DNA of 64,000 bases from Octopus sinensis (lineage: Eukaryota). The notes beneath the pieces were generated by a model. That model was not told the origin of the DNA and did no database searches. It was given only the letters and a program-made list of their open reading frames with translations. This document shows positions 1 through 64,000 of the stretch, in pieces. The stretch covers positions 75,082,001 to 75,146,000 of the forward strand of contig NC_043004.1 of assembly GCF_006345805.1 (NCBI RefSeq), written 5' to 3'. The position numbers and the translations under genes were made by a program. The first letter of the stretch is position 1. The number at the start of each line of letters is the position of its first letter.

Positions 1-980
1 GATATAAATAACATGTTATAAATGTATAAGAAACAAGTATGGTTCTTCAGTTCAATCCCTCTGCATGGGACATTCGGTAACTTGGGCAAGTATCTTCTAC
101 AATAGACTTGGGTTGGTTAAAGTTTTGAGAGTGGATTTGAATGAAAACAAGAAGAAACGAAGTGTGTGTGTGTGCATGCATGTGTGTGTATGTGTGTATA
201 AATATATACTAGCATATATGTGTGTGTATATATATACCATAAATGTTACAAGTATTTCATTTTTGATGGTAGAACTTGCTGTAGATAATGCAATAAACAA
301 TAACATTTAAATAATGGATTAAACGTTCCCATGGATAGAAAAAGGTCAAGGGTATCTGTGAGATTTAAATTCTTTTTGTAAACACGACAGACGTTTTACC
401 ATTGGACCAAGATAATTTTTCAAAATTTTCCCCTTCCCTTTAAGAAGCTTTGTTGATACCAGTGAGAAGTGTACGTTACTTACATTGCAAAAAATATGAA
501 TGCTGGAGTTCAAAGTATAAAAAGCTATGAATGATATATTTTAAGCATATAGGTGTAGGTGTGGCTGTGGTAAGAAGTTTACTTCCAAGCCACATGGTTC
601 CAGGTTCAGCTCCACTGTGTGGCACCTTGTATAAGTGTCTTCTACTATAGCCTCAGTATGACCCAAACCTCGTGAGTGGATTTGGCCTGTGGAAACCAAA
701 TGAAGCCTGTGGTATGTATGTATATCTATGTGTTTCTTTGACTGTGTTCATCCCCCACCACTAGTTGACAACCAGTGATGGTGTGTTTATGTCCCCGTAA
801 AAGATACCGACAGTATAAGTATCAGGCTTCAAAATAATAGGTTCCAGAATCAATTCAATCAACTAAAAATTCTTCAAGGTGATGCCCCAGCGTGGCCACA
901 GTCTAACGACTGAAACAAGTCTGATAAAAGAAAGGTAAAACATATTAATATGCAACATAGAAATACCGTAAGACACTAAC

Positions 981-1204
981 ATTGCTTTTGTCGTAATGAG
1001 TGAAACACAATAAGGATACTTGGTTGGTGAGTCATATTCCGTAGAATAGTATGGTTCCGTCCAGTGAATTTGTGTGCCTTTTCTATGCTCAGGCGGCTCG
1101 AGTCTGTCCAGTAGATCCAGTCTTCAAACACTGCAAGTGAGTGAATGAATGGTACATTCTCTTTCATTACCGTTTGTCTGTGAGTACCATCCAAATTGGC
1201 ATAT
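981..1204 (-). CDS. LRP2: LRP2-like exon, end of propeller (YANLDGTHRQTV...FEDWIYWTD...AHKFTGRNHT...HSLRQKQ)
   Basis: tttgtag/gttag, 224 nt, phase 2-1. Confidence 0.95.
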
Positions 1205-3239
1205 CTACAAAAGCAAAAGGATTAATAACAAATGGCTGCTCCATGTGGGAATTTGTTCTGTTGTATAATGACAATCAGTCATGGTAGAAGGCCATCAATT
1301 TTAGAGAAGACAGTTAACGAATTACGTTGGCACCCCACCACCTGCTACTTATTATTACCGACACTGCAAATGAAAGATGAAACCAACCTCATTAGAATTT
1401 GAACTCAGAATGTAAGGAGCCAGAAGAAATGCCACAAGGCATTTTGTCTGCTGTGTTAAAGATTTTGTGAACACACCTCATTGACCCAATAACAATAAAA
1501 ATAATAATAATAATAATCCTTTCTACAATAGGTGCAAGGCCTGAAATTTGAGGGAAAGGTAGAGTCAATTACATCGACCCCAGCACATAACTGGTACTTA
1601 ATTTATCGACTCCAAAAGGATGAAGAGCAAAGTCGACCTTTGGTAGAATTTGAACTCAGACATCATTTAACATTTGTTTTCCATGCTGGCATGGATTGGA
1701 TAGTTTCACAGGAGCTCGAGAGGCTGGGAGTTTACACGTGGTTTTTAAAGCTGAATGTCCTTTCTAACTCCAGCCACTTGACAGAGTGTACTGGGTGCAT
1801 TTTACGTGGCACCAGCACCAAGAGGGTCACCAAGAACCTTGCAAGACAAAACCCCGTCAGTTGAGAAGGGGGTAGTATTGAGAGAGAAAAAAGAAATGTG
1901 TTTGGATTAAGGGTTTCACATGTCAAATTAACTGAAAGGAATCTTTCAACGGAAGGGATCTGGATAAAGTGTGTGTGCAAACTTGAGTGTGTATGTGAAG
2001 ATGATGTGTGATATATATATATATATACATACACATATATATAATCTTCATCATCATCGTTTAACATCTACCTTCTATGCTGGCATGGATTTGATGGTTT
2101 GACTGGAATTGGTAAGCCAGAGAGCTCCACCAAATTCCAGTCTGATTTGACATGGTTTCTACAGCTGGATGCCATTCCTAACGACAGCCATTCCAAGAGT
2201 GTAATGGTCACTTTCTACATGCCACTGGCACGAGTTCTTTCACATACCACTGGCATGGGTGCTAATGACATGACACTAGCATTGGTCATAACTAGAACTT
2301 CACTTGGTTTAATAAGTTTTCTCAAGCAGAGAATATCACCAATAGGTTGCAGTCACTTGTCATCACCTATGTGGGGCCCAACACTTGAAGAAGATCATGC
2401 TTCACCAACGCATCCCATGTCTTCCTGGGTCTCTCTCTTCCACAGCTTCCCCCTCGAACTTCTTCACACAGCTGTCCACATCCACACACATCCCACGACC
2501 ATACCAATGCAGTCGTCTCTCTTGCACACCACACCTGATGCCTCTTATGCCCAATTTTTCTCTCAAGACACTATCATACATGCATACTGACCATTGCCCA
2601 TCCAGCAAAGCACACTAGTGTCAGAGCTCACTTAGTCCTGCCTAACTGAGATTTGAAACCGAAACTACACACTCATTGCTCATCAGACGACTGTCTGACT
2701 CCTTTGTGCTTTATCTCCATGCTGAGAGATTAATGTGAAACATCTGACCCCTTAGGATCTTTGTTTTAGGTCTCACCTACCTCCAGGTCATACCCTATAT
2801 AACTGAGATTATCTTTCTCTCACCATCTTTGCTTCAGCTGACCAATAGAGAGCTCACATTGCTAGTCGTGTCAGCCCTTAACCAGGAGCAACAGCATCAG
2901 CCAAATGGAAAGGGACAACGTAATCCTTTCTTCCTCTCCATCAACAAAACGCACAGCTTCCACACTAACAACCACCAGTGAGCTACCAATGCACCGTTAC
3001 TATTGGCGATCACTCCTATGTCTGTGTTACAAAACACTGCCAGCAAATAAATTTGTGAATATTATTCTTTTCCTCTTCAATGTTGTTATTATGCTGTATC
3101 ATCCTGCATTTGACCGATGGTGATGCTCCACATCTGACCACTACATTAAGTAACCTCAATGTACACACACACATCTGTCTGTCACATTTAGCCTCATTTT
3201 CCCAAGCCTACACATGTCCTCAGTGGTCACAGCACATGT

Positions 3240-3738
3240 TCCATTGCAGTATAGTATAGCTGTTCATACACAGACATCATACAGTCTTCCTTTCACCCTG
3301 GGGGGGGGAGGCTTTTAGTTACCAACAAAAGTAGAAACTGTCTGAACTTTGCCCAGCCTATTCTTAGTCTAGCAGCTATCTTCTCAGAGCATCCAACTTT
3401 GCTACTGACTTGGTTACCTAGGTAACAGAAGCTATCAATTAATTCTAGGTATCCCCTCAGGCATCTAATGGACAGGATTTTCTGTACATTTCTAGTGTTT
3501 ACTGCACTTGTGCACCTTCCAAACACACACACACAAAAAAAATAGGTTCCCTGTTAACCTTCCTCTGATATTGTTGCACCTCTTATGTGTCCATAGCTTA
3601 CACTGAGTACATCTTATGGGATTTCTACTCACACCTCTTCTACATATTGAACAGGGCCATCTACCCGAGGGGATTTGTGATTTGTCTGCTTTACTACTTA
3701 CTAAGACTTTGGTTTTTGCTAAATTAACTCTAAGGCCC

Positions 3739-3740
<2 letters not shown>
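3240..3740 (-). mobile_element. Degraded RTE LINE fragment (PHD-like finger region)
   Basis: KGLRVNLAKTKVL...WPCSICRRGV...WTHKRC; matches the 22693 element. Confidence 0.85.
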
Positions 3741-3771
<31 letters not shown>

Positions 3772-3871
3772 CAATGGGCTTCCATACAGTTCCTGTTTGC
3801 TAAATTTGTTCATGGTAACGGAATAAATAAATATTTTACAGAAATGCAAACTCCAAACAAAGAATACTTAC

Positions 3872-4042
3872 TCGATCGCATCAAAGTGGGCATCTGCCCA
3901 CCACATCCGTTGACTCTCGAAATCAATAGTTAAACCAGTTGGTAAGCCGAGACCATCTATGATCAAACGTTCATAGTTTGAGCCATCCATGCCAATCCTT
4001 CCTATCCATGCTTTCGAGGGAATATCGATAAAGTACAAGTAC
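3872..4042 (-). CDS. LRP2: LRP2-like exon, YWTD repeats (YLYFID...IGRIGMDGSN...PTGLTIDFESQRMWWADAHFDAI)
   Basis: tttaaag/gtaag, 171 nt, phase 2-2. Confidence 0.93.
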
Positions 4043-5835
4043 CTTTAAAAAGAATGATTAATTGTATTTATCAAAGTGATGAGGAAGAGAATAACGAAAA
4101 TGAAATTGATAAAAAAATGGTAAGGAAAATGATGAGCATAGCAGTTTCAAACGTTGGTCCAAGACCAGCCGTTTTGAAGGGCAGGGTGCAGGTTGATTAT
4201 AGTCTTTTCTACTCTAGGCACAAGGCCTGAAATTTTGGGGGAGGTGGGGCAGTCAATTAGATTGACCCCCAGTATGCAACTGGTACTTTTCCTGCCAGCT
4301 CTCCACCTGTTATTAGACTATATTGATGCCAGTACTTGATTTTTAACTATCTAAGAGGGACCGAAAGGTAAAGTTGAACTTGGTGGCTCTGGAACTCTGA
4401 GTGTAGCAAGCTAGAACATATATCCCAAGACATTCTTCCTAATTATCTAACAATTTTGCTAATTCATCACCCTAATAAGGAATATAATAATGATGATGAT
4501 GATGATGATGGAAAATTGAAGCTCAGTACTTTGAGCTAACCACAAACTAATCAGTAAATTTTCTGGCTAAGTGAACAAGGCTGTTGTGAGTTAGGTACCC
4601 TGGGCTTGGTACTAAGAACTGGATGATCTGCAACCTGTGAACTAGTTTCTGTCCCTTCCTGTCAATAGACTTCTATTATAACTCATTGTGCATGAAGATG
4701 TCAGTTGAACATTTAGCACCAACTCTCCAGTTTCTGAATTTATTCGCAGCCAGGACTGACTTCATATTCCTCCCCAGCTTCACCACACTTGCAGAAGAGA
4801 TATAAATAATTTACTTTCTGGTGAAGCCGATTATTATTAATGGTATCAAAATTAATGACAGAATTTTTAGGGTGATGTCAACTGCTTTTCTAGGGTTTCC
4901 AGAATTCTTGAAGAGGGGATGAGAAGGGAGGAAAACACCCTACAATTCTTGCATACTGAGGTATTAAGTTCTCAAAGCAGAGAACTGGACTTGCTAAAGA
5001 GTGGACAGCCACTAAAAGTTACATTATTTACATTTGATGGATATTTGTCCTCATCCAGCTGGAAGGTACATCAGCCGAAATGTTGTGTTAACAACAAACA
5101 AGATGAGGACAAATATCCATCAAATGTAAATAATGTAAATAATGTACATAATTCCTCATCTCTTAAATATAGAACTGTACCACTAAAAGTTACCTGAAAT
5201 ATATATATATATATATCATCTCTTTGATCAGCTCATGCATTTTTTTCAAACAAGATTTTCTTGAAACCTACGACTGATAAGACTGGTTACCCAATTTCCA
5301 TAGCATATAAGTGACCAAGAGCACAACATTTCCCCTGAATGGGATGCCAGTCCATTGGCGGATTCAGGCTTAGAAATGAGGAGTCAGTCACATTGGCTCC
5401 AGCTCTTGACCACTACTTTATTTTATTAACCCAAAATGGATGCCAGTTGATTGGAGGGTTCAAACTTAGATATGAGGAGCAGTCACACTGACTCCAGTAT
5501 ATGACTGGTACTTCATTTTATTAATCCAGAAAGGATGAAAGGCCAAGCTGACCTCAATGGGATCTGAACTCAGAACGTAGAGTGAGAAGAAATTCTGTTA
5601 TGCTGCTAAGCATTTCGCCTGAGGTGCTAACGAGTCTCATAATTCATTATTTCCAGCTTTCCCATAGTTTCTGCCGATCCAGTGTCATTGACAAGGTTTG
5701 GCTCACACAAAGTCTATAGTAGAAGTTATTTGCTCCGGGTTCCACAGAAAAGGATTGCATCCAGAATCCCTTGACTGCAAAGCAAAATTCTCAATCACAT
5801 GGTCATGCTGGCACCCAACAACTGACAATATTTGA

Positions 5836-6045
5836 CCCCTTTCTTACCAAATTCTTGTATAAGAGATGCTCTGTGATTCTTTCAATTCATTTTAAATATA
5901 ACAAAGAATTTGGTAAAATAACTTCGTTATCATTAAGCTAGTGTTAGGAACATGAATTCTGACTTAAATTTGGTGCAAGATTTTAATTCAGAAGTTAGGA
6001 AAGCAAGATCCAGAGGTGGTTTCAGCCGGGTTGGTATTAAAAGGG
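5836..6045. mobile_element. piggyBac-like MITE (partial copy at about 39457-39650)
   Basis: ccccttt...aaaaggg ends flanked by degenerate TTAA (ttga/ttca); the homolog at 39457 starts ttaacccttt. Confidence 0.55.
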
Positions 6046-6424
6046 TTCATCAGCCGTTTTATAATGAATGGACTTGTACAGGGTTGTCTGTCCTGCTAAA
6101 AATTACAATCAAAATCCTCCTCAAATCCCATCCCACTTTCTGAAAAAGAAAGGCTAAATTGGGAATGCGGTGGGGGGAGATGATGGAATGGTCATACTTG
6201 GAATGTCTTAGATGATACACAAAGTTTTACTGACTTATTGATTTTTAGTGTTCATTGTGTGAAAGTAGATATAATTTTCTAAAAAGCAAAAACCAGATCA
6301 ATGTCAACAGATCTGATCAGAACCTTACGGATTCATAACAAATTTGTAGGGTTTAACACACGTCTCAAGCATTCAGTTTTCTAGCATGAATAAATGTGCT
6401 TAAAAACATGAAGGGGACACATAC

Positions 6425-6553
6425 CCTGTAGGTGGATAGGCGACTAAGAAAGAAACGTGATAAAACAAATGGGTATCTAGTGTTCTTAGACTGGTTCCAT
6501 TCAGCTCTGAGACGAATAAAGCTCGAATATACAACCAAAACGTATATAATTTA
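6425..6553 (-). CDS. LRP2: LRP2-like exon, degenerate YWTD repeat (KLYTFWLYIRALFVSELNGTSLRTL...VAYPPTG)
   Basis: ctttcag/gtatgt, 129 nt, phase 2-2; the LFVSELNG motif fits and the exon bridges its neighbours in frame. Confidence 0.85.
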
Positions 6554-6846
6554 CTGAAAGAGAAAAAAGAAAAGGATTAAAATAGATGCAATTAGTAAGA
6601 GAATAGGAAATGAAGTAAGAAGAATTTCATGTGCAGTGGAAGGAAAAGAGTCGGGAATTGAGTAGCAAACAGACCAAAAATAAAAGGAGCTGGTATGACT
6701 GAGTGGTTAAGAACTTACTTCCCAACTGTATCGTCTTGGGTTCAATCCCTCCGTATGGCACCTCAAGCAAGTGTCTTCTATTAAAGCACTGGGATGACCA
6801 AAGCCTTGTGAGTGGGATTTCATCAATGGAAATTGAAAAAAAAACA

Positions 6847-6877
<31 letters not shown>

Positions 6878-7007
6878 GTAAAGAGAAAGTGAGAGAAAAG
6901 ACAAACATAAAGAGAGAAAGAGAGAGAAAGAGATAGATAGATAGATAAAAGAGAGATAGATAGGTTATTAGATAGATAGATTGATAGATAGATTGATAAA
7001 TAAATAA

Positions 7008-7071
<64 letters not shown>

Positions 7072-7087
7072 ATATGGCTAGTCCCTG

Positions 7088-7148
7088 GGGGTTACCCTGG
7101 GTTTCATGTCCATAAAGAGCTTAACTTCACAGCATTTCTTCAGATCCC
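7088..7148 (-). ncRNA. Type I hammerhead ribozyme motif, minus-strand arm (sense to LRP2 pre-mRNA)
   Basis: GGGAT-CTGAAGA-A-ATGCTGTGAAG..CTTTATGGACAT-GAA-ACC-CAG-GGT-A-ACCCC; all three stems can form, GUA cleavage triplet. Confidence 0.6.
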
Positions 7149-7179
7149 AAAACCTGTTGGCTTAAGGCCAATGGATTTT

Positions 7180-7240
7180 AGGGTCTGAAGAAATGCTGTA
7201 AAGCTCAGCGCTTTATGGATGTGAAACCCAGAGTAATCCT
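7180..7240 (+). ncRNA. Type I hammerhead ribozyme motif (Penelope-like), plus-strand arm
   Basis: AGGGT-CTGAAGA-A-[stem II ctgtaaag/ctttatgg]-GAAA-CCCAGA-GTA-ATCCT; stem I AGGGT/ATCCT; base of stem II and stem III imperfect. Confidence 0.55.
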
Positions 7241-10200
7241 GTAGACCAGCCATAACTATTTTTATCTATATACTCTTCTGCTCTATAATGTAGAGTGTGC
7301 TCCTCTTTCAGATTTATGATTTACCACTCCAAGAGTACACCCACTACACTCTCAGAGTGGTTGGCATTAGGAAAGGCATCCAGCTGTTGAAAACTTACTA
7401 AATCAGATTGGATCCTGGTGCAGCCTCCTGGCTTGCCAGTCCTCAGTCAAACCATCCAACACATGCCAGCATGGAAAGCCGACGTTAAACGATGATGATG
7501 ATGATGATGAATGTGTGTGTGTGTGTGTCCACAAATTTTATAAATATAACTTCTCTAGTAAAAGAAATCATAATTTTCATCATAATAATATCCTTAGAAA
7601 CAATTTACCCACATGAATGAAGGGAATTACTCGTTATCCTTATTTACAATTATTGCTTAGAAATACACACCCGATTTTATAAAAATACCTGATATCTTTT
7701 AATTTTTAGCAAACATATTTAAATTTCTTTTAGAAGGAAGTACACTATAATTTTTTTATATATCTAATACTTTTTCTCTAAATAATGGAATGTATCTATT
7801 AGTCCATTAAAATGCTAAATAATCTCTATATATATGAAGCTGAAGTTATCTGCGTATGGCAGGTTTTAGTAGTCTTCAACTAACACTATCTCCTCCGAGA
7901 CCCTGCGGAGCAAGTTGACCAAAATTGACAGTATGATAGAAGACGGCTTGTTTTTCCTTCCATAGAAGAAAAATTATTTACATCAAAAAGGTGCTTTTTT
8001 TCTATGAAAATCCCAATATTTTACGATTTTTTGACTGCTGTGTCGCCATTTTACGGTGTATTTCAACCAGAAAAATGTTCACTTAAAGAGAATATAGGAA
8101 AAGGGAAAGATGGCTACTTATAAATGCCAAAACCTTCCCAAGAGAAGAATGTACCGCACAATATAGACTAGTAGTTAGCAACTTCGGGATCAGGGCTAAA
8201 TGGACATCCAGAAGACAACCAGCATGGAAGAGAAGGGTCTGGAAGCTTAAAGATCCTGCAAATGGACAGAGACTTAGAGACCAATTATTCAAAGCTTTTG
8301 ATGAAACAGAGGGGGATGTAACATCACATGATGTGGAAGACTACTGGAGCTTTCTACAGGACAACCTGTATTTGAAAATGTATTTAAAAGCTAGAAATAG
8401 CAACCAAATCTTTATAAAATCACTTGTTACCATCTTGATTATCATGATCATCCTGATTATCATCATGTAGCGTCCCCTTTTCCATGCTTGCATGGGTTGG
8501 ATGTAATTTATTGGGGAAGATCTCCTACTGCCAGATGCCCCTCCCGTCACTAACCTCACCCGTTCCCAAGGAAGGTTATATTTTCTCCATTTCCAGACAG
8601 GCTTTTCACTGAAGGCTTGAAACAAACAACCTTGCTTGTATGATGATGATGATTCTTATTTGCAACCATTACATAAAATCTATACAAGAGCACACATAAA
8701 CATATGCTCACACACACACACATAAACATATGCTCACACACACACACACATCCATATATACAGTAGAACCTCAGTTCTTGAACATCTCTGATCACGAATA
8801 AATCATAGTTTATCTCCTGTCTTTCTCACATTCATTTCATACAGTAGTACCTCGGTTTACAAACGCCTCTGATCAAGAATAAATTGTGCTTTATATATAT
8901 CTCCCAAACTGTTGAAGGAATCCAGGGTAGAGGTAGACCCAGGAAGACATGGGATGCAGTGGTCAAGCATGACCTTCGTACTTTGAGCCTCACAGAGGCT
9001 ATGACAAAAGACCGAGACCTCTGGAGATATGCTGTGACTTCGAAGACCCAACAAATGAAGTGAGTTCAGGGCTCACAGGACGGCCTGCTGTGCTAACCTT
9101 GGATCGTAGAGTGACTCGCTGTTCTTGAGGATCCGAAGACCCGACAAATGAAGTGAAATCATGCCCGCAGGACAGCCTGCTGTGCTAACCTTGGATCGTA
9201 GAGTGACCCACTGTTCTTGAGGAGACCTGTTGAGTCAAGTTCGTCAACATCAAAAAAAAAAAAAATTCAAATGGAAACTAGTTAAGACACCCTTGCTGGT
9301 GACAGGTAAAAAGCACCGTTTGAGCATGACAGTTACTAGCGTTGCCTGAATGGTGTCTGTGTCGGTGACACATAAAAGCACCAACCGATCATGGCCGTTT
9401 GCCAGCCTGCTCTGGCTCCTGTGCCGGTGGCACATAAAAAACACCCACTACATTCACGGAGTGGTTGGTGTTAGGAAGGGCATCCAGCTGTAGAAACACT
9501 GCCAAATCAGACTAGAGCCCAGTGCAGCCTCCATGGCTTACCAGACCCCAGTCGAACCATCCAACCTATGCTAGCATGGAAAACGGACGTTAAATGATGA
9601 TGATGATGATGATGATGATATATCTATCTATCTATCTACATAAAGCATGATTTATTCATGATCAGAGTTGTTCGAAAACCAAGGAAAATTACTGTACAAT
9701 GGTTTTCTTTCATTTTCTGCCTACCAAATTCACTCACAAGACTTTTGTTAGCCCAGGGCTATAATAGTAGATACTTGCCTTAGGTGCCATGCACTGAGAT
9801 TGAACTCAAGACATCATGGTTGGGCAGCAAGCTTCTTAATCATACAACCATGCCAATGTTATCTTGGGCGCACATCATCATCATCATCATCATCGTTTAG
9901 TGTGCGCTTTCCATACTAGCATGGGTTGGACGGTTCAACTGGGGTATGGGAAGCCAGAAGGCTGCACCAGGCCCAGTCTGATCTGGCAATGTTTCTATGG
10001 CTGGATGCCCTTCCTAACGCCATCCACTCCAAGAGTGTAGTGGGTGCTTTTTACGTGCCAGACGAGGCTGGCAAACGGCCACGATCGGATGGTGCTTTTT
10101 ATATAACACTGACATGGAGGCCAGGTGGGGCTGGCAATGGCCACAATCGGATGGTGCTTTTTACGTGCCATCGACATGGAGGTCAGTCAGGGCAGCGCTG

Positions 10201-10672
10201 GCAACAGCCATGTTCGGATGGTTCTCTTACATGCCACCGCTACAATTTCCATTGATGTTGATCGATTTTGATTTTGATTTTGATTCTGATTCTCACTTGC
10301 CTCAACAATGGTTACAAAAGAAAATAGATGGGACAGTCATTGCTGGAATGTCTTTATTCTTAAACTTAACACTGTATTAAGAATAACTTTTGTTTACAGC
10401 CAATGTGCATGTGTCAAGATAAAGGGAATATACACTCACTCATGCATACATGCATACATGCATACAGACAGAGAAACAGACAGATAGATAGATTAGCAGG
10501 TAACTAGCTAGCTAGCTAGATAGATAGAGAGAGAGAGAGAGAAAGAGAGGGAGACATTGTAATTACTAAGTGAACATGGTGGGTATATACACTAACCGTC
10601 TCATCCATATAAAGAGAATTATGCTCACACACATAAACGGAGAGAGAGAGACAGAGAGACAGACAGAGAGAC

Positions 10673-10710
<38 letters not shown>

Positions 10711-10856
10711 AGAGACAGAGAACAAGGAGAAAGTTAGAACAAGAAAATAGAGGATAAGATGAACAATAGAGACATTAAAATGTCTGATATCAAATAAGTC
10801 AAAATAGATGGTGCCAAAACATTTCATGCTTATCAATAGCTACAAATATTTCTTAC

Positions 10857-11115
10857 CGACCAACCCAATCGACAGCCAGGGTACATTGACCAAATTGCAT
10901 TTGGTGAAAGAGCACTTTCTGATCAGAGCCATTGAGGAAAATTGTTTGAATGTCTAATGTCCATTTATCAAAAAAGTAGAGTTTTTGCTCCTGGTAGTCA
11001 AAATCAAGGGAAATTAGTTCACGTAATCCTTGAGCTATCAATTGGTAAGTCAAACCATCCAGTGTCATCTTTCGAATATAATGGCGATTACCAAATACAA
11101 GCCATGGAATTTCAT
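10857..11115 (-). CDS. LRP2: LRP2-like exon, start of YWTD propeller (EIPWLVFGNRHYIRKMTLDG...LAVDWVGR)
   Basis: caatag/gtaag, 259 nt, phase 1-2. Confidence 0.93.
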
Positions 11116-11245
11116 CTATTGAAAAAATTCAAGAATTAATTAAGTAAACAAACAAATATACACATATATATATATTATTCTATTTATATATTATTCTAAT
11201 AGCTGGATGAGATGACTAGTGATTTGGTGTAATGTAATGTATGAA

Positions 11246-11776
11246 TCTCTCTCTATATAAACGGCAGTTTGTCTGTCTGTGTGTCTGTGTGTCTGTGTGT
11301 CTGTCAGGTTGTACCCTCACCCTGACCACGGCTTTCAACCGATTCTGATGAAACTTGACACACACATAGCCCAATGTCATAATTCAAAACTAACGCAGTG
11401 AAAATTTTGAAAAGTTCCCCCAGTTCTGAAAATAATCGATAAATTCGACATGGGGTCGAGAATCTAAGCTTTTTATATGCAACACATTTTCTGTTGTAGT
11501 TTTCGCAACTTGCAATCAATTTTCACCAAACTCATTGTGAAGCTTAATGTTATCCTAAGAAACTTAATTCTGATGTTAGTTTTCCATGTAATACCTTACC
11601 ATCAGAAAAAATCGATAAAATCATGCCATTTTGGGAAATCGCGTTCAAATTCAAGATGACATATTTTCGACAATATCTTTCACAAATTGGCAGGAATTTG
11701 TTTTTAATTCACAGTGAGCATCATGTCTGCTCCAGGGGCTCTTACATACCCGGGCAATGCCGGGCTATGCTGCTAG
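11246..11776 (+). mobile_element. Non-autonomous Helitron, same family as 25176-26130
   Basis: Shares about 215 bp of 5' end and about 43 bp of 3' end (hairpin + CTAG) with 25176-26130; different middle. Confidence 0.9.
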
Positions 11777-11859
11777 TTAAGAATAAAATACCATGCTATT
11801 GAAACATATGTATCATGGATTAAACTGCTATTCTCCATTCATCACCTTTTATTTACAAA

Positions 11860-12041
11860 CACACATACATATATACATACATACACACACACACACACAT
11901 ATACGCACATACATACATGCATACATACATACACACATACACACACACACACACACACACATACATACACACATACACACACACACACATACATACATAC
12001 ATACATACATACATACATACATACATACATACAGACATACA
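11860..12041. repeat. (CA)n/(CATA)n compound microsatellite, one of many (also (GATA)n at 6930-7070 and (GA)n at 22348-22415 and 47265-47411)
   Basis: Direct inspection. Confidence 0.95.
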
Positions 12042-12769
12042 TGATTGAAAATGGTGCTCCAAATAACAGGAGCAACCATTGATAAATATCAGCAATAGAG
12101 TAAATATATGTACATATAAAGTATTGAAGCATGGGAACAATCATACAGTTGCAATGTCTCTACTGAAAATATTATCACCCACCTAATATGTATATTTTGG
12201 GTTAAATTTGATGACTTTTTAGGTTTTTTTTTCAGAAGCAGCTTGATGGATTGGGGAATAGTGAACAGCATGGCAGAGCAATAAAGATTAAAGTTCTAGT
12301 TTAGAAAATGTTAGCTGACATGGAAGACTGGAAGCAATCTGAATATTGGAAAAGAGTTAACCTGTATCCTGATGATTCACCCTGGTTATCAAAATGCTGA
12401 CATTGTGACTGCTGCTGTTGTTGTTGTTGTTAAGCAACAAGACAGGTAAGGGTGATTAGGTGATGGGCAAGGGCTTAGGGGCAGGAGACCCCAGACCTTG
12501 GAAAAAAAAAAACTTTGGTTGTCTTGTTGTAGTCAAAGGTTCTTCGTTGACGCCCGACACCACTGGGAGGTGGCCCTCGAAGTTGCTGGAAATGGAGATC
12601 CCCAGGTCCAAATTCTTGAACGGCTGTGACAGCTGCTCAAAATGCTTTGTTAACACTGTAAAACTTGTAAGACATGACATGGACAGCTGCAATGGAGACT
12701 ACAAAGCTGTGGCCAGCAGGAGGGGGAGACAGTAGGTGTCCTGACTGTGTCCACACTCCAGAATTTATC

Positions 12770-13270
12770 CAGCATTCTTGAACAGGGCCTTGGGCTCAAT
12801 TCGGATGGCTATGTGAAGCTGATGGGGATTGTAGACTATTGCTGGCTGGAAAGGATTGCTGCTGGAAGGCCATATGTGTGGCAGCAGAATTCAGCTCCAG
12901 AAAGTGTCAGAAGTGATTGTTGAAGAGATTCTAAAACTTCAGCATCCCCTTATTTTTGGCCTCCTTATTCCCCATAGATTACAATGTGTGGGGTGCAGCT
13001 GAGCGAGACCTTCCAAGTGCTGAGCTGCTAGCCAAGGTCGAGGAGGTGTTCAAAACCTTCCCAGAGAATGCATGTGCCGATTTTTGGAGTGATTCTGAGG
13101 TTGTGGTGGAAGCTGAGGGAGAGGTGGGGCTACTTTGAGTAAAGTTATCTCCCAACCTTAATCTGGTTGATACTTTTTCATTCTTTGCAAATACTTTTAT
13201 TTTGTGAATGGGATATTGTTTTCTTTCGCTTTTATGTAAACTGTCAAATTTAGCCCAAACACCTTGCGTA
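12770..13270 (+). mobile_element. Tc1/mariner-superfamily (maT/DD37D-like) transposase remnant
   Basis: GLGLNSDGYVKL...AAGRPYVWQQNSAP...WPPYSP-DYNVWG; ends in a TIR-like aaacaccttgcgta. Confidence 0.7.
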
Positions 13271-13302
13271 TATATACATAGAATATATATATATATACAC
13301 AT

Positions 13303-16300
13303 ATCATCATCATCATCATCATCGTTTAACGTCCGTTTTCCAGGCTAGCACGGGTTGGACGGTTTGACCGGGGTCTGGGAAGCCAGGGTCTGCACCAGGC
13401 TCCAGTCTGATCTGGCAGAGTTTCTACAGCTGGATGCCCTTCCTAACGCCAACCACTCCGCGAGTGTAGTGGGTGCTTTTTACGTGCCACCTGCACAGGT
13501 ACCAGAGGGGTCTGGCATCAGCCACGATCGGTTGGAGCTTTTAACGTGCCACTGGCACGGAAGCCAGCCAAGGCGGCGCTGGCAACGGCCACGTTCGGAT
13601 GGTGCTTTTTATGTGCCACCGGCACAGGTAACACAACTACTATTTCCATTGATATTTATTTCGATGTTCATGTTCCTCAAGCACAGCGAGACGTTCCGGG
13701 ATCCAGGGTACTTTGAATGGGCAGGGGGCTATGCAGAACTGGTGCAGGAAGCAGCCAGGTTCTTTGCAGTCACAGCATATCTCCAGAGATCTTGGTCCTT
13801 CGCCATTGCCTCAGTGAGGCCCAACGCTCTGAGGTCATGCTTGACTACCTCATCCCATGTCTTCCTGGGTCTACCTCTCCCCCTGATACCTTCAACTGTT
13901 TGGGAGTGGCACTTCTTCACACATCTCTCCTCATCCATCCGCAGTACATGACCATACCATCGCAAGCGTCACTCTTGCACACCACATCTGATGCTTCTTA
14001 TGTCCAGCATTTCTCTCAGGGTGCTTACACTCTGTCGTGCGTGCACGCTGACATTACACGGATCCAGCGGATCATGCAGGCTTCATTTCTTTCAAGTCTA
14101 CGCATGTCCTCTGCAGTCACAGCCCATGTTTCATTACCGTGAAGCATGGCAGTTCGCACACATGCATCATACAATCTACCTTTCACTCTGAGAGAGAGAC
14201 CCTTTGTCGCCAGTAGGGGTAGGAGCTTTCTGAACTTTGCCCAGGCTATTCGTATTTTAGTGGTGATACTCTCTGTGCATCCACCTCCACTACTAACTTG
14301 GTCACCCAGGTAGCGGAAACTATCAAGTACTTCTAGTTTCTCCCCCTGGAGTGTGATGGAATCTGTTTTCTGAGTGTCTGTGGTGTCTATTGTCCCTGTG
14401 CATCTGCCGCACATGAAAGCTATCTTATCAGTTAATTTCCCTTTGATGTTGCTGCACCTCTTATGCATCCATAGCTTACATTGGGTGCATCTTATGGAGT
14501 TTCTACCTACACCTTTCCTACAGTGCCTGGAGGACTATGATGAATAAAAGGGGACTGAGGGCTGAGCCTTGGTGTACACCTACTTCTACCCAGCATTCTT
14601 CATTATATTTGTTGCCAATCCTAACCTTGCTGACAGCCTCTCTGTATAGAGCCTGTACAGCCCTTATTAGCCATTCGTCAATTTCCAGTTTCCGCATTGA
14701 CCACCAGATAAGGGATCGGCGAACCCTGTCAAAGGCTTTCTCCAAGTCCACAAAAGCTATGTAGAGGGGTTTATCTTTAGCTAGGTTGTCGGACCAGGAA
14801 TATAGCATCAGTGGTGCTTCTACCCGGCACAAAACCGAACTGTATCTCATCTAAGCAAATTCTCTTCCTAATGAGATGGGTTATGACCCTCTCTGTGACC
14901 TTCATCACCTGATCCAACAGTTTAATACCCCTGTAGTTATTTCTATCTAGAGCATCACCCTTACCCTTGTAGCAGTTGACAATGGTGCTGCTACGCCAGT
15001 CATTGGGTATGACTCCATTGTGAACTATCTGGTTTACAATGCAGGTGACTAGGCCATAGCCCACATAGCCAGCTGTTTTAAGCATCCCAGCAGGGATTTT
15101 TGATGGGCTGGGGGCTTTACCTGTTTCCATATCCTTAATTGCCTTAACTACAAGGGAGCTTTCTATTCGGATAGCTGGTCCCTCTACTGGGTCAACATTT
15201 GGTAGGCTCTCCTCCTCCCATTCATTCTCCTCATTCAGCAGTCTTTCATAATGGCTTCTCCAAGCCTCTTTCTTTTCACCAACATTAAAAGCAAGTGCCC
15301 CATCATCCATGCGGACACATTTCTCTCCTGTAACATCACTATTTTCTCTCACACACTGTCTGGCAATCCGAAATACCTCAGCTCTTTGGTCCTCACGTTG
15401 CAGGACATTGGCAAACTTCTTCTTTTCTGCTACATCTTTGGCTATGTATACCTGCTGCCCAGCCTCCCTTTTGGCTACCTGGTACAATTCCCTGCTGCCC
15501 CCATCCCTCCAGGCTTTCCAAGCCTGTCTCTTTGCACTAATGGCTTTGTCTACTGCATTATTCCACCACCATGTAACTCTAGGTCTGGAAGGGGCTTTGC
15601 ACCATCCACAGACTTGGTCTGTGGCACTCAGCAAGCTGTCCCATAGGAATTCCCAGCTACCTTCTATGTCCGACGTCTGAAGCTCCTCCTACCTCTTATC
15701 AAATTTCTTGATGAGGATGTCCCTAAATCTCTGACCATGTGAAGGGTTCTTTAGCTTCCAAATCCTTCTTTTCTGGATTCGTATGTTTCTTGGAGTCCTT
15801 CTGGCCTCTAGCTTAAATTCACTGATGATTAGCCTATGCTGAGGGATACATTCTTCACCCGGGAGGGTCTTTGTATTTAAGAGCGACCCTGCATCCCGCT
15901 GTCTGGTGAGAATGAAGTCTATTTGGCTAGCGGAGTCTCCTGACTGATAGGTTATAAGGTGGCAGTCAGGCTTCTTGAAGTTAGTGTTGCAGATTACAAG
16001 GTTACATGCTTCACAGAATTCCAGTAATCTAGTTCCCTCATCATTTCTGGTGCCAATACCATGGCCACCGTGTACCCCAGTGAAGATACCCGATTTCCGC
16101 CCGACATGCCCATTAAAGTCTCCACCCACAAAGATGAGGTCCTTGCCACTAGTCTTTGAGGTAGCCTGTAGAAGAGTATCATAAAATTGGTCCTTCTGAT
16201 CATTTGGTAGTCCCGCTTGTGGGGCATAGGCGGAGATAATCGTAGCTGTGCCACTCTGTAGGACTAACCTGAGCTTAAGCACTCTATCGCAAACCTTGAC

Positions 16301-16630
16301 AACCTCTATGACCTTATCCACCCATTTCTCCGCAAGGATAATGCCTACACCCCCTACACCATCCATGTTACCTTGCCAGAAGACTTTATACCTATGTGCC
16401 TTGCCTGTGAGGACCCTAGCTGAAGCACCTCTCCATCTTACCTCTTGTATGCAGCATACATCAACTCGTCTTCTCTCAAGCATCTCTACAATCTCACTAG
16501 ACCTACCTTTCAATGTACCAACATTGTCAGTGCCAACTCTGAAAACTGGGAAGGAGATGTGGGGGGGAGGGGAGCAATTCAGCGCCTGAAAAGAAGAGGG
16601 TTATTGTGGTGGTGATCGTTTTTTAGGCAT
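13303..16630 (-). mobile_element. Near full-length, disrupted RTE-clade LINE (APE endonuclease + RT + PHD-like finger + 3' UTR + (GAT)n tail)
   Basis: Endonuclease motifs (CIQEVRW, SAYAPQ, GGDFNGHVG, SQIDFIL) at 15689-16513; RT at 14518-15634 (NYRGIKLL, QFGFVPGRSTTDAI, FVDLEKAFDRV). It has stops and frameshifts, and a deletion of about 220 bp relative to the 22693 copy removes the YADD motif. 5' boundary uncertain. Confidence 0.93.
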
Positions 16631-16786
16631 TTTTCATCTGATCTCTCTTCCGACTTGACAACATTCAAGCATTTAGGCATGTTAAGGTTGTGGTGTTAGC
16701 AGCGTAGTATGCATAAGCACTAAGGTCATTGATGATGTAGATGTAAGCTCTGTGGCAGAAATACTGAAATTCTAGGTGTTAGTAGC

Positions 16787-16824
<38 letters not shown>

Positions 16825-17154
16825 TTCAAAATATTAATGTCCAGTTGACAAAAGCAAAGTTTTAAGGGAATAGCGGTCATTTTCTTTGATTTCTAGACAG
16901 AAGCAAATCAGAAATAACACTTACTGACCAAAGACAAGAAATAAAAACAAAAAGTTTTGGAGGTTGTTCAGCCAATACCTTGCTTAACGCACAATCCTTG
17001 AAGCAACAAATGTTCACCACACACACACACAGAGGAATAGAAAGAAAGAGGGATGTGAAGGAGAAATGATGGAAGGAGAGAGAGAGGGAGATAGAGAGTG
17101 AAAGAGAGGACAAATCATCCAGAATTTCATGAAAATAGCTTGAGCAATTTTTAC

Positions 17155-17286
17155 CATCTTTCTTCTTGCAGCTGTGAGTGTCAAGTCCTCTCATATAACC
17201 TTCATTACATTTGCAGGAATAATTTCCCACTGTGTTATGACACATCTGACTGCAGGTGTCCGGCTTCTCAAGGCATTCATCAATAT
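17155..17286 (-). CDS. LRP2: LRP2-like exon, calcium-binding EGF ([27 protein letters not shown]...)
   Basis: tttatag/gtaaa, 132 nt, phase 1-1. Confidence 0.95.
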
Positions 17287-18174
17287 CTATAAAAAACAAA
17301 TTATAAAACCGTTTTTGATATCCATCAGTTGTTCAAATTCTGTAATGATTGACTTTGCCTTTTATCTTTTTGAGGTTGATAAATCAAGTACCAGTCATGA
17401 ACTGGGGTCGATGTAATCAACTTATGTGCTCCCTTTAAATTGCTGGCCTTGTGCCAAACTTTGAAACCGCTATCTATCAGTGTCTATATTTATCAAAGAA
17501 GGTGATGAGCTGGCAGACTCGTTAGCATGTTGAACAAATTGTTTAGTCATATTTCTTGTAGTTCTTTATGTTCTGAGTTCAAATCTTACTGAGGGCGCTC
17601 TTTCCTTTTATCTGTTCTGGGTTGATAAAATAAAGTACCAGTCATGTATTTGGTCGATGTTATTGATTTCCCCCATCATCAAAATTACTTGCCTCAAACT
17701 CTGCAAAGGATTAGTGTCCCATTCAGTGGGTCTGTCGTGATTAGGGTCACTTCTATGCCACGAAACCTGGCCAACTAGCCTTATCAGTCCTAGGGCTCAA
17801 GAAAAAAATATTTATGGGAAAATCCTTTCATCTTTTTGTATTTTTACAAGAGGAAGTACATGGGAAATTTGTTGACCGTTTCATTCACAAGGCTACCATC
17901 GGTCAGTGAGTGTTTATTTTCAGTTTCCAAAATGGAATTATCTTACTGAACAAGGATTGTATATAAAGCATAAATTTTGCAGTTGCTGCCCCATGAGAGT
18001 GAAGAGCAGATCTGTAGTTAAAAAAGGGGGCCATTCCTTCATTTGACAGGGGAATATTGTATCTGAAATTACATTATCCAGGTGTAATTAGATTGAGATT
18101 TTGCTTCTTTTACGGGTAAGTCAAGGGACCAAACGCAAGCCCACATGTTGCTTTGTGAGGATCTTTACCTGATT

Positions 18175-18480
18175 GAGCACCTAGCATGAAAGACAACTCT
18201 GAGCCCCTGGCATAAAAGATAACTCTAGGCACCTGGCATAAGAGATACCTCTGAGCCCCTGGCATAAAAGATAGTTCTGAACACTTGGCACAAAAGACAC
18301 CTCTAAGCACCTAACATAAAGGGCACCTCTGAGCACCTGGCATAAAGACACCTCTGAGCACCTGGCATAAAGACACCTCTGAGCACCTGGCATAAAAACC
18401 ACCTCTGAGTACCTGGCATGAAGAAACCTCTGAGAACCTGGCATGAAAGATAGTTCTGAGCACCTGGCATAAAACCACCA
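18175..18480. repeat. Minisatellite, about 12 units of 25-26 bp (ctctgagcacctggcataaagacac)
   Basis: Directly visible head-to-tail units. Confidence 0.9.
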
Positions 18481-20083
18481 CCACGTCTTCCTCTCTATTA
18501 CCCACCTCTTGTTGAGTCATGGGGCTTTTCCCTTTTCTGTTCTTTTTATGTCTTGCCACTTACTGGATGACCTTACTAGTGTTGGACCCATGCAAAAATC
18601 ACTCAGTACACACCATAAGGTGTTTGGCACTGGGAAGGGCAAGTAGCCACACGAAAACTCACAAAAGCTAACACTGGAGCTTGCTGCAACCTTTCTGGCT
18701 TACCAAATCCTGTCAAACTGTCCAGTCCAATGCCAGCATGGACAATGGACACTAAATAATGAAGGTGATGATGATGATGATAATGAAAGCTGGTGTGTTT
18801 CTCTGTTTTTATGTGCTCTGTTCAAAGTTCTGGTCCGTAAACAGTTTTGAACTCAGCATGTCACACCTTATGCCACATACAACAAGCATTCATTTCTCTC
18901 TGTGCTTTCAAAGGGGGGAACTTCACCTGGACACAGACTGTATTCTTAATTAGACTCAACTCAGCCAAAGGAATGTTTTGGCCATGTTCAGTTTACGATT
19001 CCATTAAACTTACTTTAAATAATGGGCATCATACAGTTGTGATGCTTTTAAATGTAACTCCAAACTTACACATCATCAGCATCGACATCATGCTCAACAT
19101 CGTCATCATCATCACCATTGACATCATCATCATCATCATCATCATTGACATCATTATCACTGACATTCACTGGCTCGGGAACGAAATTTGTATAGGGGGT
19201 GCAAACCCAGGTCCAAAATTTTTACAAAGTCTTATTGTGTTTATTTTATATTTATTTTTGTTCTTTGTCCATTGTAAAGAAACCTAACTTCGAGCTACTT
19301 TTTATAGATCAATTTTTATTAAACTTGAGAAAAGTAAGTGGGGGCACGAATCTTGAATCTGCATCCTGCAAAAATTTTAGGGGTTGCGCTTGCACTCCCT
19401 GCACCCCAGCATACAAGCATAGAGAACAAATATTAAAATATTTGTTCTCTATGCTGGTAAGAGTTGGTTGATTCTACAAGAACTGGCAAGGCCAGAGGAG
19501 AGCTGCACCAAGCAGCAGCTGTTGTCTGTTTTGGCCTGGTTTCTGTGACAGGAAGACCCCTTCTAATGCCAACCACTTTAAAGTGTGTAAAGAAAAGAAA
19601 GAGAAGCTTTGGAAATATACAGGGCTAAGATCAAATTCTTTGCAACAAGTATGAATTGATCATACAAAGCTTCAGGTTCAGTCCCACTGTGTGGCTCTAT
19701 GGTCAAGTGTGTTCTACTGTTGCCCCAGGCTGGCCAGTGGCTGCTTAGTGAATTTGGGGGGCAGAAACTGTGGAAGCTCAATGTGTGTGTGTGTGTGTGT
19801 GTGCATGTTTGTTCTCCATCAGCACTTGACAACTGAAGTTGGTCTGTTTACATCCCTGCAACTTAGCAGTTTGGCAAAAAGAGATCAATGGCATAAGTAA
19901 CAGACTGTAAAAAAAAATAAATATTGGGGCAATTTATTCCCCTAAAACCCTCCAAGGTGATGCTCCAGCATGGCTGCAGTCCAATCACTGAAACAAGTAA
20001 GAACCGAAGGTTAAAGAATACAAATATTGGTGCCAAACTTTGGTACCAGGTCAGTAATTTCAGTTGGGGGTAATTAAGTCAAT

Positions 20084-20304
20084 TATGAGGGGGTGCTGAA
20101 AAATTCCTGGCTTTAAGGGTCTCGCGAAAGGCCTGGCTGGAGGCCCAACCTTCCAAGTTCTTTTACAAAGCTTGCAAAAACTGAGAGACCACTGCAATAA
20201 AAGTGTGAATCTGAGAGGAGGATGTATTGAATGAAATCATAATTAACTGATTCTCTCATATTTTCTCTTACCCAAAGCCAGAAACTTTTCGACATCTCCT
20301 CATA
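20084..20304. mobile_element. Mariner-type MITE inserted at TA within a SINE
   Basis: Imperfect TIRs tatgagggggtgctgaaaaattcctggcttt / aaagccagaaacttttcgacatctcctcata; splits the SINE motif taagtcaatta|cattgacccc. Confidence 0.8.
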
Positions 20305-20824
20305 CATTGACCCCAGTGTTTAACTGGTACTTAATTCATCAACATTAAAAGGATGAAAGGCAAAGTCGACTTTGGTGGAATTTGAACTCAAGACGTAAAG
20401 GCAGGCAAAATGCCACTGAACATTTTGCCTGATGTGCTAACAAACTCTGCCAGCTCACAGCTTTAAAGGTGAGAAATATTGATTTCAAATTTTGGCACAA
20501 GGCCAGCAGTTTTGATGGGAGGGAGTAAGTCAGTTAAATCGACCCTAGTGCTCAACTGGTGCTTAAGTGATCAACCCTGAAAGGATGAAAGGCAAAGTTG
20601 ACCTCGGCAGAATTTGAACACAGAATGTAAAGACAGGTGAAATGTCACTAAGCATTTAGCCAGGTGTGGTAACGATTCTGCCAGCTGACAGCCGTAAATG
20701 TTAGAAATATTAACATGCAAATCGTGAATGTATCTTCATTAGTATATTCCACAGGAAAATAATAAAATAAAGTAAATACAAAAAAAAATCTGGTTGAATG
20801 GCTCAAAAGACGACTGATACTGAC

Positions 20825-20950
20825 CCCGACAAGCTTTCCTATCAGTCATGAGGGTATAACCTGGGTTACATTCACAGTGGTAACTGGTCAGGGTATCAAT
20901 GCATGTATGTTCACATCGATGGACAACCACATCTTCGCATTCGTTGATGT
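20825..20950 (-). CDS. LRP2: LRP2-like exon, EGF domain ([31 protein letters not shown]...)
   Basis: gacag/gtcag, 126 nt, phase 1-1. Confidence 0.95.
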
Positions 20951-22373
20951 CTGTCGAAAGAAAGACATATAAAGAGAATAAATGGTAAAGCAGTGAGGAG
21001 ACATAAGAAGGATTTCGAATTTTGGCACAAGGCCAGCAATTTCAGGAAAGCGGATAAATCGATTACATTGACCCCAGTATGCAACTGCTACTTATTTTAT
21101 CAACCACGAAAGGATGAAAGGCAAAGACGATGTCAGCTGAATTTGAACCCAGAACATAACGACAGATGCAATGCCGCTAAGCATTTTGTCCGGTATGCTA
21201 ACACTTCTGCCAACGTGCTCTCCTTATTGAGACAGAATGATAAATGTTGAGTGGAAAATACTGAAATAATTATGGCCAAATATTCAGGTCAGAATTCTAC
21301 TATGTCGTCTTCCTTCACTTCTATACAATTTAGAGTGATGGCATGTGAAAGAATGGTTAGGTTTTTTTCAGCTCATTGTCCTAAGAATGGCATAATATAA
21401 TGAATGGTAATCCGGATCCATTGACTGCCTGTACCTGGTTCAACTGCCCTGGTGTGGTCCTGGTAGCTGGCCATATGAACAGCTGGGCTTTAGACCAGCT
21501 ATCCTGGTCTCTCTGAGCCATGGTAGCCAATGGGGTACTGGAATGAGGGGAGTTTCACAAATGCAGTGGAGGAGTGAATGACTTGTGGTGGTGAAGAACT
21601 GGGGAGTGTCAGGATGGCGGGGGTGAGAGTAGTTGGCATCATCATCATTTGATTCTGTTTTCCATGCTGGCATGGGTTGGATGGTTTGACAGGAGCTGGC
21701 AAGACCAAGGGGCATACAAGGCTTGGTTATTTTATAATTTTGCAAGCTACATGGTGACTTCATTAAATCCAGTGACATGAAAAACACATCAAGTACAAGC
21801 TGTAAAGTGGCTGGTATCAAGAAAGACATCCAGCTATAAAAACCAATACGGAAGCCTGGTGCAGTTCTTGGAGCCCTTGGATCCTATCAAACCCTTCAAC
21901 CCATGCCAACAAGGAATATGGATGTTAAATGATGATCATGATGACAACAAGGACGACGATGACACATCACTGATGTATTGAGGAAACGAGTTTTAAAGGA
22001 CATTAATTGCATGTGTGAAGTGAAATAGCTTGCTGACAAATTGAAGTACCAAGTTGGTTGGTACTTCAATTTGTCATCAAGTACCATCTTGGTTTACAGG
22101 GAGCAGTGATGTATGTAGAGAGTGTGCTGTCGGGGGCAACCCTTAAATCTGTCCCCCACCCTCTACTCCAGCTGACCAATACAGGCTTATAAAGCAGAGC
22201 GCAGAATGCTGCCTCCATAAAAGGGTCGCCCGAGGGGAGCCATGGCCCTCACCCCTTTTCTCAGCTAAACTCCTGCTAGGTAGGGTATGTAAAAAGGAAA
22301 ACAAGTGGGTAGAGACAAGAGAGGAGAGGATGAAGAAAACATATGGGGGAGAGAGAGAGAGAGAGAGAGAGAG

Positions 22374-22419
<46 letters not shown>

Positions 22420-22483
22420 AGATATGAAAATAATGACAGAAGAAGAAGTAAAGAGAGAGGGAGGGAGGGAGGTTGATACTTAC

Positions 22484-22606
22484 AGCAGTGACGTTCATCA
22501 GTTTGATCCGAGCAGTCAGGGTTCTTGTTACAGGCCAACAGGTAATTAATGCATTCTCCATTGTCACACCGGAATTGTCCAGGTGGACAAGTTGGTGCTG
22601 GTGTTA
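22484..22606 (-). CDS. LRP2: LRP2-like exon, LDL-A repeat 10
   Basis: [40 protein letters not shown]; ttacag/gtaag, 123 nt, phase 1-1. Confidence 0.95.
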
Positions 22607-22692
22607 CTGTAATGGTAAAATACATTACAATTTTTCACAAGAAAATCAAGAACATTATATATGTCTGTGTGTGTATGTGTGTATATATATAT

Positions 22693-25165
22693 AAGAAAAA
22701 ATTTGCCAATGTTCTGCGCCGTGAGGACCAAAGACTTGAGGTGTTTCGTGTTGCAAGACAGTGTGTGAGAGAGAATCGTGATGTGGTAGGAGAGAAGTGT
22801 GTTTGCATGGATGATGGTTCACTTGCGCTAAATGAGGATGCAAAGAGAGAGGTTTGGAGATGCCACTATGAAAGGTTGCTCAACAAAGAGAATGAATGGG
22901 ATAAAGAGAGTCTGCCGAATGTCGACCCAATAGAGGGACCAGCTATCCGAGTTGACAGTTCCATGGTAGTTAAGGCAATTGGAAGCATGAAGACAGGGAA
23001 AGCCCCAGGCCCATCAGGAATTACTGCTGAGATGCTCAAAATATCTGGCAGTGTTGGCTATAGCCTAGTCACCCGTATAGTTAACCAGGTGATACACGAA
23101 GGAGTCATACCCAATGACTGGTGTAGTAGCATAATAGTCAACTGCTACAAAGGTAAAGGTGACACCCTAGATACAAGTAATTACAGAGGTATCAAGTTGT
23201 TGGATCAGGTAATGAAGGTTACGGAAAGGGTCATAGCCCAACTGATTAGAGAGAGAGTCAACCTAGACGAGATGCAGTTTGGTTTCATGCCAGAGAAAAG
23301 CACCACTGATGCCATATTTCTGGTGAGACAGCTGCAGGAGAAATACCTAGCTAAAGATAAAACTCTGTACCTGGCTTTCGTTGACTTGGAGAAAGCCTTT
23401 GACAGGGTCCCCCGTTCCCTTATCTGGTGGTCAATGAAGAAACTAGGGATAGATGAATGGTTAGTGAGAGCTGTGCATGCCATGTACAAGGACGCTGTTA
23501 GTAAGGTGAGGGTTGGCAACGAGTACAGTGAAGAATTCCAGGTGGAGGTTGGGGTCCACCAAGGCTCAGTCCTCAGCCTCCTCCTATTTATCATAGTCCT
23601 CCAGGCAATAACGGAGGAATTCAAGACAGGATGCCCCTGGGAGCTCCTCTATGCTGATGATCTTGCTCTAATTGCTGAATCACTATCAGAACTCGAGGAG
23701 AAGTTTCAGGCATGGAAGCAAGGATTAGAATCGAAGGGCCTTAGAGTCAATCTAGCTAAAACCAAAGTCCTAATAAGTAGGAAGGTAGACAAATCTCAAA
23801 CGCCTTCAGGTAGATGGCCCTGCTCGATCTGTAGAAAAGGTGTAGGTAGGAACTCTATAAGATGCACCAAGTGTAAGCTATGGACACATAAGAGGTGCAG
23901 CAATGTCAAAGGAAGGCTAACTAGGAATATAGTTTTTGTATGTGGCAGATGCTCTGGTGCGATAAACACTGAAAGTGCACAGAGACCATCTTCTGCCACA
24001 TTCCAGGGAGAAAAACTAGAAATAGTTGATAGTTTCTGTTACCTAGGTGATCAAGTCAGTAGCGGGGGTGGGTGTGCCGAAAGTGTAACAGCTAGAGTAA
24101 GAATAGCCTGGGCAAAGTTCAGAGAGCTCTTACCTCTGCTGGTGACAAAAGGCCTCTCGCTGAGAGTAAAAGGCAGACTGTATGACGCATATGTGCGAAC
24201 AGCCATGCTACATGGCAGTGAAACATGGACCATGACTGCTGAGGATATGTGTAAGCTCGCAAGAAATGAAGCCAGTATGCTCCGATGGATGGGTAATGTC
24301 AGTGTTCATACCCGACAGTGTGTAAGTGCCTTGAGAGAAAAGTTGGACCAAAGAAGCATCAGATGTAGTGTGCAAGAGAGGCGTCTACGCTGGTATGGAC
24401 ACGTAGTAAGAATGGATGAAGATAGTTGTGTGAAAAAGTGTCACACCCTAGTGGTTGAGGGAACCTGTGGAAGAAGTAGACCCAGGAAAACCTGGGACGA
24501 GGTGGTGAAGAACGACCTTCGCTCTTTAGGTCTCACCGAGGAAATGACCAGAGACCGAGACCTTTGGAAGTATGGTGTGCGTGAAAAGACCCGGCAGGAC
24601 AAGTGAGGCCATAACCCATGGCCCCTACCTGGGACGTAGTCAGTCCACCTGTGCATACCTTCCTTCTTGGGACACATAACTTGTGAAGACCTGTTGAGGC
24701 AAGTGAAAATCAAAAATCAAAAATCAAAAATCAAAGAATCAAATCGAAATCGATCCACATCAATGGAATTTGTAGTTTTGTGGTACCAGTGCCGGTGGCA
24801 CATAAGAAAACCTTCCGAATGTGACCGTAGCCAGTACCGCATCGACTGGCCTCCGTGCTGGTGGCACGTAACAAACACCATCCGATCGTAGCCGTGCCAG
24901 CCCCGCCTGGCCTCCGTGCCGGTGGCACGTAAAAGACACCATCCAAGCGTGGCTGTTCGCCAGCTCGTCTGGCACCTGTGTTGGTGGCACATAAAAAGCA
25001 CCCACTACACTCACGGAGTGGATGGCATTAGGAAGGGCATCCAGCTGTAGAAACACTGCCAGATCTGACTGGCCTGGTGCAGCCTTCGGGCTTCCCAGAC
25101 CCCAGTTGAACCGTCCAACCCATGCTAGCATGGAAAGCGGACGTTAAACGATGATGATGATGATA
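22693..25165 (+). mobile_element. 5'-truncated RTE-clade LINE with uninterrupted RT ORF to its stop at 24606, 3' UTR and (GAT)n tail
   Basis: About 640 open codons with all RT motifs including ELLYADD and a C-terminal GRPRKTW; begins directly after a (TA)n tract; same family as 13303-16630. Confidence 0.95.
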
Positions 25166-25175
25166 TATATATATA

Positions 25176-26129
25176 TCTCTATATAAACGGCAGTTTGTCT
25201 GTCTGCGTGTCTGTATGTCTGTTAGGTTGTACCCTCACCCTGACCACGGCTTTCAACCGATTCTGATGAAACTTGACACACACATAGCCCAATGTCATAA
25301 TTCATAACTAACGCAGCGAAAATTTTGAAAAGTTCCCCCAGTTCTGAAAAAAATCGATAAATTCGACATGGGGTCGAGAATCAGAAACACAAACCACAGA
25401 CTGTCTAGGGGACGCAACTCGACCTTTTTAACTCTCAACTCCATCAATATCCAGCTACTTGAAGCTATTCCTGGTAATGTCCACGTCTACAAATCTATTG
25501 ATAGGACAGCAGACCCCGCCGAGCTTGCCGATTATCCTGTTGAATTCCTGAATTCACTTGAACTGCCAGGCCTGCCGCCACACATCCTGAAGTTAAAAGT
25601 CGGTGCGCCCATTATGCTCATCAGGAATTTGGTTCCACCTAAACAGTGCAACGGCACACGTCTGATTGTGAAACATTTGCCACCACATTTAATAACGGCC
25701 ACAATACTTACCGGTTGTGGGAAGGGAGAGGACGTCTTCATTCCACGCATGCATCTTCAACCATCAGGCGCTGACCTACCAATCCACTTCAGGCGTTCTC
25801 AGTTTCCTGTTAAACTCTGCTTCGCAATGTCCATCAATAAATCCCAAGGCCAAACGCTATAAGTCGCTGGGTTACAGTTGGGCAAACAGTGCTTTGTCCA
25901 CGGTCAACTCTACGTGGGCTGTTCACGCGTTGGGAGGTGCAATGATGTTTTCATGTTTTCGCCCAAAGGGACAGCTAGGAACATCGTATACACAGAAGTA
26001 TTCGAGTGAAGAGAAGACATTGCAACCTACACATGCGCCTTCGTTCCCTAGAGGAAAGGACTAGATTGGGATTAGTCGTTGCCTACTAGGGGCTCTTACA
26101 TACCCGGGCAACGCCGGGCTATGCTGCTA

Positions 26130-26130
<1 letters not shown>
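25176..26130 (+). mobile_element. Helitron derivative carrying a PIF1-helicase C-terminal fragment
   Basis: 5' TC, 3' hairpin cccgg(gcaacg)ccggg then CTAG, A/T insertion site. 25440-26009 encodes LPPHILKLKVGAPIMLIRNL...CNGTRL...FAMSINKSQGQTL*...HGQLYVGCSRV...NIVYTEVFE with one in-frame stop. Confidence 0.93.
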
Positions 26131-26164
<34 letters not shown>

Positions 26165-26540
26165 TATAAAAATTAGAAAAAACACCTTTTATCAATTCAA
26201 TAATGAAAAATTAAATTATACCATCTAGAAAATTACATATATGTTTTATCTTATATTTAATCTTTCTATAATATGTAATTTTCTAGATGGTAAAATTTAA
26301 TTTTTCTTTATTGAATTAATAAAAGGTGTTTTTTTCTAATTCATATATATATTATATTTTGTGAAATTTGATTCAGTATTTCTAAATTGAATTTTTCCCT
26401 GTAAGTTTGGAATAATATTCCCTCATATTATATATATATATATTTGAGGTTTGATAAAAAATATACAGGGCTGTTGCTATGGTAATGGAGCATGCAGAAT
26501 GATATCATACGGCACAGACTGAGCTTGAATTCTGTCTCAC

Positions 26541-26949
26541 ATGCACAGGAAGTTAAGATGTTCTCTCTCACTTCCGTTATTTATAGCAGAACTGGGAAGT
26601 GAAGTGTGTGGAGTGTGGCAGGGAAAATATGTGTGTCAGGGGAGAGAGACATGGCTTGAAGGTTATTACAGCCAAGAATCTTTCCAAATTACAAAACTCA
26701 AATTCCAGTTGAAAGGAAAATGATTTCAAGGTGTTGAGAAAATGCAAGAGAATGCAATGAGGTGGCTGCTTGCTATCTGGAAACCATGCTGCATAAGGGG
26801 ACCACTTTGAAGGGGACCACTTTGAAGGGGACTACTTTAAAGGGGACCACTTTGAAGAGAACCACTTTGAAGGAGATTAGATACCGAATTGGTAGGTGTT
26901 GTAGTTTTCTTTTTATAGCACCAGTCATCATACTTTTACATCAGACCTC

Positions 26950-26996
<47 letters not shown>

Positions 26997-27164
26997 TTTG
27001 AGGGAATATAATTCCTAACTCACAGGGAAAAATTCAATTTAGAAATACTAAGTCAAATTTCACAAAATATAATATATATATAAAAAAACTAGGAAAAAAC
27101 CACCTTTTATCAATTCAAAATGAACAATTAAATTACACCATCTAGAAAATTACATATTATAGAA

Positions 27165-27234
<70 letters not shown>

Positions 27235-27934
27235 TCATACACACACACATGTATGTATAGTTTTTAATGGCTGAACTTGAAGTAGATAAAGCTATAACAG
27301 AGAGCAAATATTCTTTTCTACTGCAGGCACAAAGCCTGAAATTTTTGGGGAGTGGGGGCCAGTCGATTAGATCGACCCCAGCACACAACTGGTACTTATT
27401 TATTGATCCCAAAAGGATGAAAGGCAAAGTTGACCATGGCGGAATTTGAACTCAGAACGTAAAGACAGATGAAATACCTATTTCTTTTATTACCCACAAG
27501 GGGCTAAATGCAGAGAGGACAAACAAGGACAGACAAATGGATTAAGTTGATTACATCGACCCCAGTGCATAACTGGTACTTAATTTATCGACTCCAAAAG
27601 GATGCACAGTAAGTTAAGATGTTCTCTCTCACTTCCGTTATTTATAGCAGAACTGGGAAGTGAAGTGTGTGGAGTGTGGCAGGGAAAATATGTGTGTCAG
27701 GGGAGAGAGACATGGCTTGAAGGTTATTACAGCCAAGAATCTTTCCAAATTCCAGTTGAAAGGAAAATGATTTCAAAGTGTTGAGAAAATGCAAGAGAAT
27801 GCAATGAGGTGGCTGCTTGCTATCTGGAAACCATGCTGCATAAGGGGACCACTTTAAGGAGATTAGATACCGAATGGTAGGTGTGGTAGTTTTCTTTTTA
27901 TAGCACCAGTCATCATACTTTTTCATCAGACCTC

Positions 27935-27972
<38 letters not shown>

Positions 27973-28310
27973 TCATACACACACACATATATGTATAGTT
28001 TTAATGGTGGAACTTGAAGTAGATAAAGCTATAACAAAGAGCAAATATTCATTTCTACTGTATGAACAAGGCCTGAACTTTTGAGGGAGTGGGGGCTAGT
28101 CGATTAGATCAACCCCAGTACACAACTGGTACTTAATTTATTGACCTCAAAAGGATGAAAGGTGAAGTTGACTTCAGCGGATTTGAACTCAGAACGTAAA
28201 GACAGATGAAATACAAGAGAGGACAAACAAGGACAGACAATCGGATTAAGTCGATTACATCGACCCCTGTGCATAACTGGTGCTTAATTTATCGACCCCA
28301 AAAGGATTAA
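26541..28310. repeat. Local tandem duplication (26541-27600 vs 27602-28310)
   Basis: Near-identical ORFs at 26541 and 27602 and a duplicated downstream SINE; copy 1 carries extra inserts. Confidence 0.85.
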
Positions 28311-29793
28311 AAGCAAAGCCAACCTCGGCGAAATTTGAACTCAGAAAATAAGGACAGATGAAATACTGCCAAGTATTTCACCCGGCATGCTAACGTTTCT
28401 GCCTGTTTGCCACTTACAGAGAATAAATACTGAGTTCAAAATCCCTTTCGATTGGGAAAAAGTTGAAGGACAGCCATGGGACTTGATCCACTTCTTCTGT
28501 AAATATGAAAGATGTTCTACCATTGTACCAAAGCAATCCTTCAAATTTTACCATCCATCTTAGAAGCTTTGTTCTTACCTGAGAGAACTGTTTACTGTTT
28601 AGGTCGTAAGAAACTTTGAGAGACATCAAAAATATATAAATATATAGGTGCAGGAGTGTGTGTAGTAAGAAATTTGCTTCCTAAGCACATGGTTCTGGGT
28701 TCAGCCCTACAGGAATGCTCTTTGGACTAGTGTCTTCTACTTTAGCCCTGGGCTGGCCAAAGCCTTGCGACTGGATTTGGTTGACAGAAACTGAAAGAAG
28801 CCCTTTATATGTGTGTGTGTGTATCCCTCCCACCACCTCTTGACAACTGGTGTTGGTGTACTTGCACCCCATAACTTAGCAGTTTGGCAAAAGAGAATGA
28901 TAGAATTAGCACCAGGCGTAACAGATAAAAAAAAGAAATTTTCAACCAAATTTCTTCAAAGCAGTGCCCCAGCATGGCCGTAGTCTAGTGACTGGAACAA
29001 GTAAAAGATATATACAATCCCTCTCACACATATATGCATATATTATACAACCAGAGCTGACCAATGAGTTCAGTAGACGGAAACTGTGTGGAAGCCTGTT
29101 GTATATGAGTGTGTGTGTGCATATGTGTGTGTGTGTGCATATGTGTGTGTGTGTGCATGTGTGTGTGCGTGTGTGCACTTGTGTGTGCATTGTTGTTTTC
29201 CTCATCATGACTTGACAATTGGTGTTAGTTCATTTGTGTCCCTGTAATACCCCAGCATGGCCACAGTCCAATAACTGCAACGAGTAAAACTAGAAGATAA
29301 TAGAATATAAAAGACAATCTCATGTTCCACCATTATTTTGTCTCTAGAATCTATTGAGGCAAAACCTATTGAGTCAAGTACGTCAACATCAAAATAAAAA
29401 TCAAATGGAAATTGTAGTTAAGACACCTGTGCTGGTGACACGTAAAAAGCACCGTCCAAACATGGCAGATGCCAGTGCCGCCTGACTGGTGTCCGTGTCA
29501 GTGACACATAAAAGCACCAATCGATCATGGCCGTTTGCCAGCTTGCTCTGGCCCCTGTGCTGGTGGCACGTAAAAAACACCCACTACACTCACGGAGTGG
29601 TTGGCGTTAGGAAGGGCATCCAGCTGTAGAAGCACTGCCAAATCAGACTAGAGCCTGGTGCAGCCTCCATGGTTTACCAGACCCCGGTCGAACCGTCCAA
29701 CCCATGCTAGCACGGAAAACGGACGTTAAATGATGATGATGAATCTCTGAAGAAAGAAAGCAAAAACAAAGAAAAAAATGATGGGACACTCAC

Positions 29794-29916
29794 AGCAAAC
29801 GGATTCTTTTTCATCTGAATTATCACGGCAATCGTTATCTCCATCACAAACCCATGAATTAAGGATGCATCGATGGTTGTCACAAGTGAAAAGGTCTGCT
29901 CCACATTCTGGATATT
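29794..29916 (-). CDS. LRP2: LRP2-like exon, LDL-A repeat 9
   Basis: [35 protein letters not shown]; tttcag/gtgag, 123 nt, phase 1-1. Confidence 0.95.
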
Positions 29917-31101
29917 CTGAAATCACAATCAATTTCAATAATTCATTTGGATTTTCATTTAACGATGTATATGTGTGTGTTACACAGTTTTCTTGAGTGT
30001 TGGGCCTCAGATGACTGAGACCTTTGGCAATCTGCTGTGCTTGAGAAGGAAGACTCATCAAGCCATATGAAATCATAGCCGTGGCAGATACTGGCCCTTG
30101 TGCCAGTGGCATATAAAAGCACTCATTGCCCTCTCAGAGTGGTTGGGGTTAAGCAGGGCATCCAGCCATAGAAACCATGCCAAATCAGACTGGAGTCTGG
30201 TGCAGCCACTCAGTTTACCAGCAACCGTCCGACCCATGCCAGCATGGACAACAGACGTTAAATGATGATGATGATGATCATTTACACCTGTTACTTAGCT
30301 TGTTACCAACAATGGTGTGACTATTAACACTGACTGTGTGGTTAAGAAGCTCACTTTGCAACCAGGTGGTCTCTGGTTCAGTCCCATACTGTGACACTTT
30401 GGACAAATGTCTTCTGCTATAATTTTGGGTAAACCAATGCCTTATGAGTGAATTTGCTTGATGGAAACTGTGGGGAAGCCCATCATGTGTGTGTCTGTGT
30501 CTGTGTTTGCCTATCACCACAGCCTAACAACTGGTGTTGGTCTTTTTATGTCCCTGTAACTTAGTGGTTTTGCAAAAGAGATCAATAGACTAAGAACCAG
30601 AGCTAACTGTTCCCCCACCCCACCCCATCAAGAAAAAAAGAAAAGAAACAGAACATAAATCCTTGGGTTGATTTGTATGACTAAAACCTTCAAAGTAGTC
30701 TTGATTGAAACCAGAGAAAGAGATAGAAACAAGCATTTCCCTGAACCCTTTAACATTCAAATTCAGTTGCAATTAATCGTTTTTCAATTAATTATGCATT
30801 GTCTTGTAGTTCTGAGGCTTTGATGATGTGATTGTTTATTTTTAGAATGACACAGTAGGGTAAGTGCAAGAGGCCAGATCTTGACAGTTTCAACATGAAA
30901 TTGAATATTTTGGGTTGGTCATGGCTGGATTAAATGCTAAACAGTAATTTCGTTTTTGTATTTGGTTTGCAAGATTCTTTATGTGAATTCCTGTGTTGAA
31001 GCATATTCTGTTGTGTCTGGGGAGAGTCATATTGTTGGTTCGTTAGTTACTGCATGCATTTTTTTTCTCTCCTTCTTTCTGCGTTTTTCTCTCTGTGTAT
31101 A

Positions 31102-31139
31102 TCTTTCTGTTGAAGTGCGTAGGTTCGAAACGTTAAAGA
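31102..31139 (+). ncRNA. Minimal hammerhead-like motif within a Penelope-like pLTR remnant (about 31040-31240)
   Basis: TCTTT-CTGTTGA-AGTGCGTAGGTTC-GAA-ACGT-T-AAAGA; palindromic ACGT stem III; core position 6 is U instead of A. Confidence 0.5.
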
Positions 31140-31368
31140 CTTGTTTTATTTATATTTCCTGAGCGCCATACTAATACAATTGTTTGTTTGTTTTCCACCT
31201 GCCTTCGTCTTTTGTCTATTTTCATAAAGCTTCCCATTATATATATTTTATATATTTGAATCGAATTGTACTTGGACTCAATAACTTTAATTTTTAAAGA
31301 AATGTCCCAACTTTTGGCCACACAGTATCCATATTAATATATATATATATGTATACAGAAGTACTTAC

Positions 31369-31626
31369 CACAATTGTCATGTTCATCAGAACGATCACCA
31401 CAATCGTCTTCACGATCACAAACAAATTTTGATAGAATGCAGCCACCATTTGCACACGCAAACTCATTATCATCACAGACATCTGGTGGACAAGACTGGC
31501 GTTCATCCTCTCCATCGGCACAGTTTTTATCTCCATCACATACAAATGTTTTTTTAATGCATGGGTAAATTCCAATATTGCGGTTATGCGTGCAGTTAAA
31601 TTCATCTGCAGCACATGCAATATTTC
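31369..31626 (-). CDS. LRP2: LRP2-like exon, LDL-A repeats 7 and 8
   Basis: Two 6-Cys repeats (CDGDKNCADGEDE; CDREDDCGDRSDE); tttcag/gtaag, 258 nt, phase 1-1. Confidence 0.95.
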
Positions 31627-31897
31627 CTGAAACACAAGTCAAGAGTAAATATTTTAATAAAGGAAAATAACATAAATTTTGGTTTGTTATAAAAAGCACC
31701 AACTGATCATGGCCATTGCCAGCCTCCCCTGGCACATAAAAAGCACCCACTACACTCATGGAGTGGTTGGCATTAGGAAGGGCATCAAGCTGTAGAAACA
31801 CTGCCAGATCAGACTAGAGCCTGGTGCAGCCTCCTGGCTTCCCAGACCCCTGTCGAATCGTCCAACCCATGCTAGCATGGAAAGCGGACATTAAACA

Positions 31898-31929
<32 letters not shown>

Positions 31930-32726
31930 ACAGGCATTTTCTGTGGATGGTGTCGATGTCTAAGTACATTTCAGTGACCCAAGTACTTAACTGGTACTTT
32001 CTTTCATCAGTCCTAGAAAGATGAAAACTAAAGTGGACTTTAGCAATATTGAAATCAGAACAAGGCTGTTGCCGTGAGTGTCACCGGCCAATCTCCATGG
32101 CAATGCCTTAGCAATTAAGTCTGCAAAGTGCAGTTAAACACACCATTTCTTCTTTGAAATCGCATGATAGTGTAAGCAAAACGGTACCATGCAAGCAGTG
32201 CTCTTTGTCTGAGAGATGTCTTCTGAGAGATATCTGGTCACGGGGAAATATTACCTTGCTTGGAAACAGGTAAGGGTTGATGACAGGAAGGGCGTCCAGT
32301 TGTATAAACTCTGCCTCATTTGAGCATGGAAAAGTGGATGTTAAACAATGATGATGATGGTGATGATGATGATGATGATGAAATATGCATGATTTCTAAC
32401 TAATATAATAAATGTAGTAAATATGACAATTTCACTCCAAGGGATTCAAGATAGCAAAAAAATACTTCAGCCTCTGAAAGGGACTAAGACTTGTCAGTGC
32501 TAAAAATTAATCCCTTTTTAATTATTGCAGTTAATGATTCACTCACAGATGCATGCCCATCTGCAATGAGAAGTATTTTATTATGAACCTGGAGCTTCTG
32601 AACTTTCCATCATTATTTATAAGAACATGTTATAGTGTTTTATTTTTATTTTCATTTTTATTATTATATAAATTATTGAATAGTTTTAGAAACACAACTT
32701 CTTTTTTTCTCAGAATATTGCATTGT

Positions 32727-33475
32727 AGCAAATTGCTGGGTCAGGCCATGAAAGTTTCAGAAAGGGTTGTATCTCAAGTAAGGGTCAACCTAGATGAGAT
32801 GCAGTTTGGTTTTGTGCCAGGGAGAAGCGCTTCTGGTGCTATTGTCTTAATAAGGCAACCGCAGAAGACACACTCAGTGAACTTAGTAACCTCTGTACTT
32901 GGTATTTGTTGACATGGAGAAAGCGTTTGACTAGGTACCTAGTCCCTTATCTGTTGGTCACGGCAGAAGCTAGGGGTAGATGACTGGGTGGTGAGAGCCA
33001 CCCAAGCCATGTAAAGGGATGCTGTCAGAAAAGTGAAAGTCAGTAACGAATATAGCAATGAATTTACTATGCAGGCAGGAGTTCACCACAGCTCAGTTCT
33101 TTGACCCCTCTTGTTTATCGTAGCCCTCCAGGCCATAACAGAGGTATTCAAGACTTGTTACCTATGGTTACTTCTCTATTTTAATGGCCTCGTTCTTATA
33201 GTTGAATCTATAGTAGAATGATAGAAAGATATTTGGGTAAGGAAGCAAGGCCTGTGATCCAAGATCCTTAGCGTTAATAAAGACCAAAGTATTAGTAAGT
33301 GGGAAAACAGACAAATCCCTAATCCCTTCTGGAAATGACTCTGCTTGATATGTAGAAAAGGTGTTGGTAGAAATTCCATACAGTGTACCCAGTGCAAGCT
33401 ATAAACACATAGGAGGTGCAGCGGCATAGCAGGTAGGTTAACAGAGGAAGCAGTCTTTGTGTGGGGTAGATGTAG
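32727..33475 (+). mobile_element. Degraded RTE LINE RT fragment
   Basis: KLLGQAMKVSERV...LDEMQFGFVPGRS; colinear with 23190-23950 but with many stops. Confidence 0.85.
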
Positions 33476-33613
33476 TAGGGTCGGCTGAAAAGTTCTCAGG
33501 CTGACCAAGATACTCTCATGGAACATGACCGACTCCCGTTGGACATAACAAACTTTGTTTTTTTTTATATATATTAATGAAGATAAAGGAAAGTAAGACA
33601 ATCAGTGACTTAC

Positions 33614-33739
33614 GACAATCAATCGCTTCATCCGAACCATCAGAGCAATCATTTTCTCCATCGCACATCCAGGCTTTATAGATGCATCCTCCTGAGCCGC
33701 ATGCAAACATGTGGCTGGCGCACGTTAAATTCACATGAC
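33614..33739 (-). CDS. LRP2: LRP2-like exon, LDL-A repeat 6
   Basis: [34 protein letters not shown]; tttcag/gtaag, 126 nt, phase 1-1. Confidence 0.95.
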
Positions 33740-33925
33740 CTGAAATAAACAACTGCACAGATTTTATATAAAATTTCATTGGGCAGAAAAAATAATGTCC
33801 ATTGTTGCCTTAACGTCTTTTAAAGAGGAGGAATCACTTTATTTGAGGAGTTTTGATGTATTCATCACATTTGATGCCCATTTAAATACAACGTTACAGC
33901 CTGTATATTATTACATTAATGTGAA

Positions 33926-34260
33926 GGTGCATGGCTCAGTGGTTAGAGCATCGAGCTTATGATCGTGAGGTTGTGAGCTTGAATCCCGGACTGGGCTGCG
34001 TGTTGTGTTCTTGAGCAAGACACTTTATTTCATGTTGCTCCAGTTCACTCAGCTATAGAAATGGGTTGCGATTTCACAGGTGCCAAGTTCTATCGGCCGT
34101 TGCCTTTTCCTTGGATAACACTGGTAGCGTGGAGAGAGGAGACCGGTATGCATGGGTGACTGCTGGTCTTCCATAAACAACCTTGCCTGGACTTGTGCCA
34201 GGGAGGGTAGCTTTCTAGGTGCAATCCCATGGTCTGTGTCGTGACTGAAGGGGGTCTCAG
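33926..34260 (+). mobile_element. tRNA-derived SINE (similar copies at about 36686, 46597-46920 minus, 60017-60330)
   Basis: A-box tggctcagtggttagagc, B-box-like gcttgaatccc, shared gtgttcttgagcaagacactttattt core. Confidence 0.8.
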
Positions 34261-37182
34261 AATTATTACATTGAAGCTGACTGATTAAAGGCTAAATCTA
34301 TTTAATTGAAACCAGACAAGGAGAGGCATTGGACTAGGTCTCACAATACAATCTGGATGCTATCACATTATTGTAATTTCAATTCCCATACCAGGGGATG
34401 TGTTGCGTTCTTCATCAAAAGACTTCATTTCACATTGCTCTGCAACCTCCTCATCAACATCTAAACATGTGGCACATGGTGCACTGAAACAAACAATATC
34501 GATTTGATGACAGGAGTGAGCTAATGAACAACACAAACATTTGATCATTATTAACAAATTGTTTGTGCAGGCTGTTCAGTGAGAAGCTTTGATATCACCT
34601 TTCTCAGACTTGAGAGACAACAAACATCATTGCAACAGCTTCACAATGGAATTATTACTCCAAGACCATTATATCTTGTGATTTAATTCTTCATAAAATT
34701 TTAGATTTAAAGTTTAACCATTATTTCATATTGTTGAAAACTTCATGAAATTTCAAAACAAAGCTGCAAAGGAGAGAAAAAAATGTTGCCAGAAAATTAT
34801 GAGAAAAGCAAACCATTCTATCTGGCTTCAAAAAGAAGAGGACTTGTAGTGGTGCAGTAAGAATGAGTAGTGAGGATGATTGAAGCATCTGGCCCAGAGC
34901 TGCAACATTTGGCACAACAAAGCTTGTGTGTTTTTTGTCTGGGCAGCTCTGTTATTAGTGGTGAAAGGGGCTGGGGCCCCTACAGAATTGCTTCACTCTT
35001 AACGAAACTCCTGCATTTGAAGATGGAGTACAGCAGCACCTACAACACTAGTGTTTACCCTAAACTACAATTTAATGAAATTTTAGGTTTAAAGTTTATC
35101 CCTATAAGACTCCAGATACATAGTGTACCTAAAAAGGGCAAGGGTATGATCTCCCCAGCTGGTCTTTCTTGGAGTAGAGGGTAGCAAACTTAAGAACCAC
35201 TCTCGGTGGCACAAACTCCAGTCACACCACTACGGATGATAATTGTGGATACTAAAATGGTTTGAAACCAAATTAACATTCATTGGTTCGTTAAAAAACC
35301 ATTGAGATATCTCTGAAGATTTGTGGCACCGAATAGAACGTGTGAGATTTTGAGACTGCACCAGCATGGCCAGTTTACATGTGTGTGTTTGCTGTAGCTA
35401 TATTTAAGGTATGCTCTGTGTAAAAAAGTGATTACTCTGTCAGTTCTGATGACAAGTGTTCCAGTTAATCAATGGAACAGCCTGTGCATGGAACAGCATG
35501 CACAGTTAGTCAATGGAACAGCCTACTCATGAAATGAATGTGCAAGTAGCTGAGCAGTAAACAAAAGCCGTACTCATTATGGCGTTTGTTTCCAGGACTC
35601 CTTGTTAACATGTCTGGGTGGTTTGTTGTTCCATAGACTGGGAGATTACTACTTCATTTGAAAACAGATTAGGGTTGGCAACAGGAAAAGCATTCAACCA
35701 TAGAATAAATTGCCCCAACATATTCTTGTCTGACTTACACAAGCATTGCATAATAATAATAATAATAAATGAATGTCACCATTATGCAACTGGTATCCTT
35801 TGTTTCTGGTCTATTGTAAAAAACATGGGGAAATATTATCATACTTGGAAATAAATGAAGGTTGATGACAGGAAGGGCATCTGACCTTAGGAAATCCACC
35901 TCAACAAATTCTGTCATTTTACCAAATAATTTTGATATTTTGAGATATTCTATATTTTATAGATTGCAAATTATTTCACTATCCAGACATTGTTAACAGG
36001 GCAAGAACTGGGAGAGGATATAAAAGGTGGTCTTCTGGAATGAAGGGGAGAGAGTTTCTTGCTGTGAGGTTCCCCATAGTACATAAGAATTTGGATATTG
36101 ATATGCAACTTTCATTGTGGTATTCCTTAAACTGTGGAGGCACTTGGCTTAGTGGTTAGGGTGCCAGAATCATGATTGTAAGATTGTGGTTTCGATTCCT
36201 GTACCAGGCGACACATTGTGTTTTTGAGCAAAACACTTCATTTCATATTGCTCCTGTCCACTCAGCTGGCAAAAACGAGTAATGTTGCGATGGACTGGCG
36301 TCCCATCCAGCTGGGGAACACATACACCATTGAAACCGGGAAACCGGGCCCATGAGCCTGGCTAGGCTTTAAAAGGGCGCATTTATTATTTTTTTTATTC
36401 CTTAATCTATGGACTATATTCCCAGGATGGTAGCCAAGAAAGCCACTGCTCTTTGATGTGAATCCAATCTCACTAATGAAGAAGATAATCGTTAATGTTC
36501 GTTTCAATCGTTAATGTTTGTTTTGCTTCTTTGTATCTGATAAGAATTCCTGAAATTCTATTTTACACTAAATATTAACCATCAAAGCTCTGAAACAGTT
36601 AAACATTAACCATTCTAACACAGGTCTGCCATTGAACTCATTGAGCTGTAGAAATTGCAAAGAGCTTTACAATTTACAGGTGAAGATGCATGGCTCAGTG
36701 GTTAGAGTGTTAGGCTAACAATGATGAGGCAATGAGTTCTATTCCTGGACTGGGCTGTGTGTTGTACTCTTGAGCAAGAAACTTTATTTCATGCTGCTCC
36801 AGTTTACTCAGCTGTAGAAATGAGTTGTGACGTCACTGGTGCCAAACTGTATCAGCCTTTACTTTGGAGGTGCATAGCTTAGTGGTTAGGGTGTTGGACT
36901 CATGATTGTAAGATTGTGGTTTCAATTCCTCAACTGGGTTACACATGTTCTTGAGCAAAACACTTCATTTCACATTGCTCCAGTCCACTCAGCAGGCAAA
37001 AATGAGTTAATTCTGTGATGGACTGGCATCCCATCCAGGTGGGGAATATATACACCATTAAAACCAGGAAACCGGCCTTCATGAGCCTGGCATGGCTTGA
37101 GAAGGAAATATTGATTTTTTTCGACAATCTGTGTCACTTCTTAGATCGACATAGAAATATAAAAATGTGCTTCTTTACTTAC

Positions 37183-37281
37183 AGTTAGTTGGTTCGTCTT
37201 CCCCAGTTGAACAATCTTCAGCACCATCACAATACCAATGAGAAGGAATACAGCGATTGGCTTGCAGGCATCGGAAATGGC
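37183..37281 (-). CDS. LRP2: LRP2-like exon, LDL-A repeat 5 ([32 protein letters not shown])
   Basis: ctttcag/gtaag, 99 nt, phase 1-1. Confidence 0.93.
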
Positions 37282-37683
37282 CTGAAAGAAAAACCAGGCA
37301 CAGAGTCATTACTCAATTCTCAAACGTTTTAAGTGTTTTTACGCACATTTGCAATTATATTTGAGGTAAAAATTAATTGCTAGTGTGCAATCAGCCATAC
37401 CTGTAATTATATTCAGCAATTAATATTACACATTGGGAAGGGTAGTGAGTTGGCAGAATCGTTAGCATGCCAGGCTGGATACTTTGCAGCGTTCTGTCCA
37501 TCCTTACATTTTGAGTTTTAATTCTGCTGAGGTTGACTTTGCCTGTCATCCCTTATAGGGTTGATAAAATAAGTACCAGTTAAATACTGGGGTTAATGTA
37601 ATTGACTTATCCCACTCCCCATAAATTGCTGGCCTTGTGACAAAATTTGAAATTAGTTTTACACATTGTGAAAATGGCAAGCT

Positions 37684-38280
37684 GGCAGAATCATTAACAC
37701 ATCAGACAAAATGCTGCAAAACATTTCGTTTGTCCATACATTCTGAGTTCTAATTCTGCCGAGGTCGACTTTGCCTTTCATCAATTTCAGGGTCGATGAA
37801 TTAAGTACCAGTTGTGTACTGGAGTCGATCTAATCGATTGGCCCCTTCCCCCAAAATTTCAGGCCTTGTGCCAAAATAGAAAGGCAGAATCATTAACACA
37901 TCAGACAAAATACTTTGCAACATCTTGTCTGTCCTTAAATTCTGAGTTCTAATTCTGCCGAGGTCGACTTTGCCTTTCATCAATTTCAGGGTCGATGAAT
38001 TAAGTACCAGTTGTGTACTGGAGTCGATCTAATCGATTGGCCCCTTCCCCCAAAATTTCAGGCCTTGTGCCAAAATAGAAAGGCAGAATCATTAACACAT
38101 CAGACAAAATACTTTGCAACATTTTGTCTGTCCTTACATTCTGAGTTCTAATTCTGCCGAGGTTGACTTTGCCTTTTATCACTTTTGGGGGTCAATAAAA
38201 TAAGTACCAGTTGAAAAACTGGAGTCAATGTAACTGATTTACCCCCACCCCCCGAAATTGCTGGCCTTGTACCAAAATCT
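37684..38280 (+). repeat. Tandem triplication (199-bp period) of a Meta-domain-like SINE
   Basis: Near-identical ORFs 37801-37983 and 38000-38182 offset by 199 bp; core gccgaggtcgactttgcctttcatc...aagtaccagtt, a family with dozens of copies in the window. Confidence 0.85.
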
Positions 38281-38320
38281 TATAAACCTTGTGAAAATGC
38301 TTGAAGAATTCTTTACAAAC

Positions 38321-38467
38321 CTGTACAGTTTGCAGCTTTGCAAAACATTGCGTTCTCATCCGAGTTGTCCCCGCAGTCATCATCTCCATCACACAGCAGA
38401 TTTATTCTGACACAAATATTAGAGTTTGGGCATTTCACTTTATTCTCTGGACACGTCATGTTGTTGG
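38321..38467 (-). CDS. LRP2: LRP2-like exon, LDL-A repeat 4 and start of 5 ([47 protein letters not shown])
   Basis: ttccag/gtttgt, 147 nt, phase 1-1. Confidence 0.93.
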
Positions 38468-39759
38468 CTGGAAGGAAGAATATTTCGGAATATTAATCAT
38501 CCCAATAATTGCTATCATTTAAGACTGATTTTGATGCCAAATTAATCTAACTCACCACCAACGTAATCAGAGTTGGGTGCTTTTTATATTGGAAATAGCC
38601 CCTTAACAAAATGGTATCTTTGGGCCCTTTTTGTCAAAAGCTATTTGTGAGTTTTCCCTTTTTGTATTTGGTTTGTAAGAATCCTGATTTGAACTCATGT
38701 CTTGAAATATAATTATTGGTAACGTAAGTGGTCTTAATTCCAAAAAGGAATATTTATCCACACTTAAAAGTGAATATTGTGTTACAAGACAGAATTCTGC
38801 CTTTTTACCATGAAAGAATCTCTCGTAAGGGACTTGGGGTGCATATAAGCACTCGTGTTTATATTGCTAGCAGGAGATAATCATTTGCAGCACACACACA
38901 CACACACACACAGACACATGCATTCATGTGTGTGCACACCTACACACATGCTCTCTCTTTCTCCCTCTCTCACATACATTCCCACTTCATCGATATAAAT
39001 ATAAATATGAAACCTGGAAACCAAGGGACAGGCGGACATGAAGCAGACTTAGATCAGAGAGGGAATGTCATTGATGACAATTCAACACCAATAAGAGTTC
39101 AGAAAAGATGGCTGAGAGTTGAGAACTGAGGAAAAGTCATGGATGGTCTCTGCCCCATGAGGAATGAGGATTTGGGTTTTAAGTGATTTGTTCAGGTCCC
39201 TTAACTGAGAGAATATGACTTCAACCAATCAAGAGATAACATGAGCAAGAAATTCAGTCTACATCGAGTTTTTAAACTGAGGCAATGAAATGAGTGAGAT
39301 ACATCCAGGAATGAAGCAAATATCGGTAATTCTGTAGAATAAGAATTGTGGCTAGAGACATTTTAGTGTTGTTATTGCTGTTGCCGTTTACTGAATAAAC
39401 ATCTGCATCACAGATCCAATAATTAGAAAATGAGAAAGGTCAGTTGCCAAGATACTTTAACCCTTTGTTACCATGTTTCTCTTGGAATGCTCTGTCTTTG
39501 TTTTAATTAATTTTGAAAATAACGAAGAATATAACGAAGCAACTTTATAATTAGTAATTTGGTGTTTGGAACAAAAATTAACTTCAAATTCTCTTGGAAG
39601 ATTTTAATTTAGATCTCCTTAAAACAGGAAGTTTACACCATAGAACCATTTTTAAAGTTCTTTGGTTTTATGGATGCACCTCTCAGATATGTACCTGATA
39701 AAATTTCCCTCCTAAAGACGCCAGACAGGTAAAGTTGCTATAAGCAATTAAATACTTAC

Positions 39760-39882
39760 GGCAGTTCTTTTCATCAGTCTGCTCTCCATCCCGACATTGG
39801 TCATAGCCATCACAAACCTGTGCAGCATCGATGCAACGGGAATTCTTGCAGGTAAACTGTGCTGGGCCACAAGTTGAGGCAT
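39760..39882 (-). CDS. LRP2: LRP2-like exon, LDL-A repeat 3 ([39 protein letters not shown])
   Basis: tttccag/gtaag, 123 nt, phase 1-1. Confidence 0.95.
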
Positions 39883-40069
39883 CTGGAAATGAATGATGAA
39901 ATATTCATTTAAAAACACAAAATAAAATAAACAGTTAAATATTAAAAAAAGAGTTAATTGTGAAAAAAACTATGTTTGAAAAAATTCATTCCTTACATTA
40001 GGGTTGTACAAATATGGTCAAAGCAAAATATTAGCTTTTTCATATTAAATATTGGTTGTCTATAAGATG

Positions 40070-40635
40070 TGTAAGAATTAACACTTCCTTCTCTAAGCCT
40101 AGATTCGAAACTGAATCCAAGAATTCTCGGTTGTCCAAACCACGACGATCAACAGGCGTGAAAAAAGGTTTTCTTTGTCCTGTCAAAATTTGATTGATCA
40201 TCTCCCTTTAACCTGCAACCTCAGCATGTCAGGCGAAGTTCAACTGGACAAGGGCTGACCTATTTAAGTACAAACTCTGCTGCAGTATGTCTGTCTTTCT
40301 AGCTGCCACTGTTTGTTATAAATACAGACGCATACAACACTGAGCAGACAGGTGGGAGCAGACAGACGAGATAGATCTATCTACGACCCAAGGTTTTGGC
40401 AGACCGCAGAGACAGAGAGAAATGTTTGAAGTGCCAATAGACTACTGTTTCGAATGACACACGCACACACGCAAACATATTCATTCCTAATATGTACTCT
40501 GTATTTCTAGTAACTCGTAGCAGTTGCCTACATTTTGTATGTAGTGTACCTCTAACAAATCAAGCCCTGTAAATAAATTCCTTTCAATCATGAATCGGTT
40601 TACGTATTTGTTTACATACACACTTAACCACTACA
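40070..40635 (+). mobile_element. Solo LTR (probably Ty3/Gypsy)
   Basis: TGTA...TACA termini, 4-bp target duplication GATG (40066-40069 and 40636-40639), internal TATA-like motif (about 40316) and AATAAA (about 40572). Confidence 0.75.
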
Positions 40636-42413
40636 GATGCTTTTATGTCCTATGGCATTGTATGATGCAGTTAAACTTGACTGGTTTGGTCATGCAATGT
40701 GCAAGGAACGAAGGAGGGGAGTTGCATAACGAAGAGCTGATTGTTAAATGTGGACTTAATTTGGAGATCCAAGAAGACATGGAACGAAGCAGCAAAGTCA
40801 TATTGTTAGGCCTCATAGGAAAGGACGGAGATGAATTGGGATTTTGTCATGCTCAAGAAAACCTACCAATGTCAGTAAAAATAAGGTGCTGAAAGCATGT
40901 CATTAGTATTTATTCCTGTACACCCAAACTGTACCTGTCAAGCCTTCTCAGAAAATCATTTTTGTAAGACCCACCCCGCTAACCACAGTACTATTACTCA
41001 GCTGATGTAGTTATATGAAAGAAGAACTGCACTTATTCCTTCCCTATTCTTGTACTTTGAGTACCCCTCTCTTCTTGTAACCACTTCTATTGCCACCCTG
41101 CCAGTATTCTCCACACCAACCACTGAATGCTAGTTCTCCTTGAGCACCCTCTCATATCTGTCACTGATTTCACTTTTATTTACTCACAATATCCATCCCT
41201 ATGTACCTCTGACTCCTGTCTCTGTCACTGTGCATTTTTTCTCTCTGCCACTCTTCAGCTCATTTCCCTCTATTTCGTATATGTATGCTTTTATTATGCT
41301 GTTGCTCTCCATCTTCTTTTCTATGTATGTTTTATCTCCTATCTTCTCCTCCTCCTCCTCCACAAATCACTCCTATTTACCTTAAATTTCCTCTTTTCCC
41401 TTCTGTCTTCATCTCTACTCTCTGTTACTCTCCTTTCACATTCTCATAGACCTAACTATCCACCCAGCTATCCTCGATTCTCCTCCTCTAGTCTCTCTCT
41501 ATTCACCTCAAGCTTACACCCTGATACTGCTTTTTCACGATCCTTTCTCCCTTTTCTACTGGGAAGCCATGTGTTTGCTCGACAGTAAGACAGTTGTTCC
41601 TGTCCTTTTATTATATTTCAACCTCTTATCATCTGGCTCAAAGCCACCCCTCCCAGTTCTGTAATCCTTTTCTGTCAAGGGGTTCTTGTCTATGAAATTA
41701 TCTGGTGATTTCACTAGTGCTGGAGCCATGGAAAAAACATGCAGTACCCCTATAAAAAAAACGTGCAGTACCCCTATAAAGAAGAACCCCTATAAAAAAA
41801 AACATGCAGTACCCCTTTAAAGAAGCTAACGTTAAGGATGGCTTTCAGTTATGGAAGTCTTGCCAAAGGAGACATTAGACCCAACACGGTCCTGTAGGGG
41901 TTGGATCCTGTCAAAGCACCCGATCCATACTAGCATGAAAAACAGAAGTTAAATGGTGACGATGATGGTAATGTGTGTATGCATGTGTGCGTGTGTATGC
42001 ACATGCATGGGTATGTATGCGTGTGTGCATGTGTGTGTATGCACATGCATGGGTGTAAATGTGTGTGCATGTATGTGTGCATGCTTGTGCTTCTTTGCCT
42101 TGATGTCGTACAATTGCTGTAAAACAAACATCATCATCATCCAAGCAACATCCTTTATTTTCGGTCTTCCATGGAAACATGCCTGGCAATGGCTTAAAGT
42201 TCTTCTGCTTGGAAACAGGTGAGTGTTGGTGACAGGAAAGGCATCCAGGATGTAGACAATCTGCTTCAACAGATTCCTTCTGATCCAGACAAGCATGGAA
42301 AAAAAGTGGATATGAAATGATGATATTGATGGTTGTTGTTGATGATGATGATGATATTGACAATGATGACAACGATGATGAGGATGATGATGAATGATAG
42401 AGGTCAATCTTAC

Positions 42414-42530
42414 CACAACCAATTTCATCTGAGTTGTCACGACAATCATCATCAAAATCACAACGAAACAGATGATTGATACAGCGTCCATTGTTGCATC
42501 TGTACTGAGTCTTCTCACAAGTGTGGGTCG
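42414..42530 (-). CDS. LRP2: LRP2-like exon, LDL-A repeat 2 ([38 protein letters not shown])
   Basis: 6-Cys/DxSDE motif, ccag/gtaag, 117 nt, phase 1-1. Confidence 0.95.
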
Positions 42531-43622
42531 CTGGTGGAGAGGAGGATGAGAAATATTAGTTCTCAGTGGTAATCGTACGACATAAAATGAGAATAATGTG
42601 ACATGTAAATGGATTTAATAAAGCAAAAATTTCTGAACTTGGTGAAGTTATAAATGCAATGATGAAAGAAGTTTGTTTTAATTAATTAATTTAATTCATG
42701 TTATAAAATACATTATACAAAAATAAGAAACAATTAAGAATGAATACACACATTATTGTGAAGACATGTAGCATTATTGTGAAGACATGTAGCCTAGTGG
42801 TCACAGTGTTGCATTCACAAGTGCAAGATTGTAGTTTCGATTCCTAGATTGGGCAGTATGTTGGGTTCTTGAGCAATATACTTCATTTTATGTTTGTCCA
42901 GTTCACTCAGCTATAAATGAGTAATGCTGTGATAGACTGGCGTCCCATCCAGGGGAAATGTTGTGATCTCAGTCACTTGTAAACCATGGAAATGGGATAA
43001 CCACCCCTATGAATCCCAGGACTTTACTTTGATTCTCTCTGTTTTGTGTGCTTGTGTCATTTTAATATCAGTTTAGAAAACCTCAACATGCATAAAAAAT
43101 ATATTGTTTGCTGAATTCTAGAAATAGGGACAATTGTTTTGTCTAGTTTCAGAGTTTTGGGCAGTGTTTCTGACAGAGGAGACACATTCCTGCTGAGACA
43201 TAGGTGTCTCAGAGTCTGTTATGTCACTGAAACATTTGTGTTGTGAACACATGTTGTCTAAAAGAAGTTGTTTACTAAAATTAAAACCTATCAGTAGAAA
43301 GCTTATTCACATCCAAATGTGCCTGGGAAGACACATTCATGCTGAAACAAAGGTGTCTTAGAGTCTGCTATGTCACTGAAGCATTTGTGTTGTTAAGACA
43401 CACATTGTCTAGGAGGAGACATTCTCTAAAGTTAAATGCTATTGGTAGAAAGCTTATTCACATCCAAATCTTCCAGAACACAATAAGAATGGATATTTAA
43501 ATCAACGATTTAATTCTTACCATTCCATGCATTCATTTGTTTTTAACAATTTTATTCTAAATAAGGCTTGACACCACTGTAGTATAAGGGATTACAAAGA
43601 GGTAGAAATAAAAGGTGGCCTA

Positions 43623-43900
43623 CTAATTCATAAGATGTTGGTTAACAGACAGCTTAAAAAAATGGATATCATAGTCCAGAAGAAAATAAGATAATTGTGG
43701 TGAGTTCCAGAGAGTAGCAGTTTGAGCAAAGAAGCTGTTAGAATAAAGTGACTTATGACTAATAGGAAGATCAACAGAGTAACAATACATCTGTGAAGAG
43801 GAAGCTGTGATATGCTTAAAAGTCTTGTCTAAACCAGAAAGTTCATCAGAGCAATGACTGTAGAAAATGCTCATAGAGAAGACACAATGAAGATGTATTT
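43623..43900 (-). mobile_element. Jockey/CR1-like LINE ORF2 C-terminal remnant
   Basis: FYSHCSDELSGL...YSNSFFAQTATLWNSP...FKLSVNQHL resembles the SFFxRTxxLWNxLP C-terminal motif. Confidence 0.65.
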
Positions 43901-43979
43901 CAAAAATGAGATGAAGGTTCTAACTTGGCAGAAAGACATGGTTTTATAACAATTAATTCATGAACAGAAAAAAATGTTG

Positions 43980-44330
43980 TAAAAGAATTTTAATTAAGAA
44001 ACAAAAAAAAGGAAAAAGAAATAGCAAATAAGAAAGAGAAAAGAACAAAAGAGAATATAAAGAGAAGAAAGAATGAAAGGAAACAAAAGAAAAAAGGAAA
44101 AGGAAAAAGAAAAAAAAGGGAAAGAGAAGAAAGGAAAAGATAAGTGAAGAGTAGAAAAAGGGAAAGAGAAAAGGAAAAAGGAAAGTAAAAGGAAGAAAAA
44201 GGAAAAGAGAAGAGGAAACTGGAAAGTGAAGGGAAGAAAAAGAGAAGAGAAAAAAGAGAAGAAAGAATGATAAAAAGTTAAAAGAAAAAAGGAAGTAAAA
44301 CAGAAAGAAAGTAAGAAAAAAATAATAGGC
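43980..44330. repeat. Low-complexity purine (A/G) tract
   Basis: About 350 bp almost entirely A and G. Confidence 0.9.
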
Positions 44331-45265
44331 TTAGACATGGCTGTGTGGTTAAAAAGTTTTAGGTTCAATCCAAATGCAGGGTACCTTAGTTGTTACCTAC
44401 TCAGGCGGGCCAGTATCTAGCGTGTGAAATTAGTTGATGAAAATGTACAGAAGTTCGTTGTATATATTTATAAATATATCTACTGATTTGGATCTTGCCA
44501 ATTATAGTTATTAGCTTGATAACCTCCGGTATGTGATTGGCTTGTAGTGTACACCATAGGGATATTAATGAATTAATATTCCCATTCTATCATTCAGTCG
44601 CAAAATTAATTAACATAATCACAATTAATTAACATAATCACAATTATTTAATGATATCAAGTATTTTGTAACTTCATTCTTTGTAGCAATGCTATCTCCA
44701 CATGTCACATGGTGAAGATGAATGGGTGATGACTGTTCAGTACATGCTACATATGTTTCAATAGCATAGCAATTTATATGTAATATGTGTATTACATAAA
44801 ACAAATCATGAGTTTTTGAAATACACCTCTGGAAAAAAAATTTACCATGTTGTCAAATCGTTTGTAATGTGAATTGCACTGTCGTTGTCCATCCATCTTC
44901 ATTTATTATATTTGTAAATATATGTTTGTGTTTATGTGCCTATGTATATGTGTGTATGTATGTGTGCATATGTATGTGTTTGTATGTATGTGTGTATTTG
45001 TGTGTGTGTGCTAGGCCTCTCTCTCTCTCTGCTTTTACATTAACAATAAAAAGCTCTTCTTTGTAAATGTACTCAATGTTAGAAGTTTGATAAACAGATA
45101 TTGACAAAATAGATATCAGATTTTGAAATGATTTCTGGGGGTCTATATGATTGACTAAAACGCTTCAAGGTGTTGCCCCAGCATGGCCACTGCCCATTGA
45201 CTAAAACAATAAAATAACAAAAAGGATGGCGACAATGACCCTAAATAAAATAATGAAATACTGAC

Positions 45266-45520
45266 CACACAAGTTGCTGTTTTCATCCGAACCATCCCTG
45301 CAGTCATCGTCCTCGTCACACACCCAACTTTTGAAAATGCACTTTCCATTTGAACAAATGAATTCCGTGTCTGAACAGTTGTGGTTCTCGGGGACACAGG
45401 CTTTGTATTTACTCACTACTTGGGAAGTCCCATTACATGAGCATTCAGCTTCTCCATTGGGTGCAGGGTGACATCCCTGGCTGCAACCTCCATTGAATTT
45501 TTGACAAGGATCACGCTTAC
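45266..45520 (-). CDS. LRP2: LRP2-like exon, EGF + LDL-A repeat 1
   Basis: [14 protein letters not shown]...[13 protein letters not shown]; ctcag/gtcag, 255 nt, phase 1-1. Confidence 0.95.
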
Positions 45521-46302
45521 CTGAGAAGAAAAGGTCAACTTTAGGGAACTTGAGAAAGATATCGAAATAGAAATACTTATGATGGTGGTTTAAGACAAAA
45601 GACAGAAGCATTATGACTAATGGTGGCCCATCATCATCTGAATTGTTTAATGTTTGTTTTCCATGCTGGCATGGGTTGGACGGTTTGAGAGGAGCTGGCA
45701 AGGCTGGAGAGCTGCACCAGGCCCCATTGTCTGTTTCAGCATGGTTTCTACAGCTGGGTGAGATTCAGCATGACACAAATTATGACAAAGCTGGCCCCTT
45801 TTGAATTACAGGTACAGCTCTTCTTCACCAGCTGGAGCAACATGGAATAAAGTGTCTTGCTCAAGGATACAGTGCACCACGGGGAATTGAACTTGTGATC
45901 TTACAATCATGAGCCGAACTGCTTAACCACTAAAATAGTCAATAAACAAATGTACAAGGTGGAAGCATAGCTGGGTGGTTAAGAGGCTTACTTTGCAACC
46001 ATGTGGTTTTCAGTTCAGTCCCAACACCTAGAGCTCCACGAGGCTCCAGCAGGGGGTGTTGGCGACTCCTGTTGTACTCTTTCGCCAGCCCCAACTTTCT
46101 CTCATTATTCTTCCTGTTTCTTGAGTAACACTGTGATGGACTGGCGTCCCGTCCACCTGAGTGGAACACATACGCCACAGAATCCGAGAAAATAGGTCCA
46201 TGAGCCTGGCTAGGCTTGAAAAGGGCACATAAATAAAAAAAAAATATTTTAGGTCCTAAAATTTGATAAAAGAGGAGAAAATGAAAATAATAATTAACTC
46301 AC

Positions 46303-46413
46303 AGCTTTGTAAATCGGCAGAAAAAACGACAATATCTGCTGGAGAGGACGTGAGGAATTTTGTCATTCTTATGGAATTGGCTCCAGTGTGTTTCTCAGCA
46401 CGATACACCAGCT
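46303..46413 (-). CDS. LRP2: LRP2-like exon, end of propeller ([16 protein letters not shown]...[11 protein letters not shown])
   Basis: YRAEKxTG motif; aag acceptor after a polypyrimidine tract, gtgag donor; 111 nt, phase 1-1. Confidence 0.85.
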
Positions 46414-47260
46414 CTTTATTTAGCAAAAGGAAAGAAAACAAATGGGAAAATGTTTTACTCTTATTTCTGTGAGTGCAGTAGACATATTAAGCGATTTTCT
46501 CAACTTTGGAAGAAAATAAAATCATAAGGTTACAAAAAAAAATATAAAAGTATCAAGCAGATCATGTGGCATTCTCTCTCTCTAAAAAATGGTAAGGGGG
46601 TAAAGACCCCCTTCAGTCATGTATGACCATGGGATTGCACCTAGAGAGTTACTGTCTGAGGCACAAGTCCGGGCAAAGTTGTTTTATATAAGACCAGCAG
46701 TAGCCATGCATATCAGCCTCCCCTCTCCATGCCACTGATGCTATCCAGGGCAAAGGTAAAGAGGCTTTATCTTTGCAACTCATTTCTACAGCTGAGTGAA
46801 CTGGAGCAATGTGAAATAAAGTGCCTTGCTCAAGAACACAACACACAGCCTGATCTGAGAATCGAACTCACTACCTCATGATTGTGAGCCTGACACTCTA
46901 AACACTAAGCCATGTGCCTTCTGTGTGTGTATACATATATTGAATCTTCCCATAAATAATGTGCTTTTTTTCAATTCATGAACTAAATGTCGGAGAGGGA
47001 CGGGATAAACTACCTGAATCAACTTGCTAGAAAAGCAGGTAGTAATTTTACTTTGTACTTATTCTTAGTGCAGGTTTTGAACAGTGCAGCTCGATTTTAA
47101 CAGTTACTTTTTCAAAGCTATGATGGAAGTGACAAAGGAGCAGGGAAGGTGGCAAAGTCAAGGTGAAGTCAAAGGTGGTGTCATCAGAAGTCTGAATGGT
47201 GTGTGCATGGCAGATGTGGTGGCGTTGGTGGTGGTGCTGGTGATGTTGAAAACAATCAAT

Positions 47261-47308
<48 letters not shown>

Positions 47309-47649
47309 AGAGAGAGAGATAGAATGAGAGAGAGAGAGAATGATAGAGAGAGAGATAGAATGAGAGAGATAGATAGAATGAGAGAGAGAGAGAGAGAGGG
47401 AGAGAGAGAGTGAGAAAGAAAGAAGTTAAACCGAAAAAAATTGTACTGACCCCTGAATGGGAAAACAAAAAAATGTGTTTATCATAAAGCATTGCAGTAA
47501 ATTCCAAGTCGACATATTAATCATTGTTTTGATGAAAATTGTTCTTTCCTTAAAAAATATTGGTCAAGTTAAATAAAATTTAATATGCACTCAATGCCTG
47601 AAGTGTCATTGCTGGCCCAAGGTTTAATGAAGAGACCTCCACAGGATAG

Positions 47650-48095
47650 GAATTCAAGACAGAATGCCCCTGGGAGCTTCTCTATGCTGATGACATTGCT
47701 CTAATAGCTGAGTCACTATCAGAACTAGAGGAGAAGTTTCAGGTGTGGAAGCAAGGACTAGAATCGAAAGACCTTAGAGTCAACCGAGCAAAATCCAAAG
47801 TAGGAAGGCAGACAAATCACAAATCCCTTCAGGTAGATGACCCTGCTTGATCTGTAGAAAAGGTATAGGTAGAAACTCCATAAGATGTACCCAGTGTAAA
47901 CTATGGACACATAAGAGGTGCAACAATATCAAAGAAAAGCTAACTGGGAAGATAGTTTTTGTATGTTGCAGATGCTCAGGAGCAATAAACACTGAAAATG
48001 GACAGAGAACAGCTTCCATCACATTCCAGGGGGAAAAACTAAAAGCAGTTGATAGCTTCCATTACCTAGGAGACCAAGTCAGTTGCGGGGGCGGT
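47650..48095 (+). mobile_element. RTE LINE fragment (YADD to PHD-like finger)
   Basis: PWELLYADDIALIAESL...CRKGIGRNSIRCTQCKLWTHKRC. Confidence 0.88.
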
Positions 48096-48636
48096 ACTGA
48101 CATTGACCATACTCAAATGGTGCTTTTGAGCATGGTCAATGCCAGTACTGCTTGACTGGCCCTCGTGCCGGTGGTATGTAAAAGCACCCACTACACTCTC
48201 AGAGTGGTTGTCATTAGGAAGGGCATCCAGCTGTAGAAACTTTGCCAGATCAGATTGGAGCCTAGTGCAGCCTTCTGGCTTGCCAGTCCTCAGTCAATCT
48301 GTCCGAACCCTGCCAGCTTCTCCCCAAATTCCCGGCCTTGTGCCAAAATTTGAATCCAGCAGAGTGGCTGACTATTGCTGGATGTTGCATCTTGAATCTC
48401 GATCAAATGCTCACAAGTTAAAGAGTTCCAGGCATAGATTCCAAGAGAAAAAAAGATTTCAAGGTGATGGACCCCCAAAATGAATGAAACTCTTGTAAAA
48501 AGTCTATTTTCTCACCTTTCAATCTTCTCACCTTTCAGTTGCATTTGTGCCATTTTATTTTACTAAATAAAATATCAATTTCATTTTGTCCTACATGAGG
48601 ATGTACTTACAAATTATGCTATATTTTATCATTAAA

Positions 48637-49023
48637 CTAGCAGTGTAGCCCAGCGTTGCTAGGGCTTGTTTTCTTTTCAACCCTTTAGAATTGGAATTTT
48701 TGAAAAGTAAAAATTTTGCATTATATAGCTTGTTATTCTCTGTAAGTGAACATTTTTCTGGTTGAAATACACCAAAAATTAGTAACAAAAAATCGTAAAA
48801 AATAGGGATTTTCATAGAAAAAAAGCACCTTTTTGATGTAAATAATTTTTGGTGTTAACATGGTCCGATTTGAATGTTTTCTTTTATGGAAGGAAGAGCA
48901 AGCCTTCTATCATACTCTCAATTTTGGTCAACTTGCACCGCTGGGTCTTGGAATGAGATAGCGTTAGTTGAAGGCTACCACACCTGCCATACACAGACAA
49001 CTTCAGCTTTATATATATATAGA
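48637..49023 (-). mobile_element. Non-autonomous Helitron, second family (truncated plus-strand copy at about 7823-8092)
   Basis: Minus strand begins TCTATATAT...AAGCTGAAGTTG and ends with hairpin gccctagcaacgctgggc then CTAG; homologous to 7823-8092. Confidence 0.8.
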
Positions 49024-49191
49024 TTGTGAGAAAACTTTAGGTGATGGAAACGAGCCTTTTAGATGTTATGAATTGGTGCCACAAACATACATGAAGTAAC
49101 ATAGAATTATCAAAGCAATTTTCACAGAGTTCCATTTCACAGACCTGTGTATATTATTTATATATGAAAAGGGTTAGTTTGCAATACATAC

Positions 49192-49313
49192 TCCTAAATG
49201 AACTTATCCAGTAGATGTGAAGACCGAAGACAGTTATAGATGTTGGTTCATATGTGGTGGTAACAATCACATCACGGTAACGTCCATCGAGAGAAATTCT
49301 TTCAATCTGATTT
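49192..49313 (-). CDS. LRP2: LRP2-like exon, YWTD repeat (NQIERISLDGRYRDVIV...ITVFGLHIYWISSFR)
   Basis: tttttag/gtatgt, 122 nt, phase 2-1. Confidence 0.9.
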
Positions 49314-49944
49314 CTAAAAAACATTGAAAATACATACATATATAAAATACTCTCAGAGAAAATAAAATAAAATATAGGAAACATTATCACTAAAAGTAAA
49401 AACAAAAAAACATTAATTAATTTTTCGTTTTTAATGATGTAAATTAAAGCAAATAAAACTACAAATAATAGCTTATAAATGAAGGCTGCCACTCTATCAG
49501 TTGGGACAATGTGTGTTCCAGTTGATCCAGCCTGGGGCTGTAGTGTGAGTGGAGTTGGTCAATGGAAACTGAAAGAAGCTCATAGTATGTACGTGTGAGT
49601 GTGTGTGTGTACTTTTGTTTTGATATCACCGATGGTTGTAAATGACGATGTTCTTTTCAAGCTTTCTGTGACAAAACGTGTTCGACCATATTGGGGAAAT
49701 ATTATCTTGCTTGGAAACAGGTGAAGGTTAGTGACAGGGAGGGCATCCGGCTGTAGAAAATCTGCAGCAACAAACAAAAGCATGGGAAAATGAATGGAGA
49801 TGATGATGACAATAATGAGGAGGAGGAGGGGAGGAGGAGAGGGAGAGAAAAGCAAACTTTATTTACGAATACCCATAAAACAAATATTAAGTGTCAGGTG
49901 GAACAATGAAGACACTCATGACAAACGAAATCTATGCAACTTAC

Positions 49945-50109
49945 TTGAGTGTATCAGCCCAGTAAAGCTTTTCATAGGTGTAGTCAATGGCCAGGCCATC
50001 TGGGTCACCTAAGTCAGAGCTGACCAGCACGGATCTTTGATTACCAGCCATAGTTGATTTTTCAATGCTTGGTGATTGACCAATACCTGAATTCGACCAA
50101 TACATGTAC
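49945..50109 (-). CDS. LRP2: LRP2-like exon, YWTD repeats (YMYWSN...PDGLAIDYTYEKLYWADTL)
   Basis: ttctag/gtaag, 165 nt, phase 2-2. Confidence 0.95.
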
Positions 50110-52046
50110 CTAGAAACATATATATATATATACAAGAAAGTTTTTATATTACAATGTTGCTCGTTTGGTTTCATACAGGTGTTGTGAATGTACAGATTGT
50201 GAAGGAGCATGGTTCAGTGGTTAGAACATTTGGGTCACAATCATAAGGCCATGACTTCAATTCTCAGCAGTGCAGTGTGTCCTTGAGCAAGACACTTTAC
50301 TTTACATTGTTCCAGTCTATGCAACTGGCAAAAACGAGTTGTACCTGTAATTCATTAGGGGCCAGCCTTGTCACATTCGGTATCATGCTGAATCTTCCTG
50401 AGAACTACGGCAGGGGTATGTGTATCTGTGGAGTACTCGGCCACTTGCATATGAATTTCACAAGCAGGTTGTTCCATTCAATGGATCAAATGGAACCCTC
50501 GTTGTCATAACCAATGGCGGGGGGGGGGGGCAGGGTCCAGTCTACAGATCAGATAGAACACAGGGAATTCAGAACTGGGTCAGTGAGTAACAAATTCATC
50601 CACAAAGAGAAAGTCAACCAACAAAGGCAGACAAAAAAGAAATAAATCTTTATCTCTTAAACATAAGAAGTACTAAATAAGGTTCGGTTAAGCAGATCAT
50701 ATTAGAGTAGGATGACCGATTGACCGCCTGGCACTCCCTTGGTTACCATGAATAATGTTCCAGTTGATCTGGTCAATGGAACAGTCTGCTTGTGAAATTA
50801 ATGCACAACTGGCAGCTTATCACCTTAATAATTCTAATACCATTACTAATAATAATGATGGACCCTGCTCCCAATAAAGGTGACATGTGAGTGTTCAACT
50901 ATTTGCTGAAAGACCTGCACAAATGATTTGTCTATAGTGCCCCAACATGGCCACAGCTCATGAGCAGAAACTAGATCAAATGTTTATGTTGTGCATTAGC
51001 TCCCTCTTTCCATCAAATCAACGTTGGCTGAACAGGTGCATGGTGTACCATAGATCAGGTGTCAATTGATTTCAGAGCAATATGAAATGAAGCAGCTTGC
51101 TCAAGAACACAATGTACCACTTGTTCTAGGAGTTGAAATCCTGATTGTTAGATTGTGAGTGCAATGCCCTAAGCACTGAGCCATGTGCTGCCCCTGTTGT
51201 AATACCAGGCAGTGGCTCTCGTGGCATCTGATCTTAACTGATTGGAAGTGTTATCATGCACATGTTTTGTTTTGGTGTAAAAGATGGACTACAACAAATA
51301 TTCTAGGCAATACCACAAATTTACTTGTCAGTTGCTTGACCTTCACTAGTTGAGCGTGTCCCTCAGTGGCTGACAATATGTGCATCTCTGATCACAAGCA
51401 GAAGTAGTGGGGAGCATCATAGCTTTGTGTTGAGAGGGATTCTTTGGGGGTTTCAATAATTCACCCCTGAAAACATAAGTATTTCGTTCATCATCCTTAA
51501 ACAACCCTTATCTTAGGGACCTTTTATGAGGAACCAGTGATTTGACCTGATGAGAATTCTAACTGGGCCCCACCTGGAAGGTCCTGAGCTGGTTATTTCG
51601 ATATGAGCTCACAATGTTGCGCACCCATGTTTGTGATGCATGGGCCTGGTGTACCTTTAACGGATGGGTAGTCATGATTTACATAATGGGTTTCCTATAT
51701 TTGTACCCCAGCATCACTTTGATGGCATGTGCTGCTCTCTCACTCAATAATAATTATAATAGCAATAATAATAATAGTAATAATAAAGGAAATGTGTATC
51801 GAGTGTTCAGCAAAGTTGTGGCCAAATGTTTGCCTTCTTGGCATGGACAGAATCAACAAGAAAATATTAGATGGCTGAACAGAACGGATAGTATGGTACC
51901 ATAGGCTGCATGTAGCAAACCGATTACTCATGCAAGACTCCAGCAAAAAAGAAAAGAAAAAAGAAAAAAATCCTGAATTGAAAGAATGATATTAAAAATA
52001 TTAAAAAATAGAAATGCAATGATGAGGTGAGTTAGAGGATACATAC

Positions 52047-52206
52047 CCTTTACAAGGGTCAAGCACAATGCTCCTGGGTTTCTGTGTGGTCAGCAAAGTA
52101 GCCTTGTATGTTGAGTCAAAACTCATCACTGAAATCCTATTGTATAACGCATCTGTCCAGTAAATCTTTTGACCGGTCCAGTCAACAGCGATTTTGCCAA
52201 TGAAAG
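52047..52206 (-). CDS. LRP2: LRP2-like exon, YWTD repeat (AFIGKIAVDWTGQKIYWTDALYNRI...PRSIVLDPCKG)
   Basis: Canonical AVDW/YWTD motifs, ttcag/gtatgt, 160 nt, phase 1-2. Confidence 0.95.
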
Positions 52207-54344
52207 CTGAATCAAATGGAAGACGAGTTTATATCATGTACAACCACATTAAAAACATGTAGGCTAAAATACACTTACAACCAATGCTACATGTTAAATG
52301 AATGTTTAAGTTGCAGTGTCACAAAGGATTTGTGTGCATGTCTTTTATTGTTTTACTTGTTTTAGCCACTGGAATGTGACCATGCTGGGGCACTTCTTTG
52401 AAGAGTTTTAGTACATTTGGTACATTTTTTCTAAGCCTGGAACTTATTCTATCAGTATCTTTTGCTGAACTGCTATATTATGGGGATTTGAACAAACCAA
52501 CAGAGGTTGTCAAGCAGTGGAGTTGGAGATGAACACAGATTCAAATACAGATACACACACACACACTCACACACACACGCAGGTTTCCACACAGTCTCTA
52601 TTTATTGGTCAACCTGGAGTTACAGCTGAAGACACTTGCCAATGTGCTGCACAGTGGGACTGAACCTGAAACCACATGGTTATTAAGTGGCCAACTAGAC
52701 CACCCAGCCATGCCTGTGCTTATAAATGTATATATGCATGAGACACACCTGTAGATGCAAATAGTCACAAAGAGATGTTTTAGGTGCCTATGAGGGTATG
52801 TCAATAGGAGTGCATCCTCAAATGTGTGGTGCAGGTGAAGACCGTTCTAAGCATTTTAACCAATTTTCTCAAGTTATTCTACAAACAGGTTTTGTTGATG
52901 ATTTCACTTACACCATTTTATTAATTCCTGGGAGGGTCATTATGTTAATAAACATACACATATATACACACTGGTTCTGTTTCACTTTTATTTAAAAAAA
53001 TTTCAGGCGTTGTGCCTATTGTAGAAAAGATTATTATTATTATTATTATTACTATTATTATTATTATTATTATTATTGTTGTTGTTGTTTCATTTAGTGA
53101 GAGAGCAGTGCATGCCACCAAAATGATACTGGGGTAAAATATACGAAGCCCAGTATACCCATTATGACTGCCTGTCTGATAAGAGTACAGCAGGCACATG
53201 CATCACAACCATATGTGCGTGGCATGGTAATCTCATATCATGATTAACAGCACATGAACTTGCAGGTGGGGCCCAGTTAGAATTTTCTTCAGGTCAAATA
53301 GCCCATCCCACTCAAAAGGTCTCTGAATAAGGTTTGTTTAAGGCTGTTGAACAAAACATCCATGTTTCCAAAGGTGAATTATCCAATCCCCAAAGAATCC
53401 CTCTCAACACATGGCTATGATGCTCCCCCACTGCTTCTGCTCGTGATTAGAGATGCATATATCGTCAGCCACCAAGGGACATGCTCAACTGGTTGCAGTC
53501 AGCAACTGACAAGCAAATCTGTGGTACTGAGCAGCATATTTGCTGTTGCTCATCCTTTATAGCAAAACAAAACAATGATCAATTAAGATCAGAAGCCATG
53601 AGAGCCACTGCCGGGTACTGCATCAGGGCATTATTATTATCATTATCATTATCATCATCATTATTATTATTATTATTATTAGTAGTAGTAGTAGTAGTAC
53701 TTTGGTTAGCTAATTAACCAATTATCTAGTCGATTGTTTGACTAATTGCATAGGGATTCACTCAATCAGGTAGGTTTGTTCAAATCCTTTCATCGTCATT
53801 CATGATCTCACAAATGACACGTCTTCACCACTCTAAGTCTGCTTCAGGTCTGTTGTATATTCATTATTATCATGATGACCCTCTTAGTACACATCATCAT
53901 CATCATCATCATCATTTAATGTCCTCTTTCCATGTTGGCATGGGTTGGACAGTTTGTCAAGCACTAGCAAGACAGGTTCCAATTACTCATTTTAGTACGG
54001 TTTCTGGAGGCCTTTCTTAATGCCAACCACTTTACATTGTGTACAGGGTGCTTTTTATGTCACACCAGCACCAGTGCTTTATACATGGAACCAGCACAGG
54101 TGTTTTATCATATTCAGTGTCACTCTTGCAAAATTTCTTGTATTATCATATTTTAGTTTTTAGCGTTTTCTTTGCTTATCTTTTACCACATTATATATTC
54201 ACCAACATTATATAGTTACTCACATTATATATTTACTATTTTGTATATTTACTTACATTGTATATTCACCCATATTATATAATTCATCCACATTATACAT
54301 TTACCATTTTATATTGTTAATGATATTATATTACTCTTTTACTC

Positions 54345-54731
54345 TTTTACTTTTTTACTTGTTTCAGTCATTTAACTGCGGCCATGCTGGAGCACTGCCT
54401 TCAGTCGAGCAAATCGACCCCGGGACTTATTCTTTGTTAACCCAGTACTTATTCAATCAGTCTCTTTTGCCGAACCGCTAAGTGATGGGGACGTAAACAC
54501 ACCAGCATTGCTTGCCAAGCAATGCTAGGGGGACAAACACAGACACACATGCATATATATACATATATACGACAGGCTTCTTTCAGTTTCCGTCTACCAA
54601 ATCCACTCACAAGGCATTGGTTGGCCCGGGGCTATAGCAGAAGACACTTGTCCAAGATGCCATGCAGTGGGACTGAACCCGGAACCATGTGGTTGGTTAG
54701 CAAGCTACTTACCACACAGCCACTCCTGCGC
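54345..54731 (-). mobile_element. tRNA-derived SINE, second family (copies at about 551-925, 28648-29010, 58704-59040 and others)
   Basis: Head ggagtggctgtgtggtaag...ggttcagtcccactg, body ccttgtgagtggatttggtagacggaaactgaaagaagcc, tail gactgaaacaagtaaaa. Confidence 0.8.
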
Positions 54732-54881
54732 CTTTGTTGATATTTTAGTTTTTATTATTACCATAATATTACAGCCACAGACCACATTATATATTCACCC
54801 ACATTATATATTTACCATTTTGTATAGTTACTCACATTGTATATTCACCCACATTATATATTTACCATATTATATATTTAC

Positions 54882-55121
54882 CTTGTTTGTTCTCCGGATC
54901 AATAACAAACTGTTGACTGGTTTTTGTTTCACCATCATATCGGACTATAGCTGCAGGATTGTTTATACCATAGTAAATCTGATTGCTTTTAGCATCATAT
55001 CCTACACTACTAACTTCGTCGGTGGCTGCAATAGTTGTAATCTTTTGACGTGTTCGGTTAGGGTGCAAAGATATTGAGTGGATGCTGGAATCAATGGCCA
55101 TCAGCAAAAATTCCTTTGATG
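54882..55121 (-). CDS. LRP2: LRP2-like exon, start of YWTD propeller (PSKEFLLMAIDSSIHSISL...IYYG...ENKQ)
   Basis: ttttcag/gtaaa, 240 nt, phase 1-1. Confidence 0.88.
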
Positions 55122-55226
55122 CTGAAAATAAAAGCAGGGTATTGCATAGCAGAAACAAGGCAGGTATTAAGAAAATGGATTTACTTTATTCTTTAATCTG
55201 AAAAAGTGAAGGTACATGGTCTAGAG

Positions 55227-55627
55227 CAAAGGTTCTCAACAGGGGGCCATATAGCCCCTCAGGGGGTGCCATTTGGAGCTTGAGGTGGACGTTTTGGAGC
55301 AAAGGGGTTCTCTTGTACCAAAGAGCTCTCTTTCGATAGATAACATGTCGATCTCATAAGTGTCACATGATGGAAATAAACACAATTACCAAACTTTCAA
55401 TTCCTTATTTTGGATTCTTTGCATTTCAGTTTGTACATCTGTACTCCCGACTGCATGCAAGCGCAAATGTAAAACTACGTCCTTTATTTTTTAATCATTA
55501 TCTGCTGATATCAAAGTAAGTAGTATATTGAAAAATGAAAATATTTTCTGGTGGGGATGGGGGGGGGGCATTTGTGACTCTAAGGGTCAAAAGGAGGCCT
55601 TTGGCTAAAATGGGTTGAGAGCCTTTG
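55227..55627. mobile_element. hAT-type MITE
   Basis: TIRs caaaggttctcaac / gttgagagcctttg; 8-bp TSD gtctagag / gcctagag; inserted in a SINE head. Confidence 0.8.
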
Positions 55628-56326
55628 GCCTAGAGGTTAGGTTGTGGTGTATTGGGTTCTTGAATTAAACATTTCATTACTTCACTCAGCTGTAAGAGTG
55701 TAACCCTACAAGGGGCTGGTGTACCGTTCAGTGGCAATGTTGTGATATTGGTCACTTATACACCATTGAAACAGAATAACTGACCTGAAGAGCCCTTCAC
55801 TTCAAGACAGAAGAACCACCACCACCACCACTATTACTCTGAAGAGGAGATAAATCTGTGTCTAAACTACTTGGAGGATTACATTATCCAACATGTCATG
55901 TCTTAAGATGGTAGAGTATGATTTGAAGGAGATCTGGCTGTTATTTCTAGTAGTTTGACTCTATAAAGGGCTGCTTTGTTGGGTTAGACACATTTAGAAA
56001 AAGTAAGGAGCAGAGTAGGTTGTTATGACCATGAGGGAGATTTGGCTGCTATTTCTAGCAGTTTGACCCTATAGAGGCACTTTTTGGGGGGTTCAGAGTC
56101 ACTCAGCCTCATATAAATTAGAAAAGAAGAAAGTAAGTTGTGACAACCATGAGGGGCATTTGGCTGCTATTTCTAGCAGTTTGATCCTATAGAGACTATT
56201 TTGTTGGCTGAGATCCACTCGATAAGCTGTCACAGCTGTGTATTCGCATCTGTACCATGAGTTAAGTAAAAAAAGGAATCTTGTAGGGAAAGGAACTGTT
56301 GCAGAAAAACCTAAAATGTATCTTAC

Positions 56327-56455
56327 GTTTGCATTTCTTTCCATCAGAATCGAGGTCTCCTTCAACACATTTGCACACAGGCTGAGGGCTTCCAGCAATA
56401 GCAAAGCATAACTGGTCACACCCACCATTGTTGACAGCACAAGGATTACTGGGAT
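56327..56455 (-). CDS. LRP2: LRP2-like exon, EGF-like domain (DPSNPCAVNNGGCDQLC...DGKKCK)
   Basis: 6-Cys EGF pattern, ttttcag/gtaag, 129 nt, phase 1-1. Confidence 0.93.
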
Positions 56456-58334
56456 CTGAAAAATGTAACACAGTTATGTATTTGAATGTTGGTTTCACAT
56501 TTTGGCACAAGGTGAGCAATTTTGGAGGGGAGGGGCTGGAATATTACATCAGCCCCAGTGTTAAACCGGTACTTGATTTGTTGACCCTGAAAGGATGAAA
56601 TGCAAAGTCGACCTCAGTGGAATTTGAACTCAGAACATGAAGACCTTCAAAATGATGCTCAACATTTTGCCAGGCATGCTAACAATTCTGCCAGGTGACC
56701 ACCTTAAAAAGGTTACACAGCTAAGTAATAAATATTAAAAACAAATCTTGGGTGGGTCATCATACCAGTAATAAGCACACACACATTGGCTCTGTTTTAC
56801 TTCTTTTATTGTTATTAGTCAATTGGTTAAGTATTTAACCAATTAACTAATCTACTTCAGGTCAGCTTCAGACCTAAAGTGGACAGGAAATGTCATTGAT
56901 GAGATGATGAATGGCAACAAAAACATTTTGACAAACCTGATTGGTTTAATGATTAATCAAACAACCAATTGCTTAATTGGTTAAATAGTTAGCCATTTGA
57001 CAAATACACAATCAAGAAGTGAGACAGAACCATCATCATTATCATCATCATTTAACGTCCACTTTCCATGCTGGCGTGGGTTGGACAGTTTGACTGGGGA
57101 CTGGTGAGCCAGATGGCTGCACTAGGCTCCAATCTGATCTGGCAGAGTTTCTATAGCTGGATGCCCTTCCTAACACCAACCACTCCGAGAGTGTAGTGGG
57201 TGCTTTTACGTGCCACTGGCATGAGGGCCAGTCAGGCAGTACTGGCAACAGCCATGCTCAAATGATGCTTTTTATGTGCCACTTGCACAGGTGCCAGTCC
57301 AGCGGCACTGGCAACGACCTCACTCGAATGTTTTTTCATGTGCCACCAGCACAAGTGCCAGTAAGGTAATGCAGGTAACAATCACGCTCAAATGGTGCTT
57401 TTTACATGTCACTAGCACAGATGTCAGTCATCGAATTTGATTTCGATTTCACTTGCCTCAACAGGTCTTTGCAAGCAGAGTTTAGTGTCCAGTGAAGGAA
57501 AGGTACACCTAAGTGGGCTGGTTACACCCCTGGCATAGGCCACAAGGTTATGGTCTCACTTGAGCTGTGTATTTATCATTGGCATAATGATCCTGTCTGA
57601 GATAAAACAAAATAGGTTTCCGCACACAAATTTGCATCAAAAATCTTGCAAAGCAAATATGAAAAGGAAATTCACAACAAATGTTATCAGCAAAAAATGG
57701 TTTAATAACATTGGAAGAAAGTGAAGCTGAGGAAACACTTCCCACATCAATAACAACAACATCACCATCATCATCATCAATACCAGCATCAGCAGAAGCA
57801 CCACCATCTGTACCAGCACCACCAGCACCTCTACCACTGCCAATACCAGCTTCAGCTCCACTTCCACTACCATCAATATCACCACCAGCACCACTACCAT
57901 TCTCATCGCAATCATTTCCTGGGAAGAAATGCTGTGAAAGGACAAGGACATTATTCAAGAAAGTACCATTTCTCATGAAATATTGTTTAATGGCTTCTAA
58001 CATAGACACAATGCCTCCCTTTGGGGTAGGGGTCACAGCTCATTGTATTATTGTTCTTTCTTCTGTTAATGCTTGGAAACGTCAGAAACACAGTGAGTTA
58101 GCAGAAGCATTGGAATATTCTTTTCTACTCTAGGCCTGACATTTTTGGGGCAAGGGGACAGTTGAGTAGATCAACCCCAATATGCAACTGGTACCTAATT
58201 TATCAACCCCGAAAGGATGAAAGGCAAAGTCAACCTCAACAGAATTTGAACTCAGAATGTAAAAACACACGAAATACCGCTAAGCATTTCACCCGGTGTG
58301 CTAACGTTTCTGCCAGCTTGCCACCTTAGAAGTA

Positions 58335-58690
58335 TATGCAATTTATGAACTTTCCTCTCACTTTCTCTGACTACATCCTGAAGTCTCTCAAGTTCCTCTT
58401 CTGATTCTGCGAGTAAGACTGTATTACAGGCATGTCTTATGTTTATGATCTTTCTGTCTCCTACTCCAAGACCTTTTTTTCTTTCTCCAATTCTCTTATG
58501 ATCAGTCTGCTACAGTAATTGAAGAGATCTGGTGACATAAAACATCCTTGTCTAACCCCTCTCCTGATGCTAGTGTATTCACGGCATTCTCCATCCAAAT
58601 TTATGTACACTGATTAGTTCCAATACAGGCTTTGCAAGATCTGGAGGTCTTTCCAATGCAAATCAAGGTTGCTCAGTTCTTCAAATTACT
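58335..58690 (-). mobile_element. Old RTE/BovB-like RT fragment, a different family
   Basis: Translates with frameshifts to GVRQGCxxSPDLF...KIINIRHACNTVLLAESEEEL (degenerate YADD region). Confidence 0.65.
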
Positions 58691-59178
58691 TGTCTATACA
58701 CGTAGGAGTGGCAGTGTGGTAAGTAGCTTGTTACTAACCACATGGTTCCAGGTTCAGTCCCACTGCATGGCACCTTGGGCAAGAGTCTTCTGCTATAGCC
58801 TTGGGCCGACCAAAGCCTTGTGAGTGGATTTGGTAGATAGAAACTGAAAGAAGCCCATCGTATATATGTCATGTGTGTGTGTGTGTGTTTGTATGTGTGT
58901 GTGTGTGTATATGTGTATGTCTGTGTGTCTTGAAAACTGATGCAGGTGTGTTTACATCCCTGTAACTTAGCGGTTCGGCAAAAGAGACCGATAGAATAAA
59001 TACTAGGCTTACAAAGAATAAGTCCTGGGGTCGATTTGCTGATGACCTGATACATATATATGGGGACACCAGAATCTTTTAAGTGCCTAAGACCTCTATG
59101 GTTCTTAATCAGGCCCTGATATATTATGGTTGTAAAACAAAATACTGTGTCCCTAGTAGCAATTAATAAAATATTAAT

Positions 59179-59950
59179 CATCGTCATTTAACGTCCGCTT
59201 TCCATGCTGGTATAGGTTGGATGGTTTGACAGAGGACTGGCGAGCCAGAAGGCTGCACCAGGCTCCAATCTGATCTGGCAAAGTTTCTACAGCTGGATGC
59301 CCTTCCTAACACCAATCACTCTAAGGGTGCTTTTACGTGCCACTGGCATGAAGGCCAGTCAGGTGGTACTTGGCAATGACCATGCCCAAAAGGTGTTTTT
59401 TACGTGCCACCTGCACAGGAACCAGTCCAGTGGCACTGGCTATAATTATGCTCAAATGCTGTATTTCACATGCCACCAGCACATGTACCAGTAAGGCGAT
59501 GCTGGCAACAATTACACTTAAACGGTGCTTTTTTCGTGCCACCAGCACAGTAGCCAGTCAGCAACCCTGTCAACATTCACTTGGATGGTGCTTTTAACGT
59601 TCCACTGGCACAAGTGCCAATCAGTTGGTACTGTCATCGGCCATGTCAGCGATTTTGATTTCGACTTCACTTGCCTCAACAGGTCTTCGCAAGCAAAGTT
59701 TATTGTCCAATGAATGAAGGGTACTCATAAGTGAGCTGGTTATACACCACTGGTACAGGCCACGGGTTATGGCCTCACTTGGCTTGTCAGGTCTTCTCAA
59801 GCACAGCATATTTCCAAAGGTATCAGTCACTTGTCATTGCTCGGTGAGACCCAATGTTTGAAGCTTGTGCTTCACCACCTCATCCCATGTCTTCCTGGGT
59901 CTACCTCTTCCACAGGTTCCCTCAACTGCTAGGGTGTGACACTTTTTCAC
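59179..59950 (-). mobile_element. RTE 3'-end fragment with expanded UTR subrepeat array (similar 3' ends at about 2048-2600, 8905-9620, 9874-10310, 29355-29742, 57031-57565, 61676-61925)
   Basis: Shares the terminal ...aggaagggcatccagctgtagaaac...acgttaaa(c/t)gatgatg segment with the 22693 element. Confidence 0.85.
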
Positions 59951-60676
59951 TTTTAATTAATAAAATAATATATCATATAATATAATATATAACATAATTA
60001 GGCACGTAGTTCCTCTGAAGATGCATGGCTCAGTAGTTAGATCGTGAGACTGTGAGTTCAATTCCCAGACTGGGATGCATGTTGTGTTGTTGAGCAAGAC
60101 ACTTTATTTCACATTACTCCAGTTCACTCAGCTATAGAAACGAATTGCGATGTCACTGGCACCAAGCTGTATCAGTCTTTTCCTTTCCCTTGGATAACAT
60201 TGGTGGCATGGAGAGGTGAGGCTGATATGCATGGGCTACTGCTGGTCTTCCATAAACAACCTTGCCAAGATCTGTGCTTCAGAGGGGAACTTTCTAAATG
60301 CAACCCCATGGTCATTCATGACCGAAGGGCATCACTTCCTTATAACTTCTCTCCATCAAGAAACCTGTTCTGTTCTGGAGCCTTTTTCCATATTTTAGCC
60401 CTCTATTTCCTAATACAAAGCTGCCTCTCTTTGAAGGTGATCTTAGTTGCATAGTGACCTCACAACGCTGGTGCAAGGGAAAATGCACTCAATACATTCC
60501 ATAAAGTGCTTGGTATAAGAAAATCTTCCAGTTTCTGAAACCTTGCTAAAGCAGATATTGGAGCACAATGTAGTCATGCCAACATGGAAAGCATGGAAGA
60601 GGAATATCAAAAGATGAGGATGATGATGAGGATGATGAGGATGGCAATTGTTTAGATATTGAAATCTCATACATAC

Positions 60677-60785
60677 CGCCTGGTTGGTTGGATTTATCAA
60701 ATATTGCAATGTCTATAAGATATCTCACATTTTTCTTGACGACAGTTGGGGCACCAACTCTAGAATTTTTATCCACTTTAAGGAC
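60677..60785 (-). CDS. LRP2: LRP2-like exon, end of propeller (VLKVDKNSRVGAPTVVKKNVRYLIDIAIFDKSNQPG)
   Basis: tttttag acceptor, gtatgt donor, 109 nt, phase 0-1; joins flanking exons in frame. Confidence 0.85.
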
Positions 60786-61353
60786 CTAAAAATATGAAGC
60801 AAAATAGTGAAATAATCTATTTTCAGAAATTTGAAACAAAAAAAATAATGAGAAAATCATTTAAGTCCAACATTTTTTTGAGTCTTCATTATGCACAAGC
60901 TTTGCCATATGGTTAAGGAGTTTACTTTCCAACTATGGAATCTCAGGTTCAGTCCCACTGTGCAGCACCTTGGGCAAGTGTCTTCTTTTATAACCCCAGG
61001 CTGACCAAAGTCTTGTGGGTGAATTTGGGAGGAAACTGTGTGGATGCCCTTTGTATATGTTAAAGTGGGTGGTGTTAGGAAGGGCAGTTAGCCATAGATA
61101 CCATGCTAAATCTGACATTAAAACTAAATATAGCCCTGTGATGTGTTGGACCCCATCAAACTGTCCAACTCATATATCATATCATATATATATATATATA
61201 TTGAAATGGATAAATGAATTATCTTGTTACGGATTATTCAAAATTTAACCGATACCTGGGTAGCAAAAATCACAACAGAAAAAACACGGTTGAGGTTACG
61301 ACCATGGGGTGTCACAACCGTGCCTTAGCGCGGATAATTGAAGTTTTATATAT

Positions 61354-61564
61354 TCAGTGAAGGGAAGAAATGGAGCTGAACGAGGATTTTGCTGCGCATT
61401 TGTTTTGGAGATTTAAATTCCTGGATTTTCCTAAAGAGAAAGCTGCAAAATGGTCTCCTTATTCAATCCGAATTTGGAAATTTGCAGCCTTTGAAACATG
61501 TGTAGAAAATAATAAAAGGAATTTTGTAGAATCCTCGTTCAGCTCCATTTCTTCCCTTCACTGA
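61354..61564. mobile_element. Foldback/MITE-like element with 35-bp perfect inverted termini
   Basis: tcagtgaagggaagaaatggagctgaacgaggatt (61354-61388) and its exact reverse complement (61530-61564), embedded in TA tracts. Confidence 0.75.
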
Positions 61565-61917
61565 GTATATATATATATATATATATATAGGCACATACAT
61601 ATGTATACATATGTATGCATATTTATATATGGGTATCTGTGATATGTTGGACCCCATCAAACAGTCCAACTCATATCATCATCATCATCATCATTTAACG
61701 TCCGCTTTCCATGCTAGCATGGGTTGGACGATTTGACTGAGGACTGGCAAACCAGATGGCTGCACCAGGCTCCAGTCTGATCTGGCAGAGTTTCTACAGC
61801 TGGATGCCCTTCCTAACGCCAACCACTCTGAGAGTGTAGTGGGTGCTTTTACGTGCCACCAGCATGAGGGCCAGTCTGGCAGTACTGGCAATGGCCATGC
61901 TCAAATGGTGCTTTTTA

Positions 61918-61949
<32 letters not shown>

Positions 61950-61954
<5 letters not shown>

Positions 61955-62530
61955 CATTTAAAGAAATATGAGAAGTGGATATGGAAAGATTCGGTTTTGA
62001 ATAAACCACTAGTTAAAGAGTAATATAAACGAATGACATAAAAAGTATGTGATAGTACCAGCAGATAAAGCAGCAGGGAATTTTGTAGTATTTTGTAAAA
62101 AATATTACATGATGGTTGTAGGTGAAGAGTTAAGAGAGGTTAAGGAATTTAAGTTTATAGGTAATAACACATACAAAGTTATACCAGAAAACGTTAAGGG
62201 GAAAGTTAATAGACTTATACCCTCAGTAGAAAGACTGAGTAGTTTAGAAGTGGAAGAAAAGGGATAAAAATATCCCTAAACTTTTGGGGATTAATAAACT
62301 ACATAAAGTTCCTTTTAAAAGTAGATTCATAGCAGGAGCTAGTAATTGTACAAATAAACAGCTATCTATATTGGTTAATGAGGCCTGAGAAGTTGTTAGA
62401 ACACATTTTAAAAAAATATTGTGATAAAATTTATTACAGTTCAGGAATTAATTATTTTTGGCGTATTAGATCAACTAAGGAATATCTGGATAGACTGAAG
62501 AAATGTAAGAAAATTAAGAGTTTGTGTGTG
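61950..62530 (+). mobile_element. Penelope-like element RT N-terminal fragment
   Basis: VIVPADKAAGNFVVFCKKYY ... KLHKVPFKSRFIAGASNCTNKQLSIL ... YCDKIYYSSGINYFWRI, typical PLE RT motifs; frameshifted; starts after (TA)n. Confidence 0.85.
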
Positions 62531-63542
62531 TATTTAGAATGTTTAAGATTAATTTTATTTGCTTACTACTTCACCAATATTGTTTGAGACAACTGAGAAA
62601 GAAGTAATTACGTATTATGTCATCAATAGTTAAAACAGTTTTTTGAGTTCCAGTTGACTGAACCTCGTGGTCTGAAAAAACATGTAAGTGTCAATACATT
62701 GTATTTTTATTACCTTTTAAACAGTTTTATATTTAGCTTTAATCATTGCAAGGTTTTTTTTATAATAATTACAGGTATACTTTTATTAGTTCCTATTTGA
62801 TAAAATTTAGTGTTTCTATTAGTGACTGGTAATAGTTTAATATTAAAGCATGTAAAGGTAAAATATAGTAATGAGTATGTAGTTTTTTTATTATTAACTT
62901 TTAGATTATAAAATAATGGATTCCACTCATAATTAATTATATTATTTGTTAAATTAAATTCATTTGTGTTTGTTTTGTTTTGGAAATAATTGAATATAAA
63001 GCTTTCACTTTTATATCAGTAACTATGGAAGACTGGTGGGATTATTATTTGTATGTACTTAAAGATTGGTCGCTATTTAGTTACATAATTTAGGTGTTAT
63101 TGTAGGTTTAATATTAATTTTATTTACCGACATTGGTGTACTTGGGGTTTATGTGTTTCCTTGTTGTAATTTAATTATAAAGTCAGTGTTTAATCCTGTC
63201 TAGAATTAGATTGAATGAATGTGGTTATAAAGATTTCACTTTTATACTATGGAAGGCTGGAGGGAATATTTTTTGCATGGCTTAAAGGAAAGGTCGCTTT
63301 TTAGTTTTATAATTTGGGAGTTGGTTATAGATTTCCTTATTGGATTTATTTACTGATTCTATTGTACATTGGGTAAATGTGTTTCTTGTTGTAGTTTAAT
63401 TAATAGTTGATATTTAATCCTTGCTAGAATTAAGATGTGGTGATTTCTTGGGTATGTTTGTTCCCAAACAACACTTATTTTAGGGCTTTTGACACCTCCA
63501 GACTGAATGGTACTGCACAGGTCAAAACTATCATGATATCCT

Positions 63543-63573
<31 letters not shown>

Positions 63574-63841
63574 GGTATCTGTGTTTGTAACTTTGTGTTT
63601 GTTCCCTCCCACCACCACTCCTGCTTGATAACCAGTGTTGGTTCCATTGGTTTGTTTATGCTCCCGTAACTTAGCAGTTCAGCAAATGAGACCAATAGAA
63701 TGGGTACCAGACTAAAAAAATTAAGTGCTAGTGTTGATTTGTTCAAGTGAACTCTTCAAGGTAGTGCTCCAGCATGGCCACAGTCCAACGACTGAATCAA
63801 GTAAAAGATATTTTGTCTGTAAATATTGAATGTCAACCAAC

Positions 63842-63955
63842 CTGGTTCAGATTTCTGTCCACCCAGTAGACATCATCGTTAAAAACTGTGATCCCGTAAG
63901 GTGAAGGTAGGTTTGTCCGAATATAAGCTCGATTCCCACCACTGAAGGAAATGCG
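63842..63955 (-). CDS. LRP2: LRP2-like exon, YWTD propeller ([38 protein letters not shown])
   Basis: tttgcag acceptor, gttggt donor, 114 nt, phase 0-0, YWVD motif; not in the ORF track. Confidence 0.9.
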
Positions 63956-64000
63956 CTGCAAACAAAACAAAAGGGGGAAAAAAAGCAAAAACATGTATTT

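What the first reader, a model, noticed from the sequence alone, without database searches (positions are those of the whole stretch)
7073..7254. Back-to-back inverted hammerhead ribozymes forming a 182-bp palindrome inside an LRP2 intron
Seen: an imperfect palindrome with arms of about 88 bp centred on ttggcttaaggccaa. Each arm, read outward, contains a type I hammerhead layout: stem I, CTGAAGA, extra A, stem II of 8-11 bp, GAAA, short stem III and a GUA site. A ribozyme motif is therefore present whichever strand is transcribed, and the minus-strand copy (the better folded) is in the LRP2 pre-mRNA. Many arm mismatches are transitions that allow G-U pairs. Established: hammerheads occur in Penelope pLTRs and retrozymes. 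Inference: the long hairpin competes with the ribozyme fold, so this could be a self-silenced or switchable intronic self-cleaving element. The hairpin is also a candidate ADAR or Dicer substrate.
Basis: partly seen in the sequence, partly recalled or inferred. Interest (0 to 1): 0.72.

Follow-up and report, generated by a model that had tools for sequence, protein, structure and literature searches.

The report
Back-to-back Penelope retrotransposon stubs in intron
The mirror-image sequence with a hammerhead-ribozyme motif on each strand is real, but it is a worn, ordinary insertion of a common Penelope-type jumping gene: two cut-off tail ends joined head to head, likely made during insertion and predicted to pair with each other rather than to act as a switch for the host gene.

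Summary
The palindrome, the two type I hammerhead motifs and the intronic position in an LRP2-like gene are confirmed. It is not a one-off RNA device. Each arm is the 3' end of an abundant, decayed Penelope-like retrotransposon of the Hydra type; longer copies continue upstream into endonuclease and reverse-transcriptase fragments. 40 of 85 sampled copies have a head-to-head partner, and all 35 junctions measured differ, so the mirror is built anew at each insertion. One arm ends short and the other carries a 52-base tail in 31 of 35 pairs (half expected), as in the window, and partner arms share their subfamily in 31 of 31. Both window motifs are damaged, the pre-mRNA copy more so; the long hairpin beats the ribozyme fold by a predicted 66-69 kcal/mol, so it is likely silent, not switchable. 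G-U mismatches show no strand bias. Opposed hammerheads from truncated Penelope elements are published (2014, 2021), and this scan reported the same kind of insertion before at other octopus loci. Residual interest: the strict long/short pairing constrains how these elements insert. Cleavage, editing and small RNAs are untested.

The parts
7060..7165 (-). Left arm: 5'-truncated 3' end of the Penelope-like element, short-end class (no tail); outer end merges with the (GATA)n run, so 7060 is approximate
   Evidence: profile positions 510-622 on the minus strand
7159..7325 (+). Right arm: 5'-truncated 3' end of the same family, long-end class
   Evidence: profile positions 510-673
7087..7148 (-). 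Type I hammerhead motif, sense to the host pre-mRNA; core intact, A.C mismatch at stem I pair 2, predicted cut between 7093 and 7092
7179..7241 (+). Type I hammerhead motif, antisense to the host gene; core intact, C.A mismatch at stem III pair 3 (7232), predicted cut between 7235 and 7236
7156..7172 (.). Head-to-head junction with a short self-complementary overlap (about 5 bases); not shared with any of 34 other junctions measured
7273..7325 (+). About 52-base tail, present on this arm only
   Evidence: tail at one end described in PMC8557442 Fig. 2 legend
6931..7074 (.). (AGAT)n microsatellite abutting the short end; typical landing context of the family
   Evidence: 45 of 65 short ends and 44 of 50 long ends are followed by a microsatellite
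6554..10856 (-). Host intron of the LRP2-like gene
   Evidence: spliced RNA-type contig joins 10857 to 6553; exon matches

Best explanation
The palindrome is one old insertion of a Hydra-type Penelope-like retrotransposon, made of two 5'-truncated copies of the element's hammerhead-bearing 3' end joined head to head, likely produced at insertion by reverse transcription primed from both cut ends of an AT-rich target and likely inert today. Shown: family membership, variable junctions, one short and one tailed end per insertion, same subfamily in both arms, decay of both motifs. Inferred: the endonuclease cuts both strands; one DNA end primes at the short start site and the other at the tail start site, most simply on one RNA molecule, the second polymerase displacing the first cDNA; the two unfinished cDNAs are then end-joined. 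In the host pre-mRNA the antisense arm is made first, so the hammerhead is predicted to be zipped into the hairpin as it emerges and the intron is simply spliced out. The hammerhead likely mattered in the source elements, not in this copy.
For: Family: 77 matches from 40 scored of 1336 candidates; 108 exact hits of a 22-base pattern, 0 for its control. Longer copies run from RT through endonuclease into the same hammerhead in one locus (L097, L101, L103); full-length relatives carry a C-terminal GIY-YIG match (5 of 7 tested at E up to 0.014, 1 above Pfam's cut-off); motifs agree by eye with Hydra-1_Obim in the supplement of PMC8557442. Architecture: 40 of 85 head-to-head, 3 tail-to-tail, 3 tandem; 35 of 35 junctions distinct, 3 symmetric; long+short ends in 31 of 35 classifiable pairs, expected 0.50, p = 1.6e-6, and in 9 of 9 pairs among 15 loci picked by the tail alone, one of them a repeat of the first sample; same subfamily in 31 of 31 typed pairs. 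Published: a purified Penelope protein cuts and extends both strands and starts at two sites that delimit the tail (PMC11167929); opposed hammerheads 100-700 bp apart come from truncated elements (PMC4209133); Penelope-13_HM has an inverted truncated copy with a hammerhead on each strand.
Against: No intact or young source copy was seen: arms are a median 12-13% from their subfamily majority, so identity of the two arms at insertion cannot be shown; partner arms are only slightly closer than unrelated arms (0.169 against 0.194). None of my 10 fragments from this family matched Pfam; the clade call rests on relatives and on comparison by eye, with no tree. PMC11167929 saw no difference in start site between the two strands in vitro, so strict long/short pairing is not yet explained by experiment. 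PMC3846280 explains head-to-head junctions by self-priming on an antisense template. CUGA-box letters of the A subfamily change less than expected (17 against 31.8, p = 0.002; not in the U subfamily, 12 against 14.3), which I ascribe to selection on source elements but cannot separate from selection on copies.
Confidence: 0.88

Rival explanations
1. Same family and same by-product status, but the mirror arises by fold-back (self-priming of the RNA or snap-back of the first cDNA) rather than by priming from both target ends.
For: Would also give arms of one subfamily (31 of 31) and one tail per insertion; 10 of 35 junctions overlap by 2 or more bases; self-priming is proposed in PMC3846280.
Against: Snap-back predicts that the tailed arm always reaches at least as far 5' as the short arm; it reaches further in 11, the short arm in 16, equal in 4 of 31. 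Fold-back predicts a symmetric centre: 3 of 35. Later deletions could blur both counts.
Confidence: 0.12
2. The insertion has been co-opted as a host RNA element: a switchable intronic ribozyme, or a selected hairpin for ADAR or Dicer that tunes the LRP2-like transcript.
For: It lies in an intron of a spliced gene, about 510 bases from the 3' splice site; both cores are intact; the hairpin is very stable.
Against: 104 of 182 family arms keep an intact core, so that is unremarkable; both window motifs have a broken stem; hammerhead fold 66-69 kcal/mol above the hairpin; no G-U strand bias; arms 20.8% apart; 7.7% change against the second genomic copy.
Confidence: 0.04
3. The palindrome is itself the mobile unit (a MITE-like or fold-back element, or a palindromic retrozyme) copied whole.
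For: Many copies are compact palindromes (32 of 85 with arms within 60 bases); TA flanks the 182-base core.
Against: All 35 junctions differ; arm lengths range continuously up to copies with coding fragments; ends are unequal; 45 of 85 copies have no partner at the threshold used.
Confidence: 0.03

Closest known systems
Hydra clade of C-terminal EN+ Penelope-like elements, e.g. Hydra-1_Obim and Penelope-13_HM (Craig et al. 2021, PMC8557442; seen: passages, section 11, supplement part 2 and search passages)
   Same: RT then endonuclease, CxCX5C linker, CxxC and CxH motifs, under 3 kb, microsatellite landing sites, 3' type I hammerhead with an extra base after CUGANGA and a short palindromic stem III; inverted 5'-truncated copy giving a hammerhead on each strand; tail at one end.
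   Different: A sister family: its hammerhead letters differ from that of Hydra-1_Obim (two short motifs of it are absent from the supplement); stem II is 12 pairs with a bulge; a Ser/Asn/Thr-rich insert of 100-200 residues splits the GIY-YIG motif; the window holds only the minimal stub.
Opposed dual hammerheads of truncated Penelope-like elements in Schistosoma mansoni (Cervera and De la Pena 2014, PMC4209133; seen: parts 1-2 of 4, no supplements)
   Same: Two motifs close together on opposite strands, long stem II, short stem I, unpaired base before stem II, built to work as dimers with low activity in vitro.
   Different: There 100-700 bp apart and lacking stem III; here 41 bases between the cores, stem III of 3 pairs, A-U instead of G10.1-C11.1.
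Poseidon element PAc of Anolis (Frangieh et al. 2024, PMC11167929; seen: parts 1-2 of 4)
   Same: Two start sites of reverse transcription that delimit a tail; both target strands cut and extended; AT-rich target.
   Different: Other clade; its hammerhead overlaps the ORF start; the paper reports no strand difference in start site, whereas the genomic pairs here are strictly long plus short.
Metazoan non-LTR retrozymes (10.64898/2026.07.22.740005; seen: part 1 of 5; supplements closed)
   Same: Type I hammerhead related to Penelope pLTRs, no protein in the stub.
   Different: Retrozymes are tandem direct repeats; here 3 of 85 copies have a tandem neighbour and the arms are continuous with coding sequence.

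Membership tests
EN+ Penelope-like element | One ORF with RT followed by a GIY-YIG endonuclease upstream of the hammerhead | tested here: met
   Collinear fragments of a 755-aa relative followed by the hammerhead end in L097, L101, L103; relatives match GIY-YIG at the C-terminus. All copies seen are broken.
EN+ Penelope-like element | 5' truncation with an adjacent inverted truncated copy | tested here: met
   40 of 85
EN+ Penelope-like element | [quoted passage not shown] | tested here: met
   31 of 35 pairs and 9 of 9 pairs; about 52 bases against 30-40 in the literature
EN+ Penelope-like element | Direct pLTR partial tandem upstream of a full ORF | tested here: inconclusive
   3 of 85 with a direct second copy within 1.5 kb; no intact element seen
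Hydra clade | CxCX5C linker; CxxC and CxH motifs; no CCHH | tested here: met
   Read in translations of L097, L099-L101, L103, L104 against the definition; by eye
Hydra clade | RWK and DKT motifs in the N-terminal RT region | tested here: inconclusive
   Present in the relative P0013; not read in this family's own broken N-terminus
Hydra clade | Placement in the clade by RT phylogeny | not tested
   No tree built; similarity to Hydra-1_Obim judged by eye from the supplement
Hydra clade | Insertion in (TA)n-type microsatellites, length under 3 kb | tested here: met
   89 of 115 classed ends followed by a microsatellite; L097 copy spans about 2.8 kb
Type I hammerhead ribozyme | Core letters and NUH site | tested here: met
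   Both window arms, no change at 11 positions, H17 = A
Type I hammerhead ribozyme | Three intact stems in the window copies | tested here: not met
   Minus copy A.C at stem I pair 2; plus copy C.A at stem III pair 3. At family level the stems hold: 89% of cells paired against 22-49% for slid controls in 10 hand-picked arms.
Type I hammerhead ribozyme | Covariation in stems | tested here: inconclusive
   One pair changes between subfamilies (G-C against A-U/G-U, p = 1.3e-8) but not within them (p = 0.58, 0.55); no excess over shuffles
Type I hammerhead ribozyme | G10.1-C11.1 closing pair of stem II | tested here: not met
   A-U in 114 of 131 typed arms; the published Hydra-1_oBim motif also opens stem II with A-U
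Type I hammerhead ribozyme | Self-cleavage | not testable with these tools
   No raw RNA reads served; no pile-up of arm starts at the cut site, 2 of 42
Non-LTR retrozyme | Tandem direct repeats each with a hammerhead | tested here: not met
   3 of 85
MITE or fold-back DNA element | Fixed termini and shared internal junction | tested here: not met
   35 of 35 junctions distinct, unequal ends

The most novel reading that the evidence does not exclude
Every back-to-back insertion of this family is two cDNA copies of a single RNA molecule, primed from the two cut ends of the target at two fixed and mutually exclusive start sites (one short, one with the tail), the trailing polymerase displacing the leading cDNA. 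This would explain in one step the Penelope tail, the head-to-head inversion and the opposed hammerheads, and is directly testable in the existing in vitro system. I found no such account in searches; earlier notes of this scan propose much the same.
Probability: 0.45. Interest if true: 0.45.

Novelty: new member of a known kind. Interest (0 to 1): 0.2.

Why it matters
For the host gene it most likely does not matter. It shows that a hammerhead on each strand inside a long hairpin is the default footprint of Penelope-like insertions in this genome and should not be scored as a designed switch. The one useful result is quantitative: long and short ends are coupled (31 of 35, and 9 of 9 in a second sample) and both arms come from one subfamily (31 of 31), which constrains the still unresolved Penelope insertion mechanism and argues against simple fold-back.

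Tried and rejected
Rfam: no hammerhead family hit; microRNA-precursor hits are far below their cut-offs (best 36.9 against 83 bits) and reflect a generic hairpin. Neptune clade: my first guess from memory; dropped after earlier notes pointed to Hydra and the published definition and alignments agreed. Pfam on this family's own fragments: 0 of 10 matched; the Atlas gave PF26215 clusters at 0.94 and a GIY-YIG lead at 0.91 only. ADAR footprint in the retrotransposed RNA: none, A>G 100 of 2389 against T>C 108 of 2473, p = 0.78. Genomic trace of cleavage: 2 of 42 non-anchor arms start at the cut site, and at most 1 of 15 tail-picked copies. RNA evidence: no RNA holder listed on record and no raw reads; contigs over the palindrome in RNA-type runs are thin and may be other family copies, so nothing is concluded on expression, ends, editing or small RNAs. 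One search used a structure string out of register with the alignment and is void; one search is the corrected count. An automatic check for duplicated loci found none because it allowed no gaps; L151 and L155 were dropped by eye as copies of L150 and L154. A literature search for the effect of an A-U pair at 10.1-11.1 found nothing usable. A look-up of earlier findings by sequence gave one unrelated note.

Full report
1. Observation. The sequence at 7073-7254 is an imperfect palindrome (arms 82% complementary) that folds as one hairpin on either strand, far beyond shuffles (z -16.5 and -14.7). A contig from a public run reproduces 7082-7226 without a difference. Each arm, read outward, has stem I, CUGAAGA, one extra A, a 12-pair stem II with a bulge, GAAA, a 3-pair stem III and GUA. 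Rfam's hammerhead models do not find it. The host gene lies on the minus strand; three exons match LRP2 residues 3151-3195, 3199-3282 and 3334-3390 in order. One RNA-type contig joins 10857 to 6553, which places the element in intron 6554-10856. The window is G000:C8:75082001-75146000; the nearest named proteins to the repeat family are from Octopus bimaculoides.

2. It is one copy of a repeat family. A DNA search of the own genome gave 77 matches from 40 scored of 1336 candidates. Copies matched by one arm continue upstream into coding fragments; a 60-residue piece drew 8051 candidates, of which 150 were scored and all matched. In L097, L101 and L103 fragments of a 755-residue relative line up from RT to endonuclease and run into the same hammerhead end. 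The family's own fragments match no Pfam model (0 of 10); 5 of 7 long relatives match GIY-YIG at the C-terminus, one above the curated cut-off. The linker CxCX5C, the CxxC and CxH motifs and the RT stretches agree with the Hydra clade as defined in PMC8557442 (section 11) and, by eye, with Hydra-1_Obim in its supplement. I first guessed Neptune from memory; earlier notes of this scan led me to check Hydra. No tree was built.

3. Architecture. I sampled copies by an exact 22-base pattern in one arm, which does not select for a partner: 108 hits, 0 for the control; 90 loci were fetched in list order, 3 were second hits in the same insertion and 2 were dropped by eye as duplicated loci, leaving 85. 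Of these, 40 have a head-to-head partner within 1.5 kb (32 within 60 bases), 3 a tail-to-tail and 3 a tandem neighbour. All 35 junctions measured (34 loci and the window) differ, only 3 are symmetric, and both arms reach the CUGA box in 15. The 3' ends fall in two classes 52 bases apart. Of 40 pairs, 5 had an end that fits neither class; of the other 35, 31 are long plus short, 3 long-long and 1 short-short (expected share 0.50, p = 1.6e-6). In 15 loci picked by the tail alone, 9 have a partner and all 9 partners end short (one locus also in the first sample). The window follows the rule: short left arm against the (AGAT)n run, tailed right arm to about 7325. Two subfamilies exist; among 37 pairs with both arms covered, 31 could be typed on both sides and all 31 are of one type (these pairs include the window, its second copy and loci picked by likeness to the window). 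Partner arms are a little closer than unrelated arms (0.169 against 0.194) and share more non-majority letters (100 of 590 against 1823 of 19463).

4. The hammerhead. At family level the fold is real: stems pair in most arms (89% against 22-49% for slid controls in 10 hand-picked arms), the free core position N7 is the one that differs between subfamilies, and stem I pair 2 is G-C in one subfamily and A-U or G-U in the other (p = 1.3e-8). Within subfamilies there is no covariation (p = 0.58 and 0.55), and one search shows none above shuffles: inserted copies decay. Of 182 arms, 104 keep the core and 29 also keep the inner pairs of all three stems; neither window arm is among the 29. The pre-mRNA copy has an A.C mismatch next to the cut site and a hammerhead fold 10.0 kcal/mol above its best fold; the antisense copy has a broken stem III palindrome and a gap of 5.5. 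In the whole element the hammerhead fold costs 68.9 (minus) and 65.9 (plus) kcal/mol against the hairpin. One result points the other way: CUGA-box letters of the A subfamily change less than expected (17 against 31.8, p = 0.002), those of the U subfamily do not; I read this as selection on source elements, which is an inference.

5. No sign of host selection. 17 of 21 arm mismatches are transitions, giving G-U on the plus strand 10 times and on the pre-mRNA strand 7 times; the transition share is the same within and between palindromes. The window's arms differ by 20.8%. Against its second genomic copy 130 kb away (allele or paralog) the palindrome differs at 14 of 181 bases, the next repeat at 11 of 122 and the flank at 88 of 4411. 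There is no A-to-G excess on the element's sense strand. Editing, dicing and cleavage of this intronic hairpin could not be tested.

6. Mechanism. Shown here: points 2-5. From papers: a purified Penelope protein cuts and extends both target strands, starts at two sites that delimit the tail, and does not need its hammerhead, which cleaves only with protein (PMC11167929, parts 1-2 of 4); metazoan Penelope hammerheads work as dimers and weakly (PMC4209133, parts 1-2 of 4). Inferred: each cut end primes one cDNA, one at the short and one at the tail site, most simply on one RNA; the unfinished cDNAs are end-joined head to head. Fold-back, proposed in PMC3846280 (passages), fits less well: the tailed arm reaches further 5' in 11 pairs, the short arm in 16, neither in 4, and centres are rarely symmetric.

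7. Novelty. Opposed hammerheads from truncated Penelope elements were reported in 2014, the inverted truncated copy with one tail in 2013 and 2021, and a Hydra element with a hammerhead on each strand is tabulated in the 2021 supplement. This scan has noted the same kind of insertion at other octopus loci (21 findings). The family itself is not the one in that supplement, so it is a new member of a known kind. Supplements of the 2014 paper were not read and those of the 2026 preprint are closed; either could list this family. The coupling of long and short ends is the part worth keeping; searches showed no paper that quantifies it.

8. Verdict. Observation confirmed with corrections; interpretation partly supported; ordinary decayed insertion; interest 0.2.

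Noticed in passing
window 6522-6543 (exon 6422-6553, minus) against L037: The window and its near copy differ at 10 of 22 bases in this block, changing 7 codons of a YWTD propeller blade, while the rest of the exon is identical. DNA contigs of two runs hold one form each; RNA-type contigs of three studies splice to the L037 form. Could be deeply diverged alleles or paralogs of the receptor's ligand-binding surface.
   Followed up: partly
L037 (G000:C8:74953000-74962999) against window 2426-6877, 7028-7448, 10486-13295: A second copy of this part of the gene lies about 130 kb away, 97-99% identical in most blocks but 91-94% around the palindrome; uncollapsed haplotype or segmental duplication not decided.
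   Followed up: partly
L089-L104, between the VY and YIG halves of the endonuclease motif: This family carries a Ser/Asn/Thr-rich insert of 100-200 residues inside the GIY-YIG motif, varying between copies; Hydra-1_Obim has a short one at the same place, and Asn-rich inserts are described at other positions in rotifer Penelopes.
   Followed up: partly
window 5019-5138: Perfect 37-base inverted repeat with a 46-base spacer in the next intron.
   Followed up: no
window 9041-9223 and 5342-5537: Two-copy tandem units of 92 and 95 bases inside introns; the first begins with a CGAAG motif and was not examined for ribozyme features.
   Followed up: no
window 7327-7510, 9441-9619, 9873-10046: Copies of a very abundant repeat ending in (GAT)n; the copy at 7327 starts directly at the element's tail, and the copies at 7414-7510 and 9875-9971 are inverted, a further possible intronic duplex.
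   Followed up: no
L098:5915-6376 minus: Endonuclease fragment of a different, more distant Penelope-like family next to a copy of this one.
   Followed up: no
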